From: Terriglobia bacterium | GTDB taxonomy: Bacteria > Acidobacteriota > Terriglobia > 20CM-2-55-15 | DNA: 64,000 nucleotides | Direction of reading: 5' to 3' | Assembly (NCBI GenBank): GCA_036496425.1 | Contig: DASXLG010000068.1 | Span: 350-64,349 of the forward strand | Shown: positions 1 through 64,000 of the stretch, piece after piece | How positions within the stretch are numbered: the stretch's first letter is position 1 | Layout of the letters: each line of letters opens with the position of its first letter | Position numbers and translations under genes: made by a program | Notes under the pieces: model-generated | Database searches by the model: none | Seen by the model: only the letters and a program-made list of their open reading frames with translations | What the model was told of the DNA's origin: nothing

Positions 1-1657
<1,657 letters not shown>

Positions 1658-1668
1658 GGTTTACAAAT

Positions 1669-1998
1669 TTACACCGAGAACGAACTGCCGCAGCCGCATG
1701 AACCCGTGGAATTCGGGTTATTGAACTTGAAGCCGGCGCCATGTAGCCCTTCGACATAATCGACTTCGGCGCCTTCCATGTAAAGAAGACTCTGCTTGTC
1801 CACAAACACTTTCAAACCCTCGAATTCAAACACCGCATCGCTCTGATCGTTGAAATTCTTATCGAAGCCCATGCGGTACTGAAAGCCGGAACAACCGCCG
1901 CCGACGACCTGAATGCGCAGGCCGGCATAGGGCTCGGGCTGTTCGGACATGATCTCTCTTACTTTCTCTTCCGCTTTCTTGGTTAATAGGACTGGCAT
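1669..1998 (-). CDS. IscA/ErpA (HesB) family Fe-S cluster insertion protein
   Basis: 109 aa. GLRIQVVGGGCSGFQY and the C-terminal NPNSTGSCGCGSSF form the cysteine signature of A-type carriers. Confidence 0.85.
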   Translation of the reverse strand: MPVLLTKKAEEKVREIMSEQPEPYAGLRIQVVGGGCSGFQYRMGFDKNFNDQSDAVFEFEGLKVFVDKQSLLYMEGAEVDYVEGLHGAGFKFNNPNSTGSCGCGSSFSV

Positions 1999-2057
1999 GT
2001 TGTTCTTCTCCTAATATCTACGTACAAATTATACCCTTGAAGTATAGGGGGTTAACG

Positions 2058-2576
2058 GTGAAAATCAAATTCGTGTGGCTCATCGTTTCCCTCTTTGCCG
2101 TCAGCATGATTGTCCTCATATTGATTTACGCCGTCCGGCGGCAATCGAATATGACGCCTTCCTACTCCAAACAAGCCCGAGATGAGGACGCCCGCGTCTT
2201 CGCAGAGTCCACCAAGGTTATGGAAGCTACGGTAGCCGAGGCGCTCGCCGCCAAAGCCCGGGATCCGCGCCTCGCGGAGATGTCTCAGGAAGACCTCGTC
2301 TATGAAGTGTTAAAGGAATGTTTCGATCCGGAGATTCCTTTGAATGTCGTGGACCTCGGATTGATTTATGAAGTCAAGGCCGGCACCGACGCCGTCGATG
2401 TCAAGATGTCGGTAACGTCGCCGGCCTGTCCCTCCGGCGCCACGATCGCGGAAGACATTCGCTCGAAACTGAGCAATGCGGGATTCCCGAATCCAAATGT
2501 TCAGATTGTGATGGAACCGGCGTGGTCGCCGCAGCGGATTTCGGAAGCGGGCCGCAAAACCCTGGGGATCAATTAG
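2058..2576 (+). CDS. DUF59 (SufT/MIP18-like) Fe-S assembly protein with N-terminal membrane anchor
   Basis: DUF59 core: DLVYEVLKECFDPEIPLNVVDLGLIYEV..VDVKMSVTSPACPSG. Hydrophobic N-terminus: VWLIVSLFAVSMIVLILIY. I moved the start from the ORF-track TTG at 2037 to GTG at 2058, which follows AGGGGG (2046-2051). Confidence 0.7.
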   Translation: MKIKFVWLIVSLFAVSMIVLILIYAVRRQSNMTPSYSKQARDEDARVFAESTKVMEATVAEALAAKARDPRLAEMSQEDLVYEVLKECFDPEIPLNVVDLGLIYEVKAGTDAVDVKMSVTSPACPSGATIAEDIRSKLSNAGFPNPNVQIVMEPAWSPQRISEAGRKTLGIN

Positions 2577-2623
2577 CCACAAACTTTAGGCTGCGCGCTA
2601 CCGCGCTTGCGCTTCGCGAAACA

Positions 2624-2660
2624 AAAAGGCACAAAAGAGAAGGTCTCTTTTGTGCCTTTT
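2624..2660. terminator. bidirectional hairpin terminator between convergent genes
   Basis: AAAAGGCACAAAAGAGA-agg-TCTCTTTTGTGCCTTTT is a perfect 17-bp stem with an A-tract on one side and a T-tract on the other. It is embedded in a larger imperfect palindrome, AATTAGCCACAAA (2570) ... TTTGTGGCTAATT (2680). Confidence 0.7.
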
Positions 2661-2680
2661 GTGCTTTTTGTGGCTAATTA

Positions 2681-4801
2681 CTATCTGCCGCGGTGAGCCA
2701 ACTCGATCTTGACCAACTCTGACTTCTCGCTATCGCCGAGGTTCTTACCGAAGGTGAGTTCGTCAACCATCTGCTTCACCTTCTGAGCCTCGCGCGCTTG
2801 CTGCCGGGCCATCTTCTCTTCTTCCGCGGCAGTTTCCGGCGCCTCCCCATGCTCACGGACGCGAGCCACATCTACCTGGTTCAAAACGAGGTTGTGATCG
2901 AAATTCTCCAACGGAACTTCATGGCCGCCGGCATAAACGCCGTGCTTGCCGTACTTCTTGTTCCACTCGGCAACGCTGGCGGTCTTGTACATGTTCTCGA
3001 TGATCTTGCGCCAGCCGATTCCGGTGTTGTACGCGCAGAAGGAAATCTCGCCGAGTTGCGTCGCGTACGGAATGATGCACATCTCGGTGCGGCGGAAGTC
3101 ATAGTTGAACAGATCCTGGAACCACATTCCTGCGACGAACAGGAAGTTCCAGGGATCATTGCGGCGTTTCTGGATGTCTTCCATCGTGCGATCGCCGGAC
3201 ACCTTGCCGTAACTCTTGCCGGACAAACCGAAGGACTTGTCGAACTTCCTCATGATGTCCGAGAGCGTCAGGCTCGGCGGTCCGCCGAACGGGTTGTAGT
3301 TCTTCAGAAGCGCCAGCGCCATCATGGCGTTCGAGAACCACTTGCTGCGGCCGGAATCCGTGATCTTCTGCATGTCGGAAACGAGGCCGGGAATGTTCAG
3401 GAACTGAGGAACCGGAGCGAACTCCTTGGTTTCCTTGTTGATCATCATCGCCGTGCCGACGCCGCAGTTGGGATGGCAGCCGCAGCTGACCTGGCCCCAG
3501 TCCGCGCCGGGTCCATGGACGAGGTCCGCGAAGTCCGCGAACGCGCCCATCATCGAAAGCGGGAACCAGTCGCGCGTCGGTTCGGTCACTCCGACCTGTG
3601 TCTTCACGTCGTTCGCGAGGTGCGAAAGTGTGTAGCGCTGGCGCAGACGGCGTTCCGGAGTAATGTCTTCGTCGCGGCCGGTAAATGAAACCGGCTGGAA
3701 GGCAATGAACGCGATCTTCTTCGGGTTGTCCATCGCGAAACGGATGATCGATCCGACCTGATCGTTGTTGACGCCGTTAACCAGCGTCACAACCAGGATG
3801 ATTTCGACGCCGGCTTCGTGCAGATTGTTGATCGCGCGGAGCTTCACATCGAAGAGATTGCCGATCTGGCGATGGCTGTTGGCATCGTTTCCGATACCGT
3901 CGAACTGCAGGTAGGCATAGCGCAGGCCGGCTTCGGCGGCCTGCTTCGCAAATTCCTTGCTCTTGGCGAACTCGATACCGTTCGTCGCCGCCTGGACGCT
4001 GGAATATCCGATCTTGCGGGCATACGCCACCGCATCCAGGAAGTAGGGCGACATGGTTGGCTCGCCGCCGGAGAACTGAATGGACATCTGACGCCGCGGT
4101 TTGATCTGGATGGCGTTGTTCATGATTTCCATGATTTCTTCCCAGGTCAGTTCATGAACGTAGCCCACCTGGTTGGCGTCCATGAAGCAGGGGTCGCACA
4201 TCATGTTGCAGCGGTTCGTCAGATCAACGGTCAATACGGAGCCACGGCCATGTTTGATGGTGCTGCTGCCGTGATTGTGGAGGTCCTTGTCGTTGTGTGC
4301 CGGAATGTCCCGGCCGGGGAAGTTCTGTTCGATCCACTCGAGGAACTTGACGTCGATGGCCATCAGGTCTTCGGTCTTCCCGTGTTGCGGGCATTCCTTG
4401 ACCATCCAGACCTGACCGTCGCGCTCGATGATCGAGGCTTTGACTTCTCCTACCTTCTCATGAAGGAGCTTCGTCCAGTCCGCCTTGCCGTTCGTGATCG
4501 CTTCACGCGCTTCTTTCACGCATTCCGGACAGAGCGAGTCGGTCTGGCGAGGCCAGCCGAGAACCGGCTTGGTCTTCTGCCACGACTTCAGCAACGGCTT
4601 TTCCGTCCACTTCGGCGTGAAAGCCGGATTGGGATTGAACCGGTTAAAGTACTGGATGGTATCGAAGGCAACACCGGCGCCGTAACAAACGGCCGCATCC
4701 ACATACTTCATGGCGCGCTTTCCGAGCTTCGCCTTTCCTTGGGTTCGGGCGCTATAGTCGGTTTGCGGAGTTTCACCTACGGTCTGTTCCAAACTAGACA
4801 A
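2681..4801 (-). CDS. radical SAM enzyme, Tes / GDGT-MAS (MJ0619)-like; candidate membrane-spanning (tetraether) lipid synthase
   Basis: 706 aa, with a TTG start at 4801 behind AAGGAGG. CNMMCDPC is the radical SAM CxxxCxxC motif. The N-terminus has a zinc-ribbon-like SLCPEC...KECPQHG, and there is an extra Cys cluster, VSCGCHPNCG. The subfamily assignment rests on my memory of this domain layout. Confidence 0.55.
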   Translation of the reverse strand: MSSLEQTVGETPQTDYSARTQGKAKLGKRAMKYVDAAVCYGAGVAFDTIQYFNRFNPNPAFTPKWTEKPLLKSWQKTKPVLGWPRQTDSLCPECVKEAREAITNGKADWTKLLHEKVGEVKASIIERDGQVWMVKECPQHGKTEDLMAIDVKFLEWIEQNFPGRDIPAHNDKDLHNHGSSTIKHGRGSVLTVDLTNRCNMMCDPCFMDANQVGYVHELTWEEIMEIMNNAIQIKPRRQMSIQFSGGEPTMSPYFLDAVAYARKIGYSSVQAATNGIEFAKSKEFAKQAAEAGLRYAYLQFDGIGNDANSHRQIGNLFDVKLRAINNLHEAGVEIILVVTLVNGVNNDQVGSIIRFAMDNPKKIAFIAFQPVSFTGRDEDITPERRLRQRYTLSHLANDVKTQVGVTEPTRDWFPLSMMGAFADFADLVHGPGADWGQVSCGCHPNCGVGTAMMINKETKEFAPVPQFLNIPGLVSDMQKITDSGRSKWFSNAMMALALLKNYNPFGGPPSLTLSDIMRKFDKSFGLSGKSYGKVSGDRTMEDIQKRRNDPWNFLFVAGMWFQDLFNYDFRRTEMCIIPYATQLGEISFCAYNTGIGWRKIIENMYKTASVAEWNKKYGKHGVYAGGHEVPLENFDHNLVLNQVDVARVREHGEAPETAAEEEKMARQQAREAQKVKQMVDELTFGKNLGDSEKSELVKIELAHRGR

Positions 4802-4947
4802 GCTACCTCCTTGAATAACAGGTGCAATTACCGGATGAGAACGTCGGGAGGCCGTTGGAGCTGGCCTTTAAAACAAGGGGGTAAGGATAACGCAACAAAT
4901 TTGAAATCTTCAAGACAAATCGGCACAACTGCCAAATTTTGAATGAA

Positions 4948-5304
4948 TTAGCGGGAACGAACGATCTCGATGGAGACGTAGTTGACCCTGGGTTCCACAA
5001 CTGGGGAGATTTTCCGGACCAGAATACGAACCTGCGGAGTCGGGAATCCGTCGAGGATCCCGGCGGCCAGAAGCTCCGCCAGGGTCTCTATAAGGTGGAA
5101 GTGCCGGCTTCCACAAACCTCCATGACTAGAACGGCGACCTTGGAATAATCGAGGGCATCCTTCAAGGAATCCGTTCTGGCCGCTTTGGCCGAATCGACC
5201 CAGATCTCGATATCGATGGAAAGGCGCTGTTCGATCGTGCGTTCTTCAGCGGTGACCCCGATGTTGGCGACGCAATCAATGGCGGAAATCAGAATTTTGT
5301 CCAT
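4948..5304 (-). CDS. folB: dihydroneopterin aldolase
   Basis: MDKILISAIDCVANIGVTAEERTIEQRLSIDIEI...DALDYSKV is the FolB pattern. I placed the start at the internal ATG 5304, 7 nt after the upstream gene's stop, instead of the ORF-track 5349. Confidence 0.75.
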   Translation of the reverse strand: MDKILISAIDCVANIGVTAEERTIEQRLSIDIEIWVDSAKAARTDSLKDALDYSKVAVLVMEVCGSRHFHLIETLAELLAAGILDGFPTPQVRILVRKISPVVEPRVNYVSIEIVRSR

Positions 5305-5311
5305 GGGTCGC

Positions 5312-5719
5312 TCACCTGTCCGTGTCATCCAACGGCTCCCGGCCCCCAAAACCGGTTTCTATATCGTGCCAGTATTCGATCCGCTCTTCGCCCAACTGCC
5401 AGCAGAGATAAACCACCCGTCCCTGACGGACGTAGGGGAAATCGCAGAGCCCCTTCTCAGCATCCTTTAGAATGACACCCATATCCTTGATTTGATGAAT
5501 CAGGAACATCAGGTGGGAAACCGATTCGACGTACTCCACCCCTGCCTTGCTGAAACCATCGAAAGCGGACGCGTCCCGCGCTTTCTGGACTTCCGGATTC
5601 AGTTCCCGGACGTGCCCCCAGGCTTCGCCGATCTCGCCGAGCAGCGTGCGCAGAGTGGGAAGCAGAGCTTCGGCCTCCGCCAGGGTGAATATCCGCTCGT
5701 CACTCAATGTTCCAACCAA
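5312..5719 (-). CDS. DUF2203-family protein
   Basis: GVILKDAEKGLCDFPYVRQGRVVYLCWQLGEERIEYWHDIETGFGGREPL matches the DUF2203 signature as I remember it. The gene overlaps the trxB stop by 16 nt, giving the operon trxB-DUF2203-folB. Confidence 0.6.
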   Translation of the reverse strand: MVGTLSDERIFTLAEAEALLPTLRTLLGEIGEAWGHVRELNPEVQKARDASAFDGFSKAGVEYVESVSHLMFLIHQIKDMGVILKDAEKGLCDFPYVRQGRVVYLCWQLGEERIEYWHDIETGFGGREPLDDTDR

Positions 5720-6621
5720 CGCTCGGCTTCGATCGCCGCCATGCAGCCGCTGCCGGCCGCTGTGATGGCCTGGCGGAAAACGGGATCCTGAACATCGCCG
5801 CAGGCGAAAACGCCGGGGATGTTCGTGCGAGTAGAATCCGGATGGGTTTTGACGTAGCCCTTTTCGTCGAGGTCGACCTGTCCTTTGAAGATGTCGGTGT
5901 TGGGATTGTGGCCGATAGCGACAAACAACCCGTCGATCTTCATTTCGGAAGGCCTCTGGGTTTTGACGTTCTTCAGCCGGAGGCCCGTCACGCCGGTTTC
6001 CCGGGACCCGACGACCTCCTCGACAACCGTATCGACAACGAAATTGACTTTCGGATTGGCTAGGGCGCGATCCTGCATGATTTTGGACGCGCGAAATGTG
6101 TCCCGCCGGTGAATGAGCGAAACCTTGGTGGCGAACTTGGTCAGGAATGTCGCTTCTTCCATCGCGGAATCGCCGCCGCCGACAACCGCGATTTCCTTGC
6201 CGCGGTAAAAGAAACCGTCGCAGGTGGCGCAGGTGGACACACCGTGGCCCATCAATTGAATTTCGGTTTCGATGCCGATCAGTTTTGCGGACGAGCCGGT
6301 CGAGATCACGACCGTCTTCGTTTGAATCTCCTGATCGCCGTAATAGACGCGGAACGGATGTTCTTTCAGTTTCACGCCATGGACATAACTGTTCACGATT
6401 TCCGCGCCGAAGCGCTGCGCCTGCTTGCGCATCTCTTCCATGAGCTGCGGGCCCATGATGCCTTCCGCGAATCCGGGATAGTTCTCGACCAGCGTCGTCA
6501 ACGTGAGCTGACCGCCCGGCTCCTTGCCTTCGATAAGGAGCGGCTGAAGATTGGCGCGAGCCGCATAAATCGCCGCGGTTAGACCCGCCGGGCCCGATCC
6601 GATAATGACCATGTTTCGCAT
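5704..6621 (-). CDS. trxB: thioredoxin-disulfide reductase
   Basis: IIGSGPAGLTAAIYAAR (FAD site), the redox-active CATCDG, and GGGDSAMEEATFL (NADPH site). 305 aa. Confidence 0.95.
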   Translation of the reverse strand: MRNMVIIGSGPAGLTAAIYAARANLQPLLIEGKEPGGQLTLTTLVENYPGFAEGIMGPQLMEEMRKQAQRFGAEIVNSYVHGVKLKEHPFRVYYGDQEIQTKTVVISTGSSAKLIGIETEIQLMGHGVSTCATCDGFFYRGKEIAVVGGGDSAMEEATFLTKFATKVSLIHRRDTFRASKIMQDRALANPKVNFVVDTVVEEVVGSRETGVTGLRLKNVKTQRPSEMKIDGLFVAIGHNPNTDIFKGQVDLDEKGYVKTHPDSTRTNIPGVFACGDVQDPVFRQAITAAGSGCMAAIEAERWLEH

Positions 6622-6721
6622 GTCAGAAACCTCGTTCCAGAAAGAATCCCATAAGTTACCACAGCTGGGATCGGCCGCGGATGGCGCGGATGATGCATAT
6701 GCGTAGTAAGATCTTCGGGAC

Positions 6722-6795
6722 GCGCCCGTAGCTCAGCTGGATAGAGCATCGGACTTCGAATCCGGTGGCCGGGGGTTCGAATCCCTCCGGGCGCG
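6722..6795 (+). tRNA. tRNA-Arg (anticodon TCG)
   Basis: Hand-folded cloverleaf: acceptor GCGCCCG/CGGGCGC, D arm GCTC..GAGC, anticodon arm TCGGA-CTTCGAA-TCCGG, T loop TTCGAAT. No encoded CCA. Confidence 0.9.
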
Positions 6796-6801
6796 CTCAG
6801 A

Positions 6802-7953
6802 TTACAGATTCTTCTCCGCCGTGTTCCTGGCTTCGAATGCCATATATGCGATGAAGACGAATCGCAGAAGCTCGAAGAAGCCCTGCATCGATTGGGGACT
6901 GCTGTTCAGTAGCAGTGTGATAACGCCGAATATGGCGACGTGAATCCCCGCCTTCTTGTATTCCACATTGTACAGAGCTCCCAGGCCTGGAATCAGACCC
7001 AGCCAGAAGGCTTTCCGCGGACTGCGCGGCCGCACGGCGGCCTGAGGCCGCGCGGCAGGCGGCGGCACTTCCGGCGTAATGACTCGAACGCCGCGCCCTG
7101 AATGAAGGTCGCGCCGCAGGCGTTCGAGATCCGCTCGAACTTCCGATGCGTGCTGGTACCGGAACTGGCGCTCCTTTTCCAGAGCTTTGTCGATGCTTCG
7201 ATCGAGATCGAACGGAAGGCTGGGATTCAAGCGCCCTGGCGGAGTCGGGTTCCGGTTGAGGATGGCATCGTAAACAACCGCGGCGCTCGGCCCCGGGAAG
7301 GCTTGAGTTCCGGTTGCCATCTCATAAAGAACAACACCGAAGGAAAAGAGATCGGTACGCTCGTCGACATCCTCGGCCCGGGCCTGTTCCGGCGACATGT
7401 ACGCGACGGTGCCTAAGGTTGTGCCGGGCGACGTGAGGTCTTTGCCCGCGGTTGTCGAGATCTCAAGGCCGGCCGCATTCTGCGGCGCAAGCTTCGCGAG
7501 ACCGAAATCCAGAACTTTGGCCTGCCCCTGCCGCGTCACGAAAACGTTCGCCGGCTTGATATCGCGATGGATGATTCCCTTGGCGTGTGCCGCCTCGAGC
7601 GCTCCTGAAATCTGAACGCCGATGTCGAGGAGTTCTTCGAGCCGAAGCGCCTGACCATGAATCCGTTCCTTCAGTGTCTGTCCATCGAGATACTCCATAA
7701 CGATGAACGGCCGGGCGTTGTACTCACCGATGTCGTAGATCGTGCAGATCTGAGGATGATTCAACGCCGAAGCGGCGCGGGCTTCGATCCGGAATCGCTC
7801 GAGCGCCTGTGAATCCTTCGACCATTCTTCGGGAAGAAACTTGATGGCGACGGCACGGCCGAGCCGGCTGTCTTCCGCTTTATAGACGACGCCCATGCCC
7901 CCGCTGCCGAGCTGCTCGACTATCCGATAGTGCGAGACCGTCTGCCCGATCAT
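6802..7953 (-). CDS. Ser/Thr protein kinase with C-terminal membrane anchor
   Basis: [32 protein letters not shown] and [10 protein letters not shown]. Hydrophobic C-terminus: [14 protein letters not shown]...IFGVITLLL. Confidence 0.9.
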
Positions 7954-7960
7954 TTAGTAA

Positions 7961-8040
7961 GAATGCATCATTGCATCATTGCAAGTTGCTGCATTTCTAA
8001 ATCTGGAATGAAAAAACTTCCAATGATGCAATGTTGCACT
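7961..8040. repeat. conserved intergenic stem-loop element, copy A (ATGATGCAA family)
   Basis: A 13-bp perfect stem pairs CATTGCATCATTG (7969-7981) with CAATGATGCAATG (8021-8033). An inner stem pairs AAGTT (7983-7987) with AACTT (8015-8019). The loop CTGCATTTCTAAATCTGGAATGAAAA is nearly identical to the one in copy B at 30955-31020. Confidence 0.7.
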
Positions 8041-8048
8041 GCACTGTG

Positions 8049-8753
8049 TCACGAGGCGGTTGATTTCCATTCCACTCGAATCACGCCGGGCTGTTGTGCA
8101 AGCGCCGGCAGGAAACCCGGAACTCGGGCATCCGGGAGGCGTGCCCGCCACTCCAGGGCATATTCGAAGCGCTGGACGTCCGGATCGCGGCTGTAGGCAA
8201 CGGAGCTCGATGCCACGATACAGCTCTGCGCCGTCAATCGCGATCGAATCTCTTCTTCCGACGGACCTTCCGCCGCAGTGACGACGACCAGTTCAGCGAT
8301 GTGCTCCCGGATGGAGTGTTCTTCAACCCACTTCAATCCCCACAGCACCGCCAGACCCAGCGCCAACCCGCATAAGCCGAGAAAGAGTTGTCCGCCACCG
8401 AAACAGAGTCCGATGATCGTCACAAACCACAGCGTCGCGGCGGTTGTAATGCCGACCACCATATTGTCCCGCCTCAGAATGGCGCCTGCCCCGATGAAGC
8501 CCATTCCGGACAGGATGCCCAGCGGCAACCGCATCAGATCCAGCACCACGAACGAGGAGGATGATTTGCCCGCTGTGTCCATCAGCAGATTGGCCTGAAT
8601 CATCGAAATGGAGGCCGCAAGGCAGACCAGAAGCGTCGTGCGCAGGCCGGCGGGCCTTCCGCGCGAGCTCCGGTTGATCCCGATCAGTGTTCCGGCGAGG
8701 ACGGTAAGCGCCAGCCGGATTGCGACTTGCGTCCATCCAATCTCGGTGGGCAC
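8049..8753 (-). CDS. MgtC/SapB family membrane protein
   Basis: 234 aa. The N-terminal half has 4-5 TM segments (AIRLALTVLAGTLIGINR...GFIGAGAILRR), typical of MgtC, followed by a soluble C-terminal domain. Confidence 0.75.
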   Translation of the reverse strand: MPTEIGWTQVAIRLALTVLAGTLIGINRSSRGRPAGLRTTLLVCLAASISMIQANLLMDTAGKSSSSFVVLDLMRLPLGILSGMGFIGAGAILRRDNMVVGITTAATLWFVTIIGLCFGGGQLFLGLCGLALGLAVLWGLKWVEEHSIREHIAELVVVTAAEGPSEEEIRSRLTAQSCIVASSSVAYSRDPDVQRFEYALEWRARLPDARVPGFLPALAQQPGVIRVEWKSTAS

Positions 8754-8769
8754 AGCTCGAACCCCTTAA

Positions 8770-8900
8770 AGACATCCGGCACGAAAGGGGCCCAAACGGG
8801 GGACTGGTCACTTTTTAAGGCCCAAACTGTTTCGTTTGGAAACATTTTGACCAACACAAGTGACCTGTCCCCCGTTGGGCCCCTTTCGTGCCGGATGTCT
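8770..8900. repeat. MITE-like element with ~41-bp terminal inverted repeats
   Basis: The left arm AGACATCCGGCACGAAAGGGGCCCAAACGGGGGACTGGTCAC (8770-8811) is the near-perfect reverse complement of the right arm (8860-8900), with 1 mismatch and 1 indel. There is an internal hairpin, CCAAAC-tgtttc-GTTTGG. Confidence 0.7.
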
Positions 8901-10560
8901 ACTTCGCGACGGCCTGCGCGACGCTTCGCCGTTTCAGGTTCAGAAAGACGGGCGCAATTTCAAACGGCATCTTTTCCCGCGCAAACAACGGCGTTGCGGG
9001 TTTCGCCTGAATCAATTCCACATGATCGTCCCAGGGATCGATATGGAGCCGGCTGCCGATCGGCAAGGCTGCGACCTGGTCGATCTTTTTCGTTTCCAAT
9101 TTAGGAGAGCCGGCCATGAGGTCGGCCATGCGGCGCACTTTCCCGCCGCTCGCGATCATGTTGCCCAGGTGGGGTGTCAGGAGATTCGGCAGTTGCGGTC
9201 CACGGTTCTGCAGCGCCCGCAGAAACAAACCGGCGTTGCCGAGTTTGTCTTTGTAAGGCGACGCTTTCATGAATTCGGCGGCTTTGGCGTCCGCAGCTGC
9301 TTCTTCTTTCTCGTCGCGCTTCAACGTCAGCCATTTGAAGGTTTGCGTATCGTCGAACAGCAGCCGGTCGCTGAACGCATATTTCGTGTCGATCTGATGA
9401 CCAAGCGAGATATGCGCGAGTTCATGCGCCAGTATCGACGCAAGGCTGGCTTCATCCGGCAGAACATCGATCAGGCCGCGGCTGACCACGACCGTGTTGC
9501 CGACGGTGAATGACTCGAGGGGCGTCGTTAGAAGGACGCGCGCCCGCACGCCGGGCTCGATATCCAGATTGTTCGTGACTTCAAGATTGTTGAGCACAGT
9601 CTCCATCACCTGATCGACGGGGCCTTCCGGCGCAAGCAATCCCGCGCTCTGGATCCGGTTGAGCGTGTTGTCCTCCGCCTGGCGTTCCCAGGATCTGAGG
9701 TTCTGAACGGGGGCCGGCGTGTCGCCGGCGTCGGCGCTGTCCTGAACCCGATCGGACTCTACGGAAATCTCCGTCAACTCTTGCTGTTGATTGGCACCCG
9801 CCGCGTCATAGCCCCAAAGCCGGGTCTGCCCCTTGAAGCGAAGTTTCCTGGTGTCCATGAGGTACGCAAAATCCGACTCTTCCGTGTAGATGTATGTCGG
9901 CAGCCATAAATCCTGCGCCAGGTTCTCCCGCCAGCTGTCGAAGTGAAAATAGTTATTGGAGCCCGACGACGGCGTGTACGTTCCATTGAAACGGACAATA
10001 TTGAAGTCGCGGTCTTCAATCCAGATCCGGCCGATGAATGCTGTCCGGTGCGCTCCGCGCTTTGGTTTCACATCGAAAACGAAGCAGCGCACCTGGCCGA
10101 GGAATTCTCGACGCACATATGCAAAGTCATAGTTCGCACGATCAAAGTTCTTCTCGTCGATAAAAATCATGCTCGCGAAACCACGCGGCAGATATTCGAT
10201 CTTGAAGGGCGACTCGATCAGCTGTCTGGTCCTCGACATGAAGCCGGGAACCGGCAGCAGCGAATTGTCTTGAACGCCATGCTTCATGTCCAGTTTGGAG
10301 AGAAAGTATTTGTCGCCTGTGGGAACGGCCCCGAGATCACGATCCGGCGCCAGGTTCTGGATGTAGGTTTCAACCATCGGCGTGAACTTCGTCAGCGCCT
10401 TCATCAGCTCCCGCTCGCGCTGAAGAGCCCGGTCCACAACGCGGTCCGCCGTCAAAGCCGGAGAATTCGAGTCCGCCGGAGCCTGGGCCAGTTCGGTGAT
10501 TGCGGTGAAGGCGCACAAAGCGAGCGCGGCCACGAGAATCGTCATGGATCTGAATTTCAT
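8899..10560 (-). CDS. secreted M48-family (HExxH) metallopeptidase
   Basis: ILAHELAHISLGH. With ATG 10560 as start there is a signal peptide, MKFRSMTILVAALALCAFTAITELAQA. The ORF track begins at 10590. Confidence 0.75.
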   Translation of the reverse strand: MKFRSMTILVAALALCAFTAITELAQAPADSNSPALTADRVVDRALQRERELMKALTKFTPMVETYIQNLAPDRDLGAVPTGDKYFLSKLDMKHGVQDNSLLPVPGFMSRTRQLIESPFKIEYLPRGFASMIFIDEKNFDRANYDFAYVRREFLGQVRCFVFDVKPKRGAHRTAFIGRIWIEDRDFNIVRFNGTYTPSSGSNNYFHFDSWRENLAQDLWLPTYIYTEESDFAYLMDTRKLRFKGQTRLWGYDAAGANQQQELTEISVESDRVQDSADAGDTPAPVQNLRSWERQAEDNTLNRIQSAGLLAPEGPVDQVMETVLNNLEVTNNLDIEPGVRARVLLTTPLESFTVGNTVVVSRGLIDVLPDEASLASILAHELAHISLGHQIDTKYAFSDRLLFDDTQTFKWLTLKRDEKEEAAADAKAAEFMKASPYKDKLGNAGLFLRALQNRGPQLPNLLTPHLGNMIASGGKVRRMADLMAGSPKLETKKIDQVAALPIGSRLHIDPWDDHVELIQAKPATPLFAREKMPFEIAPVFLNLKRRSVAQAVAK

Positions 10561-10586
10561 GTAAGGCCTCTTAAAAACACAGCTGC

Positions 10587-11732
10587 TCAAAAAGCCAACT
10601 GGAAAATGATGTGGACCGTTGCGGCCGAGTCCACCGGCTGGCCCGCACGCATCGCAGGCTTGAATCGAATCTGTCCGGCGGCTCGCATCGCAGTTTCGTC
10701 CAGGCCATGCCCGAGACCACGCACGACGTCGAGTACGGAAATCTCGTCGGTCGCCTTGAATAAAACATGAACGAGCACCTCGCCCTCTACCCGAAGCTTG
10801 CGGGCTTCTTCGGTGTATTCGGGCTTGGGCTTGTAGACAATCTCAACGGGTTTATCGGGAGGCCCGGCATTCATTTTCTTCGGCGCCGGCAGCGGAGCAG
10901 CGTCCGCGACCGCATCGAATCCGCCCTGCCGCACGCTGCGAATGACGGCGCCCGGATAACTGGAGGGAGCAGCAGCAGCAAAGCTTCCGCCAACAGCAAT
11001 ACCGGCGGCACGGTTGGAATTCTTCGCGGGAACTCCGTTCGGATTGCCGAATCCACCCGTTTGAACATCGTGGGCCGGGGCATTCGGCATAGCTGCAGCG
11101 GAATCGCTTTTCGTCGAGAAGACTCCGGTCTGGACAGCAAGCCGCGGAGGAGCGATGGCCGCCGGCGGCGCATCGATATGAGGCAGCGCTATCGGCGCCG
11201 GCACCGGGGCGGCAGGATCTTCGACTTTCAGGACCTTCGGAATCGGAACTTCATTCTTCGGTTCCGGCTCTGCTTTCCGAAGCGGTTCGATGACAGCAGG
11301 CGCCGGCTCGCGCGGCGGCTCGAGACGGCGCGAAGCGGACGTCGTTTCGACAAGCGTTACCGGCTTTTCGACTGGCGGCGCGACCAGAACAACGTCGTGG
11401 TGGACCTTCAATGAACTTGTAAATATCAGCGGCAGAACGATAACGAGCAGAAGCATTCCGATATGTATCAGGACGCTTATGCCGAAAGCGCCGGCTCTCG
11501 GATCGGACTTTTCAAAAGTCGGGAAAATTTCAATGGTCTGCGGCGCCTCCGCCGGGTGATTTCCATCGGCCGCAACACTTCGGCGAAGGCGGGGCCGGGT
11601 AAACCTCGCAGTGCACACGCTGGAACCGTCATCGGTCAATGCCTTTTGATCCGATAGGTTAAGACGGAGAAGCTCCTCGTAAAACGGTGGCACCCATCGC
11701 CTCCTTCTGAAATTCCACGGCCGCCCCGGCAT
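10587..11732 (-). CDS. energy transducer TonB family protein
   Basis: One TM segment (ISVLIHIGMLLLVIVLPLIF), a Pro-rich linker, and a C-terminal TonB domain: PEYTEEARKLRVEGEVLVHVLF...IRFKPAMRAGQPVDSAATVHIIFQL. Confidence 0.8.
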   Translation of the reverse strand: MPGRPWNFRRRRWVPPFYEELLRLNLSDQKALTDDGSSVCTARFTRPRLRRSVAADGNHPAEAPQTIEIFPTFEKSDPRAGAFGISVLIHIGMLLLVIVLPLIFTSSLKVHHDVVLVAPPVEKPVTLVETTSASRRLEPPREPAPAVIEPLRKAEPEPKNEVPIPKVLKVEDPAAPVPAPIALPHIDAPPAAIAPPRLAVQTGVFSTKSDSAAAMPNAPAHDVQTGGFGNPNGVPAKNSNRAAGIAVGGSFAAAAPSSYPGAVIRSVRQGGFDAVADAAPLPAPKKMNAGPPDKPVEIVYKPKPEYTEEARKLRVEGEVLVHVLFKATDEISVLDVVRGLGHGLDETAMRAAGQIRFKPAMRAGQPVDSAATVHIIFQLAF

Positions 11733-12024
11733 GGTTCTGCCGCGGCTGGCGGTAACTTCGAGGGAAACGTTTTAGCAAACGAAACTCCAGCGCTTACGGC
11801 TGGAGATTCATGCGGTGCATCGCGCTAAAATATCGGCGGCGCAGACGCAGAAACCTGCGCCTGCTTTCAGATTAAATGCACGTGCGCTGTCAATGGCTTC
11901 ATGAACTCTTTTTCGTAACAGCCAAGTACTTGTTCGTTTCTCGAACAAACAATTTCATGTGGCGTTGCCATCTGCACGTTTTCCCCTCCACTACCCCGGG
12001 CCTAACTGCTAGAATCCAAAGCAT

Positions 12025-12098
12025 GCGCCCGTAGCTCAGATGGATAGAGCGTTGGTCTCCGAAACCAAAGGTCGGACGTTCGAATCGTCTCGGGCGTA
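12025..12098 (+). tRNA. tRNA-Arg (anticodon CCG)
   Basis: Hand-folded: acceptor GCGCCCG/CGGGCGT, D arm GCTC..GAGC, anticodon arm TTGGT-CTCCGAA-ACCAA, T arm GGACG-TTCGAAT-CGTCT. Confidence 0.9.
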
Positions 12099-12101
12099 TT
12101 G

Positions 12102-12136
12102 AGGAGGTCACTAACAGGGTGACCTCCTTTCTTTTG
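12102..12136 (+). terminator. rho-independent terminator after tRNA-Arg
   Basis: AGGAGGTCAC-ctaacagg-GTGACCTCCT is a 10-bp stem followed by TTCTTTTGG. Confidence 0.75.
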
Positions 12137-12413
12137 GTTCCAGATAGCCCCAATGGCTAATCGCTGGTTCTTGCAAAGAGGGCAGGCTGACTACGGCTTT
12201 TTTGCGACGATCTTTCCGTTTTCCAAAACGATAATTGGAGTGCCGTACATTTTCGCAATCTTTCTCGCTGCGTGGCGCTCCCTTACTGGACTTCTTCACT
12301 TGAAGATAGTAGCAAGCATGGACGCAAGCTATTTAGCGACACGGTCCACATCAATTTTCTGCAAAGGCGTGTAGGAGAATCACGGTCAGGTTCGGGAACG
12401 CCAATGAAGTACC

Positions 12414-12623
12414 ATGCCGCCAGACATGCGCGATTCTCCGACACGAACAGGCGACATCAACCACGTAGCCGGCATCTACCATTCGAAGTGTCACTCGGAA
12501 GAGCGCACGATCCTCGAAGGTCAGAGGTTTCCCCGTTGCGCGCGCTGCAATGCAGATACGGTCTGGCTTTTCGTCCGGCCGGCAGGAGCGCCGAAAACGG
12601 CGCTGCAGGCTGCCGGAAATTGA
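12414..12623 (+). CDS. small Cys/His-containing hypothetical protein
   Basis: 69 aa. GIYHSKCHSEERTILEGQRFPRCARCNADTVWLFV resembles small zinc-ribbon-like proteins I recall from Acidobacteria. The overlapping 129-aa frame (12272..12661) looks less protein-like. Confidence 0.4.
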   Translation: MPPDMRDSPTRTGDINHVAGIYHSKCHSEERTILEGQRFPRCARCNADTVWLFVRPAGAPKTALQAAGN

Positions 12624-12632
12624 AACACGCAA

Positions 12633-12845
12633 TCAGGCGGTGCGGTTGTATTTCTGACTGAGCTTGGTTTTAGGTTCGTCGGCTTTGACGATATCGGCCT
12701 CGTTCCATTCGCGCTCGCCAAGTCCTTGAATGCTGACCAGATAAACGTTTTCCCCGCGTTGCTTCTTGATAAAGCCGATGCGTTTGTTCTTGATGTTCTC
12801 GACTCTGTCGCCCATTTCGAACTTTGGATTGCTCATATCTAACAT
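12633..12845 (-). CDS. small hypothetical protein
   Basis: With ATG 12845 as start it is 70 aa: MLDMSNPKFEMGDRVENIKNKRIGFIKKQRGENVYLVSIQGLGEREWNEADIV. It is Lys-rich and AT-richer than its surroundings. Confidence 0.4.
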   Translation of the reverse strand: MLDMSNPKFEMGDRVENIKNKRIGFIKKQRGENVYLVSIQGLGEREWNEADIVKADEPKTKLSQKYNRTA

Positions 12846-12865
12846 TCTAGCCTCAGATCGCGCGG

Positions 12866-15076
12866 ATGGACCAGATTCTCGTCCTTTTACAAATCCTGCC
12901 GTCAGGCGCCCGTCCCGAGTACAATCATGCGGCGGATATGGCGTGGATATTATTGATCGCACTGCATGTGCGGGCGACGTGGGCGGGGCTGGTTTATACC
13001 GGTTTCGCAGACCTGAAGGGCTGGGCCCCCGGACAGATTTTTTTTCTGGGTCTGGTGGTCATGCTCGCGCTCCTTGCGCGTTCGTCCCTGACAGCGGCGA
13101 GACTGGTCCGGATTCCCGTGGCCGTGCTGGCGATCGTGCTGGTGCTGGCCGGTTGGTCCGCCCGGACGACAGGCGACACGTTTCACGTTCTCACGACCGA
13201 ATCCGGAAAGACGCGATGGGAAATGCTCCGAAGTTCGGCCGAAGCGGAAGCGGATCGATACCTCGCTCTCGACGCGCTGCTGGCGTTGCTGACGATCGCG
13301 GCATCATTCCGGTTCAAACCGAAACCGGTGCCTTACCGCGCCATCATCGCCGCATCTGCCGGCGTGCTGCTGACGGCCGGGGCCCTGCCTCATCCAAAAG
13401 ATCCGCGGCTTGAGAGTCCGCTGCTCGCGTTATTGAAAGGACAAGGCGCGGCACTGCGGCCCACCACGGTGGATGCCGTCGCGGATGTGAGGTCGTTGCG
13501 CTACGGCGTGGTCGACATTCCCGCAAACATACGCGCTGCGCTGCAGAAGTCTCGCGCCACGCTGCTGCAGAAAGGCCGTCATCCGAACATCGTGCTGGTG
13601 TTCATGGAGTCAACCGGCTATCGCCAGATCCAGCCGGGCGGAAACTGGAATCCAACGGTGACGCCCTCGCTGTATTCGCTGAGCCGTAATGGCGTTCTTT
13701 TCACCACCGTCTATGCGCCCTTCCCGGGCACCGTCCGCGCTCATCTCTCGGTGATGACGGGCGGCAAGATCATTACCTGGGGCAGCGTCTACAAGGAACT
13801 CGCGCACCGGTATCTCGGCCCCACGCTGCCGGGCGAGCTTAAAAATCGCGGCTACCGGACCGGCTTTTTCTCCGCGGCTTTTCTCGACAGCGAAAACATG
13901 GACGGCTTTTACGACCGGCTGCCCTTCGACGAAAAACTGATTCCCGAGCGCATGCCGGAGTCGTATCGGAATGAACATGCCTTCAACAGCTGGGGCATCG
14001 ATGATCGCGAAGTCGGGGATCGCGCCGTGGCGTGGGCGAAGAAAGGCAACGAACCGTTCTTCATGACCATCAATCTGGACGCGACGCACCATCCTTATGA
14101 TGTGCCGGACGGCTTCCCGCTCGTGGAGGCCAACAACGAAAACGAGAACCGCTTCGCCAACGCGCTTCACTTTACCGATTCGGTTCTGGGCGGGCTGGTC
14201 CAGGGCCTGAACGAAGCCGGGCTCGACGATACGCTGTTTCTTGTCATCGGCGATCACGGCGAAAGCTTCGGAGAGCTTCATCCGGGCAACTTCACGCATC
14301 GCAATTTTATTTATGAAGAGAATGTGCGGTCTTTTCTCCTCATCGCCGACCTCAAAAAAAGACTTTCGCCGCTCACTGTGGACTTTCCCGCAAGCCACGG
14401 CGATGTGCTCTGGACGACGCTCGACATGCTCGACGCCGAAGGAACGCCGGGCTCGCTTTTCGAACCGAAGGGCAAGATCGAATACTTCTATAAAAACACG
14501 TATCCCGAGCTGTGGGGCCTGCGCGACGGAGAGTGGAAATTCATCGAGTCCGTGCTGCCCGGGCAGGACGAGGAGCTTTACCGCCTCGACCAGGATCCGC
14601 ACGAGTCGCACAACCTCGCCACGCAATATCCGGCGCGCATGAACGAGTACCGCAAGCTCGCCACGCAGTGGTATATCGAGTCACAGAACGATTTCGTTGC
14701 CAGGCTCGAAGACTACCGCTTCGAAGGCGGCGAAACCCTGAAAGCCAACGACCTCAACGAAGAAGGGCCGAAGCGGCTCAGTTTCGGCACAGTTGCCAGG
14801 GACGACAGCTTTACTCCAGCCGACAGCATATCCGCCAAAGCGAAGATTGCGGTATTTACGAAGGACTTTCCTTACAAAGACGGTAAGACCCTGCTCTATC
14901 ACTTCGAGGCTCCCGACGGCTCCGAACATCACTTCAGCTTCTTCCACGAACCGGACTGGAGCGACGTATACGTCTACCCGCAGCAATCCTTCAAGATGAC
15001 GCCGGGTCTGTGGAAAATCAGCATCATGGACGGCAATCGCGAGCTGGTCCACGGCCAGGTGATCGTCACACCGTAG
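12866..15076 (+). CDS. membrane-anchored sulfatase-like / LTA-synthase family protein
   Basis: N-terminal multi-TM region, then NIVLVFMESTG, NLDATHHPYD and VIGDHGESFG, which are alkaline-phosphatase-superfamily motifs. The start is uncertain; the alternative is ATG 12938. Confidence 0.75.
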   Translation: MDQILVLLQILPSGARPEYNHAADMAWILLIALHVRATWAGLVYTGFADLKGWAPGQIFFLGLVVMLALLARSSLTAARLVRIPVAVLAIVLVLAGWSARTTGDTFHVLTTESGKTRWEMLRSSAEAEADRYLALDALLALLTIAASFRFKPKPVPYRAIIAASAGVLLTAGALPHPKDPRLESPLLALLKGQGAALRPTTVDAVADVRSLRYGVVDIPANIRAALQKSRATLLQKGRHPNIVLVFMESTGYRQIQPGGNWNPTVTPSLYSLSRNGVLFTTVYAPFPGTVRAHLSVMTGGKIITWGSVYKELAHRYLGPTLPGELKNRGYRTGFFSAAFLDSENMDGFYDRLPFDEKLIPERMPESYRNEHAFNSWGIDDREVGDRAVAWAKKGNEPFFMTINLDATHHPYDVPDGFPLVEANNENENRFANALHFTDSVLGGLVQGLNEAGLDDTLFLVIGDHGESFGELHPGNFTHRNFIYEENVRSFLLIADLKKRLSPLTVDFPASHGDVLWTTLDMLDAEGTPGSLFEPKGKIEYFYKNTYPELWGLRDGEWKFIESVLPGQDEELYRLDQDPHESHNLATQYPARMNEYRKLATQWYIESQNDFVARLEDYRFEGGETLKANDLNEEGPKRLSFGTVARDDSFTPADSISAKAKIAVFTKDFPYKDGKTLLYHFEAPDGSEHHFSFFHEPDWSDVYVYPQQSFKMTPGLWKISIMDGNRELVHGQVIVTP

Positions 15077-15087
15077 CCTGCAGTTCG

Positions 15088-18000
15088 TTACCAGTTCAGC
15101 TTCAACGCAAACTGCAGCTGCCGTGGATCAAATGCAGAGGTCGGGACGCCGGCTTGCGTATACAGCGGATTCACATCGGCAACATTAAACCGGTTGATAA
15201 GGTTGAAGACGTCCAATATGGCGTCGGCGTGCACCGTTTCGGAGATGCGGAGCCGCCTGCTGACGCGCATATCGGTAAAGATAGTGTGGGGTTTCGTTCC
15301 GGCATTGCGGCCGAGATTTCCGGGAACCGTGCCATCGATGAAACATGAAGCCTGGAAGAATCCGGTCGGCGAATATTTTGAAACGACGGGCGCATCGCCG
15401 CAGGAATCCGTGGCTGTGCCTGCAGACACGACATTGGGCCGGTCGGTATTGGCTCCGAAATCGAAGTTCGTATCGGAGCCGGTCAGGATCGCGAAAGGCC
15501 GGCCGGAACTGATTTCGAAAATCGGCGCGACCGTCCAGTCGCTCAGGACAGCGTGCAGATTGCCGGTGACCTTGCCCGATTGATAAACCGCGCTCCACAC
15601 GAACCGATGACGCTGATCGAAAAGGGAACTCGACCGTTCGCTCGGATGAAGATTGTCCTGCGGTGAAAGCGGCGTCTCCAGGTCCGTCGAGTCGTCGATC
15701 GCGTGAGACCAGGTATAGGATCCCAGCATCTCCCATCTATTGCTGAAGCGCTTGCGCAGGTTGGCCGTGAATCCGTGATAGACCGAGTTGCCGTCCGATA
15801 CATTCGGCGTCGTCCCGCTGAAAGGGACCGGCACGCCGAGTCCAAGCCCATATCTGGTTTCCACGGCCGAAACCAGCTGCTGTGCTAACGGCGGCAGGAT
15901 CGTGCCGGTACACGTGACGCCATTCGTCGCCGCGCCGCAGTATGTCGGATTGGCTCCGGAACGTCTGAAGAAGTTGGTGACGGCGGCGGCAACATACGGG
16001 CCCAGCGTCGGGCTGACACCAAACTGATCGACCAGAAGAGGGTTCGTTGCAAAATCCGCTTTTTGTGCGGCCGTCAATGCCGGATCCGACATCGCCGCCT
16101 GCCAGTTCGATATCAGCGCGCTGTATATCGGCGGATTGAAGTCACGCGGCCGGTTCAGGTGGTGTCCGCCGTTAAAGCTGTAGGCGAGATCCAGCGCGAA
16201 GTTGTGGCCGAGGTCCCGCTCGATGCTGAAGTTCGCCTGTTGAGAATACGCGTACTCGAAATTCTTCCCCGTCGGAAGGCCGAAAGGCAGAATCGAGAGC
16301 GGGATTCCCGCGCTCAAATAGTTCTCGTTGACGAATATCGAATTGGGCAGAAACGAATCGAACCGCTGCTGATTCGGCAGGTAACCGAAACTCGCAGGCA
16401 AACAGCCCAGCAAGCCCTGAAAAATATTGGTCGCGTTGACGTTCGCGGCCGCAGCGCTGGAGTTCGTGCAAGGAGCCGGCGAACCTCCGGTCCAGGCAAA
16501 CTGCGGGGTGCCTGCGCCATCGGCAATAGCGGAGTTGAAGATGAGCGCCAGCAGCGGATGATCGTAGAAAATACCGTAACTGGTACGGACGACGGTTTTG
16601 CCGTTATTCCCGGGATCCCACGCCAGGCCGATACGCGGCGCAAAATTGTTGGTATCTTGCGGCACGCCTTTGACAATTCCCAGCGCGTTCTGCGCATTTT
16701 GCGAGATCGTGTTGACGGCCGGAAATGTCGGAGTCAGCTCGACGTCGTATCGCACGCCGTAATTCAGCGTCAGGTTCTGCCGGAGGCGCCACGAGTCCTG
16801 CACGAAGCTTGCATACGTTGTAACGCTGAAAGCCTGATGCGGATTGCCTATGCCCTGGATAAACACCTGGGGCACGCCCAGGCCATAAGCCTGCACCGGG
16901 CTGAAGCTCGGAACCGCCTGTCCGCCGAACGTTGAAGGCAATCCGAACGACCCCGGCGCCAATTGGCCGAAGTTATACACGCCCCCAAAGTTCACGGTGA
17001 AGTCGGCCGCCAGTGGAAGGTGGTTGATGTCGCCCCCGAATTTTACGGTGTGGTGTCCGTGCTGCCAGGACAAACTATCTGTGACCTGATACCGTTCCTC
17101 GGTCCGCCGGACATAACTGAACGGTTCGCGGCCGATAAAAGCGAACCCGGGAATGTTCACAGCGACATCGCCGCCATGCGGATCCGGCGAGAAGTTGTAC
17201 AGCAGGCCGCGCCGGGCGTACTGGAAACGAAGCTCATAGACCTTCGACGGCGAGATCGTCCACAAATATTGGGCCGTGATGCTGGCGTCGCGGAACGTTT
17301 GCTGCGAGGTGCGGGAGAACGAATTCTGTCCGAAATTTTCGGAAGGACCTTGCGCATTCACCTGTATTCCCGTCACCGTGCTCGGGCTGGCGCCCCCGCG
17401 CAGCGTCAGCTGGTGCGAGTTGTCGAAATGGTGGTCCAGACGCAGCGAGTAAATACTGGTGCCTTCGAAGACGGGAAAGTTGCCGCGGTCGGAATTCAAG
17501 CTGCTGAATGAAGCGGGCAGCGGAGCGCAGACCGGCGTTTGCGGTGTACACGTGCTGGCAAACCCTTGCCGTCCTCCGAACGCGATCGGCTGTGTTCCGG
17601 TTGTCGCCACAGCAGACGATGCGCCCGCCAGAAAAAGGTACGAGCTCAGGAATTGATTTGCCGGATTCGTTGAAGGAAGCGCGAGGGCGGCGGCGTTTGC
17701 GCCGATGAAGGCCGCCTGATCCGGCGTCACCTGGAGTGTCCCGAGGCCCGGAAGCGACAGCGGCGTCAGACCGAAATTGGCGGCGCCGATGCTGGAAAAT
17801 CCCGTTTCATGCCGGCGGGTGCTCTCGAACGAGAAAAAGTAGAACGTCTTATCCTTTTTGAGCGGACCGCTGAAGGTGAGACCGCTCTGCACCCGCGTGT
17901 ATGCCGGATTCGGCACGGTTGAGAACGGATTCACTGCCTGGATATTGCGGTTGCGGAGATATCCGAAAGCCGTGCCGTGAATGGCGTTGCCCCCGGACCG

Positions 18001-18726
18001 CGTCACGATGTTCACCACGCCGCCGGATGCCCGGCCATATTCCGCCGCGTAACCGTTCGTGATGAGTTGAAATTCCTGCACCGCCTCCTGCGAAACCGTC
18101 GAACGCACGCCATTCACGGAGTTATCCGTCGCGTCCGCGCCATCCACGTTGACGAGATTGGCGCGCGCCCGCTGGCCGCCGATGTTCAATCCCGAGGTTG
18201 GAGCGGCGCCGATCGAGGGCGTCGTATCCCTGGCCGTCTGGGAGTTGGTCAATGTGAAATTGATGTAATTGCGGCCGTTGATCGGCAGGTTGTCGATGCG
18301 CAGCTCATCTACGGTTGTCGCCAGCGACGTCCGCTGGGTTTCGATGATCGAGGCGTCGGCGGTCACCGTGACCTCCGCATTTACGCCCGGCAGCTGGAGC
18401 GTGATCGGCAGGTTCGCCACCTGGCCGACCGTCACCGTGATGCCTCTACCCGTCAGCTTGCTGAAACCGGAAGCCTGAACGGATATCGTGTACTGGCCCG
18501 CCGGAACGAAAAGAAATCGGTACGTCCCGGATGCGTCGGAAACCACGCTCTGCTCAAACGCGCTGGCTTCCGAATGCAGCGTGATCATTGCACCCGGCAC
18601 AACCCCGCCCTTTGGATCAAAGATGGTGCCGCTCAGCTGCCCGCCCGTCGACAGGGACTGTGCGAATGCAGGCAGGGTCAAGGTCAATATCAACAGCGAC
18701 TTGGCGAGACAAGACCACAGTTTCAT
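15088..18726 (-). CDS. TonB-dependent receptor with N-terminal carboxypeptidase-regulatory-like domain
   Basis: 1212 aa. Signal peptide: MKLWSCLAKSLLILTLTLPAFA. CarboxypepD_reg-like: GTIFDPKGGVVPGAMITL..YRF..PAGQYT. This is followed by a plug and a long beta-barrel ending in QFALKLNW. Confidence 0.85.
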   Translation of the reverse strand: MKLWSCLAKSLLILTLTLPAFAQSLSTGGQLSGTIFDPKGGVVPGAMITLHSEASAFEQSVVSDASGTYRFLFVPAGQYTISVQASGFSKLTGRGITVTVGQVANLPITLQLPGVNAEVTVTADASIIETQRTSLATTVDELRIDNLPINGRNYINFTLTNSQTARDTTPSIGAAPTSGLNIGGQRARANLVNVDGADATDNSVNGVRSTVSQEAVQEFQLITNGYAAEYGRASGGVVNIVTRSGGNAIHGTAFGYLRNRNIQAVNPFSTVPNPAYTRVQSGLTFSGPLKKDKTFYFFSFESTRRHETGFSSIGAANFGLTPLSLPGLGTLQVTPDQAAFIGANAAALALPSTNPANQFLSSYLFLAGASSAVATTGTQPIAFGGRQGFASTCTPQTPVCAPLPASFSSLNSDRGNFPVFEGTSIYSLRLDHHFDNSHQLTLRGGASPSTVTGIQVNAQGPSENFGQNSFSRTSQQTFRDASITAQYLWTISPSKVYELRFQYARRGLLYNFSPDPHGGDVAVNIPGFAFIGREPFSYVRRTEERYQVTDSLSWQHGHHTVKFGGDINHLPLAADFTVNFGGVYNFGQLAPGSFGLPSTFGGQAVPSFSPVQAYGLGVPQVFIQGIGNPHQAFSVTTYASFVQDSWRLRQNLTLNYGVRYDVELTPTFPAVNTISQNAQNALGIVKGVPQDTNNFAPRIGLAWDPGNNGKTVVRTSYGIFYDHPLLALIFNSAIADGAGTPQFAWTGGSPAPCTNSSAAAANVNATNIFQGLLGCLPASFGYLPNQQRFDSFLPNSIFVNENYLSAGIPLSILPFGLPTGKNFEYAYSQQANFSIERDLGHNFALDLAYSFNGGHHLNRPRDFNPPIYSALISNWQAAMSDPALTAAQKADFATNPLLVDQFGVSPTLGPYVAAAVTNFFRRSGANPTYCGAATNGVTCTGTILPPLAQQLVSAVETRYGLGLGVPVPFSGTTPNVSDGNSVYHGFTANLRKRFSNRWEMLGSYTWSHAIDDSTDLETPLSPQDNLHPSERSSSLFDQRHRFVWSAVYQSGKVTGNLHAVLSDWTVAPIFEISSGRPFAILTGSDTNFDFGANTDRPNVVSAGTATDSCGDAPVVSKYSPTGFFQASCFIDGTVPGNLGRNAGTKPHTIFTDMRVSRRLRISETVHADAILDVFNLINRFNVADVNPLYTQAGVPTSAFDPRQLQFALKLNW

Positions 18727-18837
18727 GAACTCTCCAATTGAATCGGATTAATTGCGGTCAACAACGTTCCCCGTATTGTAAAGTAAACGGGTGCCTTGGC
18801 TGTGGCAAAGGCAAAAATCGGAAAAACGCCCGCTGCA

Positions 18838-19902
18838 ATGATTTCAATACAGATTACGAAAAGCACAAAGCCGGCAAACAAGCCCGACGAAACCGCGTTG
18901 GGATTCGGGCAGATCTTCACGGACCATTGGTTCCGCTGTGATTACCAGGAAGGAAAGGGCTGGCATGATGCCAGGGTCGAGCCCTATGGCGAACTGAGGC
19001 TCAATCCCGCCGCGGCGGTTCTTCACTATGCGCAGGAAGTTTTCGACGGGCTGAAAGGTTTTCGCGGCGTCGACGGCAAAATCCGTCTCTTCCGCCCGGA
19101 TATGCACGTGCGGCGCCTGAATCGTTCCGCCGAACGCCTTTGCATGCCGCAGCTCGATCCGGAGCTGGCTCTGGCCTCGATCGAAAAGCTGGTCGATATC
19201 GATCGCGACTGGGTGCCTCACAATATCGGCACGGCCGTTTATATCCGTCCGACGATGGTGGCGACAGAAGCGTTTCTGGGAGTGCGGCCAGCCAAGTCCT
19301 ACACCTATTTCGTGATTCTTTCTCCGGTCGGCGCCTACTATTCGACCGGGATGGCGCCGGTGCGTCTTCGCGTGGAAGAGCGCGACGTCCGGGCCGTCGA
19401 AGGCGGACTGGGTGGCGCGAAGGCCGGGGCCAACTATGCGGCAACGCTGCGGGCCGGCGAGCGGGCGAAACATGACGGCTTTGCGCAGGTGCTTTATCTG
19501 GACGGCATCCACCGGAGGTATCTCGAGGAAGTCGGCACCATGAACATCATGGTGAGAATCGGCGACCGGATCGTCACGCCTCCGCTCGGCGGAACAATTC
19601 TTGCCGGCGTCACACGCGATTCCGTTCTGTACTTGATGCGCTCCTGGGGCATGGACGTTGAGGAGCGGCAGATTTCCATCGACGAAGTCGTCGAAGCGCA
19701 CCATCAAGGCGCGCTCAAAGAAGTATGGGGAACCGGCACGGCGGCCGTGATCTCTCCGGTCGGTGAGCTGGTGTACAAGGACTCGGCGCTCACCATTCAC
19801 AACAATGCGACGGGTGAGCTGACGCAGCGCCTTTACGACGCAATCGTTCGAATCCAGTATGGACAGGCAGAGGCGCCAGCCGGCTGGATTGTCGAAGTCT
19901 GA
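18838..19902 (+). CDS. ilvE: branched-chain amino acid aminotransferase
   Basis: LGFGQIFTDHWF, LHYAQEVFDGLKGFR and GGLGGAKAGANYA are class IV aminotransferase motifs. I chose ATG 18838 as start; the ORF track starts at 18796. Confidence 0.85.
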   Translation: MISIQITKSTKPANKPDETALGFGQIFTDHWFRCDYQEGKGWHDARVEPYGELRLNPAAAVLHYAQEVFDGLKGFRGVDGKIRLFRPDMHVRRLNRSAERLCMPQLDPELALASIEKLVDIDRDWVPHNIGTAVYIRPTMVATEAFLGVRPAKSYTYFVILSPVGAYYSTGMAPVRLRVEERDVRAVEGGLGGAKAGANYAATLRAGERAKHDGFAQVLYLDGIHRRYLEEVGTMNIMVRIGDRIVTPPLGGTILAGVTRDSVLYLMRSWGMDVEERQISIDEVVEAHHQGALKEVWGTGTAAVISPVGELVYKDSALTIHNNATGELTQRLYDAIVRIQYGQAEAPAGWIVEV

Positions 19903-19908
19903 CCCGCG

Positions 19909-21345
19909 CTACATCTGCTTATCACACAGCTTGCCGAGCGTCGCGATGGCGCGCTCCATGGAATCATTGAGAGGATGGCCGCAGCTCAGCCGGATGTGGT
20001 TCCCGAACCGCTGCGTCGGCGAAAAGGTCATTCCGGGCACGATGCTGATCTTCTGTGACGCCGCGGCGCGAAACAGTTTCCACGAGTCGATCGCAGGTGG
20101 CAGCTCCACCCACAGCACGTGCCCTGCGGCAGGACGAGAGATTTTCGTTCCCTCCGGGAAGTACCTGGCCGCGGCCTGGCTGTGGCGTTGGACCTGCTGC
20201 GCGAGTGTCTGTCGAAGACTGCGCAAGTACCGGTCGTAGCCGCCGGAATCGATGAATTCCGCAATTGCCAGCTGCGGCAACGACGGCGATCCCAGCGTGT
20301 TGATGAATTTCAAGCGCCTGACTTCGTCGCGATAGCGGCCGCCTTCAATCCAGCCGATGCGAAAGCCGGGGGCAAGCACTTTCGAAAAAGAAGAACACAG
20401 GAGAACGAGCCCTTCGGAGTCAAATGCCTTTGCGGTCTTCGGGCGAGTGCCGTTGAAGGCCAGATCGCCGTAGATGTCGTCCTCAATCAGCGGAACGTTA
20501 TGTCTGGTCAGCAGCGCCACCAGGTTCTTCTTGTATTCGTCATCCAGAATGAATCCGAGCGGATTGTGGCCATTCGCAATCGTGACGCACGCTCGCACCG
20601 AATGCTTCCGGATAGCGCGGGAGAGCGCATCCAGGTCCATGCCCGTCCGGGGATGCGTCGGTATTTCGATCGCCTTCATTCCGAGCGATTCGATGATGTG
20701 CAGGATCCCGAAGTACGTCGGGCTCTCGATCGCCAGCACCTCGCCGGGACGGGCGACGGCGCGCATCGCCAGATTCAAGGCCTCCATCCCGCCACAGGTA
20801 ATGATCACGTCATTGGGAGAAAAGGTGCATCCGAAGCCGGTCGCCCGGCGCGCGATCTGACGGCGCAGGGGCTCCAGGCCGGTCGCCAGTTCGTATCTGG
20901 CGCTGTGGGTTGGGTTATTCCGCGCGATCCGGTTGATGATTTTGTTGAGCCTCGCGTTCGGATACAACGAAGGATTCGGCGACGCGGCGCCCAGTGGAAC
21001 CATAGTGTGATCGCCGAGACACTTCACCACTTCATCCAGAACTCCGCTCACGCCAACGTCCGTGGGCACGCCGGCTTTGGGCTGGAACTCGGGCTCGGGC
21101 ACGAGTTCCGCGTATGGCACCCTAACGTAAAAACCCGATTGGGGCCGCGGCTCGATCCAGCCCTGATTCTCCAGCCAGAAATACGCCTGCAGCACGGTCG
21201 AGACACTGACTCCCTGTTGGCGCCGCAAGCCGCGGATCGAGGGAACGCGATCGCCGGCCTGGAGGGCGCCTTTGCGGATCTGCTGCTCGATCTGGCGGGC
21301 GACTTTCAAATAGAGCGGTGGCTTCAGCGCTTGCATCGATTTCAT
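19909..21345 (-). CDS. MocR/GntR-family regulator (wHTH fused to PLP aminotransferase-like domain)
   Basis: An N-terminal GntR wHTH (LYLKVARQIEQQIRKGALQAGDRVPSIRGLRRQQGVSVSTVLQAYFWLE) is fused to an aminotransferase fold with SSFSKVLAPGFRIGW. The start is ATG 21345 (MKSMQALK). Confidence 0.85.
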   Translation of the reverse strand: MKSMQALKPPLYLKVARQIEQQIRKGALQAGDRVPSIRGLRRQQGVSVSTVLQAYFWLENQGWIEPRPQSGFYVRVPYAELVPEPEFQPKAGVPTDVGVSGVLDEVVKCLGDHTMVPLGAASPNPSLYPNARLNKIINRIARNNPTHSARYELATGLEPLRRQIARRATGFGCTFSPNDVIITCGGMEALNLAMRAVARPGEVLAIESPTYFGILHIIESLGMKAIEIPTHPRTGMDLDALSRAIRKHSVRACVTIANGHNPLGFILDDEYKKNLVALLTRHNVPLIEDDIYGDLAFNGTRPKTAKAFDSEGLVLLCSSFSKVLAPGFRIGWIEGGRYRDEVRRLKFINTLGSPSLPQLAIAEFIDSGGYDRYLRSLRQTLAQQVQRHSQAAARYFPEGTKISRPAAGHVLWVELPPAIDSWKLFRAAASQKISIVPGMTFSPTQRFGNHIRLSCGHPLNDSMERAIATLGKLCDKQM

Positions 21346-21486
21346 AGGCCTACTGTACGCGCAAGCAGGGGCTTCGTACAGATTCAGAAATATGCGAATC
21401 GCAGGAGTACAGTTTCCGGTTGTACCCGCCGGCCCGCAGCAGACCTGAATCTGTTGCAAGCGGGGCGGCCCGCCTACGCTATCGTC

Positions 21487-21933
21487 ATGATCACGAAAAT
21501 CATAATTGCGGCAATGCTGGCACAGGTGTCCTTCGCATCCACAGATGTCGATGAACCTCGTATCCCGTTCAGTTTCGTGCGCGATTCTCTCGTGGTCATT
21601 CCGGTCATTTTGAATGGACACGGCGAGTACCGGTTTCTTCTGGATACGGGCGCGACGCACAGTATCCTCTCGAGCCGGGTGGCCGATCGGCTGAACATTC
21701 CGGCTGGGCGGAGTGAATTTCTAATTACGGCAGCGGGCAACGTGCCGGTCACCATTCGCACGATGGAGACAGTGCAGATCGGCGGCGTCCGCATCATGCA
21801 GATGCAGATTGCCGTCGCGGATTTTGAGCTGTTAAGGACGCTGCAGGTCGATGGGATCATCGGCGCGGATTATTTGAGGCGGTTCAAGGTCTCGATCGAT
21901 TACGAGCACCGGGAGTTGAGTATCCGGCGCTAA
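21487..21933 (+). CDS. retropepsin-like aspartic protease
   Basis: This is the C-terminal 148 aa of ORF 20119..21933, starting at MITKIIIAAMLAQVSFA (signal-like). It has an LLDTGATHSIL active-site motif and a second GIIGADYL motif. The upstream part of that ORF is antisense to the MocR gene. Confidence 0.7.
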   Translation: MITKIIIAAMLAQVSFASTDVDEPRIPFSFVRDSLVVIPVILNGHGEYRFLLDTGATHSILSSRVADRLNIPAGRSEFLITAAGNVPVTIRTMETVQIGGVRIMQMQIAVADFELLRTLQVDGIIGADYLRRFKVSIDYEHRELSIRR

Positions 21934-21936
21934 CCT

Positions 21937-22058
21937 GGAAAACGGGGAAATTAGCCGCAGATGACGCGGATGACGCAGATGGGGGCGCATCATGAAATTC
22001 GTTTTTGCGCCCCCATCCGCGTCATCCGCGTCATCTGCGGCTAATTTCCCCGTTTTCC
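21937..22058. repeat. 122-bp near-perfect palindrome filling a convergent intergenic gap (GCGGATGACGC family)
   Basis: The 53-nt arm GGAAAACGGGGAAATTAGCCGCAGATGACGCGGATGACGCAGATGGGGGCGCA (21937-21989) pairs with 22006-22058 with 1 mismatch. The loop is 16 nt. Confidence 0.85.
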
Positions 22059-23155
22059 TATCTGATGCGAATCGGCAGCGACATCGTTTCCGTAACGATC
22101 TGCTCGGTGACTTTTTCGAACGTGTCGATATCGAATGGCTGGCCGACGTGGTTTCCGGCGAGGTCTTCGATTCCGGTATTCACATTCAGATGATAATCGC
22201 CGGCCTTCCAGGCTTCACGCGGCGTAAAGCGCCACTCTGTTTCCTGCCGCGCAATCGACACGGTGCCCGTCACATTACCTTGCGGGCCTGAAATCTGGAG
22301 CATCCGTTGCAGCAGCGGATAATTCATCGGAGTCGGCAAACTCACCACAATCGGGTCAGCCGTTCCGGCCTTCGGCGCCGTCACACGCCATTGCTTCGGG
22401 TCCGGCGGCGTTCTCTGCGCGGGGCCACCGCGGAAAGACTTGCGGAATCCTTCCACCATCGCAACGCCACGCGCATCCGGCCACTCGCGATCGATCACGA
22501 TCGTGTACTGTTTTCCTTCCATGATCGGCGGCCCGATCTTCTGATTCGAGGTCAGCCCGCGTTTGATGCGGCCGGGATCGAAAGTCATCGTGAGGCGCTT
22601 AAACCCCGGATCCCATAACTCCTGGCTGCGGAGAAAAACACTGTCCATGCCCTGGAGAACTTTGCCCTTCTCATCGAGAACATGCATATATTGCGCAGCG
22701 ACACCGCGGCTCATCGGAGCCGAGAAATAGATGTACAAGCGGAGTTGGTTGCTCGGTAGAACATCCCCGGAGGGATAGATCTGCACCACGCGGGTGATCG
22801 GAGTTGTTTCTTTGGGCGGGCCGTCGAAAGTTTTCTCGACGGGCGCGCCGGCCGGCGGATGGAAAACGGCGCGGTACCGGACTCCTGCGGAAATTGGAAA
22901 ATTCGGACGGAAGGCGAGAGTGCCTTGTTGTACGGAGTATGTACCAAGAAGTGGAGGCACGTCCCCAACCGCTGCGTATACAGCAAAAAGGGAAGCCCAA
23001 CCAGCGGCGGGCGGCACGGCGGGAGCCTTCCAGCCGGCGACTTTGAAGCTTGCGCCGTCGAACTGGAGGGATACGGCCTGCCCCGCCGCAGTCATCCCCA
23101 TCAGGAGGAGGACTGCGGCTGCGGCAAGCGAAGGTCTACAGCGAAACACGGGCAA
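22058..23155 (-). CDS. secreted hypothetical protein (Ig-like/beta-rich)
   Basis: 365 aa with a TTG start and the signal peptide SLAAAAVLLLMGMTAAGQA. It lies 1 nt downstream of the preceding gene, so they form an operon. Confidence 0.6.
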   Translation of the reverse strand: MPVFRCRPSLAAAAVLLLMGMTAAGQAVSLQFDGASFKVAGWKAPAVPPAAGWASLFAVYAAVGDVPPLLGTYSVQQGTLAFRPNFPISAGVRYRAVFHPPAGAPVEKTFDGPPKETTPITRVVQIYPSGDVLPSNQLRLYIYFSAPMSRGVAAQYMHVLDEKGKVLQGMDSVFLRSQELWDPGFKRLTMTFDPGRIKRGLTSNQKIGPPIMEGKQYTIVIDREWPDARGVAMVEGFRKSFRGGPAQRTPPDPKQWRVTAPKAGTADPIVVSLPTPMNYPLLQRMLQISGPQGNVTGTVSIARQETEWRFTPREAWKAGDYHLNVNTGIEDLAGNHVGQPFDIDTFEKVTEQIVTETMSLPIRIR

Positions 23156-23156
23156 A

Positions 23157-24281
23157 TTACGGCAGAGCGGTTGTCGATAGATTGACCGGTCCGGCTCCGG
23201 CTTTGCCGGTCAGAAGCAGCACGCTGGAATTGTCGATCTGGGCAATGTGGCGCACATCCGAGAGGCCGGAAATCTTGTCATAAGGAACGCCGGCAACATC
23301 GGTCACCGTCGGCTCGACGATTGCAGGATACTTCTCGAGGTTATCGGCCTTGAGCTTCACGACGCCGAAAGCGCTGTTGGCGATGAGAATGTACTCGTGG
23401 CCATCCTTCTTATAAGGAACCATGTCGAGAGGCTGATTGCCCGCGCCAAGATCAGCGATTTCCACGCCTTTGATCTTCGCGCCCGGCTTCAACTCGCTCA
23501 CCGGGATCTTCACCAGCGGCGTGCAGGTATAGGCGGCGAGAACGTACTGCTGACCGGAGATCGTGTAAGGAACGAAAGTCCGGATCGGCGACGCCGTTTC
23601 ATATCGGCCGTGGGAGGAGTGCCAGATCTGGAGAGTGGCGCCCTTCGGGGCAGCGTTAAACGGATAAGGAATCGAGCGCAGAGCCGAAGACCATTCTTCG
23701 TTCGACAGGCCGGCCACCATCACGTTGCCGTTGATGTAAGACATGTCTGTGATCGTCTGCATGCGCGGATTCTGGCGGGCGCTGGCATTTGCAACCGGCG
23801 CGTCCGCGAGGCTGACGGAGGCATATTTCGCGTTGTCGAGCGGCAGCGCCGAAACTTTGCCGGAGGCATCGACTTTCATGATGAGAGGCATGGCATCCGG
23901 GCCGCGGCCGCGCGAAGCCGACAGATAGACGTTCTTGGATACCGGGTTGACCGCGACGAAATTGATCACGATCTGATCCGGCGTAATGCCGACCATGGCT
24001 GCGATCTTCGCGTCCACGCCGTCGACGTTGATTTTTACCGGTGCAGCCGGAGCTTTATTGTCCTGTGTATCGATCGCGACGATGGATCCGCCGACGGAGT
24101 CCCCGACAAACAGAATGCCGTTCGGCCCGAAAGCCAGTGCACCTGCGGACATGAGCGGGACTTTGCCCGACATCAACTCAGCAGCGGGAGCCGGTTGGCG
24201 TGCTGCGGTCAACGTCAGTCCGAGTGCGATGGTCAAACAAACGGCCACCGCCAAACTGATGAGAGTCATTGTTCGACGCAT
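23157..24281 (-). CDS. secreted hypothetical protein (possible beta-propeller)
   Basis: The start is ATG 24281, behind AGGAG. Signal/anchor: MRRTMTLISLAVAVCLTIALGL. I recognise no catalytic motif. Confidence 0.6.
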   Translation of the reverse strand: MRRTMTLISLAVAVCLTIALGLTLTAARQPAPAAELMSGKVPLMSAGALAFGPNGILFVGDSVGGSIVAIDTQDNKAPAAPVKINVDGVDAKIAAMVGITPDQIVINFVAVNPVSKNVYLSASRGRGPDAMPLIMKVDASGKVSALPLDNAKYASVSLADAPVANASARQNPRMQTITDMSYINGNVMVAGLSNEEWSSALRSIPYPFNAAPKGATLQIWHSSHGRYETASPIRTFVPYTISGQQYVLAAYTCTPLVKIPVSELKPGAKIKGVEIADLGAGNQPLDMVPYKKDGHEYILIANSAFGVVKLKADNLEKYPAIVEPTVTDVAGVPYDKISGLSDVRHIAQIDNSSVLLLTGKAGAGPVNLSTTALP

Positions 24282-24384
24282 TGTATCTCCTATGTGTAAG
24301 GGTTGCGGAAGGTTAACCATATAACACTACCGGGGATAAGGGTCAATAATCCGTTAAAGCGGGAAGTCGTAACGAACGAGTTGC

Positions 24385-24585
24385 CTGAGGACATTCCCCG
24401 CCTTTCCAAGGCGGGGTGGCTGCGCCATCAATAAAACGGCCCGCTCCTTAGCGGCGCAGACGGGGCGGTTAGTAACTTCAAAATCAAAATAAGGTGCGCT
24501 GCGCAGTTCGTGACTAACCACCCCGCCCTCTCGTTCTAACGATTTGATCGCTCGGGCACCCCTCCTTGAAAACGGAGGGGAATGG
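24385..24585. repeat. composite multi-hairpin repeat (CCCCGCC..GGCGGGG / CCCCTCC..GGAGGGG type)
   Basis: Hairpins: CCCCGCC-tttccaa-GGCGGGG (24396-24416), CTGCGCC...GGCGCAG (24420-24459) and CCCCTCC-ttgaaaac-GGAGGGG (24558-24580), plus a long-range pair GGCGGTTAGT / ACTAACCACC. The ORF over it (24354..24638) has repeat-peptide character. Confidence 0.6.
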
Positions 24586-24612
24586 AGCAGTCTCTCAACT
24601 CGTCTTAACTTC

Positions 24613-24690
24613 TCAAATACCCTCATCCTGCAGCACATTCAGGCCGGCGTTCCAGTCGCTGACGTCGATCAATCCCTGTCGGGTTGAAGC
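24613..24690 (-). pseudogene. orphan 3'-end fragment of an LVIVD-like beta-propeller gene
   Basis: It encodes ..GLIDVSDWNAGLNVLQDEGI*, compared with ..GLIYVSDWNAGLNVLQYDGG* at the end of the intact gene 28468..29784. By hand alignment, 42 of 48 nt are identical (24628-24675 vs 28483-28530). Confidence 0.6.
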
Positions 24691-24746
24691 ACCGCGATGA
24701 GTATACGCAAAAGCGGCCGGTGCGGAATTCGTAGCGGACGCATGCG

Positions 24747-26132
24747 CTACACGTTGCCGATCTTGTCCCAGGCGACCGAAGGAAGCGCCATCGATCGGAG
24801 GCGTTCTGCGAACCGCGGGTCCGCTCGCAGGCTGTCCCAATCCGGTGCGACCGCCAGGTGAACAAGTGCTGGATCGCGGAGCGCGATGGCCTGGTCGAGG
24901 CAGCCGAACGCTTCATCGAGCCGGTCTGCTGCCCCATACAGAACGGCGCGAAAGGATGCCATCTTCAACAAGATGTCGAAGTCCATTTGCGGGTTCGTTA
25001 TCTGATCCACCCAGAACCGGCTCACGCCAGGGAGGCCGGCGGTCGCGTACACCTGCTGCATGTCCGCGGTGACCTGCTTCATCACCGCCACTCTCTCTTC
25101 GGGAAAGCCCCATGCCATGGCCCGGTTAACCTGGCTGACGGTCCAGGCCGCGAAACTATCGACATCACCGATCTTCCAATAAACCTTCGTAATGAATTGG
25201 CTCGCCAGCACATGCTTCGGGTCGATCTCAAGAGCTCGCCGAGCCCAGACTTGCGTCTCGTCGTACTTCCGCTGATGCCAATACGAGATGGCGATCTGCG
25301 CCAGAACGCCGGGCGACCGCGGATCGCGTGCGAGCGCCTGCTGCTTGCATCGCAGCCCTTCGTCAAGCCGCCCGAGCGCTTCCTGGAGCGACCCATATTG
25401 CAGGAGCGCCTCGGTGTGGTCCGGATTGATCTCGAGCGCACGGCACAGGCTGCGTTGCGCCGCCGTCCAGTCCCACTCGCCCAGAAGTAGGACGGTGCCA
25501 AGGGCAACTTGCGCGTCGGCCGATCCGCTGTCCATCGCCAGCGCGCGCAAGGCGGACGCTTTCGCCTCTGTAAACGCTTCCTGGTATGGCACTGCGCGAA
25601 ACACTGCCTGCAGGCACCATGCGCGGGCCAAGCCGGCGTGCGCAGGTGCATAGGTCGGATCGATCTCGATCGCGGAACGAAAGGCGTCCACGGCGGCCGG
25701 CATCTCGAAGAACGAGCCGGACAACAGATGAGACCGGCCGCGTCCGACAAGCTCATAAAGTTCGACGGGACGTGTCACGGCGCTCGATGCGAATGGCTTC
25801 TCGCCGCCCGAATCAAACCGGACTGCAGCGATGAAGCGATACCCTGACCGCACGACGGTCTCGATGTAGGCCGGAGGCCGCGTGTCGTCGCCGAGAGCTT
25901 TGCGCAGTGCGGCCACGTGAACATTGAGAATACCTTCTTCGACGAACGACTCGGGCCAGACATGCGCCAGCAATTCGTCCTTCGTGACCAGCCGCCCCGA
26001 CTGCCGCACCAACAAAACCAGCACATCGTAGGTCTTCGGTGACAAGCGAACGGTTTCGCTGCCGCGCAGCAGCCGCCGCTCTCCCACGTCCAGCGTAAAT
26101 TCTTCGAAATGAAATACTTCCGGGACAGCCAT
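24747..26132 (-). CDS. OmpR/CadC-type winged-helix DNA-binding protein fused to TPR repeats
   Basis: FHFEEFTLDVGERRLLRGSETVRLSPKTYDVLVLLV..LVTKDELLAHVWPESFVEEGILNVHVAALRKAL..VVRSGYRF, followed by a TPR-like helical region. I prefer ATG 26132 as start over the ORF-track TTG at 26156. Confidence 0.8.
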   Translation of the reverse strand: MAVPEVFHFEEFTLDVGERRLLRGSETVRLSPKTYDVLVLLVRQSGRLVTKDELLAHVWPESFVEEGILNVHVAALRKALGDDTRPPAYIETVVRSGYRFIAAVRFDSGGEKPFASSAVTRPVELYELVGRGRSHLLSGSFFEMPAAVDAFRSAIEIDPTYAPAHAGLARAWCLQAVFRAVPYQEAFTEAKASALRALAMDSGSADAQVALGTVLLLGEWDWTAAQRSLCRALEINPDHTEALLQYGSLQEALGRLDEGLRCKQQALARDPRSPGVLAQIAISYWHQRKYDETQVWARRALEIDPKHVLASQFITKVYWKIGDVDSFAAWTVSQVNRAMAWGFPEERVAVMKQVTADMQQVYATAGLPGVSRFWVDQITNPQMDFDILLKMASFRAVLYGAADRLDEAFGCLDQAIALRDPALVHLAVAPDWDSLRADPRFAERLRSMALPSVAWDKIGNV

Positions 26133-26199
26133 TGAATTTTCGGCCAATCTTAACAAATCCTTCGGGACACGTCACGGCCCCCCTGATAAGGAGTACAGC

Positions 26200-26316
26200 A
26201 TGTCTCAGATAGGTGAACCATTGAGAATCATCGAAGTTGAGCCGCTGGAAGAACCGGTACCCGAGAAAGAAGTACCATTCGAGCAGCCAGCCGATCCAGT
26301 CAAGGTGCCAGCCTAG
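26200..26316 (+). CDS. 38-aa acidic, Pro/Glu-rich peptide (not in ORF track)
   Basis: ATG 26200 lies 6 nt after AAGGAG (26188-26193). The peptide is MSQIGEPLRIIEVEPLEEPVPEKEVPFEQPADPVKVPA. Its TAG stop overlaps the GTG start of the next gene (TAGTG). Confidence 0.55.
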   Translation: MSQIGEPLRIIEVEPLEEPVPEKEVPFEQPADPVKVPA

Positions 26317-27008
26317 TGATCGTCCGAGAACCCATCGTCGGCTGGCGGCAATGGAACTTCATGTATCCGCACTTTCTTGCGAATCTTGGCAACGACACGA
26401 TCTACGTGCCTCGTGAGAAGATCGAAGCGCACTGTGAACCGTATGCGACCATCGGTAGCTTGGTCCTCCGGAAGGCTCACAGCGAGCAGCAGGCACCACA
26501 CCTGACTTGTACGTGTGGCATCTATGCCTACAAGGAGAAGCCGAGACTCCTACGTGAGATAAGAAACATCTATTCTGGATGGGCTGCCCAATCGTCTCGC
26601 AGGCTCGTCTACGGCGAGATTAACCTATGGGGTAAGGTCATCGAGCATGAGGATGGCTATCGTGCGCAGTTCGGCTATCCCCGGCGGCTCTGGTGCACGC
26701 CGGCAATCGAGCCGCTGGCTGGCTGGATTGGTTATGTCTATGGCGTGCCATGCGAACTAATGCCGTCGGGAGACGGCGAAGAAATCAAAAGCAAATCACC
26801 AAGGTCGAAGCAAAAGACTATCGTCACGAAATATGCCTGCGGGCATGAACTAACAATCAAAGCGGAATACAAGAATGGGACGTCGTACTGGAGTGACATG
26901 AAGAATACCCCGATTTACTATGACGTAGGCTTTTGTCCGAAGTGTTTTGCGCTGAACATCAAAGCACAACGAAAGGAAAGGATTAGCGGAATAAACGGCA
27001 TGTCTTAA
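26316..27008 (+). CDS. 230-aa Cys-rich hypothetical protein, phage-orphan-like
   Basis: GWRQW...APHLTCTCGIYAYK...VYGEINLWGKVIEHEDGYRAQFGYP, plus a C-terminal CGHE...CPKC pair. It is visibly more AT-rich than its neighbours. The N-terminal pattern resembles uncharacterised phage/actinobacterial proteins, from memory only. Confidence 0.6.
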   Translation: MIVREPIVGWRQWNFMYPHFLANLGNDTIYVPREKIEAHCEPYATIGSLVLRKAHSEQQAPHLTCTCGIYAYKEKPRLLREIRNIYSGWAAQSSRRLVYGEINLWGKVIEHEDGYRAQFGYPRRLWCTPAIEPLAGWIGYVYGVPCELMPSGDGEEIKSKSPRSKQKTIVTKYACGHELTIKAEYKNGTSYWSDMKNTPIYYDVGFCPKCFALNIKAQRKERISGINGMS

Positions 27009-27196
27009 TATTCCGGCTCGCGGTTCTGACGGGGACCGAACCACAAAAAGCACAAGGAGCCGAATCCATACTATGACCGCCTTTCAGCCCGTTCCGTCCG
27101 CGCCACCTGCCGTAATAGTCTTACATTCGAGCGGATCGCAAGCTGGGCCCCGACTTGCGCGAGTCGACCACAAATTGTCCAGGGAACAGCCCCCGA

Positions 27197-27578
27197 ATGG
27201 CGGGCGGTCGCGTGGAATGCGGCGTTCTCGTGAGCCAAACGCCAACCAGCGCAAGCCTGAGAGCCGGAGCAACAACGATTACCGAATTCGCGAGGTTTCT
27301 TGGAGATTTTCTCGACCGCCCGTTGGTCGATGAGACCGGCCTGACGGGGACGTTCGATCTGGATTTGCAATTCAGCGCCGTGCGCAGCTCTTTGCCGGGA
27401 GAGGCCGTGCCGGGCCGTTTGGGCATTGGGAATGTCGATGAGGTGCAGACCGTTTTTACCGCGATTCAGGAACAACTGGGAGTCAGGCTCGATTCGCAGC
27501 GCCAGGCTCGATTCGCAGCGCCAGGTAACGGAAGTATTCGTGGTCGAACGTGTCCCAGAGCCCGCCGAAAATCCTTAG
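27197..27578 (+). pseudogene. 5'-truncated, frameshifted TIGR03435-family gene remnant
   Basis: ITEFARFLGDFLDRPLVDETGLTGTFDLDLQFS...VFTAIQEQLGVRLDSQRQ parallels the C-terminal third of the intact paralog 33500..34348. A 19-bp tandem duplication (27484-27502 and 27503-27521) breaks the frame. Removing one copy restores ..QVTEVFVVERVPEPAENP*, with the stop at 27576-27578. Confidence 0.75.
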
Positions 27579-27595
27579 TCGAGGCTGACAATTCC

Positions 27596-28010
27596 CAAGT
27601 TTCAGGTTGTAATCCCGCCGTGCGGCTGACAGTTTTCAAGTTTCAGGTTGCAATGAGGTCGTGCGGCTGACAGTTGCCAAGTTTCAGATTGCAACGCGGC
27701 CATGCAGCTAACGGTTTTCAAGTTTCAGGTTGCAATCCGGCCGTGCAGCTGACAGTTTCCAAGTTTCAGGTTGCAATGCGGTCGTGCAGCTGACGGTTTT
27801 CAAGTTTCAGCTTGTAATCCCGCCGTGCAGCTGACAGTTGCCAAGTTTCAGGCTGCAATCCGGCCGTGCAGCTGACGGTTTTCAAGTTTCAGGTTGCAAT
27901 CCGGTCGTGCAGCTGACAGTTTCCAAGTTTCAGGTTGCAATGCGGCCCTGCAGTTGGCAGTTTTCAACGTTCAGGAAGCAATCCCGTCCTGCAGCGCAGC
28001 TGAGATTTTC
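27596..28010. repeat. tandem array 1: 10 units of 41 bp, no spacers
   Basis: Units start at 27596, 27637, 27678, 27719, 27760, 27801, 27842, 27883, 27924 and 27965. The consensus is CAAGTTTCAGGTTGCAATCCGGCCGTGCAGCTGACAGTTTY, and the last unit is degenerate. Confidence 0.9.
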
Positions 28011-28037
28011 CAACGTGACTCCGAACCCATGAAATCC

Positions 28038-28346
28038 TTAGTCGAGAAGCCGGAGAGCTTCGGCGTTCACCCAACCCTGATCAGGGAATCCACGCGCCCA
28101 TTCGGGGGGACTTACACGGCGAACCTCGTGCCAATGAGGTTTTTCGATCCAGTCCAGGAATTTTCGCAGGTTCGCGCGCACATCTTTCGCGGCGCCGTGT
28201 TGCAACAGGGTGGCGGTTATGCCGTTATCCGCCAGGGGCCGGAAACCATTGAACAGTGCTGTGTGGCCGCCGAAACCGTCGGCATCAACGTTGGCGCGGC
28301 CATTGACGTCGGCGCCATGCGCCCGGAGCCAATCGAGATCTTGCCT
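28038..28346 (-). pseudogene. start-less C-terminal remnant of an ankyrin-repeat gene
   Basis: The reverse frame reads RQDLDWLRAHGADVNGRANVDADGFGGHTALFNG...ADNGITATLLQHGAAKDV...LRLLD*. It is bounded upstream by an in-frame TGA (28347-28349) and has no Met in its 102 codons. Confidence 0.55.
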
Positions 28347-28467
28347 TCACGGAAGTCGACGGCGAGGCAAATGACCAAATTCAATTGGGTAATCTGGTCG
28401 TCTGGTCGTTTGACAAGTACATCTGACATTCGACATGGGACATTTGACGTTTGACAGCCTGGCGAGC

Positions 28468-29784
28468 TCAGCCACCATCGTACTGCAAAACATTCAGACC
28501 GGCGTTCCAGTCGCTGACGTAGATTAAACCGTCGGTCGTGACATATATATCCGCGGCTTTGGCGGCGAGGGCGACATTCGGGCGGGGATCAATCAACTTC
28601 TTCGGCGCCGGAGGGATCCAGGATGCGATCTCTTTCGGAGCGAACTGATCCTTGATATCGAAGACGCGAACGCCGGCATTGTTGTACGTCGCAAAGATCG
28701 TCTGCTCGCTTTGGTAACTGCCGGGGCGGTTTTCATGAAGATTGTGCGGGCCGAAGGTGCCCAGTGCGCAGAAGTCTCGTTCCTTAGGCGTCGGCATCGT
28801 GGCAATAGGAACCGGATTTTCCGGTGCGCGAACGTCCACCACGAACGTATAAAACAGTCCTTTGGCGCACATCTCGGCATTGGCTTCATCCGCGACGATG
28901 ACCAGGTCGCGGCCCGGCAGCGGCAGCGCCGTGTGCGTGCCCCCGGGAAACGGCGGCGACCAGTTGACCCGGCCGAGCAGTTTCGGATTCGCCTTATCAG
29001 TCAGATCGTGCACGGTCAGCCCGCCGTCGCGCCAGGCTCCGTAGCCACGGTTCCCCGCGGTCAGCATGTGATGCAGCGCGACACGCTTTCCGGGCGCCAG
29101 CGTCGAGGCCTCTCCCGCGGCCCGGTTCATTCCCGGCAGCCACCAGCGCGAAACAATTTCCGGCTTCGTGATGTTCTGAAGATCCACGATGCATAGGATG
29201 TGATCCGTGAAACCGTCGAAATGTGCCGCGACGTAGGCGTAACGCCCTCCCGGCCACCACAGTCTGTTGATGCCGAGGCCGGGCATCTCCAGGAAGGCGA
29301 TCTCCTTCATCGCAGGCGGTCGAGAGATATTGTGAATGCTCAAGCCGGAGCGGAATTTCTTCCGGTTCGTAATGCTGTCCGCGAGCGCATTTTCAAAATA
29401 GCCGCGCAGATTGTCGTACGACTGCATGGCGACAATATTGGCGCCGTTCGCCAGCAGCAAGAGATCTTCCGCAACCTGCAAATGGTGGGTACGCGTGTAA
29501 TCGCCGCCGGTGAAAAAACCGACGGGCTTGAGATGCCGTGGGTCGCTCGCATCGAGAGTCGTCAGGCCGTTGCTGAACATGTGCCCGACATACAGATGAT
29601 TCCGGTTCAGCATGATCTGCACGCTGTCCGGCCTGCCGCTGATGTCGCTGTACGAAATGTGGCGGATGCCGCGTCCGATCCCCTGTGGAGGCACCAGCGT
29701 CTGTTCCACGGAACGTCCGGACTGAGGAAGATACAAAGACGCCGCGAGACCGAACATTGTTTTCATCTGCTCGCGGCGGGTCAT
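28468..29784 (-). CDS. secreted beta-propeller protein (LVIVD-repeat-like)
   Basis: 438 aa. The N-terminus is MTRREQMKTMFGLAASLYLP. Repetitive beta-strand motifs end in GLIYVSDWNAGLNVLQY. The family call is from memory. Confidence 0.55.
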   Translation of the reverse strand: MTRREQMKTMFGLAASLYLPQSGRSVEQTLVPPQGIGRGIRHISYSDISGRPDSVQIMLNRNHLYVGHMFSNGLTTLDASDPRHLKPVGFFTGGDYTRTHHLQVAEDLLLLANGANIVAMQSYDNLRGYFENALADSITNRKKFRSGLSIHNISRPPAMKEIAFLEMPGLGINRLWWPGGRYAYVAAHFDGFTDHILCIVDLQNITKPEIVSRWWLPGMNRAAGEASTLAPGKRVALHHMLTAGNRGYGAWRDGGLTVHDLTDKANPKLLGRVNWSPPFPGGTHTALPLPGRDLVIVADEANAEMCAKGLFYTFVVDVRAPENPVPIATMPTPKERDFCALGTFGPHNLHENRPGSYQSEQTIFATYNNAGVRVFDIKDQFAPKEIASWIPPAPKKLIDPRPNVALAAKAADIYVTTDGLIYVSDWNAGLNVLQYDGG

Positions 29785-29790
29785 CGATTT

Positions 29791-30540
29791 CTACTTTGCC
29801 GGTTTCTCTTCGGTCTTGAGGAAGTCGTTAAAGGTGCCGTTGTCCTCGCAGATCAATTCGGTAATGTTCCAGCCCTTGCGCAACTGAAAGGTCAGCTCGG
29901 AAGTCCACGGCTTGGTGTAGGCCTTCGGGTCTTCGATCGTGAGATTGATCTTCAAGGTGTTCGCATCGACGCGGCGGAAACGCTCGACAACATGCATGTC
30001 TTCGCTGTGGGGATGGCCGGCGCGATCGAGCCAGGTCTTGTCGTTGAAGCCGATGGTGTCGGCCACGAGCGTATCGCCTTCCCATTTACCGATCGAGTCT
30101 CCCATCCATGTCGGCCCCAGGTCGGTGGAGTGTTTTCTTCCGTCGGTGAAGATCTGGCGGACAAAGTGATTGAACTCGTAGACCATCAGGATGCGTCCCG
30201 GCGTCTGAATGATTTCCATCGGAAACGGGTGAAGGTAGATGCGCGGAACGCCGGGAGGGAAGCATCCGATCGTGTCACCCGTCGTGGGATTGACGGGGTC
30301 ATTGGAATCCGCGACGCCGTCGGGTCCGAACGACGGCTTGTTGCCTTTCATTTTTTCAACAGCCCACGGCGTCATCGGAGGTATCTGCGCCATGAACGTC
30401 GAACTGAGATATCGCGTGGCCGGCGTGCTCCGGATAAACCAGACTCCCGACATGTCCGGCTCGGCGGCGAAGGCGCTGGCTGCCGCCGCAGCAATGACGA
30501 ATACAAACCCGATGGCCCGTTGACGCATATTCAACTCCAT
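29791..30540 (-). CDS. secreted hypothetical protein
   Basis: 249 aa with the signal peptide IGFVFVIAAAAASAFAAEP. An alternative start at ATG 30528 follows GGAG. It lies 5 nt after the DUF6152 gene's stop. Confidence 0.6.
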   Translation of the reverse strand: MELNMRQRAIGFVFVIAAAAASAFAAEPDMSGVWFIRSTPATRYLSSTFMAQIPPMTPWAVEKMKGNKPSFGPDGVADSNDPVNPTTGDTIGCFPPGVPRIYLHPFPMEIIQTPGRILMVYEFNHFVRQIFTDGRKHSTDLGPTWMGDSIGKWEGDTLVADTIGFNDKTWLDRAGHPHSEDMHVVERFRRVDANTLKINLTIEDPKAYTKPWTSELTFQLRKGWNITELICEDNGTFNDFLKTEEKPAK

Positions 30541-30545
30541 TACCG

Positions 30546-30917
30546 TTATTCGAGATCGCTCGGCAACGGTTGTCCCTTCAGAACGACTTTCGTAATGCGG
30601 ATCGCATTGCCGCCGTCTTTAGCCGGATAACCGGTCAGCGAAATGGCATCTCCGGACTTCATGATGTCCTTGTTCCAGCCGACACGAACCAGACGATTCG
30701 GGCTGGTCAATTCGCCCTGCCACTTCCGCACCGTGCCACTCTCATCTTTAGCAGTCATGTAGATCAGCACATGAGGATTCACAAAATGGAACTCCGTCAC
30801 GTTGCCGGTCACCGTGATCTGCTTCGAGGTTTCGTAGGCCGCGGCCGAGTGGTGGGCCAGAAGGAACGCAGGAAGCAAAAAAAGGCTGCCGGCGATAAAA
30901 GAAAGTCTCGCTTTCAT
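30546..30917 (-). CDS. DUF6152-family secreted protein
   Basis: 123 aa. After the signal peptide comes AHHSAAAYETSKQITVTGNVTEFHFVNPHVLIY...GWNKDIMKSGDAISLTGYPAKDG, which matches the DUF6152 pattern as I remember it. Confidence 0.65.
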   Translation of the reverse strand: MKARLSFIAGSLFLLPAFLLAHHSAAAYETSKQITVTGNVTEFHFVNPHVLIYMTAKDESGTVRKWQGELTSPNRLVRVGWNKDIMKSGDAISLTGYPAKDGGNAIRITKVVLKGQPLPSDLE

Positions 30918-30954
30918 ATAAGGATGCCTCCGTGCCGTTTATTCTATTGGAAGT

Positions 30955-31020
30955 TGGATCATTAGAGGTTTCTGCATTTCAAATTTAAAATGAAAAAACC
31001 TCGAATGATGCAACTTGCAA
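30955..31020. repeat. conserved intergenic stem-loop element, copy B
   Basis: The outer stem pairs TGGATCATT (30955-30963) with AATGATGCA (31004-31012), with 1 mismatch. The inner stem pairs GAGGTTT (30965-30971) with AAACCTC (30996-31002). The loop CTGCATTTCAAATTTAAAATGAAA matches copy A. Confidence 0.7.
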
Positions 31021-31044
31021 TAATTTCTCCGTTTGCTTCCTTCT

Positions 31045-32118
31045 CTAACCAGCCAGCCGCAAAAGCTTGATCAGGTTTCCGCCGAGGATCGCTTCCTTTT
31101 CAGTGTCTTTCAGATATGTGGCCTGGAGAATCAGGTCGACCGGCGCGGGCCAGTTGTAGGGAACATCGGTTCCGTAGACAATCTGGCTCGATCCGACTTC
31201 CGCAACCAGATGCCGCAAGCCTTCATCGCTGAAAATCATGGAATCCACGAGAATCTGCTGTTTGAAGTACTCCCGCAGGTGTCTTTTATTCCCGCAATTG
31301 GCGATCTGAGTTCGGCCGGTTCCCGGCAGCTGGACGTCACACGCGACATCGGTGCGGCCCAGATATGAAGTCAGGTATCCGCCGGCGTGGGCGGCGCAGA
31401 TCTTCACGCGGGGAAAGCGATCGAGAGCGCCATCGAAAATCATGCGGGAGAGGAAGTACGTGGTCTCGAGCGGATTGCCGATGACATTTCCGAAATCGCC
31501 CAGCGCGCGGTCTTTGACGATATTTGCGGCATTCTGAGGGTGGACGAAGACCAGAACTCCGAGTTCCTGCACCTTTGTCCAGAAAGGATCGTATTTTGGC
31601 GACGACGGAATCTCGCCCGCCACGTGGCCGCCGATACCGACGCCGCGCAGCCCAAGCTTCGTGACCGCTTCATCCAGTTGCTCCGCCGCCATATCGGGAT
31701 GCTGTAAGGCGACGGATGCCAGACCGGCAAAGCGCTCGGAGTGTGCTTTGCACCAGTCGGAGAGTCTCCCGTTCTGAGTTTGGATGATCCGCCGCGCCAG
31801 CTCGCGGTCTGTTTCGTACCACCACGCGCCTTGATGACTGAGAACCTGAATGTCGATCCCTTGCTGATCGAGAACCTGCAGCCGCTGAGGTCCCAGCACC
31901 AGCGGCCCGTTCATGTTGTCGGTGATATTGGGAGCGAGTTTCGTATCCTTGATGAGATTCAATTCTTCAGGCGCAATGAAGTGGCCGTGGATATCGACCA
32001 CCTTGACACGCTTCCTGCCGACCGACACCTGCCGCCGCACGGGTGCAAGGCCCTGCGCGAAGACAGCTCCGCACATCACGCGAGCGGCAACTTGGATGAA
32101 ATCCCGGCGGCTTTGCAT
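31045..32118 (-). CDS. Tat-exported amidohydrolase-2 family metal-dependent hydrolase
   Basis: MQSRRDFIQVAARVMCGAVFAQG is a twin-arginine signal. VVDIHGHF is the metal site, and the C-terminus is ...GTDVPYNW...ILGGNLIKLL. Confidence 0.75.
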   Translation of the reverse strand: MQSRRDFIQVAARVMCGAVFAQGLAPVRRQVSVGRKRVKVVDIHGHFIAPEELNLIKDTKLAPNITDNMNGPLVLGPQRLQVLDQQGIDIQVLSHQGAWWYETDRELARRIIQTQNGRLSDWCKAHSERFAGLASVALQHPDMAAEQLDEAVTKLGLRGVGIGGHVAGEIPSSPKYDPFWTKVQELGVLVFVHPQNAANIVKDRALGDFGNVIGNPLETTYFLSRMIFDGALDRFPRVKICAAHAGGYLTSYLGRTDVACDVQLPGTGRTQIANCGNKRHLREYFKQQILVDSMIFSDEGLRHLVAEVGSSQIVYGTDVPYNWPAPVDLILQATYLKDTEKEAILGGNLIKLLRLAG

Positions 32119-32197
32119 GGAAGGCTCCTTGTCCGGCGGGCTGATGGTATAACAAATTCCGTGCGACGACGTAGTCGCGTTTGAGCGGGATCAGGCT

Positions 32198-32597
32198 GCA
32201 GTGCTGCTCTGGCGACTCCAGCGCTGGAATCGATTCAGCAGTGCTGCTTCGGCGCTTCCAAGGCTGGAATTCGGTTAACAGTGCTGCTGTTTCGGTTGCA
32301 GCGTTGGAGTTGAATCAGCGGCGCTGCTGTCTGAACTCCAGTCTTGGAATCGATTAAGCAGTCCTGCTGTGGTGTTTCCAGCGCTGGAAACAATTTAGCA
32401 GTGTTGCTCCGGTGGGAGCAGTCTTGCAAACGATGGAGCAGCACTGCTGCGGCGGGAGCAGTCCTGGAAAGGCGTGAGCAGCACTGCTCCCGCCGGAACA
32501 GCGTTGGAAACGATTTAGCAGTGCTATTCCGGCGGGAGCAGTCCTGGTAAGGACTCAGCAGTGTTGCTCCGGCATTTCCTGCACAGCAGCGAAATCG
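32198..32597. repeat. tandem array 2: 10 units of exactly 40 bp, no spacers
   Basis: Units start at 32198, 32238, 32278, 32318, 32358, 32398, 32438, 32478, 32518 and 32558. The consensus is GCAGTGCTGCTCCGGCGGGAGCAGTCCTGGAAACGATTTA. Some units carry the palindrome TTCCAGCGCTGGAA, and the unit head flips between GCAGTGCTGC and GCAGCACTGC. Confidence 0.9.
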
Positions 32598-32615
32598 CGC
32601 CTACAGCAGAGCGAC

Positions 32616-32654
32616 CGCAACCTGTAAGTTGCGCACCGCAACCTATAGGTTGCG
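32616..32654. promoter_or_regulatory. two adjacent palindromes (GCAACCT..AGGTTGC) 21 bp apart; operator and/or terminator
   Basis: CGCAACCTGTAAGTTGCG (32616-32633) and the perfect 18-nt palindrome CGCAACCTATAGGTTGCG (32637-32654). The second is followed by TTTTT (32655-32659). Confidence 0.5.
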
Positions 32655-32803
32655 TTTTTCGCCGGGCCTCTTCTTGTCGACATTTGCAAGTTGCTGATTT
32701 TCAAGGACTGGCATTCGAACGGGCGATTGGTACGGCCCGTGCCCTTAGGATGCCGTTCGTTGGAATTCAATCGCGGGCTGCGGCCCGCAGAAAGGAGAAA
32801 GCT

Positions 32804-33445
32804 ATGACACAGACGACACCGATCAAAGCCACGCTGGGTTTCAAGAAAAACTCAGCCAAGGATGTTCTGGCGCGTGTGAACGCGGTCCTCGGTGGGATTT
32901 TCACGGATACGGACGACTACCCGAATCCGCCCATCGATCAGGCGACACTGAAATCGCAAGCCGACGCACTGTCGGCCGGCATTTCGGCGGCGCTCGACGG
33001 CGGCAAGAAAGCCATTGCCGAACGGGAACATCAGAAAGCCGTTGTCATCAAGTCCTTGCGTCAAATCGGACAGTACGCCGAGGCGAACTGCAAGGACGAG
33101 ATAACGATCTTTCTGAAGAGCGGATACAACGCGGTCTCTTCGACGCGTACTCCGGCTGTGCCGCTGTCTGCAGCCTTCCGGAAGATCGTTCCGGGCGGCA
33201 ACAGCGGCCAGATTCTGGTGACGCTCGTGGCCCAGGCCGCCGCGTTCAGTTATGTATTGCGCTGGGCTCCGGCCGCGGCGGGCGGAACGCTCGGCACCTG
33301 GATCGAGCAGCCGGTGGGCAACACTCGTCCGCCGGCGCTGGTAGCCGGGTTGATCCCGGGCACGACCTACGTTTTTCAGGTTCGTGCCGTCACGAAGGCC
33401 GGTTATTCCGACTGGAGTGACTCCGTCACGCGGATCGCCACTTAG
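32804..33445 (+). CDS. fibronectin type III domain protein
   Basis: ATG 32804 follows AAAGGAG. The C-terminal part, LRWAPAAAGG..PGTTYVFQVRAVTKAGYSDWSDSV, is FN3-like. The ORF-track start at 32561 runs through the repeat region. Confidence 0.65.
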   Translation: MTQTTPIKATLGFKKNSAKDVLARVNAVLGGIFTDTDDYPNPPIDQATLKSQADALSAGISAALDGGKKAIAEREHQKAVVIKSLRQIGQYAEANCKDEITIFLKSGYNAVSSTRTPAVPLSAAFRKIVPGGNSGQILVTLVAQAAAFSYVLRWAPAAAGGTLGTWIEQPVGNTRPPALVAGLIPGTTYVFQVRAVTKAGYSDWSDSVTRIAT

Positions 33446-33499
33446 ATCCGTTTGACCATTGCAGGGGGAAGGGAGTGTGCCTCCATCCCCCATGCAAAG

Positions 33500-34348
33500 T
33501 CAGTTTGCAGAAGGTTTCTGAAGGCTGTCGATGATGAGCATCTCCACCGGCCCTTTCGTGGACTGTAATTTCAAACCGAGCTGTTCCTCGATCGCAGTGA
33601 TGAGCGAAGGGCCGGCGGGATCGCCCGGCGGAGGAGGCGGTGGCGCTGCATTGCCGCGCGGTTCAAACGGCAGTGGAGTGCTGAATACGTCGGGAGTCCA
33701 CTGGAGATGGAAGTCATAGAGTCCCGGCAGTCCGGTTTTATCGATCGCCCGTCTGCCCGCGAGCTGACCAATCGTCAAAACGGCGTTTTCCATCGAAACC
33801 GCTGCGCCTTGAAAATCGCCTCGCGCCATTCGCATACCTCCGCGGGGAGCAGTTCCGGGGCGCGGCGGTCCGTCGCCAGGCGCAGGCGGCGTTTGATCCT
33901 CGGACAGCTTCATCTTCAGTCCACCCTTCGCAACTGTGACCTCATACATGGGCACCTCGCGGATCTCTCGATGGACCTTCATCTGGAACCGGTCCTCCAG
34001 CAGGGATTGGACCATCAGATTGATCGTGTCCGGTTTAGTGAAATCCGGCAGTTTTGTTCGCGGCGGCACAGAACCTTCGGGAGCTTTTGCTTCGATGTCC
34101 CAGAGGTCCGTATCGGCCCAGGCTGGCTTCGCCGAAAAGTCGACTCGCGTTCCAGGATAGGCGTATCCGATCAGGACGGTGAGCGGCACGCCGGTCGCGA
34201 CGAATCGTCCGCCTGGCTCGTCACCAACATGTGGCCGCGCGGTGGAATTGCCTTTGATGGATGCGATCTCAAACGATGGCCTCGCTGGAGCGGCCGTTTG
34301 CGACAACGCAGAAATTGCGGCAGCGACCATAACGATGATGAATTTCAT
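33500..34348 (-). CDS. TIGR03435-family periplasmic protein
   Basis: A signal peptide is followed by PSFEIASIKGNS, LLEDRFQMKVHREIREVPMYEV, IDKTGLPGLYDFHLQW and ITAIEEQLGLKLQSTKGPVEMLIIDSLQKPSAN. This family is expanded in Solibacter-type Acidobacteria. Confidence 0.75.
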   Translation of the reverse strand: MKFIIVMVAAAISALSQTAAPARPSFEIASIKGNSTARPHVGDEPGGRFVATGVPLTVLIGYAYPGTRVDFSAKPAWADTDLWDIEAKAPEGSVPPRTKLPDFTKPDTINLMVQSLLEDRFQMKVHREIREVPMYEVTVAKGGLKMKLSEDQTPPAPGDGPPRPGTAPRGGMRMARGDFQGAAVSMENAVLTIGQLAGRRAIDKTGLPGLYDFHLQWTPDVFSTPLPFEPRGNAAPPPPPPGDPAGPSLITAIEEQLGLKLQSTKGPVEMLIIDSLQKPSAN

Positions 34349-34361
34349 GAAGATCTCCCGA

Positions 34362-36002
34362 CTAACGATGCCGGTTTCTGGCCAGCGTCATCGAGGCCAG
34401 GCCCAGCCGGCCTAACGGCATAGTGGAAACAGCGACAAGAATCAGCAGAAGCCGAAGACGATTCACGTCGGGAGGCAGCAGCGGCCGAAGCCCGTTCCAT
34501 ATCAGGATGGCGAGGGCGATCAGGCAACACGTGCCGCAAATCCAGACGATCAGGTATTGCCGGAGCTGTTTCGCCGGCACGCCGCGCCAGGCCACAACAG
34601 ACAAACCGAATTTAACGATCAGGGCTGCGACGGCGATCCACAACCCGGCCGTCAGAACGTCTTCGCGTTTCTGGAAGATCCATGCGAACAGAGACTGTTT
34701 ATTCTGTCCGATCACGGCCAGACCGATGAGCCCGACGACCGGCAATACCGCATAAGGTATCGCCGACGAGGCATAAAACATTCGGTTGCCCCAGAGGCCC
34801 AGCCAAAGCCCGTCCACCAGAAATCTCCACGTGAGGAACAATCCAGCAGCGACCGAAAGGACCAGAATTACAGATCCGGAATATTCGGACCCCGCTATCG
34901 CGTATATACGAACCCGAAGCTGCTTCAACGACTCGATGTTTGCCCCGGCAGGAATCCAGATCGAAAGAAAGACGAAGACCAGGAGCCAGGAAATTAACGC
35001 GCTGCATGCGGCTACTTTGGCCTTGATCATCACCAGATCATGGGTAGTCAGCGGGCGCACGGCCAGGAAAGACGTAAGCGTCATGTCTTTGGACCAGAAG
35101 TCGGGTTTGGAAAATCCTTTTCCGATCGGGAGGGCCAGAAGGATCGGCATTGCCAGAGCCGCGGCCAGAATCCGCAAGGTGCTCTCCGCCTCACGGCCTG
35201 CGTAGATCGCAATCGGCCCGAATACGAGCAGGAGCAGCAGGCCTACATAAAACGGCAACACACGGCCGGACCTTCTCCATTCGAACCAGAATTGAGCCGC
35301 CGCGGGCGAATCGAAAGGCGTGGACCGGCGCTGCCGCCGGTCCGAAAATCGGCGCGCGAACACTTCTCTTTCCCGAAGTTCACCGGCGTTGGCGGCCCTG
35401 GATCTCCGGCGAGCAACGTGTCCCCACGAAACAAGTAAAGCAGCGGTCATTACAAGCAGGAGTTCGGCAATCCGAACGTTTTCGAGTGCCTGAGCATTGG
35501 CCTCGGGCACCAGAGGAAACCCAAAAGCAATCAGCCAGATCGCCACGATACCGAGAACGACAATCCGCATCACGCCGAATGAATCGAGAACCCAGAGTAT
35601 GCCTTGATACAGCACCACGAACGTAATGAGCTTCATGGTATTGAAGCCGTTCACTTCGAAACCATTGAAGGAGGTCCATGCGAAGCGGACCAGCAGAATC
35701 GAGACGACTGCGAAAACCGTCGGGACGGCGACCAATACGGCCGACGAAACCGGCAATGTATACAGCCGCTCCGGAAAACCGGCCGCTTGCCGTTGCGGGT
35801 TCGTTTCGGTGTAGTTGAGTAGCCCGAAGACAAACAGGTGGGAGATCAGGAAAAGCAGCGTCGGGACCCCGCCGTTTACATACACGTTCGGAACAACAGC
35901 CATCCAGATCCGGCCGAACAGAATCATCCCAATGATCAGCCAGGCCCAGCCGCGGTTTTTCCGCCAGATTTCCCATGCCAATGCCGTCAGCGGTGAGCGC
36001 AT
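34362..36002 (-). CDS. multi-pass membrane protein, probable permease partner of the adjacent ABC ATPase
   Basis: 546 aa with more than 10 hydrophobic segments. It lies 5 nt downstream of the ATPase gene. Confidence 0.6.
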   Translation of the reverse strand: MRSPLTALAWEIWRKNRGWAWLIIGMILFGRIWMAVVPNVYVNGGVPTLLFLISHLFVFGLLNYTETNPQRQAAGFPERLYTLPVSSAVLVAVPTVFAVVSILLVRFAWTSFNGFEVNGFNTMKLITFVVLYQGILWVLDSFGVMRIVVLGIVAIWLIAFGFPLVPEANAQALENVRIAELLLVMTAALLVSWGHVARRRSRAANAGELREREVFARRFSDRRQRRSTPFDSPAAAQFWFEWRRSGRVLPFYVGLLLLLVFGPIAIYAGREAESTLRILAAALAMPILLALPIGKGFSKPDFWSKDMTLTSFLAVRPLTTHDLVMIKAKVAACSALISWLLVFVFLSIWIPAGANIESLKQLRVRIYAIAGSEYSGSVILVLSVAAGLFLTWRFLVDGLWLGLWGNRMFYASSAIPYAVLPVVGLIGLAVIGQNKQSLFAWIFQKREDVLTAGLWIAVAALIVKFGLSVVAWRGVPAKQLRQYLIVWICGTCCLIALAILIWNGLRPLLPPDVNRLRLLLILVAVSTMPLGRLGLASMTLARNRHR

Positions 36003-36007
36003 GATTT

Positions 36008-36904
36008 TCAGCCCTGCAGCGCCGCCACGGTTGCCGGCAAGGGCACGCCCGCATGCGCCACGAAGATTTCGTTCAACGAAGCGGCTTCGTCATCGACGAT
36101 GGTCGCGCCGAGATGTGCGACGCGCGCCGGATCGCAGATGATCGTCCATTCTCTGCCGGCTCCCGTGACGCTCCACGCGCCCGGCACGGCCGGCGGTTCG
36201 GCCTGCTGCCTATCGAAACGAAGCGCGATGCGGTGGTGCTGCGCTTTCACATCGTCGAGCCGTCCGCACAAAACGAGCTTTCCCTGATGCAGCATCGCAA
36301 CGTGGTCGGACACCCGCTCGATTTCTTCAAGTAAGTGCGATGAGAAAAACACCGTGCGGCCCTCATCGCTGACGGTGCGGATGATCGCCGCCAGAATGTC
36401 GCTGCGGACAATCGGATCCAGACCGGAACTCGGCTCGTCCAACAGAAGCAGGTCGGGACGATGGGCCTGAGCGGCAAGCAATCCGAGTTTCGCGCGCTGG
36501 CCTTTCGAAAGCGTCCGGACACGGGAAGCCGGATCGAGGCCGAATTGCCGGCGCAGTTCTTCCGCGTATCCGTCATCCCATTTGGGATAAAACGCCCGGA
36601 TATAGCGGACGAACTCGTCGACGCGCATCCAATCGGGCAGGTCCGGCTGCTCCGACAGATAACCAATGCTTCCGAGCACTCGCACGGGTTCCGCCACCGG
36701 ATTCATGCCGAACACCCGCACGGTACCGTGTTCCGCTCGAAGCAAACCAAGAATGTGCTTGATTAGAGTCGTCTTTCCTGCCCCGTTTTCGCCGACCAGG
36801 CCGAACACGCTGCCGCGAGGCACATCGAATGAAACCTGATTCAAGGCCGGCTTCGCTCCGAACTTGCGGGACAAATTTGTAATCGACACCGGATATTCAG
36901 GCAC
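36008..36904 (-). CDS. ABC transporter ATP-binding protein
   Basis: Walker A GENGAGKTT, signature LSKGQRAKLGL, Walker B LLLLDEP. I set the start at GTG 36904, which overlaps the GntR gene's stop (GTGCCTGA). The ORF-track start at 37024 lies inside the GntR gene. Confidence 0.85.
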   Translation of the reverse strand: MPEYPVSITNLSRKFGAKPALNQVSFDVPRGSVFGLVGENGAGKTTLIKHILGLLRAEHGTVRVFGMNPVAEPVRVLGSIGYLSEQPDLPDWMRVDEFVRYIRAFYPKWDDGYAEELRRQFGLDPASRVRTLSKGQRAKLGLLAAQAHRPDLLLLDEPSSGLDPIVRSDILAAIIRTVSDEGRTVFFSSHLLEEIERVSDHVAMLHQGKLVLCGRLDDVKAQHHRIALRFDRQQAEPPAVPGAWSVTGAGREWTIICDPARVAHLGATIVDDEAASLNEIFVAHAGVPLPATVAALQG

Positions 36905-37298
36905 GTTTCCTCCCGGTCGGCTTGCGCGCCCGCCGGAACCCCAGCGCGTTCTCCACCAGGCGGCGGATTTCCTCTTCAGTGAGGTGGAAGGATTCAAGCC
37001 GGTCCATCGCGGAGTCCACCACACCTTGGGCCTTTTGCATGAGCTTCGCGCGGGCGACCATCGAATCCTGAATGAAAGCGCCCGAACCGTGCTTCAGATC
37101 GATGATCCCCTCGTGCTCCAGCTCCCGATAAGCCCGGGCGACGGTATTGGGATTGATCAACAAGTCTTCCGCCATCTGACGGACACTCGGAAGCTGCTCT
37201 CCGGCCCGTATCGTGCCGGTGTCGATGGCATGCTTCACCTGCTCCATCAACTGGAGATAAAGCGGTACGCCCGAAGCGGGATTCAATTGCAGATTCAT
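36897..37298 (-). CDS. GntR-family (YtrA-like) transcriptional regulator
   Basis: VPLYLQLMEQVKHAIDTGTIRAGEQLPSVRQMAEDLLINPNTVARAYRELEHEGII. It is 133 aa and is the first gene of a GntR-ABC-permease operon. Confidence 0.85.
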   Translation of the reverse strand: MNLQLNPASGVPLYLQLMEQVKHAIDTGTIRAGEQLPSVRQMAEDLLINPNTVARAYRELEHEGIIDLKHGSGAFIQDSMVARAKLMQKAQGVVDSAMDRLESFHLTEEEIRRLVENALGFRRARKPTGRKRA

Positions 37299-37440
37299 AC
37301 TGTATGCTCAGATAACACAGTATACAGATGAGGGTCAAGAGACTTGTTTTTAGAGTTCACTGCAGCGTATGCGGGAGGACCGCCTACTCGATTCTTTCCG
37401 AGCCTTGGGATAATTGCGCAAATTCATTGCGCGGCTTGGG

Positions 37441-37506
37441 CTATCGCGCGGTTCGGCGAGCGCTTTGTCGGTTCGCCAGGATATCGCTGTCCACAAGGTA
37501 CTTCAC
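37441..37506 (-). pseudogene. truncated PIN-domain (VapC-like) toxin remnant, 21 codons
   Basis: A GTG overlaps the antitoxin's stop (GTGA). The remnant reads VKYLVDSDILANRQSARRTAR*. The KYLVDSDIL N-terminus is the canonical start of PIN toxins. Confidence 0.45.
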
Positions 37507-37733
37507 AGGGAACCGGTGGTCTCGGACTCGATCGCGACAAAGAAGCCCTTTCCTGGACATGCCAGGAGCCAATCCACGATTCCCTCGTTGGGTACTGGAG
37601 TGGTTCGCACGAGCCTGTACTCCCCGCGGTCCAGCCGCTCTACTTCGAATTCCTGGCCCGCCTGAACATCATCCTGCTGCCGGTATTCAGCCGGCAGGAC
37701 GATTTGCCCTTTCGAAGAGATGGTTGTCTTCAC
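37503..37733 (-). CDS. AbrB/MazE/SpoVT-family antitoxin (VapB-like)
   Basis: GTG start at 37733. VKTTISSKGQIVLPAEYRQQDDVQAGQEFEVERLDRGEYRLV is a SpoVT/AbrB swapped-hairpin motif, followed by the tail GIVDWLLACPGKGFFVAIESE. Confidence 0.7.
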   Translation of the reverse strand: MKTTISSKGQIVLPAEYRQQDDVQAGQEFEVERLDRGEYRLVRTTPVPNEGIVDWLLACPGKGFFVAIESETTGSL

Positions 37734-37854
37734 GGAAGTAAAAAACAAATGTCTTCCATTGTTTCCGCCGATTACCGAAAAATAATATGAATGAAAACCC
37801 GGCGGCCCTGCATGGAAAACTCCTTGTCCGGCGGGTGATGGTATAACAAATTCC

Positions 37855-38871
37855 GTGCGTCTTGCGCTTCTTGTATTCCTTCTTTTCCCCTCCGTGGCAT
37901 CCGCCCAGGAAACGGTGGGAATCCTCGGCAACACCGGGCTATGGAAGGTCCTCACGACGGACACACTGCCGTCCGGCAAGGCAGCGTTCGGAACCTGGTA
38001 CGACCGAATCAATCGCAATCCCGGCGATCTGACCATCAGCACGACCGGTTTTTCGGCGGCGGTGGGCATCGGACGAAACTTCGAAGCCGGAGCCGCATTC
38101 GAAGTGAACAAGCACGTCCTGGCCGGACGGCAGGATCAACTGAGTTTTGGCCAGCAGGCGCTTGGCCTCTTCGGCGATCAGACACCTGGATCGCCGCCTC
38201 TTCCAAATGAACGCGCCGCTGGAAGCAGCCGCATGCCGCAATTGCGTTCACCTGCAACAACGCAGGGTCCGCTCACGGGCGCGGCGGGATACTACGATCT
38301 GCTGCCGTTTGCCGGTTTCGTGCGGGAAGGCAGCGGCGTCGGCCAAATAACAGCAGGCGGAAAGTGGAGACTGCTTTCTGAAGCCACGGGCGCGCCGCTC
38401 GGCTTGGCGGTGCATGCGCATCTGGATATTCCGATCCGCAAAGGCATCGACTACCTGCTGACTCACCCGGCCGGAACCGCCGACTTGCAGTTCGGCTTCG
38501 ACGGCATTCTCAGCAGGCGTCTGGCTGATGCCGCCGGTTTGTATTGGAATTTCGGATATCGGCATATCGACCAGCCGGTCCACAACAGCGTGGTTCAACT
38601 CGCGGATGAGGCGCCACTGGGCTTCGGTTGGAACGTTCCAAGGACCGGCCGAATTCAGTTCGTGGGTGAAGCCACAGCCGAGGTCTTAATCGGAGAACAC
38701 ACGTCCAATACAACATTCGGCGCAGCGGATCCGGTAGACCTGACGCTCGGATTTCGTGTCGAGGTGGTCCCGCGAATGATCGTCAGCGGAGGCTATCGCC
38801 GGCCGGTAAATCAATATGGTGGAGACAGGAACGGATTCGTAATCCAGGCGGGGTTTACTCAGTCCAGATAA
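37855..38871 (+). CDS. secreted hypothetical protein, possible outer-membrane beta-barrel; possibly leaderless
   Basis: GTG 37855, with the signal peptide MRLALLVFLLFPSVASAQE. There is no SD. The extended -10 TGGTATAAC (37839-37847) ends 7 nt before the GTG. The sequence shows an alternating beta pattern and ends ..VIQAGFTQSR. Confidence 0.55.
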   Translation: MRLALLVFLLFPSVASAQETVGILGNTGLWKVLTTDTLPSGKAAFGTWYDRINRNPGDLTISTTGFSAAVGIGRNFEAGAAFEVNKHVLAGRQDQLSFGQQALGLFGDQTPGSPPLPNERAAGSSRMPQLRSPATTQGPLTGAAGYYDLLPFAGFVREGSGVGQITAGGKWRLLSEATGAPLGLAVHAHLDIPIRKGIDYLLTHPAGTADLQFGFDGILSRRLADAAGLYWNFGYRHIDQPVHNSVVQLADEAPLGFGWNVPRTGRIQFVGEATAEVLIGEHTSNTTFGAADPVDLTLGFRVEVVPRMIVSGGYRRPVNQYGGDRNGFVIQAGFTQSR

Positions 38872-39395
38872 AAATCCCACTTCATGCTCTTGATCTTGTT
38901 GCCATCGAACATGACATGGATTTTGTCGTCGTACACGCACTCGTAACACCCGTAGACGGATTCCGCGGGACGATCGATATCCGGCTTGCCCAGAAGCCGG
39001 AGCATGTCGTCGCGAGTGCTGCCGATCCGTAATTTTGCGGGGAACTGCCAACGATTGTCACTGAGTTCGATGCTGGAAATCACGCTATGGCTGCCGTCCG
39101 TGTCCTGACGTAATTCGACGACGAGGCCGGCAAAACGGAGCGTCGTCAGGCGGTGGCCTTTCACCTGATTCTCTGAAACGGAAACCGGCTTCCCCAGGAC
39201 TTTTTCGGCCTCGGCTCGGGTCATTTCGCGCCCGAGGGGGAATCCCTTCGAGATCAACTCATCCACGGCGGGCGCGGTGGCCGGCCGGGGCTGCAGCGAA
39301 GACTGCGGTACAAGAAACAGAACGCTCAGCGTTGTTGAGGCCATCAAAGAGGAAACAATTCCATTCAGCATTCTTTTGACATCCGTTTGGGGCAT
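38859..39395 (-). CDS. secreted hypothetical protein
   Basis: 178 aa with a hydrophobic N-terminus. I recognise no motif. Confidence 0.5.
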   Translation of the reverse strand: MPQTDVKRMLNGIVSSLMASTTLSVLFLVPQSSLQPRPATAPAVDELISKGFPLGREMTRAEAEKVLGKPVSVSENQVKGHRLTTLRFAGLVVELRQDTDGSHSVISSIELSDNRWQFPAKLRIGSTRDDMLRLLGKPDIDRPAESVYGCYECVYDDKIHVMFDGNKIKSMKWDFYLD

Positions 39396-39422
39396 TTTAT
39401 GCCTAAAATCTTCGTGCGACCT

Positions 39423-40058
39423 ATGAAGCCCAAAATATTTATCGCCATCGTGTTCGTGTTCTTCGTTGTGGCCACAAGCATATCAACAGTGGCCCAGGAA
39501 ACCGTCTATCCGATCCCGCCGAATTCCGATCCTCCGGCCCTGCTGACGGAGGATCACTACGCGTTCGTTGTCGAGAGATCGTTCGAATACAAGCTGACGT
39601 TCGGTTACCCCTCGATGGATAAGGCGTGGTTTATTCCGGGCACGAAAACGCGGCTGGTGGTGTTGTGGCTGAAAGTCGAAAACGAGTCCGATAATCCGCT
39701 CAAGCTGGACGTCAGCAAATTCATCAGCACCGATGACACGGGGAAAACCTACACACCTCTCACTGCGGATGAAGCATTCAACCGCATCATGGCAGGCGTG
39801 GCCACGACAGAACCTACGATCGCGAGTAAAACCTTAAAAGGGATTTCGTTCGGGAAAGCCGGCAACAAGGTAACGGCGGAGCAGATCAAAGAGGACGTCG
39901 CCCGGTACGCTCTCCTGAGCGGCACGCTTCCGCCGAGAAGCGTAAAGGATGGTCTGATTTACTTCGATCCGCCGAAGAAAAAGAAGTTCATGCTCACCGT
40001 CAACCTCGGGGATCTTTGGGCGAGGCCCTTCGTCTTTTCAACGTCGAAGCCGAAATAA
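39423..40058 (+). CDS. DUF4352-like secreted protein
   Basis: ATG 39423, with the signal peptide MKPKIFIAIVFVFFVVATSISTVAQE. TRLVVLWLKVENESDNPLKLDVSKFISTDDTGKTYTP resembles DUF4352. Confidence 0.55.
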   Translation: MKPKIFIAIVFVFFVVATSISTVAQETVYPIPPNSDPPALLTEDHYAFVVERSFEYKLTFGYPSMDKAWFIPGTKTRLVVLWLKVENESDNPLKLDVSKFISTDDTGKTYTPLTADEAFNRIMAGVATTEPTIASKTLKGISFGKAGNKVTAEQIKEDVARYALLSGTLPPRSVKDGLIYFDPPKKKKFMLTVNLGDLWARPFVFSTSKPK

Positions 40059-40060
40059 CG

Positions 40061-40879
40061 TTACAGCCCGGACTTGGCAACGGTGACCACACCGACGGTG
40101 TTGTAGTCGTAGCGGATCTGCATCACCACGGTTCCGAACAGCCGTACATCGCTGGAAGACTCGACCTTATCCGTCAACCAAACGCCGGCGTCGTTCAGGC
40201 GCCGGAAGTGCCAGTCGACTTCGGCGTGAGAAATCCACATCGAGACGTGTTTGGAAGGAATGCCGTGAACTCTGCTCACAGCGTAATCTTCGGCATCCAG
40301 CCAGACATCGCCTTCGATCAGAAACTTGTCGGGGCGCCGCGGTTTCACAGACATGTGCCAGCACGGACGCCCGTCGCAGGCGTCGGAGCCGATCAGCGTG
40401 AATTGATAGTTCCGGGGGATAAGGTCGGCTTGATCGTTCGAAGAAAGCTCGGACTCGGCCAGCAGAATCTTTTCGAACACGTGCTCACGAATGAAGGCGG
40501 AGCCGTCCTGGCGGACGACGATCGACTGCATCGGACCAGGCGAACGAAATGTCGTCTCGACCTCGAGAGTGGAGTCGATATTGAAACGTGTGTTTGTGGC
40601 ATGGAAGAGCCGGTGAGCCTGATACTCCCTAAGCGACGTATCCTGCCACTTGCGGTGAGCCATCATGCGCGACAACAGCTCGCTCAAAAATAACTGCGTT
40701 TTGCCGCTCGCGTTCGCGAGCATTTGCGGCATGGAATCCGCTTCGATTGGATATCCAATGACGCCGGCAAACGCCCAGCCCATCAGAGTAAGCGCGCTAC
40801 CTCCAACGATTGCCGCCAACCGCTTCCACATAAAGCCTGAAACGAGCACGCGGGATACCAGGAAAAGGAGGAGCCGCAA
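40061..40879 (-). CDS. LolA-fold outer-membrane lipoprotein-sorting-like protein
   Basis: RNYQFTLIGSDACDGRPCWHMSVKPRRPDKFLIEGDVWLDAEDYAVSRVHG matches a pattern I recall for this acidobacterial family. There is an N-terminal anchor. Confidence 0.45.
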   Translation of the reverse strand: MRLLLFLVSRVLVSGFMWKRLAAIVGGSALTLMGWAFAGVIGYPIEADSMPQMLANASGKTQLFLSELLSRMMAHRKWQDTSLREYQAHRLFHATNTRFNIDSTLEVETTFRSPGPMQSIVVRQDGSAFIREHVFEKILLAESELSSNDQADLIPRNYQFTLIGSDACDGRPCWHMSVKPRRPDKFLIEGDVWLDAEDYAVSRVHGIPSKHVSMWISHAEVDWHFRRLNDAGVWLTDKVESSSDVRLFGTVVMQIRYDYNTVGVVTVAKSGL

Positions 40880-40926
40880 CCGCTGATCTCAGGCGGATCT
40901 GAAAATCCGCAGACAGATCAGCGGTT
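40878..40926. repeat. nested hairpin (REP-like) downstream of the RRM gene
   Basis: AACCGCTGATCT (40878-40889) pairs with AGATCAGCGGTT (40915-40926). The inner hairpin is GCGGAT-ctgaaa-ATCCGC. No T-tract follows. Confidence 0.5.
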
Positions 40927-40982
40927 ACGCTCATTCCACTTGTGGCCTCGCGGCACTCGGCGTTTGGCACGCTACGCCACAT

Positions 40983-41243
40983 TCAGGCCGTTTGGCGAAC
41001 GGGGGTAGCCCAACTGATGGTCAAGACGCGGCCCGCGAATTCCCTTCCATTCAATGACCGTACGGCCATCTCTGCAAGCCCGTCTTCTTCGAGCTCGACG
41101 AAACCAAATCCGCGTGGTTTGTTGGTTGCGCGGTCCTGGATAATCTCCACAGACCGTGTCCTGAATCCTTGTGAAACAAACCACTCGCCTAACGCCTGCT
41201 CGGTTTTGCTAAAAGGTATGTTGCCCACAAACAGTCGGTTCAA
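40983..41243 (-). CDS. RRM-type RNA-binding protein
   Basis: RNP motifs LFVGNIPF and RGFGFVEL. I set the start at TTG 41243, 4 nt after GGAGGTG. The ORF-track start is 41276. Confidence 0.8.
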   Translation of the reverse strand: MNRLFVGNIPFSKTEQALGEWFVSQGFRTRSVEIIQDRATNKPRGFGFVELEEDGLAEMAVRSLNGREFAGRVLTISWATPVRQTA

Positions 41244-41398
41244 ATCGCACCTCCAATGAGATTTGAATATGAACACCTCACGTTTTATCGGGTATCGAGC
41301 ATCCTCCGAGATGCGTGTAGGACTAATGACCCGGGAGATTTACCTACTTTTAATCTGTGCCCCAAAGAGGAACCTGCGGGCGGAACTCAACTACCACT

Positions 41399-42382
41399 TC
41401 AATATCCAGCGTTACAATCCACTTCATTCACCAACGGCTCACCACGTTGAAAACGCAGAAGATTCTCGCTGAAAAGAGCAATGACCTCATCCCAGTGGTC
41501 CGGGCGGAGGCCAGAGGAATGCGGCGAAACGATGACGTTAGGCAGGTCCCACAACGGACTGGCCGCATCCAGCGGCTCGCGCTCAAAAACATCCAAGACG
41601 GCGCCGCCGAGACGGCCGCTCTGGAGGGCCGTCATCATAGCGGATTCATCGACGATCTTCGCCCGCGCCACATTTATAAGTATGGCGCCCGGATTCATCA
41701 GCGCGAGATGTTCCGCCCGGATCATCCGGTCCGTCTCTCGAATGAATGGGGCCGAGATAACCAGGACATCCGAGCCGCGCAAAGCTTCGTCCAGTTGCTT
41801 TCCACTCACGATCCGATCCACGAACGGCGGGACCGGCTGATCGAGACGCCTGCGGATTCCCGTCACACTCATGCCGAAGGCGTGGGCCCGTCGCGCCACT
41901 TCCTGACCGATGGTGCCGAAGCCAAGGATCGTCATCTTGCGGCCTTTCAAGCTCCACGGCCAGGCGGCGCTCGAAAGCTCATTCTGAATCCAGCGGCGCT
42001 CACGCTGGGCTTCCAACATGAGATTGAAGCGGCGCGAAAGCAGAAGGAGGCCGCCCATCACGTGCTCCGCAATCGGCGCAGCCTGAATCCCTCGGGAGTT
42101 GCTCACGGCGATTCGACGCGCGGCCAGTTCCTGCAGCGGCAGGATACCGACCGCCGCGGCAGTCGAATGAACCCATCGCAATCGCGGCGCCCGCTCGACC
42201 ATCGCGGCCGACAACCGGGAAGCCAGAGCCACGTCTGCCGTTTGAATCGCCTCTGCTGCGTCGTTGTCGGTCAGCGCATGTGTAAACGTGAATTCCGGAA
42301 ACCGTTCCCGCAGACGCCGGATCTGCGACTCGGGAACCCGCCAAAATTCAACCGGCCACACTGTAAATACAAGAACGTTCAT
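41399..42382 (-). CDS. D-isomer-specific 2-hydroxyacid dehydrogenase family protein
   Basis: Rossmann motif ILGFGTIGQEVARRA, and the catalytic region ..NVARAKIVDE...VIVSPHSSG. The start is at ATG 42382 (MNVLVFT). Confidence 0.8.
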   Translation of the reverse strand: MNVLVFTVWPVEFWRVPESQIRRLRERFPEFTFTHALTDNDAAEAIQTADVALASRLSAAMVERAPRLRWVHSTAAAVGILPLQELAARRIAVSNSRGIQAAPIAEHVMGGLLLLSRRFNLMLEAQRERRWIQNELSSAAWPWSLKGRKMTILGFGTIGQEVARRAHAFGMSVTGIRRRLDQPVPPFVDRIVSGKQLDEALRGSDVLVISAPFIRETDRMIRAEHLALMNPGAILINVARAKIVDESAMMTALQSGRLGGAVLDVFEREPLDAASPLWDLPNVIVSPHSSGLRPDHWDEVIALFSENLLRFQRGEPLVNEVDCNAGY

Positions 42383-42387
42383 GCTCG

Positions 42388-42726
42388 ATGAGTAAAATAA
42401 TGGAAATGGGCCGCGAAGCGCTAGATACCGAACTCGAGAACACGACAAAAGACGAACTTGGCAAGATGTACCACGTCATCATTCTCAATGATGACGAGCA
42501 CAGCTTCGACTACGTTATCGAAATGCTGCAGGCCGTTTTCAACATGCCTTACGGCACGGCGATGGCACGCACCGCCGAAGCCGATACGACCGGCAGCGCG
42601 ATCGTCCTCACCACAAACCTCGAGGAAGCCGAACAGAAGCGGGACCAGGTTCACGCCTACGGCCCGGACTGGCGCATGCCGAACAGCCGCGGGTCGGTGG
42701 CGGCCCTGGTTGAACCCGCGGATTAA
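42388..42726 (+). CDS. clpS: ATP-dependent Clp protease adaptor ClpS
   Basis: MYHVIILNDDEHSFDYVIEMLQAVFNM..A.....AD..G.AIV is the ClpS core pattern. Confidence 0.8.
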   Translation: MSKIMEMGREALDTELENTTKDELGKMYHVIILNDDEHSFDYVIEMLQAVFNMPYGTAMARTAEADTTGSAIVLTTNLEEAEQKRDQVHAYGPDWRMPNSRGSVAALVEPAD

Positions 42727-42794
42727 ACGGCTTGGCCTGTAGGCCAGGGTCCTCGCGACGCAGTACGATTAACAGCTCACGTATACTGTCGTCC

Positions 42795-44342
42795 ATGCGT
42801 CCCGCGCTCATCGTCGTTGCGTTGGTCCTTGCGCTGGTTCCGGTGTTGGCGCAGGCGCCCGGCGCATCCTATAGCGACTCGATCGTCATCGCGCCGCTGT
42901 ACATCGAATACGCGAAGGTCTCGGATCAGAAGTTTGCCGCCGAGGCCCAGCGATTACGCCGCGATCTTGGCCAGGCGCCGCACGTGCTGCTTGGGTTTTC
43001 CGCGTTTCTGTCTCTCGAATACAACGCCGAACCCGACCTCCGGCAAGCGATCGACAAATCGATTCTCGCGCCGACCCTCCGAGAAACCGATCTTGTGGTG
43101 CAACGAGCCTTGAAGAACGGCCTGATCACACATGTGGCCCTCACGACCGGTTTCTTTCACGGCTGGAACGGATTGCGGGAGGCCGCGATCCGGCAGGACG
43201 TCCGCAACGCGCAATGGTTCGCGGACGGCTGGATCGGCCGCCCGGCAGAGCTGACCAATCCTGAAGTTGTCCCGCGTTCCGTCTGGTTGACTCCATCACG
43301 CTACGCGCGCGAGCTCCACAGCCGGATGGAAGAAAGCGTTCGCATCGTGGCAAGCCATCTTGCGGGTGTGATGGAAGCGGCGCCCGCTACGCTGGTCAGC
43401 GTCAGCGGCGATGGCGAAGTGGAACTGAGCTGGGAACGGAATCTCGGAGAGGGCGCCGTCGGGCAAAACACCACCGACGTTCTGTACACGGATTACAGTC
43501 CTTTTGCTGTCGCGGAGTTCAGGGATTCGCTCCGATTTCCCAAGTATGCGGGCGATCACACGCCCGATACCGACGACGACCACAATGGCCACACGCTCAA
43601 CAGCGACTATCGGCAACACTTTACAACCTGGGACCTGAAGTATTTCAACGACAGCGGTCCGATATCGTTTGCAGCGTATGTCGCGCTTTCGAGCAAGCTG
43701 CCGATATCGGCTCCATACTTCAAAGCCGGCGGATTCGATGCTCCGCGCTCGGCAAACCCTGGCGATCCTTTCTGGAAAGCGTGGATCGCGTTCCGCCGAC
43801 AGATGGTCAGCAATTATGTTCGCGACTTCGCGCAGTGGGTGACGACGGCGGCGAGCCCGTCGGGCTTCAAGATTCCGTCCGACCGTTATTATTCGCACCA
43901 GATTCCGGCGGACTACCTGTTCGAGCAGCCGGACAACATCCGGCTCCGCACCTCCGCAAGTCCGGCTGAAAGCGGATTCATCGCGCCCTTCGGCGGCTCC
44001 GGAGTGACGGCCTATAACATCTTCGACGGCAAACGGCACCTGAGAACGGCCACGCCCTTGCTATTCTCCCAGCTTGCCAAAAGAAGCCGCAACTGGGCTG
44101 TACTGGAATATAACCCCTCGATGCCTTTGCAAACGGGCACTCCACCCAGCAGTGATCTCGATTACTACGATCGGCAGCTCCGACTTCTATATAGCTATCG
44201 ACCTCATGTCGTCGTCCCATTTGCATGGACGGAACTGCCCGATCACATCCAGGAATCGATAAACGGGAAACCCTTCGAGCGGGCGCTTGCGCGCTTCATC
44301 AAAGAAATCGGCAATATGCCTTGGGCGCCGGCGGGGAAGTAA
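42795..44342 (+). CDS. secreted hypothetical protein
   Basis: ATG 42795, with the signal peptide MRPALIVVALVLALVPVLAQA. About 515 aa, with no motif I recognise. Confidence 0.55.
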   Translation: MRPALIVVALVLALVPVLAQAPGASYSDSIVIAPLYIEYAKVSDQKFAAEAQRLRRDLGQAPHVLLGFSAFLSLEYNAEPDLRQAIDKSILAPTLRETDLVVQRALKNGLITHVALTTGFFHGWNGLREAAIRQDVRNAQWFADGWIGRPAELTNPEVVPRSVWLTPSRYARELHSRMEESVRIVASHLAGVMEAAPATLVSVSGDGEVELSWERNLGEGAVGQNTTDVLYTDYSPFAVAEFRDSLRFPKYAGDHTPDTDDDHNGHTLNSDYRQHFTTWDLKYFNDSGPISFAAYVALSSKLPISAPYFKAGGFDAPRSANPGDPFWKAWIAFRRQMVSNYVRDFAQWVTTAASPSGFKIPSDRYYSHQIPADYLFEQPDNIRLRTSASPAESGFIAPFGGSGVTAYNIFDGKRHLRTATPLLFSQLAKRSRNWAVLEYNPSMPLQTGTPPSSDLDYYDRQLRLLYSYRPHVVVPFAWTELPDHIQESINGKPFERALARFIKEIGNMPWAPAGK

Positions 44343-44382
44343 TCTATTACGCCAATGATGCAATGATCCAATATTCTTGTGG

Positions 44383-44853
44383 TTACTTCCCTTTTTCAAA
44401 GATGGAGTCGATCGGAAGGCCCTGCCCGCGTAGCGCTTCGCCGGCGAGGCGATCGCAGCATTCGTTCTCCGCATGGCCGTTGTGACCGCGGATCCATTCG
44501 AACTTCACGGCGTGGTTGTCGCAAAGCTTCAGCAGGTCTTCCCACAGATCGACGTTTTCGGCGGGGCGTTTGTTGCTGAGAATCCAGCCTTTCGATTTCC
44601 ACCGCCGGGCCCATCCCTTGCTGATTCCGTTGACGACGTATTGAGAGTCGCTGAACAGCGTGACGTCGCAAGGTTCCTTCAGTGCCCGTAATCCTTGAAT
44701 CGCGGCGGTGAGTTCCATTCGATTATTTGTTGTGTGACGAAATCCGCCGGAGAATTCCCTGCGTTGTTCCCCGTAAACGAGAACAATTCCGTAACCGCCG
44801 GGGCCGGGATTCGGGGAGCATCCGCCGTCGGTGTATATCGTTACTTTTTTCAT
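44383..44853 (-). CDS. rnhA: ribonuclease HI
   Basis: [33 protein letters not shown] and [21 protein letters not shown]. Confidence 0.9.
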
Positions 44854-44858
44854 CGGGC

Positions 44859-45737
44859 CTAGACGTTCAGGATTTCGAAACAGGCTTCCAGGCTCTTGAT
44901 CGGATCGCGGCCGGCAGTGGGCCTGAATTCATGGGCGATGAATCCGCTGTATCCGAGATCCGCGATCGCGTTCGCTACGAACCGGTAGTTGACTTCCTGG
45001 TTGTCGTCAATCTCGTTGCGGCTGGGCACGCCGGCGACGTGGAAGTGGCAGATCTTGTCGAAATTGTCTTTGATGTTGCGCGTCAGGTCGCCGTCGGCGA
45101 TCTGAACGTGGTAGCAATCGAACAGAATCTTCACGCGCGGCGAATTCACCTTTTTGCAAACATCCAGCCCCCAGGCCAGGTGGTTGAAGATCTGGTCGGT
45201 GCGCTGATCCGCCGCGACTTTGGCGTTGGTGATCTCCATGCAGAGAGTGACGTTCTTCTGCTCGGCGTAGCCCTTGACGCGGTTGAAAATCGCGACGGCG
45301 TTGTCGGCGCCTTCTTCGGCGGACATGCCGCGGCGTTCACCGGGAATCGCGATGAGGGTCGGGCATCCGACCTGGGCGCACAAATCGATACCTTTATGGA
45401 ACTCCGCTTCGAACTGGTCGTGCATCTCTTTGCGGATCAGACCATTCTGAAAATTCGTCCCCGAGCCGGTCATCAGCGCCGGCGTCAAGCCGTTATCCCG
45501 CAGGATCGAGATCTGCTGGGCCGTCGGAAGATCCACGCCCTTGAAGCCGATGCGAGCGAGCGTTTTGCAGCGTTCTTCAAACGACAGTTTCGAGGTACCC
45601 CAGACGGAACTCATAACGCTCTGCTTGAGACGGCCACGCCTGGCAGTTGCTGCCGGGGCCTGGGCGGATAACGTGATCGGAGACGCCGCAACAAGGCTGG
45701 CGCCAGCCACAGTGGAGAGAAATTCTCTGCGTTTCAT
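44859..45737 (-). CDS. Tat-exported xylose-isomerase-like TIM-barrel protein (hydroxypyruvate isomerase family)
   Basis: [20 protein letters not shown] is a Tat signal. The family pattern is [29 protein letters not shown]...[12 protein letters not shown]. Confidence 0.7.
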
Positions 45738-45756
45738 GTGCGCATTATACTGAGAC

Positions 45757-46107
45757 ATGTCAAAAATCACACTGGTTACATTGGGCGTTAGCGATGTCGC
45801 CCGGTCTGTTGCTTTTTACCGGGAAAAGGCCGGATTTGACCTTCAGGGGCAGATGGAACAGTTTGCGTTCTTCGGCGCGGGTGCCATTAATCTGATGCTG
45901 AAGGGCGGGTTGCGGAGGCCGAATGCCCCGCTCACGGGTGCCATGGAGTTGGTCATCGCGGCGGAAAGCGTCACGGCCAAACATAAGGAACTGACCGACC
46001 GGGGCTGCACGTTTATCAATGAACCGCGGCCGGTTACGGGCGATTCCTGGGCCGCAACGTTTACGGATCCGGACGGGCACTGGCTGACGCTTTTCGGCCC
46101 GAAATAG
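45757..46107 (+). CDS. VOC/glyoxalase-family protein
   Basis: 116 aa. ITLVTLGVSDVARSVAFYREK.GF...FTDPDGHWLTLF. Confidence 0.75.
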   Translation: MSKITLVTLGVSDVARSVAFYREKAGFDLQGQMEQFAFFGAGAINLMLKGGLRRPNAPLTGAMELVIAAESVTAKHKELTDRGCTFINEPRPVTGDSWAATFTDPDGHWLTLFGPK

Positions 46108-46114
46108 GGCATTG

Positions 46115-46283
46115 GGCAAAAACTCGATTTCACGATGGTGTGCGAGCGACCCCCTGCCGCCTTCGGCGGCTCTCCCCCTGTATCAGGGGGAGAGTCTACC
46201 TGTCCCCCTGATACAGGGGGACAGCCCGGCGCAAGCCGGGCAGGGGGTCGCTCACACACCATCGTGAAATCGATGTTTTTGCC
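46115..46283. repeat. 169-bp complex palindrome: ~44-bp outer stem enclosing four small hairpins
   Basis: The outer arms are 46115-46158 and 46239-46283, with 1 mismatch and 1 indel. Inner hairpins: GCCGCC-ttc-GGCGGC, CTCCCCCTG-tat-CAGGGGGAG, GTCCCCCTG-ata-CAGGGGGAC and GCCCGGC-gcaa-GCCGGGC. Confidence 0.85.
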
Positions 46284-46323
46284 GCTTTTGCGCCCGGTCC
46301 CTCTTTGATAAGCTTAGGCGCAA

Positions 46324-48732
46324 ATGAGACTCATAATACGGTCCTTATTTGTCGTGTTGGGGTGTTGTCTCGTTGTGTCAGCCATGCCGCAGCAGGCACC
46401 GGCTTCGTCTTCAGCTGCAGCCGCGGCGGCTGCGCCTTATCGCGCCCTGCTCGATCAGTATTGCGTCACCTGCCATAACGATCGCGCAAAGACCGCCGGT
46501 CTCATGCTCGACAAAATGGACGTCGACCACCCCGGCGTGGGTGCGGAAACCTGGGAAAAAGTCATCCGCAAACTCCGCGGCGGAATGATGCCTCCGCAGG
46601 GCCGTCCCCGGCCTTCCAGTGACGACGTCTACAAGCTGGTCTCATACCTGGAAACGTCCCTCGACCGAGCCGAAGCGAACAAACCCAGTCCCGGCCGGGC
46701 CGCCATCCATCGGCTGAACCGGACCGAGTATGGCAATGCGATCCGCGATCTGCTTGCGCTGGACGTCGACGTCACGGATCTGCTACCGGCAGACGACGAA
46801 AGCAACGGCTTCGACAACATAGCGGATGTCTTGAAGCTTTCGCCCTCTCTGCTCGAACAATATCTGACGGCGTCGCGAAAAATCAGCAGCCTGGCAGTGG
46901 GCGATCCTGCCCAGCCGGCCGTGACTCAGGTTTTCAGAACAGCGCCGGATCTGGCGCAGGATGAACACGTCGAAGGCCTGCCTCTCGGCACGCGGGGCGG
47001 CCTGTTGATCCATCAGAATTTCCCTCTCGACGGGCAGTACGACTTCCGGGTGTTCCTGCTTCGCAATATCGTCGGTTACATGAAGGGCCTGGAGTGGCCG
47101 CACCAGCTCGAGATCACCATCGACGGCGAGCGCGTCTTCATCGCGCCGGTGGGCGGCGAAGACGATAACAAAATGTCGGACGCGAACTTCGCGGCCGCCG
47201 CCGATACGATCGATGCGCGACTGAAAACGCGCATTGCTGTCAAGGCGGGACCGCACAACGTCGGCGTCGCATTTCTGCGCAAGAATTCGGCGGAGTACGA
47301 CGAACCGCTCGAGCCGCACACTCGTGATCATGACCTTCAGAACATGAATGGAACGCCGATCATCGAGCGTGTCGATATGACCGGTCCACTGGAGCCCACA
47401 GGCCCGGGCGATACACCAAGCCGCCGCCGCATCTTCATTTGCCGGCCTGCGACTGCAGCCGCCGCCGCCGAAACGGCGTGCGCGAGAAAAATACTCTCGG
47501 CGCTGGCGCGGCGAGCCTATCGCCAGCCGGTCAGCGATGCCGATGGCGACGTCCTGATGAAGTTCTATGAATTGGGCCGCAGGAATCGAACATTCGAAAG
47601 CGGCATTGAGAACGCTCTGGCGTTCGTTCTGACGGCTCCCAAGTTCCTGTTCCGGACGGAATCCGATCCGCCCAATGCCACGGCAGGCGGGGCCTATCGC
47701 GTCAGCGACATCGAATTGGCATCGCGCCTCTCATTTTTCTTGTGGAGCAGCATTCCAGACGACGAACTTCTGAATGTCGCGAGCCAGGGCAAGCTCAAAG
47801 ACCCGGTAGTCCTGGATCAGCAGGTCAAGCGGATGCTCGCCGATCCGAAATCCAAAGAGCTCGTTCGCAACTTCGCCGGCCAATGGCTTTTTTTGAGAAA
47901 TCTCCAGAGTTCCAAGCCCGACGGTCACGAGTATCCCAACTTCGACGACAATCTGAGGCAGGCTTTCCGCCAGGAAACCGAAATGTTTTTCGACAGCGTC
48001 CTGCGCGAAAATCGGAGCGTTCTCGACCTGCTCAATGCGAATTACACCTTCGTCAACGAGCGGCTTGCGAAGCACTACGGGATTCCGAATGTCTATGGAA
48101 CGCAATTCCGCAGAGTGACCTTGACGGACCAGACGCGAATGGGATTGCTCGGCCAGGGAAGTGTTCTGACGGTCACGTCATATCCAAACCGAACGTCGCC
48201 GGTGCTCCGTGGAAAGTGGATTCTGGAAAACATTCTCGGCACACCGCCGCCACCGCCGCCACCGAATGTCCCGCCTTTGAAGGAAAATGAAGAAGGCACG
48301 AAACCGAAGTCGGTGAGGGAACTGATGGAAGACCATCGCCGGAATCCGGCTTGTGCCGGGTGCCATGCCGTGATGGATCCGCTCGGCTTTTCGCTCGAAA
48401 ATTTCGACGGCGTCGGCGAGTGGCGCACAAAAGATCAGTCGGGACCGATCGATGCGTCAGGCCAGCTGGCCGACGGCACCAAGGTCGAAGGCCCGGTAAC
48501 GCTGCGCCAGGCTTTGATGAAACACCCGGAGCAGTTTGCCGGAACCGTCACGGAAAAAATGATGACGTACGCGCTGGGCCGCGGCCTCGAGTACTACGAC
48601 ATGCCGGTCGTGCGCAGCATCGTGCATGACTCGGCCAAAAACGATTACAGATTGTCTTCGATCATTATCGATATCGTGAAGAGCACTCCATTTCAAATGA
48701 GGAAATCGCAAGCAGCAGCCGAACTCAATTGA
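46324..48732 (+). CDS. DUF1587/DUF1592/DUF1595/DUF1588/DUF1585 multidomain protein with N-terminal CxxCH
   Basis: 802 aa with a signal peptide. YCVTCHNDRAKTAGL is a heme-c motif, and there is a second CAGCHAVMDPLGF. This architecture is typical of the Planctomycetes/Acidobacteria family that pairs with DUF1552. Confidence 0.75.
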   Translation: MRLIIRSLFVVLGCCLVVSAMPQQAPASSSAAAAAAAPYRALLDQYCVTCHNDRAKTAGLMLDKMDVDHPGVGAETWEKVIRKLRGGMMPPQGRPRPSSDDVYKLVSYLETSLDRAEANKPSPGRAAIHRLNRTEYGNAIRDLLALDVDVTDLLPADDESNGFDNIADVLKLSPSLLEQYLTASRKISSLAVGDPAQPAVTQVFRTAPDLAQDEHVEGLPLGTRGGLLIHQNFPLDGQYDFRVFLLRNIVGYMKGLEWPHQLEITIDGERVFIAPVGGEDDNKMSDANFAAAADTIDARLKTRIAVKAGPHNVGVAFLRKNSAEYDEPLEPHTRDHDLQNMNGTPIIERVDMTGPLEPTGPGDTPSRRRIFICRPATAAAAAETACARKILSALARRAYRQPVSDADGDVLMKFYELGRRNRTFESGIENALAFVLTAPKFLFRTESDPPNATAGGAYRVSDIELASRLSFFLWSSIPDDELLNVASQGKLKDPVVLDQQVKRMLADPKSKELVRNFAGQWLFLRNLQSSKPDGHEYPNFDDNLRQAFRQETEMFFDSVLRENRSVLDLLNANYTFVNERLAKHYGIPNVYGTQFRRVTLTDQTRMGLLGQGSVLTVTSYPNRTSPVLRGKWILENILGTPPPPPPPNVPPLKENEEGTKPKSVRELMEDHRRNPACAGCHAVMDPLGFSLENFDGVGEWRTKDQSGPIDASGQLADGTKVEGPVTLRQALMKHPEQFAGTVTEKMMTYALGRGLEYYDMPVVRSIVHDSAKNDYRLSSIIIDIVKSTPFQMRKSQAAAELN

Positions 48733-48736
48733 GGAC

Positions 48737-50068
48737 GTGAATATGTTCATCAGCAAGAGACATCTTTCGCGGCGCACCTTCTTGAAAGGCGCCGGAACCA
48801 CGCTCGCTTTGCCTTTTCTGGAATCGATGATTCCAGCCATGACCGCGCAAGCGGCAACGAACTCCGGGACCCGCCTGGCTTTGGTCTATGTCCCGCACGG
48901 CGCGATCATGGACCGCTGGACCCCCAAAACGGAAGGCGCGGACTTCGAATTCACACCGATCCTGAAACCGCTCGAACCGTACCGGCAGTACGTCAATGTC
49001 GTGAGCGGACTGGGCCATAAGGCCGCGGATTCCACAGCCGTGCATTCACTCAGCCCGACAACGTGGCTGAGCGGTGTTCGTCCGAAGCCGACGCAGGGTC
49101 CGGACGCTTACGCCGGCGTTACGGCGGACCAGATTGCGGCGCAAGCCATCGGCCAGGACACGCAGCTTCCGTCGCTGGAACTCGCTACAGAGGATCATTC
49201 GGGGCTTATCGGTGAGTGCGACCGCGATTACGGTTGCATCTATATGAACACCCTTTCGTGGCGCACTCCGACGACTCCGCTGCCGATGGAAATCAATCCG
49301 CGAAAGGTTTTCGAGCGCATGTTCGGCCAGGGCTCGAACGCCGCGGAACGCCTGACGCGCAAGCAACAGGACCGCAGCATCCTGGACGGTTTCATGCAGC
49401 AGGCCGCAACCCTTCAGAAGAAGCTCGGACCACGCGACCGCGCGACAGTGAACGACTATCTTGAGAGCGTACGGGAAATCGAACGCCGCATCGAAAGAAC
49501 CGGCGTCGAGCAGACGAACACGGATGTCACGGTGCCCGCAGCGCCGGCGGGCATTCCTTATTCGTACGACGACCACGTAAAGCTGATGTACGACCTGCTC
49601 GTTCTTTCGTATCAGGCGAATATCACGCGGGTCATCACTTTTATGGTGGCGCGGGAAATCAGCAACCGTACTTATCCACAGGTCGGCGTGCCCGACGGCC
49701 ATCATGCGATTTCGCACCACCAGAACCGTCCGGAAAAGATGGACAAGAACGTCAAAATCCAGACCTATCACATCGGTTTGTTCGCGCAATTCCTCGAAAG
49801 GATGCGGACCACGCGTGACGGCGACGGTTCGCTGCTCGACCATTCGGTGATCCTCTATGGCAGCAATATGAGCAACAGCAACGCGCATAATCACTTCCCG
49901 CTGCCGAATCTGGTAACGGGCGGCGCATCGGGCCGCCTCAAAGGAAACCGTCATCTGCGCTATCCCGATCACACACCGATGACGAATCTGCTCCTGTCGG
50001 TGCTGGATAAATCCGGTGTCAATATCGAAACGCTCGGCGACAGCACCGGGAAAATGGCGGACCTATGA
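48737..50068 (+). CDS. DUF1552-family Tat-signal protein
   Basis: SRRTFLKGAGTTLALPFLESM is a Tat signal. It lies 4 nt after the DUF1592 gene. Confidence 0.75.
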   Translation: MNMFISKRHLSRRTFLKGAGTTLALPFLESMIPAMTAQAATNSGTRLALVYVPHGAIMDRWTPKTEGADFEFTPILKPLEPYRQYVNVVSGLGHKAADSTAVHSLSPTTWLSGVRPKPTQGPDAYAGVTADQIAAQAIGQDTQLPSLELATEDHSGLIGECDRDYGCIYMNTLSWRTPTTPLPMEINPRKVFERMFGQGSNAAERLTRKQQDRSILDGFMQQAATLQKKLGPRDRATVNDYLESVREIERRIERTGVEQTNTDVTVPAAPAGIPYSYDDHVKLMYDLLVLSYQANITRVITFMVAREISNRTYPQVGVPDGHHAISHHQNRPEKMDKNVKIQTYHIGLFAQFLERMRTTRDGDGSLLDHSVILYGSNMSNSNAHNHFPLPNLVTGGASGRLKGNRHLRYPDHTPMTNLLLSVLDKSGVNIETLGDSTGKMADL

Positions 50069-51459
50069 GCTTCGTCCTCGCCATCGTTCTGGCGTTGCTG
50101 CAACAGAACGCAGCGGTCAACAAAACCGACCTCGACGGCACAACCTCACTACACTATGCCGTGCGAAGCGATGATGCCGCGCTGGTAGACCGCTTGATTC
50201 GAGCGGGAGCCAATGTCAAAGCCGCGAATCGATACGGGATCACGCCGCTCTATCTGGCCTGCGTTAACGGCAATGCGGCGATGATTGAAAAGCTTTTGAA
50301 AGCCGGCGCAGACGCGAACGCCGTCAGCACGGAAGGTGAAACGGCGCTGATGACCGCCTCGCACACAGGTAACGTCGATGCGGTGAAGGTGCTGCTTGCC
50401 CACGGAGCCGACGTCAACGCGAAGGAGAACTGGCATGGCGAAACCGCGCTGATGTGGGCGGTATCGCAAAAGCATGCCGCCGTTGCGCGCGAACTCATCG
50501 CCAAAGGCGCGGACGTCAACGCGCGCTCCACTGTAAACAAGTGGGAGCGGCAGAACTCGGCAGAGCCGCGCGAGAAGTGGCTGCCACTGGGCGGGTTGAG
50601 CGTCCTCGAGTTTGCGGCGCGCCAGGGTTGTGTCGAATGTGTTCCCGTACTGGTGCAAGGCGGCGCCGACGTGAATGCCCCGGATCAGGACGCCATCACT
50701 CCGCTGTTGTCCGCGATTATCAACGGGCATTACGACGTGGCGAACGTATTGCTGGAAAACGGCGCGAACCCGACTCTGGCCGATCGGACCGGCCGGACGC
50801 CGCTTTATTCCGCCGTCGACTTCCACACCATGCCGGCGTCGAATCGGCCATCGCCGAAAGAAATCGACAACGAGACGGGCAGTCTCGATCTCGTCAAGAC
50901 ACTGGTAGCCAAGGGCGCAAACATCAACGTCCAATTGAAACAACAGCAGCCTTACCGGACAAAACTCGATCGCGGCGACGACACGATGCTGACCAGCGGT
51001 ACCACGCCTCTGGTGCGTGCCGCAAAGGCCGGCGATGTAGCGGTCATGAAAATCCTGCTGGCCAAGGGCGCCGACGCCAAGCTCACGACACGGAACGGGA
51101 TCAATCCCCTGATGGCGGCTGCGGGTCTCGGCACGAAAGAAGAGGACACCACCGGCCGCCGCAAAACCCAGGCGGACGCCATCGAAGCGATCAAGTTGTG
51201 TCTCGCTGCCGGCATCGATGTGAATGCCGCTGATAGCCGCGGACAAACCGCTCTCCACGGCGCCGCATTTCAAGGCTTCGACGACGTCGTGCAGTTCCTG
51301 GCGGCGCACGGCGGGAAACTTGACGTCAAGGATCGGCAAGGCAAGACACCGCTGGACTCGGCAAAAGGCCTGGCAGGCGGTGTCGGCTTTGATGGAAGCT
51401 CGAGCCTTCCGCACCCCTCAACTGCCGCATTGATCGAAAAACTGCTCCAGGGGCAATAG
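50065..51459 (+). CDS. ankyrin-repeat protein
   Basis: It has more than 10 tandem G.TPL..A...G......LL..GAD.N repeats. Its start overlaps the DUF1552 stop (ATGA). Confidence 0.85.
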   Translation: MSFVLAIVLALLQQNAAVNKTDLDGTTSLHYAVRSDDAALVDRLIRAGANVKAANRYGITPLYLACVNGNAAMIEKLLKAGADANAVSTEGETALMTASHTGNVDAVKVLLAHGADVNAKENWHGETALMWAVSQKHAAVARELIAKGADVNARSTVNKWERQNSAEPREKWLPLGGLSVLEFAARQGCVECVPVLVQGGADVNAPDQDAITPLLSAIINGHYDVANVLLENGANPTLADRTGRTPLYSAVDFHTMPASNRPSPKEIDNETGSLDLVKTLVAKGANINVQLKQQQPYRTKLDRGDDTMLTSGTTPLVRAAKAGDVAVMKILLAKGADAKLTTRNGINPLMAAAGLGTKEEDTTGRRKTQADAIEAIKLCLAAGIDVNAADSRGQTALHGAAFQGFDDVVQFLAAHGGKLDVKDRQGKTPLDSAKGLAGGVGFDGSSSLPHPSTAALIEKLLQGQ

Positions 51460-51464
51460 CCGGA

Positions 51465-52103
51465 CTAACGGCCGAGCTTGATCGCCTGCAATAGCGACAT
51501 CGTCAGGAAGGGCTCGCCGAGCAACAAAGCGAGACCATGTCCCAGGATTACCGGCGTTAGACTACGCCGGCCCAGCACGAATAAACCGCTAAGCATCAAT
51601 CCATAGATCAGTCCCACAGTGAAACTGATCATGTTGAATCTCCAAATCGAGTGATATAGAGAAAACAGGACACTCGAGGCCAGCACCTGGACCAGTTTCG
51701 AGGAGCCCATTCGCTGCAGTTCGTTCATAACCAGGCCGCGCGTTATGCAGTCTTCCAAAACGGCAACCAGGGCTCCGGCTACAGCCATGAACAGGCGGAA
51801 CAGGCTCATCTCAAGAATGTTTGCGTCCTTGACAAATTGCAGGTAGCCGAACGAGCCAAACGCCCCCCAAAGGACGCCAAGAAGTGTACCGAGGACAATC
51901 GCGAGGGGGCGCGAGGTCTTTCCCCAACCCAGGTCGGCCATCGTCCTATGATTCCGACTCATCCACATGCGGACGATTCCAAACACTACGGATACAGTAA
52001 TCAGGAAAAGACCCATTTCCAAGGCGGCGGCAGACTGGATGTCCCGTGTCTTAACGAGATAGGCGCCGACTGGACCGAAAAGCGGCCCGACAATGAGAAC
52101 CAA
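51465..52103 (-). CDS. CPBP-family intramembrane glutamic endopeptidase
   Basis: Multi-TM. LEDCITRGLVMNEL is the EExxxR-like motif, and FSLYHSIW is the FxxxH motif. Confidence 0.65.
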   Translation of the reverse strand: MVLIVGPLFGPVGAYLVKTRDIQSAAALEMGLFLITVSVVFGIVRMWMSRNHRTMADLGWGKTSRPLAIVLGTLLGVLWGAFGSFGYLQFVKDANILEMSLFRLFMAVAGALVAVLEDCITRGLVMNELQRMGSSKLVQVLASSVLFSLYHSIWRFNMISFTVGLIYGLMLSGLFVLGRRSLTPVILGHGLALLLGEPFLTMSLLQAIKLGR

Positions 52104-52142
52104 CAGGAGGGCGAGAACGAGAAGGAACGAGCGGCTTTCCAG

Positions 52143-52997
52143 CTATTCGCCCTCCATCATGATGTTGACGCTGCCGACGCCGCAGGTGATCTTCAAATCG
52201 AGCTTCGGGCCCATTGAGGTTGTAAAGTCGGCGCTTGCGTATGCTCCGCCCTCGGTCGATTTGAAATTGCCGGGGATGTGCAGTCCGCCTATGCCCTGGC
52301 TGATCCTGATCCGCGTCGGAATGCCCGGCTTTACAACGATGGTGGATTCGCCGACGCCGAGCGAAATATTGGCGTCCATGTCCTGCGTCAGAGGTTCGCC
52401 GTTGAAGCCGAGGTGCACCCTGCCGGTTCCTCCCGACAGCCGGAGCGCGGCGGAGTTCGTGTTTAACAGTCCACTTACACGTATTTCTCCGGAGCCACAT
52501 CGAAATTCCACTTTGTCGGCGCGCTGAGGGTTCGGTGCATCGAAGGTGACTTGCGTTTTTCCGCTGCCGCTCTCGATCAGCGCGCTCGTGAGCGGCAGAC
52601 CGCCAAGAGCCAACTCTCCGCTTACGATCCCTTTGGCGACGTTCAATGAATACGGCCGCGCCGTACCCAATTTCAGGTTCCAGTCGTTCCTGCGATCCGC
52701 GACGATGGGCCCGAGCGGGAGATTGTGAAGTTGCCTCACGACGACCGTGCCGCCTTCGACGTTGATGGCGGGCGCCCATTCCTGAATATCGTAGGTCGCC
52801 GTGCCTTCAACAAGCTTTTCGTTCCCAACGGAAACGATCAACGTACCAATGCCGATTTCCAACCGGAGCTTGATCGGCTCAATCGTCGGGAAATCAGCGG
52901 ATATCGCGTCCGTTCGCGGGTCAATCTGAGTGAAACTGAGGTTTGTCGAGACAACGCGAAGCAAGTTGTCGAGGGATCTGCCAATCTCTTCGAACAC
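52143..52997 (-). CDS. beta-rich hypothetical protein (possible toastrack/DUF4097-like)
   Basis: 284 aa with repetitive beta-strand segments (..V.F...G.G.I.V.G..). The function call is weak. Confidence 0.4.
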   Translation of the reverse strand: MFEEIGRSLDNLLRVVSTNLSFTQIDPRTDAISADFPTIEPIKLRLEIGIGTLIVSVGNEKLVEGTATYDIQEWAPAINVEGGTVVVRQLHNLPLGPIVADRRNDWNLKLGTARPYSLNVAKGIVSGELALGGLPLTSALIESGSGKTQVTFDAPNPQRADKVEFRCGSGEIRVSGLLNTNSAALRLSGGTGRVHLGFNGEPLTQDMDANISLGVGESTIVVKPGIPTRIRISQGIGGLHIPGNFKSTEGGAYASADFTTSMGPKLDLKITCGVGSVNIMMEGE

Positions 52998-53099
52998 TGT
53001 AGTGCCTCCTTGCTACACGCTAGAGCCGAATATAATTGATGTGATGATTTCAGGATAGGTAGGACAAAGACGCATACGCAACAGAAAAGTTGGTTCTCA

Positions 53100-54173
53100 C
53101 TAACCTCTTAATTGCAGGGTTCGAATTCTGTGGTTCTCGCTATCCCCGATGTAAAGCGTATTCCCCTGAATAAACACACCATGCGGCCGGGCGAATTTGC
53201 ACATCAGGGGATCGCCGTCCGGGCCGTCGCCGCGTTGGCCGGTGCCGGCGATCGTCGTGATCGTTCCCTGCTTGAGATCGATTCTGCGGATGACGTGATT
53301 CTCGGTGTCCGCGATATAAAGCATGCCGTCCGAAAACGCCACGCCCTTCGGACCGTTGAGAGGGTTTCCCGGCGCTCCAAATTTCGCATTTAACGCCGGC
53401 CCGCCGTCGCCGGAATAACCCAGTTCGCCGGTGCCCGCAATCCGTTTCAGACGGCGGCGGGCCACATCGATGCTGAATACTTTGTTGCCTTCGCGCAGGA
53501 TGAGATACATCGTGCCGTCGGGCGCGATCTCGATGGAGCGCGGGCCCGCGACAGGCGTGCCGTCGAGCGGCGCCTCATCCGGCGCGTTTCCGCGTTCTCC
53601 GGTGCCCGCGAATGTGCTGATCGTTCCGGCTTTCGGATCGATCCGCCGTACGCGGTTATTCATGATGTCGCAAATGTAGACATTGTCGGCGCGATCGAGC
53701 GCAATACTGTGAGGCTGCGCGAGCTGTGCCTGGTTTGCCGGTCCGCCATCGCCGCTGAATCCGCGCATCCCGGTGCCGGCCGCGGTCGAAATAACTTTCG
53801 ACTTCATGTCGATGTACCGCACGACGTGGTTATCCCGTTCGGCCACGAAGATGTTGCCTTTACTGTCGAAGCGGACCTCATGAGGGGCATTCATCTGCGC
53901 CGCGGCCGCCGGCCCGCCGTCGCCGGAATATCCGGCCTTGCCCGTTCCCGCGATCACCGAAATCGCTTTGGTGCCGAAGTCATAACGCAAGACGCGGTGG
54001 CTGCCAAAATCGGCCCAATAAAGCCCACGGTCCGGACCGATGACCAGTCCGAATGGATTGTTCGCGGGATCATTGGCGCCCATTCCCAGAAGCGTGCTTA
54101 TTCGAGGTTGAGGGCCCTGGGGCCGAAGAAACAGCAGAGCTGCAAACTGCAGAAATTCACGGCGCGTATTCAT
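53100..54173 (-). CDS. NHL-repeat six-bladed beta-propeller protein (Tat/Sec exported)
   Basis: MNTRREFLQFAALLFL, followed by six copies of GTG..G.SGDGGPA..A....P..........N.YI.D..N..VRRID. Confidence 0.8.
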   Translation of the reverse strand: MNTRREFLQFAALLFLRPQGPQPRISTLLGMGANDPANNPFGLVIGPDRGLYWADFGSHRVLRYDFGTKAISVIAGTGKAGYSGDGGPAAAAQMNAPHEVRFDSKGNIFVAERDNHVVRYIDMKSKVISTAAGTGMRGFSGDGGPANQAQLAQPHSIALDRADNVYICDIMNNRVRRIDPKAGTISTFAGTGERGNAPDEAPLDGTPVAGPRSIEIAPDGTMYLILREGNKVFSIDVARRRLKRIAGTGELGYSGDGGPALNAKFGAPGNPLNGPKGVAFSDGMLYIADTENHVIRRIDLKQGTITTIAGTGQRGDGPDGDPLMCKFARPHGVFIQGNTLYIGDSENHRIRTLQLRG

Positions 54174-54207
54174 GCGGGTATTCTATATCTGCTATGGTTA
54201 TGTGTGA

Positions 54208-55731
54208 ATGGAGCAGATCTTACGGGCGATTTTGACGAGCCGGGTTTACGAAGTCGCGCGGGAAACATCACTCGACGCGGCGCCCCGGCTTTCGAAACGG
54301 GTCGGCAACAACGTCTGGCTGAAACGCGAGGACCAGCAGCCGGTATTCAGCTTCAAAATCCGCGGCGCCTATAACCGCATCGCGCGCCTCTCCCAGGCCG
54401 AGCGCGCCGTCGGCGTCATCACAGCGAGCGCCGGAAACCATGCGCAGGGCGTCGCGCTTTCGGCGAAGCATCTCGGGATCCGCGCCGTCATCGTGATGCC
54501 GAAAACGACGCCGGAGATCAAAATCGAGGCGGTTAAGGCCCTCGATGCCGAAGTGGTTCTGGCCGGCGATCACTACTCCGAAGCGCAGGTCCATTGCGAC
54601 CGCCTGGCTGAAGAGACCGGCCTGACTTTCGTGCATCCATTCGACGATCCGTTTGTCATCGCGGGCCAGGGCACCGTCGCGGATGAGATCGTGCGCCAGC
54701 ATCCCCGCGACCTTGCCGCGATCTTTGTGCCGATCGGTGGAGGAGGGCTGATCTCCGGCATCGGCGCTTATGTGAAGTCGGTGGTCCCCGAAGTGAAAGT
54801 GATTGGCGTGGAACCCGTGGATTCCGATGCGATGAGCCGCGCGCTCAGAGCAGGAAAACCCGTCAGCCTGGACAATCCGGGCTTGTTTGCGGATGGCGTG
54901 GCGGTACGCCAGGTGGGCAATCAGACTTTTTCGATCGTCAAGCAGACCGTCGACGAGATCGTCACCGTCAACAATGACGAAATCTGCGCCGCGATCAAAG
55001 ACATTTTCGACGACACCCGAACGATCGTAGAGCCTGCGGGCGCTCTGGCCGTGGCAGGAATGAAATCATATAGCTCGCGCAAGCAAGTCCGCGGCAACGA
55101 CTTTGTCGCACTGCTCAGCGGCGCGAACATGAATTTCGATCGTCTGCGGTTCGTCGCGGAGCGGGCCGAGTTGGGTGAATCGAGGGAAGCGCTCTTTGCG
55201 GTGACGATCCCCGAGAGACCAGGGTCGTTCCGTCAATTCTGCGCAGCGCTGGGACGGCGAGTCATCACAGAGTTCAACTACCGGCTGAACGATCGCCAGC
55301 GCGCCGATGTGTTTGTCGGTGTGAGCGTCGGCAGCCGCGACGATGCAACCCGGTTGAAGACGGAACTCGTCCAGCAGGGTTACGAGACGGCGGACCTCAC
55401 CGACAATGAACTCGCCAAGCTGCACATCCGGTACATGGTCGGCGGCCATGCACTGGGCGTCAAACGAGAGCGGCTTTGCCGTTTCGAATTTCCGGAGCGT
55501 CCCGGCGCTCTGCTGCAATTTCTGGACACGATCGGCGGCAAATGGAACATCAGTCTGTTTCATTACCGCAATCATGGTTCGGACTTTGGCCGCGTTCTGG
55601 CCGCCCTCGAGGTGCCTCCCGATCAGGACGACGCGTTCGACCGGTTCCTTCGCGAGCTCGGCTACCGGTTCCAGATCGAGGACGCCAATGATGCCTACAG
55701 CCGATTCCTCGAGCCGACCGTCGAACGCTGA
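54208..55731 (+). CDS. ilvA: biosynthetic threonine ammonia-lyase
   Basis: PVFSFKIRGAYN is the PLP-lysine motif. At 507 aa it includes the duplicated C-terminal regulatory (ACT-like) domains. Confidence 0.9.
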   Translation: MEQILRAILTSRVYEVARETSLDAAPRLSKRVGNNVWLKREDQQPVFSFKIRGAYNRIARLSQAERAVGVITASAGNHAQGVALSAKHLGIRAVIVMPKTTPEIKIEAVKALDAEVVLAGDHYSEAQVHCDRLAEETGLTFVHPFDDPFVIAGQGTVADEIVRQHPRDLAAIFVPIGGGGLISGIGAYVKSVVPEVKVIGVEPVDSDAMSRALRAGKPVSLDNPGLFADGVAVRQVGNQTFSIVKQTVDEIVTVNNDEICAAIKDIFDDTRTIVEPAGALAVAGMKSYSSRKQVRGNDFVALLSGANMNFDRLRFVAERAELGESREALFAVTIPERPGSFRQFCAALGRRVITEFNYRLNDRQRADVFVGVSVGSRDDATRLKTELVQQGYETADLTDNELAKLHIRYMVGGHALGVKRERLCRFEFPERPGALLQFLDTIGGKWNISLFHYRNHGSDFGRVLAALEVPPDQDDAFDRFLRELGYRFQIEDANDAYSRFLEPTVER

Positions 55732-55740
55732 AGCCCGGAT

Positions 55741-57783
55741 ATGAGCATCCCTGCCTCGGAATATCAGGCTCTGCTTGAGGTCTCCGAATCCATCACCCTT
55801 CATAGCGATCTGCCGGCGCTGTTCCACGATCTGTTCCAGCGGCTGCCGCGACTGGTGAGCTTCGATTCGCTTTCGCTTATCCTTCACAATCCCGAACGCA
55901 ATACCATGCGCGTTCATATCGTCGAGATGGAAGGGAGTGCCCGGGTCGACGTGGTGGAGCGGATGGTCGCAGATTCTCCCAGCGGCTTTGCCTGGGAGAC
56001 CCAGCAGCCGCTCGTGGTGGCGGATACGGGACAGGACGAGCGCTTCCCCGAAGCCATGGCGAGCTTCCGTTCGGCTGGAATCAAGTCCTTCTGCATTTTG
56101 CCGCTGACGACGGCGCATCGCCGTCTCGGCAGTCTCGCTTTCGGAAATAAACGCCACGACGCCTACGGAAAAGCCGATCTCGAATTCTTCCGCCTGGTCG
56201 CGCGGCAGGTGGCTGTCGCCGTCGACAACGCGCTCAGCCAGTCGGAAACGCAGCGCTACCAGCAGGAGCTTGCCCAGGAACGAAACCGCCTCCGGCTATT
56301 ACTTGAACTGAACAACAATGTGATTTCGAACCTCGAATTGCGGCCGCTGCTGAGGGCCATATCCAACGGCGTACGCGGCGTGAGGCATTGCGACTACACC
56401 AGCGTGACCATCCCGGAACCCGGCGGGCAGCAGGTGCGCGTGTATGCCCGGAACTTCTCGGAGGTGGAACGCTCGCAGCAGGAAATTGTGCTGCAGGCAA
56501 AAAACAGCCTCTCGGCCGAGGTCATGCAGACGGGCGAGCCGCTTCTTCTGGATCGCGCGGGACTGGCCAGATCGGAATCGCCGAACAATCAACTGCTCGA
56601 AATCGGACTTCGTTCGGTCTGCTTCCTGCCTCTGATCAGCTGCCGGCGGGTTGTCGGAACGCTCAATATAGGAAGCACACAGGACGATGCGTTCGACGAA
56701 TCGGATCTGGATTTCCTGAAACAGGCAGCGGCGCAAATCGCGCTCGCAATCGACAATGCGTTGAGCTACTCGCAAGTCGACGAGGCACGCCAGCACCTCG
56801 CCGTAGAGCGGGTTTATCTCAATGAAGAAATCCAGTCGACGCATAATTTCGAAGAGATCATCGGCGAGAGCGCGCCGCTCAAGGCGGTTCTGGAGAACGT
56901 GAAGACTGTCGGACCGACGGATTCGACGGTGCTTGTGCTCGGTGAAACCGGAACCGGAAAAGAATTGATCGCGCGCGCGATTCACAGCATCAGTTCGCGC
57001 TCCGAACGCACCTTCGTCAAGGTCAACTGCGCCGCAATTCCGCTCGGCCTGCTGGAAAGCGAATTGTTCGGACATGAGAAGGGCGCATTTACGGGCGCCA
57101 TCTCACAGAAGATCGGCCGCTTTGAGCTGGCGCACGAAGGGACGCTGTTTCTGGATGAGATCGGAGACATCCCTCTCGAACTTCAACCGAAATTGCTGCG
57201 CGTTCTTCAGGAGCAGGAGTTCGAACGCCTCGGCAGCACCAGGACAATCCGCATCCATGTCCGGCTGATTGCCGCCACCAGTCAGGATCTGCCGGCAATG
57301 GTTGCGAATCGCTCGTTCCGAAGCGATCTGTACTATCGCCTCAATGTTTTCCCCGTAACGCTGCCGCCGCTGCGCGAGCGGGCCGGGGACGTGGCGCTTC
57401 TGGTCCGCTATTTCGTGGACAAGTATGCGCGACAGATGAACAAGCCTATCGACACCATCTCGCCGGAAACTATGGAAGCGCTGACGCGCTATCACTGGCC
57501 GGGCAATGCGCGCGAACTCCAGAACTTCATCGAACGGGCCGTGATCCTCACGCGCGGTCGAACGCTCACGCCTCCGCTCGGAGAATTGAATCAGCGGATC
57601 GAAAGCTCAGGCGCACGACTGGGGACACTGGCGGAAGGCGAACGCGATCACATCCTCAGAGCGCTCGTCGAAGCGAATTGGGTGCTGGGAGGACCGGGCG
57701 GCGCCGCCGAACGGCTTGGCCTGAAGCGGACTACCTTGTTTTACAAGATGCGGAGGCTCGGGATTACGCGGCCGGGGGGGTAG
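55741..57783 (+). CDS. sigma-54-dependent transcriptional activator with two N-terminal GAF domains
   Basis: Walker A GETGTGKE, GAFTGA (HEKGAFTGA), and a C-terminal Fis-type HTH, AAERLGLKRTTLFYKMRRLGI. Confidence 0.9.
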   Translation: MSIPASEYQALLEVSESITLHSDLPALFHDLFQRLPRLVSFDSLSLILHNPERNTMRVHIVEMEGSARVDVVERMVADSPSGFAWETQQPLVVADTGQDERFPEAMASFRSAGIKSFCILPLTTAHRRLGSLAFGNKRHDAYGKADLEFFRLVARQVAVAVDNALSQSETQRYQQELAQERNRLRLLLELNNNVISNLELRPLLRAISNGVRGVRHCDYTSVTIPEPGGQQVRVYARNFSEVERSQQEIVLQAKNSLSAEVMQTGEPLLLDRAGLARSESPNNQLLEIGLRSVCFLPLISCRRVVGTLNIGSTQDDAFDESDLDFLKQAAAQIALAIDNALSYSQVDEARQHLAVERVYLNEEIQSTHNFEEIIGESAPLKAVLENVKTVGPTDSTVLVLGETGTGKELIARAIHSISSRSERTFVKVNCAAIPLGLLESELFGHEKGAFTGAISQKIGRFELAHEGTLFLDEIGDIPLELQPKLLRVLQEQEFERLGSTRTIRIHVRLIAATSQDLPAMVANRSFRSDLYYRLNVFPVTLPPLRERAGDVALLVRYFVDKYARQMNKPIDTISPETMEALTRYHWPGNARELQNFIERAVILTRGRTLTPPLGELNQRIESSGARLGTLAEGERDHILRALVEANWVLGGPGGAAERLGLKRTTLFYKMRRLGITRPGG

Positions 57784-57898
57784 TGTCCTACCTCACACGC
57801 CATGTTGAACCGTCATTTCTTAGACGCGACGTCTACCAATTGACGTCAATCGTTTAACCCTAAAACTTTAAACTGTAGATTGTTAAACATTTAACAAT

Positions 57899-57914
57899 TG
57901 GCCTTTACATTGCC
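57899..57914 (+). promoter_or_regulatory. sigma-54 (-24/-12) promoter of the RND operon
   Basis: TGGCCTTTACATTGCC has GG (57900-57901), then 10 nt, then GC (57912-57913), against the consensus TGGCAC-N5-TTGCW. It lies 14 nt upstream of the ATG at 57928 and 115 nt downstream of the activator gene. Confidence 0.7.
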
Positions 57915-57927
57915 AAGTGGAGGCCAA

Positions 57928-60900
57928 ATGTGGATTGTTCGAATTGCGCTGAGCCGGCCCTACACGTTCGTCGTGATGGCGCTGTTGTTGTTGATCATCG
58001 GACCGCTGGTCATTTCCCGCACCCCGAAGGACATTTTTCCGAACATTGATATCCCGGTCATTACGGCGATCTGGCAGTACAACGGATTAAACCCGGAAGA
58101 GATGACCAACCGCATCGTCTCGAACTACGAGCGCACGCTCACGACGGTGGTCAACGACATCGAACATATTGAGTCGCAAACGCTTAACGGGATTTCGATC
58201 GTAAAAGTGTTTTTCCATCCCGGAGCGCAGGTCGATCTGGCAATGGCTCAGATCACATCCGCCTCCCAGTCCGCAGTGCGTTCGGCTCCGCCGGGGGCGG
58301 CCCCGCCATTCATCATTGTTTATAACGCGTCCACCGTTCCCATTCTGCAGCTTTCGATGTCCGGAAAGAATATGTCCGAACAGCAGCTTTCGGATATCGG
58401 CCAGAACTTCTTACGTACCCAGCTGGCGACGATTCAAGGCGCGTCGCTGCCGAATCCTTATGGAGGCAGACAGCGTCAGATCCAGGTCGACCTGGATCTG
58501 CAGGCGATGCAGGAAAAAGGGCTGGATGCAACCGCGATCGTGAATGCACTGGGTGATCAGAATCTGGTGTTGCCGGCGGGTACGGCGAAGATCGGAAATT
58601 TCGAGTACGACGTGGACCTGAACAGCAGTCCGCGCACGGTGGAAGAATTGAACGACCTTCCGATCAAGACGATCGGCAATTCGACGATCTATCTTCGCGA
58701 TGTCGGGCACGTCCGGGATGGTTTCCCGCCGCAGCGCAACATTGTTCGAGTGGATGGCCAGCGTTCCTCTCTGCTGACAGTGGTAAAAACAGGATCGGCA
58801 TCGACACTCGACATCATCGAAGGAGTCAAACGCGAACTGGCGCGAGGAGCAAGCGCTCTGCCGGCCGGCCTCGAAATCCGGCCACTGGCCGATCAGTCGG
58901 TGTTTGTGCGGGCGGCGATTCAGGGTGTATTGCGGGAAGCCATCATTGCCGCGTGCCTGACCAGCATCATGATCCTGATATTTCTAGGCAGCTGGCGCAG
59001 CACTCTGATCATCGGGATATCGATTCCGCTGTCGATTTTGACGTCGATCATCGTTTTGAGCGCGCTCGGCCAGACGATCAACATCATGACGCTGGGCGGC
59101 CTGGCGCTGGCCGTCGGCATCCTGGTCGACGACGCGACGGTGGAAATCGAAAACATCGATCGAAATCTCGCGGAAGGTAAAGAAACCGTGGTCGCGATTC
59201 TGGACGGCGCGCGGCAGATCGCGGTGCCGGCGTTTGTTTCGACGCTCTCGATCTGTATCGTTTTCGTTCCGATGTTCTTCCTTACCGGCGTCGCCCGTTA
59301 CCTGTTCGTGCCTCTCGCGGAAGCGGTCGTTTTCGCGATGATAGCTTCTTATCTTCTGTCGCGCACGCTGGTGCCGACAATGGCGAAGTACCTGTTGAAA
59401 GGGCATGCAGCGCACGGTCACGCGCCAAAACGAAGCCTCAATCCCTTTGTGCTGGTGCAGAACGCGTTTGAGAAAGTGTTTGAACGGCTTCGTAACGCCT
59501 ATCGCAGCGCGCTCGAGAGCTGCATCGAACACCGCAACATCTTCGCTTTCTGTTTTATCATCGCGTGTTTTGCTTCGTTCGCGCTGCTTCCGTGGGTGGG
59601 GGAGGATTTCTTTCCGGCCGTAGACAGCGGCCAGCTTAAGCTGCATCTCCGGGCGCCGACCGGAACCCGAATCGAGGAAACGGCGGCGCTGTGCGACCGC
59701 GTTGACGAGGTTATTCGACGGGCGATTCCCGGACGAGAGCTCGGTTCCGTCATCGACAACATCGGGCTCCCGAACAGCGGTCTCAATCTTTCTTACAGCA
59801 TTTCCGCGCCGATCGGCAGCGAAGACGCCGACATCCTTGTTTCACTGAACGAAAATCACCGGCCGACCGAGGAATACGTCCACGACCTGCGTGAGAAGTT
59901 GAACGATGCTTTTCCGGGTGTGATGTTTTATTTTTTGCCGGCCGACATCGTGAGCCAGATTCTGAATTTCGGCCTTCCGGCGCCGATCGATATCCAGGTC
60001 GTCGGAGCGAACGTCAATGCAAACCGTGAATTCGCCGCTCAGCTGCTGGCAAAAGTGCGGCAGGTTCCGGGGACTACGGATCTCCGGATCCAGCAGCCTT
60101 TCAATCATCCCAAGTTTCACGTGATCGTTGATCGCACGAAAGCCGGCCGCGGTGGATTTACCGAGCGTGATGTCGCCAGCAGTCTGCTGGTCTCGTTGAG
60201 CGGAAGCGGCCAGACCGTTCCAACCTATTGGCTGGATCCCCGGAACGGCGTGCAATATTCGATGGCGAGCCAGACTCCTCAATATCAACTGGATTCGTTG
60301 GAGAGTCTGAACAAGATTCCAGTCCTCGCCGCAAAAGGTCAGGGGCCCGCGGTCATTCTGGGAGACCTCGCGTCGATCAGCCGCGATGCCGGGATGGGTG
60401 TGGTTTCGCACTATAACGTCCAACCCGTCATCGACATCTACGGCTCCGTGCAGCGGCGTGATCTGGGGTCGGTTTCGCAGGAATTGATGCCGATCGTGGA
60501 CGCCAGCCGCAAAGATCTTCCGCGTGGCTCACAGCTGGTCGTTCGCGGACAGATCGAAACCATGAAAAGCTCCTTTGCCGGCCTGCTTGGCGGATTGCTG
60601 CTGGCCATCGTGCTGGACTATTTCCTGATCGTCGTGAACTTCCAGTCGTGGCTGGACCCCTTCATCATCATCGCCGCATTGCCCGCAGCGCTGGCCGGCA
60701 TCGTCTGGATGCTTTTCATGACGCACACGACACTGAGCGTGCCTGCCTTGACGGGCTCCATCATGTGCATGGGCGTTGCCACGGCGAACAGTATTCTGGT
60801 GGTCAGCTTCGCGAAGGATCGGATGGCCGCCGGTACCAGCGGAGTGGCCGCCGCGCTGGAAGCGGGTTTTACCCGATTCCGGCCGGTAATAATGACGGCT

Positions 60901-61104
60901 CTTGCGATGATCATTGGAATGGTACCGATGGCCCTTGGGCTCGGCGAAGGCGGCGAGCAGAACGCGCCTCTGGGCCGCGCCGTCATCGGAGGATTGATGT
61001 TCGCCACTGTCGCCACACTTTTCTTTGTGCCGGCAATCTTCAGCCTTTTTCATAAACGATCGACAGCCGTACTTGCGCCTGAGCAGGAAAGCAATCTGGA
61101 GTAA
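57928..61104 (+). CDS. RND efflux transporter permease (AcrB/HAE family)
   Basis: About 1058 aa with 12-TM RND topology. MWIVRIALSRPYTFVVMALLLLIIG is the family's N-terminus. ATG 57928 lies behind GGAGG. The ORF-track TTG at 57898 would overlap the promoter. Confidence 0.9.
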   Translation: MWIVRIALSRPYTFVVMALLLLIIGPLVISRTPKDIFPNIDIPVITAIWQYNGLNPEEMTNRIVSNYERTLTTVVNDIEHIESQTLNGISIVKVFFHPGAQVDLAMAQITSASQSAVRSAPPGAAPPFIIVYNASTVPILQLSMSGKNMSEQQLSDIGQNFLRTQLATIQGASLPNPYGGRQRQIQVDLDLQAMQEKGLDATAIVNALGDQNLVLPAGTAKIGNFEYDVDLNSSPRTVEELNDLPIKTIGNSTIYLRDVGHVRDGFPPQRNIVRVDGQRSSLLTVVKTGSASTLDIIEGVKRELARGASALPAGLEIRPLADQSVFVRAAIQGVLREAIIAACLTSIMILIFLGSWRSTLIIGISIPLSILTSIIVLSALGQTINIMTLGGLALAVGILVDDATVEIENIDRNLAEGKETVVAILDGARQIAVPAFVSTLSICIVFVPMFFLTGVARYLFVPLAEAVVFAMIASYLLSRTLVPTMAKYLLKGHAAHGHAPKRSLNPFVLVQNAFEKVFERLRNAYRSALESCIEHRNIFAFCFIIACFASFALLPWVGEDFFPAVDSGQLKLHLRAPTGTRIEETAALCDRVDEVIRRAIPGRELGSVIDNIGLPNSGLNLSYSISAPIGSEDADILVSLNENHRPTEEYVHDLREKLNDAFPGVMFYFLPADIVSQILNFGLPAPIDIQVVGANVNANREFAAQLLAKVRQVPGTTDLRIQQPFNHPKFHVIVDRTKAGRGGFTERDVASSLLVSLSGSGQTVPTYWLDPRNGVQYSMASQTPQYQLDSLESLNKIPVLAAKGQGPAVILGDLASISRDAGMGVVSHYNVQPVIDIYGSVQRRDLGSVSQELMPIVDASRKDLPRGSQLVVRGQIETMKSSFAGLLGGLLLAIVLDYFLIVVNFQSWLDPFIIIAALPAALAGIVWMLFMTHTTLSVPALTGSIMCMGVATANSILVVSFAKDRMAAGTSGVAAALEAGFTRFRPVIMTALAMIIGMVPMALGLGEGGEQNAPLGRAVIGGLMFATVATLFFVPAIFSLFHKRSTAVLAPEQESNLE

Positions 61105-61109
61105 ATCGA

Positions 61110-62240
61110 ATGATACGGAACGCCCTCATCACCATCCTCGCGCTGACAGTTGTCGGCGGTGTCGTCTACTCCGGAATCGCGCCGCGATTGAGAGCCGACG
61201 ACGAACTCCGGACGGAGACAACGAGGCTCGCGGCTCGAACCGTGACTGTGATTGAGCCGAAGCGCGGCACACTCACGCAGGAAATCACGTTGCCGGCGAA
61301 CATTCAGCCCTATACGGATGCGCCCATCTACGCACGCACCGACGGTTATCTCAAACACTGGTATGCCGATATCGGAGCCCACGTCAAAGCCGGGCAGCTT
61401 CTGGCAGAAATCGATACGCCGGAAATCGATCATCAGGTCGCGCAGGCGAGGGCCGATTTTGCCACCGCTCAAACGAACATGCATCTCTCCGATATCACCT
61501 CCGCCCGTTTACAGGATCTGATCAAAACAGACGCCGTCTCGAAGCAGGAAGTGGACAATGCCGTCAGCGATTTCCAGGCAAAGAAATCGATGACTGAGTC
61601 GGCTCGGGCCGCCCTGAAACGGCTGGAAGAAACGCAATCCTTTGAGAAGATCTTCGCCCCGTTCGACGGCGTCATAACAGCACGCAGCACCGATATCGGG
61701 GCCCTCATCACGAGCGGAAGTTCCACAACGAAGGAACTCTTCCACATCACCGCGACCGATCGCATGCGCGTCTATGTGAACGTTCCGGAAGCCTATTCGC
61801 AGGCCGCCAAGCCCGGCCTCGTTGCCGACCTGACGCTGCAGGAATTTCCGGGAAGAAAGTTCAGGGCCGCATTCACGACGACATCGGAAGCGATTGATCC
61901 TGCTTCCCACACACTGCTGGTTCAGTTCGATGTGCCGAATCCTGCAGGTGAGTTGCTTCCCGGATCGTACGCGGAGATTCATTTGAAACTCGCATCATCG
62001 GCGTCGACTTTCATTCTGCCGATCAATGCGCTGCTTTTCCGGTCGGAAGGTATCCGAGTCGCTATTGTCAAGGATGGCAATCGGGCGGAACTTGCGCGGG
62101 TAACGCTCGGCCGGGACTTCGGGAACGAAGTCGAAGTCGTCGCCGGATTGAAAGGCGACGAAGTTCTGATCGTGAATCCGCCGGATTCACTGGTTTCCGG
62201 AGAGTCCGTTCGCATCATGCAATCGGACAAGGACAAATAA
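61110..62240 (+). CDS. RND efflux periplasmic adaptor (MFP)
   Basis: N-terminal anchor, GQLLAEIDTPEIDHQVAQARADFATAQ coiled-coil hairpin, and beta-barrel motifs. It is encoded after the pump gene rather than before it. Confidence 0.85.
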   Translation: MIRNALITILALTVVGGVVYSGIAPRLRADDELRTETTRLAARTVTVIEPKRGTLTQEITLPANIQPYTDAPIYARTDGYLKHWYADIGAHVKAGQLLAEIDTPEIDHQVAQARADFATAQTNMHLSDITSARLQDLIKTDAVSKQEVDNAVSDFQAKKSMTESARAALKRLEETQSFEKIFAPFDGVITARSTDIGALITSGSSTTKELFHITATDRMRVYVNVPEAYSQAAKPGLVADLTLQEFPGRKFRAAFTTTSEAIDPASHTLLVQFDVPNPAGELLPGSYAEIHLKLASSASTFILPINALLFRSEGIRVAIVKDGNRAELARVTLGRDFGNEVEVVAGLKGDEVLIVNPPDSLVSGESVRIMQSDKDK

Positions 62241-62253
62241 TGAAGGTCTCGAG

Positions 62254-62538
62254 GTGTCTATGCTGAGAATCATCGTAGAACGCAACTCGAAGACAGCAAC
62301 AATGAGGCTCGTGGGGAAGCTTGCGGGCCCGTGGCTCGAGGAACTCGATCGGACCTGGGCGGACATTCACAGCGGCGGCGCCGGAGATGGAGTTCTGCTG
62401 GATCTATCGGATGTGACGTTCGTTGCGCCGGAAGCACGGGAACGGCTGGAGTCTATGTATCGGCAGGGAGCGCGCTTTAAGACATCCAGCTGCTGCGGGA
62501 AAAGCATTGTCGAAGAAATCATGCGTTCCCAGGCTTGA
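62254..62538 (+). CDS. small STAS-like domain protein
   Basis: 94 aa. ATMRLVGKLAGPWLEELDRTW....VLLDLSDVTFVAPEA resembles an anti-sigma antagonist/STAS fold. This is a weak call. Confidence 0.4.
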   Translation: MSMLRIIVERNSKTATMRLVGKLAGPWLEELDRTWADIHSGGAGDGVLLDLSDVTFVAPEARERLESMYRQGARFKTSSCCGKSIVEEIMRSQA

Positions 62539-62577
62539 GCAGAAGTAACCACAAGACCCGCGCAAGCCGTTCGGGGC

Positions 62578-62811
62578 TTATGTGGTTTTTGTGGTTACTT
62601 CTTCCTTCTTTTCTTCTTTTTTCTCTTCCTTCTTTTCTTCCTTCGCCTGCGGCTCCGCTTTGGCCGGCTCGTTCATCTCATTCATCGCACCTTTGAAGTC
62701 GCGGATGGCTTTGCCTAATCCGCTACCCAGTTCCGGCAGCTTTTTAGGCCCGAAAATCAGAAGCGCAATAACCCCGATGATAATCAGCTCGGGAAGCCCT
62801 AGTGAACCCAT
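62578..62811 (-). CDS. tatA: twin-arginine translocase subunit TatA/E
   Basis: MGSLGLPELIIIGVIALLIFGPKKLPELGSGLGKAIRDFK, followed by a Lys/Glu-rich tail. Confidence 0.9.
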   Translation of the reverse strand: MGSLGLPELIIIGVIALLIFGPKKLPELGSGLGKAIRDFKGAMNEMNEPAKAEPQAKEEKKEEKKEEKKEEVTTKTT

Positions 62812-62845
62812 ATGATCTCCTTCAGGAGACCTACACTATCACAGG

Positions 62846-63151
62846 TCACATGTTGTGTCGCGGCGGATGCTTGGGCCGTTCCAGACCTTGGAGCGGCAGG
62901 GGATCCGTCTCCGGCGGCGTTCGGGGAACGCCCCCCTGCTCTTCGGCATCGGTCTGGGCATAATAGTCCTTCATCGTACGCTCGAAATCGCTTCGTTCCG
63001 GGCTGTCCTCATCGATGGCCCGCATCATCCGGTCCGGCGTCTGGTCCGGAGCTTCGGTGCTGACCGGCTGGCTGGCGGCTTCAAGGATCCGTTCAGCAGC
63101 CTCATGCGGTGGAACAGGTTTATTTTTGAAAGCTTTACGTCTGCGAGGCAT
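62846..63151 (-). CDS. hypothetical protein (charged, Pro-rich)
   Basis: 101-aa ORF with no recognisable motif. Whether it is coding is uncertain. Confidence 0.35.
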   Translation of the reverse strand: MPRRRKAFKNKPVPPHEAAERILEAASQPVSTEAPDQTPDRMMRAIDEDSPERSDFERTMKDYYAQTDAEEQGGVPRTPPETDPLPLQGLERPKHPPRHNM

Positions 63152-63177
63152 ATTTCCTCCCTATAGCTTTCGACGTT

Positions 63178-64000
63178 TTACAAAACCGCAGGTATGATTT
63201 CTTTTCCGTAAATTTCGAGGGTTTTCTCTTCCTCGCCACACATCAAATAAATATTGAACTGAGTGACCCCGGCGGATTTCAGTTCCCGTAACTTCTGCAC
63301 GTGCTCGGCAACCGAACCGACAATACAGAAGCGGTCGACGACCTCATCGGTTACGAACTCGGCATTGCTGCTGCCTACTTCCGCATGGTGCAGGTAGTTG
63401 TATCCTCTGCGATCCTGAACATACCCGGTCAGCTCGGGCGGTAACTCTTCCGGCTTATAGCGAGACACCAGATCAACGACGTGATTCGACACCAGAGCAG
63501 GAAACCAGCGCACGCGCTCCCGCGCGATTTTCTTGTCTGCGGAGACCCAGACGGCGGTTGCGCTCATCACCCGGATCTTTGAAAAATCGCGGCCCGCTTC
63601 CTGCGCTCCTTCTTTCACAAAGCCCAGGCACCACTTGATGAGATGGGGATCGGCAAACTGGAGAATGACGCCGTCGCCGACGCGGCCGGCGCAGCGCAGT
63701 GCTTTCGGTCCGTAACCCGCGACCCAGATTGGAGGCACGCCTTTGTCCGCCCAGGGCATCTGAATCGGATGGCCTTCGTACGTAATCTGTTTGCCGCTGT
63801 TCAGATCCCGGATGACCCGGACGGCCTCTTCGAGATTCTCGAGAGTTGTCGGCTTCTTTCCCATAACGCGCCGGGAACTATCGCCGCGGCCGATGCCGCA
63901 GTCCATCCGGCCGTTGGAGATCTGGTTGATGGTCGCCAGCAGGCTGGCCGTAACGGTTGGATCCCGGACGACAGGATTCGTGACGCAGGTTCCAAGCCTC
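63178..64000 (-). CDS. LLM-class (luciferase-like, probably F420-dependent) oxidoreductase; N-terminus beyond window edge
   Basis: The in-frame sequence upstream of the ORF-track Met reads ..LATINQISNGRMDCGIGRGDS, the typical LLM motif, so the gene continues past position 64000. It ends ..EKTLEIYGKEIIPAVL. Confidence 0.7.
   Translation of the reverse strand, partial: RLGTCVTNPVVRDPTVTASLLATINQISNGRMDCGIGRGDSSRRVMGKKPTTLENLEEAVRVIRDLNSGKQITYEGHPIQMPWADKGVPPIWVAGYGPKALRCAGRVGDGVILQFADPHLIKWCLGFVKEGAQEAGRDFSKIRVMSATAVWVSADKKIARERVRWFPALVSNHVVDLVSRYKPEELPPELTGYVQDRRGYNYLHHAEVGSSNAEFVTDEVVDRFCIVGSVAEHVQKLRELKSAGVTQFNIYLMCGEEEKTLEIYGKEIIPAVL

Follow-up and report, generated by a model that had tools for sequence, protein, structure and literature searches.

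A phased array of 40-bp dyad repeats beside a sigma-54 type promoter in Terriglobia: a candidate DNA-level control element

Between two divergently oriented genes in a 64-kb stretch of DNA (hereafter the window, i.e., the whole stretch analyzed) lies a tandem array of ten 40-bp repeats, here referred to as array 2. The question raised by this locus is whether the array is the template of a repeat RNA, a regulatory element that acts as DNA, or a minisatellite without function. The preliminary description of the locus considered conceivable a plus-strand transcript of about 490 nt, made almost entirely of repeats, that would extend from a -10-like box on the left of the array to a terminator hairpin on its right. 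The comparisons described below, which are based on sequence, lead us to a different conclusion; that is, array 2 most probably represents a control element acting as DNA, conserved although not previously described, rather than an RNA gene.

The ten spacer-less 40-bp repeats reported to start at position 32198 were confirmed. The units follow one another head-to-tail and abut without spacers; between 32198 and 32597 the 40-bp register is exact, with 0 indels, and the pattern is unique within the 64 kb. Because the units have diverged from one another, to a mean pairwise identity of 62%, TRF reports the array as two rows. Each unit consists of two 20-bp halves, each of which opens with a 10-bp core, sCAGnnCTGs; a near-palindrome of this form thus recurs every 20 bp along the array. 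The order within a unit is an A core of the GCAGTGCTGC type, a 10-bp GC-rich spacer, a B core of the CCAGCGCTGG type, and a 10-bp AT-richer spacer. The conserved positions are those of the cores (9-10 of the 10 units), the spacers being variable, and in unit 10 the second half is degenerate. The stricter near-palindrome GCAGYRCTGC, previously ascribed to every unit, is exact in only 4 of them, and what recurs is the near-palindromic core sCAGnnCTGs. The flip in orientation noted for units 7-8 is indeed present (GCAGCACTGC), and in unit 8 the inversion extends to the next 10 nt. By contrast, the 14-nt palindrome TTCCAGCGCTGGAA, said to be carried by several units, occurs once, at 32376, and its 12-nt core twice.

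The counts of two patterns in the 64 kb were compared with those expected by chance. A 30-nt two-core pattern has 12 matches, all of them within array 2, versus 0.02 expected in shuffles; the 12-mer AGCAGYRCTGCT, with at most one mismatch, has 9 matches, again all in array 2, versus 0.38 expected. The unit is dyad-symmetric at 0.70 of its positions, compared with 0.49 +/- 0.05 in shuffles (P = 0.004). In L001, an independent metagenome contig that is 99.76% identical to the window over 10.5 kb, array 2 is identical. Several other identities of the array were considered and rejected. A dispersed repeat of the REP/BIME or MITE type does not fit, since there is no copy of the unit elsewhere in the 64 kb and no direct repeat flanking the array. 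A CRISPR array does not fit either, since the units abut without spacers and no cas gene was called within ~8 kb in the window or in L001. Coding potential was rejected too; the small open reading frames over such arrays sit on different strands in different loci.

The array was also said to lie in a promoter region, and this is the case: between it and the gene on its right, which encodes a protein with a fibronectin type III (fn3) domain, lies a sigma-54 type promoter. The features of the region are as follows.

31045..32118, minus strand: Amidohydrolase_2 gene, the divergent left neighbor, outside the conserved module and adjacent to the array in this genome only
32198..32597, no strand: array 2, ten 40-bp units, assigned from register, pattern matches and dyad symmetry
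32616..32633, no strand: distal paired palindrome CGCAACCTGTAAGTTGCG, a putative enhancer (UAS) site, kept in L125, L126, L128 and L129, degenerate in L123
32637..32654, no strand: proximal paired palindrome CGCAACCTATAGGTTGCG, the "terminator hairpin" of the preliminary description, conserved in orthologues
32687..32699, minus strand: IHF-like site AATCAGCAACTTG, read from the sequence as a match to the consensus WATCAR-N4-TTR only
32728..32742, plus strand: sigma-54 type promoter TGGTACGGCCCGTGC (TGGTAC-N5-GTGC, with GG-N10-GC), conserved in orthologues
32773..32788, plus strand: 5' leader stem-loop GCGGGC-TGCG-GCCCGC, read from the sequence, conserved with varying loops in L123-L129
32804..33445, plus strand: fn3 gene, encoding a 213-aa protein in which a helical domain at the N-terminus is followed by a C-terminal fibronectin type III domain (Pfam fn3)

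The promoter is the sole match to the sigma-54 pattern on the plus strand of the window; the background rate of this pattern is 0.6% per 230 bp. It is located 76 bp before the ATG of the fn3 gene, and this position is kept, at -75 to -81, in L123-L129 and in many metagenome loci. Upstream of it, the two 18-bp palindromes are 21 bp apart (centers at 32624.5 and 32645.5) and lie ~100-130 bp before the transcription start predicted from the sigma-54 promoter. Arithmetic on the palindrome centers shows that the spacing between array 2 and these palindromes fits a common phase in the window, but not in L123. The IHF-like site lies between the paired palindromes and the promoter, and the block GCAAGTTATTGATT is conserved there in L123, L125 and L126. 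Directly after the leader stem-loop is a ribosome-binding site, AGGAG, at 32793-32797. This layout, i.e., paired palindromes, IHF-like site and GG-N10-GC element, is predicted to be an ordinary enhancer-dependent promoter of the fn3 gene. Layouts of this kind are textbook knowledge from systems of the NtrC/PspF type.

The fn3 protein has 313 homologues, which come from Terriglobia (Acidobacteriota) wherever the sources name them. Its AlphaFold model has a pLDDT of 83, with structural matches to the fn3 domain only. As to its function, Pfam, PHROGs, a PDB sequence search and Foldseek (against PDB and BFVD) recognize the fn3 domain alone.

Is the array tied to this promoter and this gene, or is its position here incidental? 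Orthologous fn3-gene loci were collected from Terriglobia assemblies and soil metagenomes, at 46-83% protein identity, and a metagenome scan with an alignment of the fn3 protein gave 80 further loci, at 46-69% identity; most of the related loci are short metagenome contigs. In the closest relatives (the long contigs L123, L125 and L126, at 79-83% identity), a similar array of ~10 x 40 bp is found directly upstream of the fn3 orthologue, accompanied by paired palindromes, an IHF-like block, a promoter of the form TGGCAC-N5-GTGC and a leader hairpin. L128 (69%), L129 (64%), L130 (59%) and L132 (57%) have arrays as well; their unit sequences are different, and their periods are 40 or 41 bp. Overall, about 45 of the about 75 loci with enough upstream DNA have an array upstream, with a period of 40 or 41 bp (39 bp in two loci), 2.3 to 13.6 units, and a position roughly 130-1000 bp before the ATG. 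Every array ends beside paired inverted repeats, whatever the sequence type of these repeats. Array and strict sigma-54 match are both present in 28 loci and both missing in 26; the promoter match occurs without an array in 1 locus, and a further 20 loci carry an array but no strict match, several of them solely on account of variants such as TGGCAT or TGGCGC. Both array and sigma-54 promoter are lacking in L139 and L171, which are loci of the paralogue type.

A genome-wide census of the repeat, as proposed in the preliminary description, used a loose pattern of four CAGNNYTGS cores at 20-bp intervals. It yielded >120 loci, almost all of them unrelated perfect tandem repeats of 10 or 20 bp, and none next to an fn3 homologue. 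The contig L213, which begins 56 bp before the ATG, was considered as a possible transcript-like sequence and set aside; its start is most likely an assembly break.

On the far side of the array, the left neighbor differs in L123, L125, L126 and L130. In L125 a gene for a small protein takes this place; L123 and L126 have a gene with FHA, Sigma54_activat and HTH_8 domains. The latter, which encodes an FHA-type enhancer-binding protein (hereafter the activator), is the sole conserved neighbor: at least 14 loci have it next to the array in divergent orientation, and in L200 it lies upstream on the same strand. In the window, the activator gene is not adjacent to the array, and a 39-50% identical paralogue is located at about 56.6-57.8 kb. 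The stretch from the ATG of the activator gene to the edge of the array contains a block, GCGTTTTATCGTGCGAGAG-N9-AATCCACTAC, that is conserved and could plausibly serve as this gene's own promoter.

The units of these arrays fall into several sequence types, three of which are listed here; further unit families exist besides them.

Window-type units: the window, L123, L125 and L126, and also L161 (consensus 72% identical, protein 54% identical)
Symmetric-swap units, in which CAG..CTG is replaced by CTG..CAG: L128, L133, L134, L141, L149 and L158
41-bp group, AGATGmCG-N4-rGCAAGTCCGGsAA plus a palindrome of 17-19 bp: L130/L152, L163, L174, L200 and L132

Even between families with unalignable sequences the period stays at 39-41 bp, and 11 of the 13 families tested have a significantly dyad-symmetric unit. 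The four arrays of the window clade (window, L123, L125 and L126) show no indel across 10 units each, despite a divergence of 32-45% between arrays. Array identity between genomes in this clade is 0.55-0.68, with 0.66-0.76 in the cores and 0.44-0.67 in the spacers; fourfold-degenerate sites of the fn3 gene are 0.68-0.85 identical, i.e., the array diverges faster. In many lineages the units have been homogenized to 90-96% identity. Copy number differs between close relatives (13.6 in L152 versus 8 in L130; 8 in L141 versus 6 in L142; 9.6 in L134 versus 5.4 in L136), although the copy numbers of highly homogeneous arrays may be misassembled, because several arrays touch contig ends. The units of L131, L166 and L176 derive from the perfect palindromes next to the promoter, GGAACAAC/GTTGTTCC, of which they are decayed copies. 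Judging from these comparisons, the sequence and copy number of the array turn over quickly, while its period, symmetry and position persist.

The half-sites of the paired palindromes change symmetrically, for example from GCAAC/GTTGC to ACAAC/GTTGT, and these palindromes occur in several types, among them CRCAACC-N4-GGTTGYG, TTCAAG-N7-CTTGAA and ATCCAGA-N5-TCTGGAT. In the cases seen, the palindrome type tracks the type of the helix-turn-helix at the C-terminus of the activator. In L161, however, units of the window type are combined with TTCAAG-N7-CTTGAA palindromes, so that the unit type is uncoupled from the palindrome type and from the helix-turn-helix type. This uncoupling implies that the DNA-binding domain of the activator probably does not read the array. 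We argue that the helix-turn-helix would recognize the paired palindromes instead.

A second array, array 1, raises the question of whether array 2 has a relative in the same window, which the preliminary description left undecided. Array 1 (27584-27993) consists of ten 41-bp units that are 83% identical to each other. Local alignment of the two consensus units, carried out on both strands, gives a score of 14, compared with 12.4 +/- 2.4 for shuffles (P about 0.28). Its unit has no dyad symmetry (P = 0.51), in contrast to that of array 2 (P = 0.004). Array 1 is flanked by a perfect 15-bp direct repeat, sits between gene ends rather than in a promoter region, and has 16 units in L001 versus 10 in the window; its unit is absent from all other loci except L001. 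By alignment, symmetry and setting, arrays 1 and 2 are judged to be different things, with no detectable homology. The distance between them is 4 kb. A 19-bp duplication near array 1 is also found in L001.

What, then, is array 2? A structured repeat RNA, made from the plus strand of the array and folded either into long imperfect hairpins or into many small stem-loops in a row, could account for some of its properties. The predicted plus-strand fold of 32160-32665, at -280.7 kcal/mol (z = -14.4), is 33 kcal/mol better than that of the minus strand; however, the minus strand also reaches z = -12.7, and any dyad-symmetric tandem array folds well on both strands. Likewise, the plus strand folds better in the window, L123, L125, L126, L128 and L129, but this bias is absent or reversed in L130-L132. 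G.T mismatches on the plus strand outnumber A.C mismatches by 92:31 (3:1) in the four closest arrays, which are related, so that these counts are not independent. The symmetric swap between unit families, CAG..CTG to CTG..CAG, preserves pairing, yet the local palindromes show no compensatory covariation (k = 3-7), and a period kept strictly to +/-1 bp is not expected for RNA linkers. The proposed ends of the transcript fare no better. The -10-like sequence TGGTATAAC does exist at 32145-32153, but a consensus sigma-70 scan of the region found no promoter, and the sequence to the left of the array, including this box, differs between orthologous loci, leaving no conserved promoter. The hairpin followed by TTTTT at 32637-32659 is also real, but the hairpin is the proximal conserved palindrome, and the T-run is missing in L126, L128 and L129 and is thus not a conserved terminator. 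In L163 and L200 no more than ~12 bp separate the array from the stop codon of the gene before it, too little for the array to have its own promoter there, and where the activator gene is divergent, its promoter block is not part of the array. The array has no match in Rfam at gathering score, the matches at permissive E-value being far below threshold. A sponge RNA of the CsrA type was rejected as well, since GGA counts are equal on the two strands (13 versus 12) and, by eye, GGA lies in predicted stems rather than loops. With neither of its ends conserved among orthologues, the ~490-nt repeat RNA is not supported, and we regard an RNA function of the array as improbable.

The array might instead be a tolerated minisatellite; that is, slippage and unequal recombination next to palindromic enhancer sites would create, and keep renewing, an array that has no function, and the period would be merely inherited, as recombination occurs in register. 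Descriptively, the array family has the marks of a minisatellite or VNTR, i.e., head-to-tail units and differences in copy number. The divergence of the array beyond that of synonymous sites, the homogenization of units to 90-96% in many lineages with copy-number changes between close relatives, the gene copies that have no array, and the one lineage whose units are visibly decayed proximal palindromes are all in line with this idea, and the presence of an unrelated 41-bp array 4 kb away implies that the genome tolerates such arrays. It is harder to reconcile with arrays that persist down to ~46-50% protein identity, tied almost one-to-one to the sigma-54 promoter, and that hold a period of 39-41 bp while their sequences change beyond recognition. 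The lack of indels in four diverged 10-unit arrays of the window clade, the greater conservation of cores than of spacers, and the dyad symmetry, which array 1 lacks but nearly all families retain, also argue against it. A functionless array is thus unlikely in our estimation, though it is the strongest alternative. Much less probable is an array of pseudo-promoters that would hold or titrate the sigma-54 holoenzyme near the real promoter. It is true that TGG-N9-AGCA (TGGAAnnnnnnnAGCAG, with GG-N10-GC spacing) occurs in 9 of the 10 units and points to the gene; that by hand count these elements match TGGCACG-N4-TTGCW at 7-8 of 12 positions, as against 9 of 12 for the real promoter; and that, by eye, units of the L152 type also contain GG-N10-GC. 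However, with two conserved cores placed 20 bp apart this spacing is bound to arise, and by a rough estimate a chance match this good is found in a noticeable fraction of 40-mers. Moreover, the element is absent by eye from III-type, L174, L163 and L200 units, and hence cannot be the conserved function. Least probable of all, to the point of being nearly dismissible, is a partition centromere or a set of replication iterons such as F plasmid sopC or lambda ori. The tandem units of ~40 bp with dyad-symmetric sites do resemble sopC, but neither ParA, ParB nor Rep is found among the genes called near the array, either in the window or in those related loci whose genes were tabulated. In addition, the array accompanies a promoter and one gene, and does so at many different genomic locations, and the window also holds two tRNA genes and a TPP riboswitch, which indicate a chromosomal setting.

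The explanation we favor, and to which we assign about an even chance, is that array 2 acts at the level of DNA, as a cis-regulatory element whose phased protein-binding sites would belong to the sigma-54 promoter module of the fn3 gene. The anatomy of the array, its linkage to gene and promoter, and its conserved period, dyad symmetry and position are direct observations; from these we infer that proteins bind to the array and thereby influence transcription. From 5' to 3', the module would comprise ~20 dyad sites placed 20 bp apart, the paired palindromes, the IHF-like site, the promoter TGGYAC-N5-GTGC, the leader hairpin and the gene. Dimers of a putative DNA-binding protein may occupy the phased sites and build up a cooperative nucleoprotein array beside the high-affinity enhancer sites, and this assembly would set the amount of activator or polymerase available at the promoter. 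In the arrangement that appears to be ancestral, with the activator gene divergent, the array would also reach the activator gene's own promoter at its far end.

Two aspects of the units bear on this DNA-level reading. The half-sites show no compensatory pairing at k = 3-7, each keeping to its consensus independently, and this is what recognition of half-sites by a protein would predict. Similarly, a period that stays within +/-1 bp of about four helical turns is what a protein lattice on DNA would be expected to impose, while RNA linkers need no such constancy. There are also counterpoints. Sites spaced 20 bp apart stay on one helical face only if the helical repeat is near 10.0-10.25 bp, and otherwise drift off it. 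The uncoupling seen in L161 and the lack of an adjacent activator gene in the window also count against this reading. The fast divergence and the variation in copy number fit a weakly constrained minisatellite. The plus-strand excess of G.T mismatches (92:31) is not predicted by a symmetric dimer site.

A more specific form of the DNA-level reading is possible, although we consider it rather doubtful: the array may be a hitherto undescribed Terriglobia "extended enhancer", i.e., a dyad lattice of 300-550 bp with a fixed period of about four helical turns, which would form a large nucleoprotein complex beside the sigma-54 promoter. Such a complex might be assembled with a dedicated, putative array-binding factor or with the FHA-type activator, and its strength might be tuned by rapid change in unit number and sequence.

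How does this arrangement compare with known systems? The reference systems for sigma-54 are pspF-pspA in E. coli and NtrC at glnAp2, in which activator sites are combined with IHF. Known sigma-54 enhancers carry about 2-5 sites; to our knowledge, bacterial enhancers in general have been described as two to a few activator sites. The locus resembles the pspF-pspA/NtrC type in its GG-N10-GC element, in its two dyad sites ~100-130 bp upstream of the predicted start and in the IHF-like site between them and the promoter; another common feature is that many orthologous loci have the activator gene next to the array in divergent orientation. It differs from both in having ~20 extra phased dyads, spread over 300-550 bp, further upstream. 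These array dyads differ in sequence from the proximal sites and evolve independently of them.

Arrays of binding sites are known from other settings. In the sopC locus of the F plasmid, SopB binds to the inverted repeat present in each of twelve tandem 43-bp units, and the ribbon-helix-helix repressors omega (of pSM19035) and MetJ bind arrays of short repeats cooperatively. Array 2 shares with these the spacer-less units of about four helical turns with dyad sites, and could plausibly serve as a platform for cooperative dimers; it differs in being at a chromosomal promoter, without partition genes, and in having two different dyads per unit. The mycobacterial MIRU are an example of bacterial intergenic minisatellites or VNTRs. 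Like those repeats, the arrays described here are made of head-to-tail units of tens of bp that evolve in concert and differ in copy number. Another intergenic minisatellite has been described inside a Porphyromonas MITE (PMC4596501). Unlike bacterial VNTRs, however, our arrays are limited to one type of locus rather than dispersed, and their place in the promoter module, period and dyad symmetry are maintained across deep divergence. With CRISPR the resemblance is limited to regularly repeated partial palindromes; array 2 has no spacers and a 40-bp period, and no cas gene was called nearby. A full-text literature search found no description of such arrays; a Geobacter genome paper that it returned is unrelated. 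The proximal part of the promoter is already known in kind, and for the 400-bp dyad lattice no described counterpart was found.

Taken together, the finding defines a compact module that consists of an activator gene, an array, paired palindromes, an IHF site, a sigma-54 promoter and a small gene. It also carries a warning for annotation, in that a palindrome with a T-run upstream of a sigma-54 promoter can be mistaken for a terminator, and a repeat array for an RNA gene. If the DNA-level reading is true, a conserved lattice of ~20 dyads attached to a sigma-54 enhancer would add a new layer to what is known of promoter architecture, and would represent a natural form of regulation tunable by repeat number in a major and poorly studied phylum of soil bacteria.

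The stretch around the two repeat arrays contains three structural RNA elements:

1564-1664, minus strand, TPP riboswitch
6722-6795, plus strand, tRNA gene
12025-12098, plus strand, tRNA gene

Together, the riboswitch and the two tRNA genes point to a chromosomal setting. Two further features lie close together in the same stretch, namely a short tandem duplication and array 1, whose units are 41 bp in length:

27484-27521, perfect tandem duplication of 19 bp, CAGGCTCGATTCGCAGCGC, located 3′-terminally in a DUF3738/TIGR03435-like reading frame
27584-27993, array 1 (41-bp units), with flanks at 27569-27583 and 28032-28046

The DUF3738/TIGR03435-like reading frame is apparently in pieces (26316-27008 and 27155-27670), and the 19-bp duplication is shared with L001, a 99.8%-identical contig. 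The copy number of array 1 differs between the two, with 16 units in L001 versus 10 in the window; in both, a perfect 15-bp direct repeat, AAATCCTTAGTCGAG, is found on either side of the array. This arrangement resembles an insertion that duplicated its target site. Dyad symmetry is absent from the array 1 unit, and we found no match to this unit in any fetched locus besides the window and L001.

A lone segment at 28237-28261 is 76% identical to the succession of B half-site, spacer and A half-site in a unit of array 2, a resemblance that is probably due to chance. In a planctomycete, the chromosome of Pirellulaceae bacterium SH449 (locus L039, 1-244) carries a 20-bp tandem repeat in 12 copies, and a sigma-54 activator gene (2701-4050) is located about 2.5 kb from it.

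The window lacks a true orthologue of the FHA-type activator, i.e., the enhancer-binding protein whose gene adjoins the array in other loci. It does encode a paralogue, 39-50% identical to those array-adjoining activators:

~56600-57765, plus strand, paralogous sigma-54 enhancer-binding protein

Contig L213 (JGI 3300036806, 1020 bp) contains an identical fn3 gene and starts 56 bp 5′ of the ATG, such that its first base is only a few bases from the start site predicted by the sigma-54 promoter. This end most likely reflects an assembly break at the repeats, rather than evidence of a transcript.

The fn3 leader itself contains a stem-loop:

32773-32797, leader stem-loop GCGGG-loop-CCCGC, together with the fn3 ribosome-binding site immediately 3′ of it

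This stem-loop is kept just 5′ of the ATG in the related loci L123-L129, with a loop sequence that varies by genome, and may have a role in mRNA stability or translation control. In more distant lineages (L130, L152, L160, L161, L163, L171 and L186-L191) the leader is longer, and about 40-200 bp 5′ of the ATG a hairpin, GAGAAGGnCCGG..CCCTTCTC, is conserved within it, together with a CCGTTAACC motif. Because both are also present in L171, an fn3 copy without the array, we suggest that the hairpin and motif constitute a separate leader RNA element.
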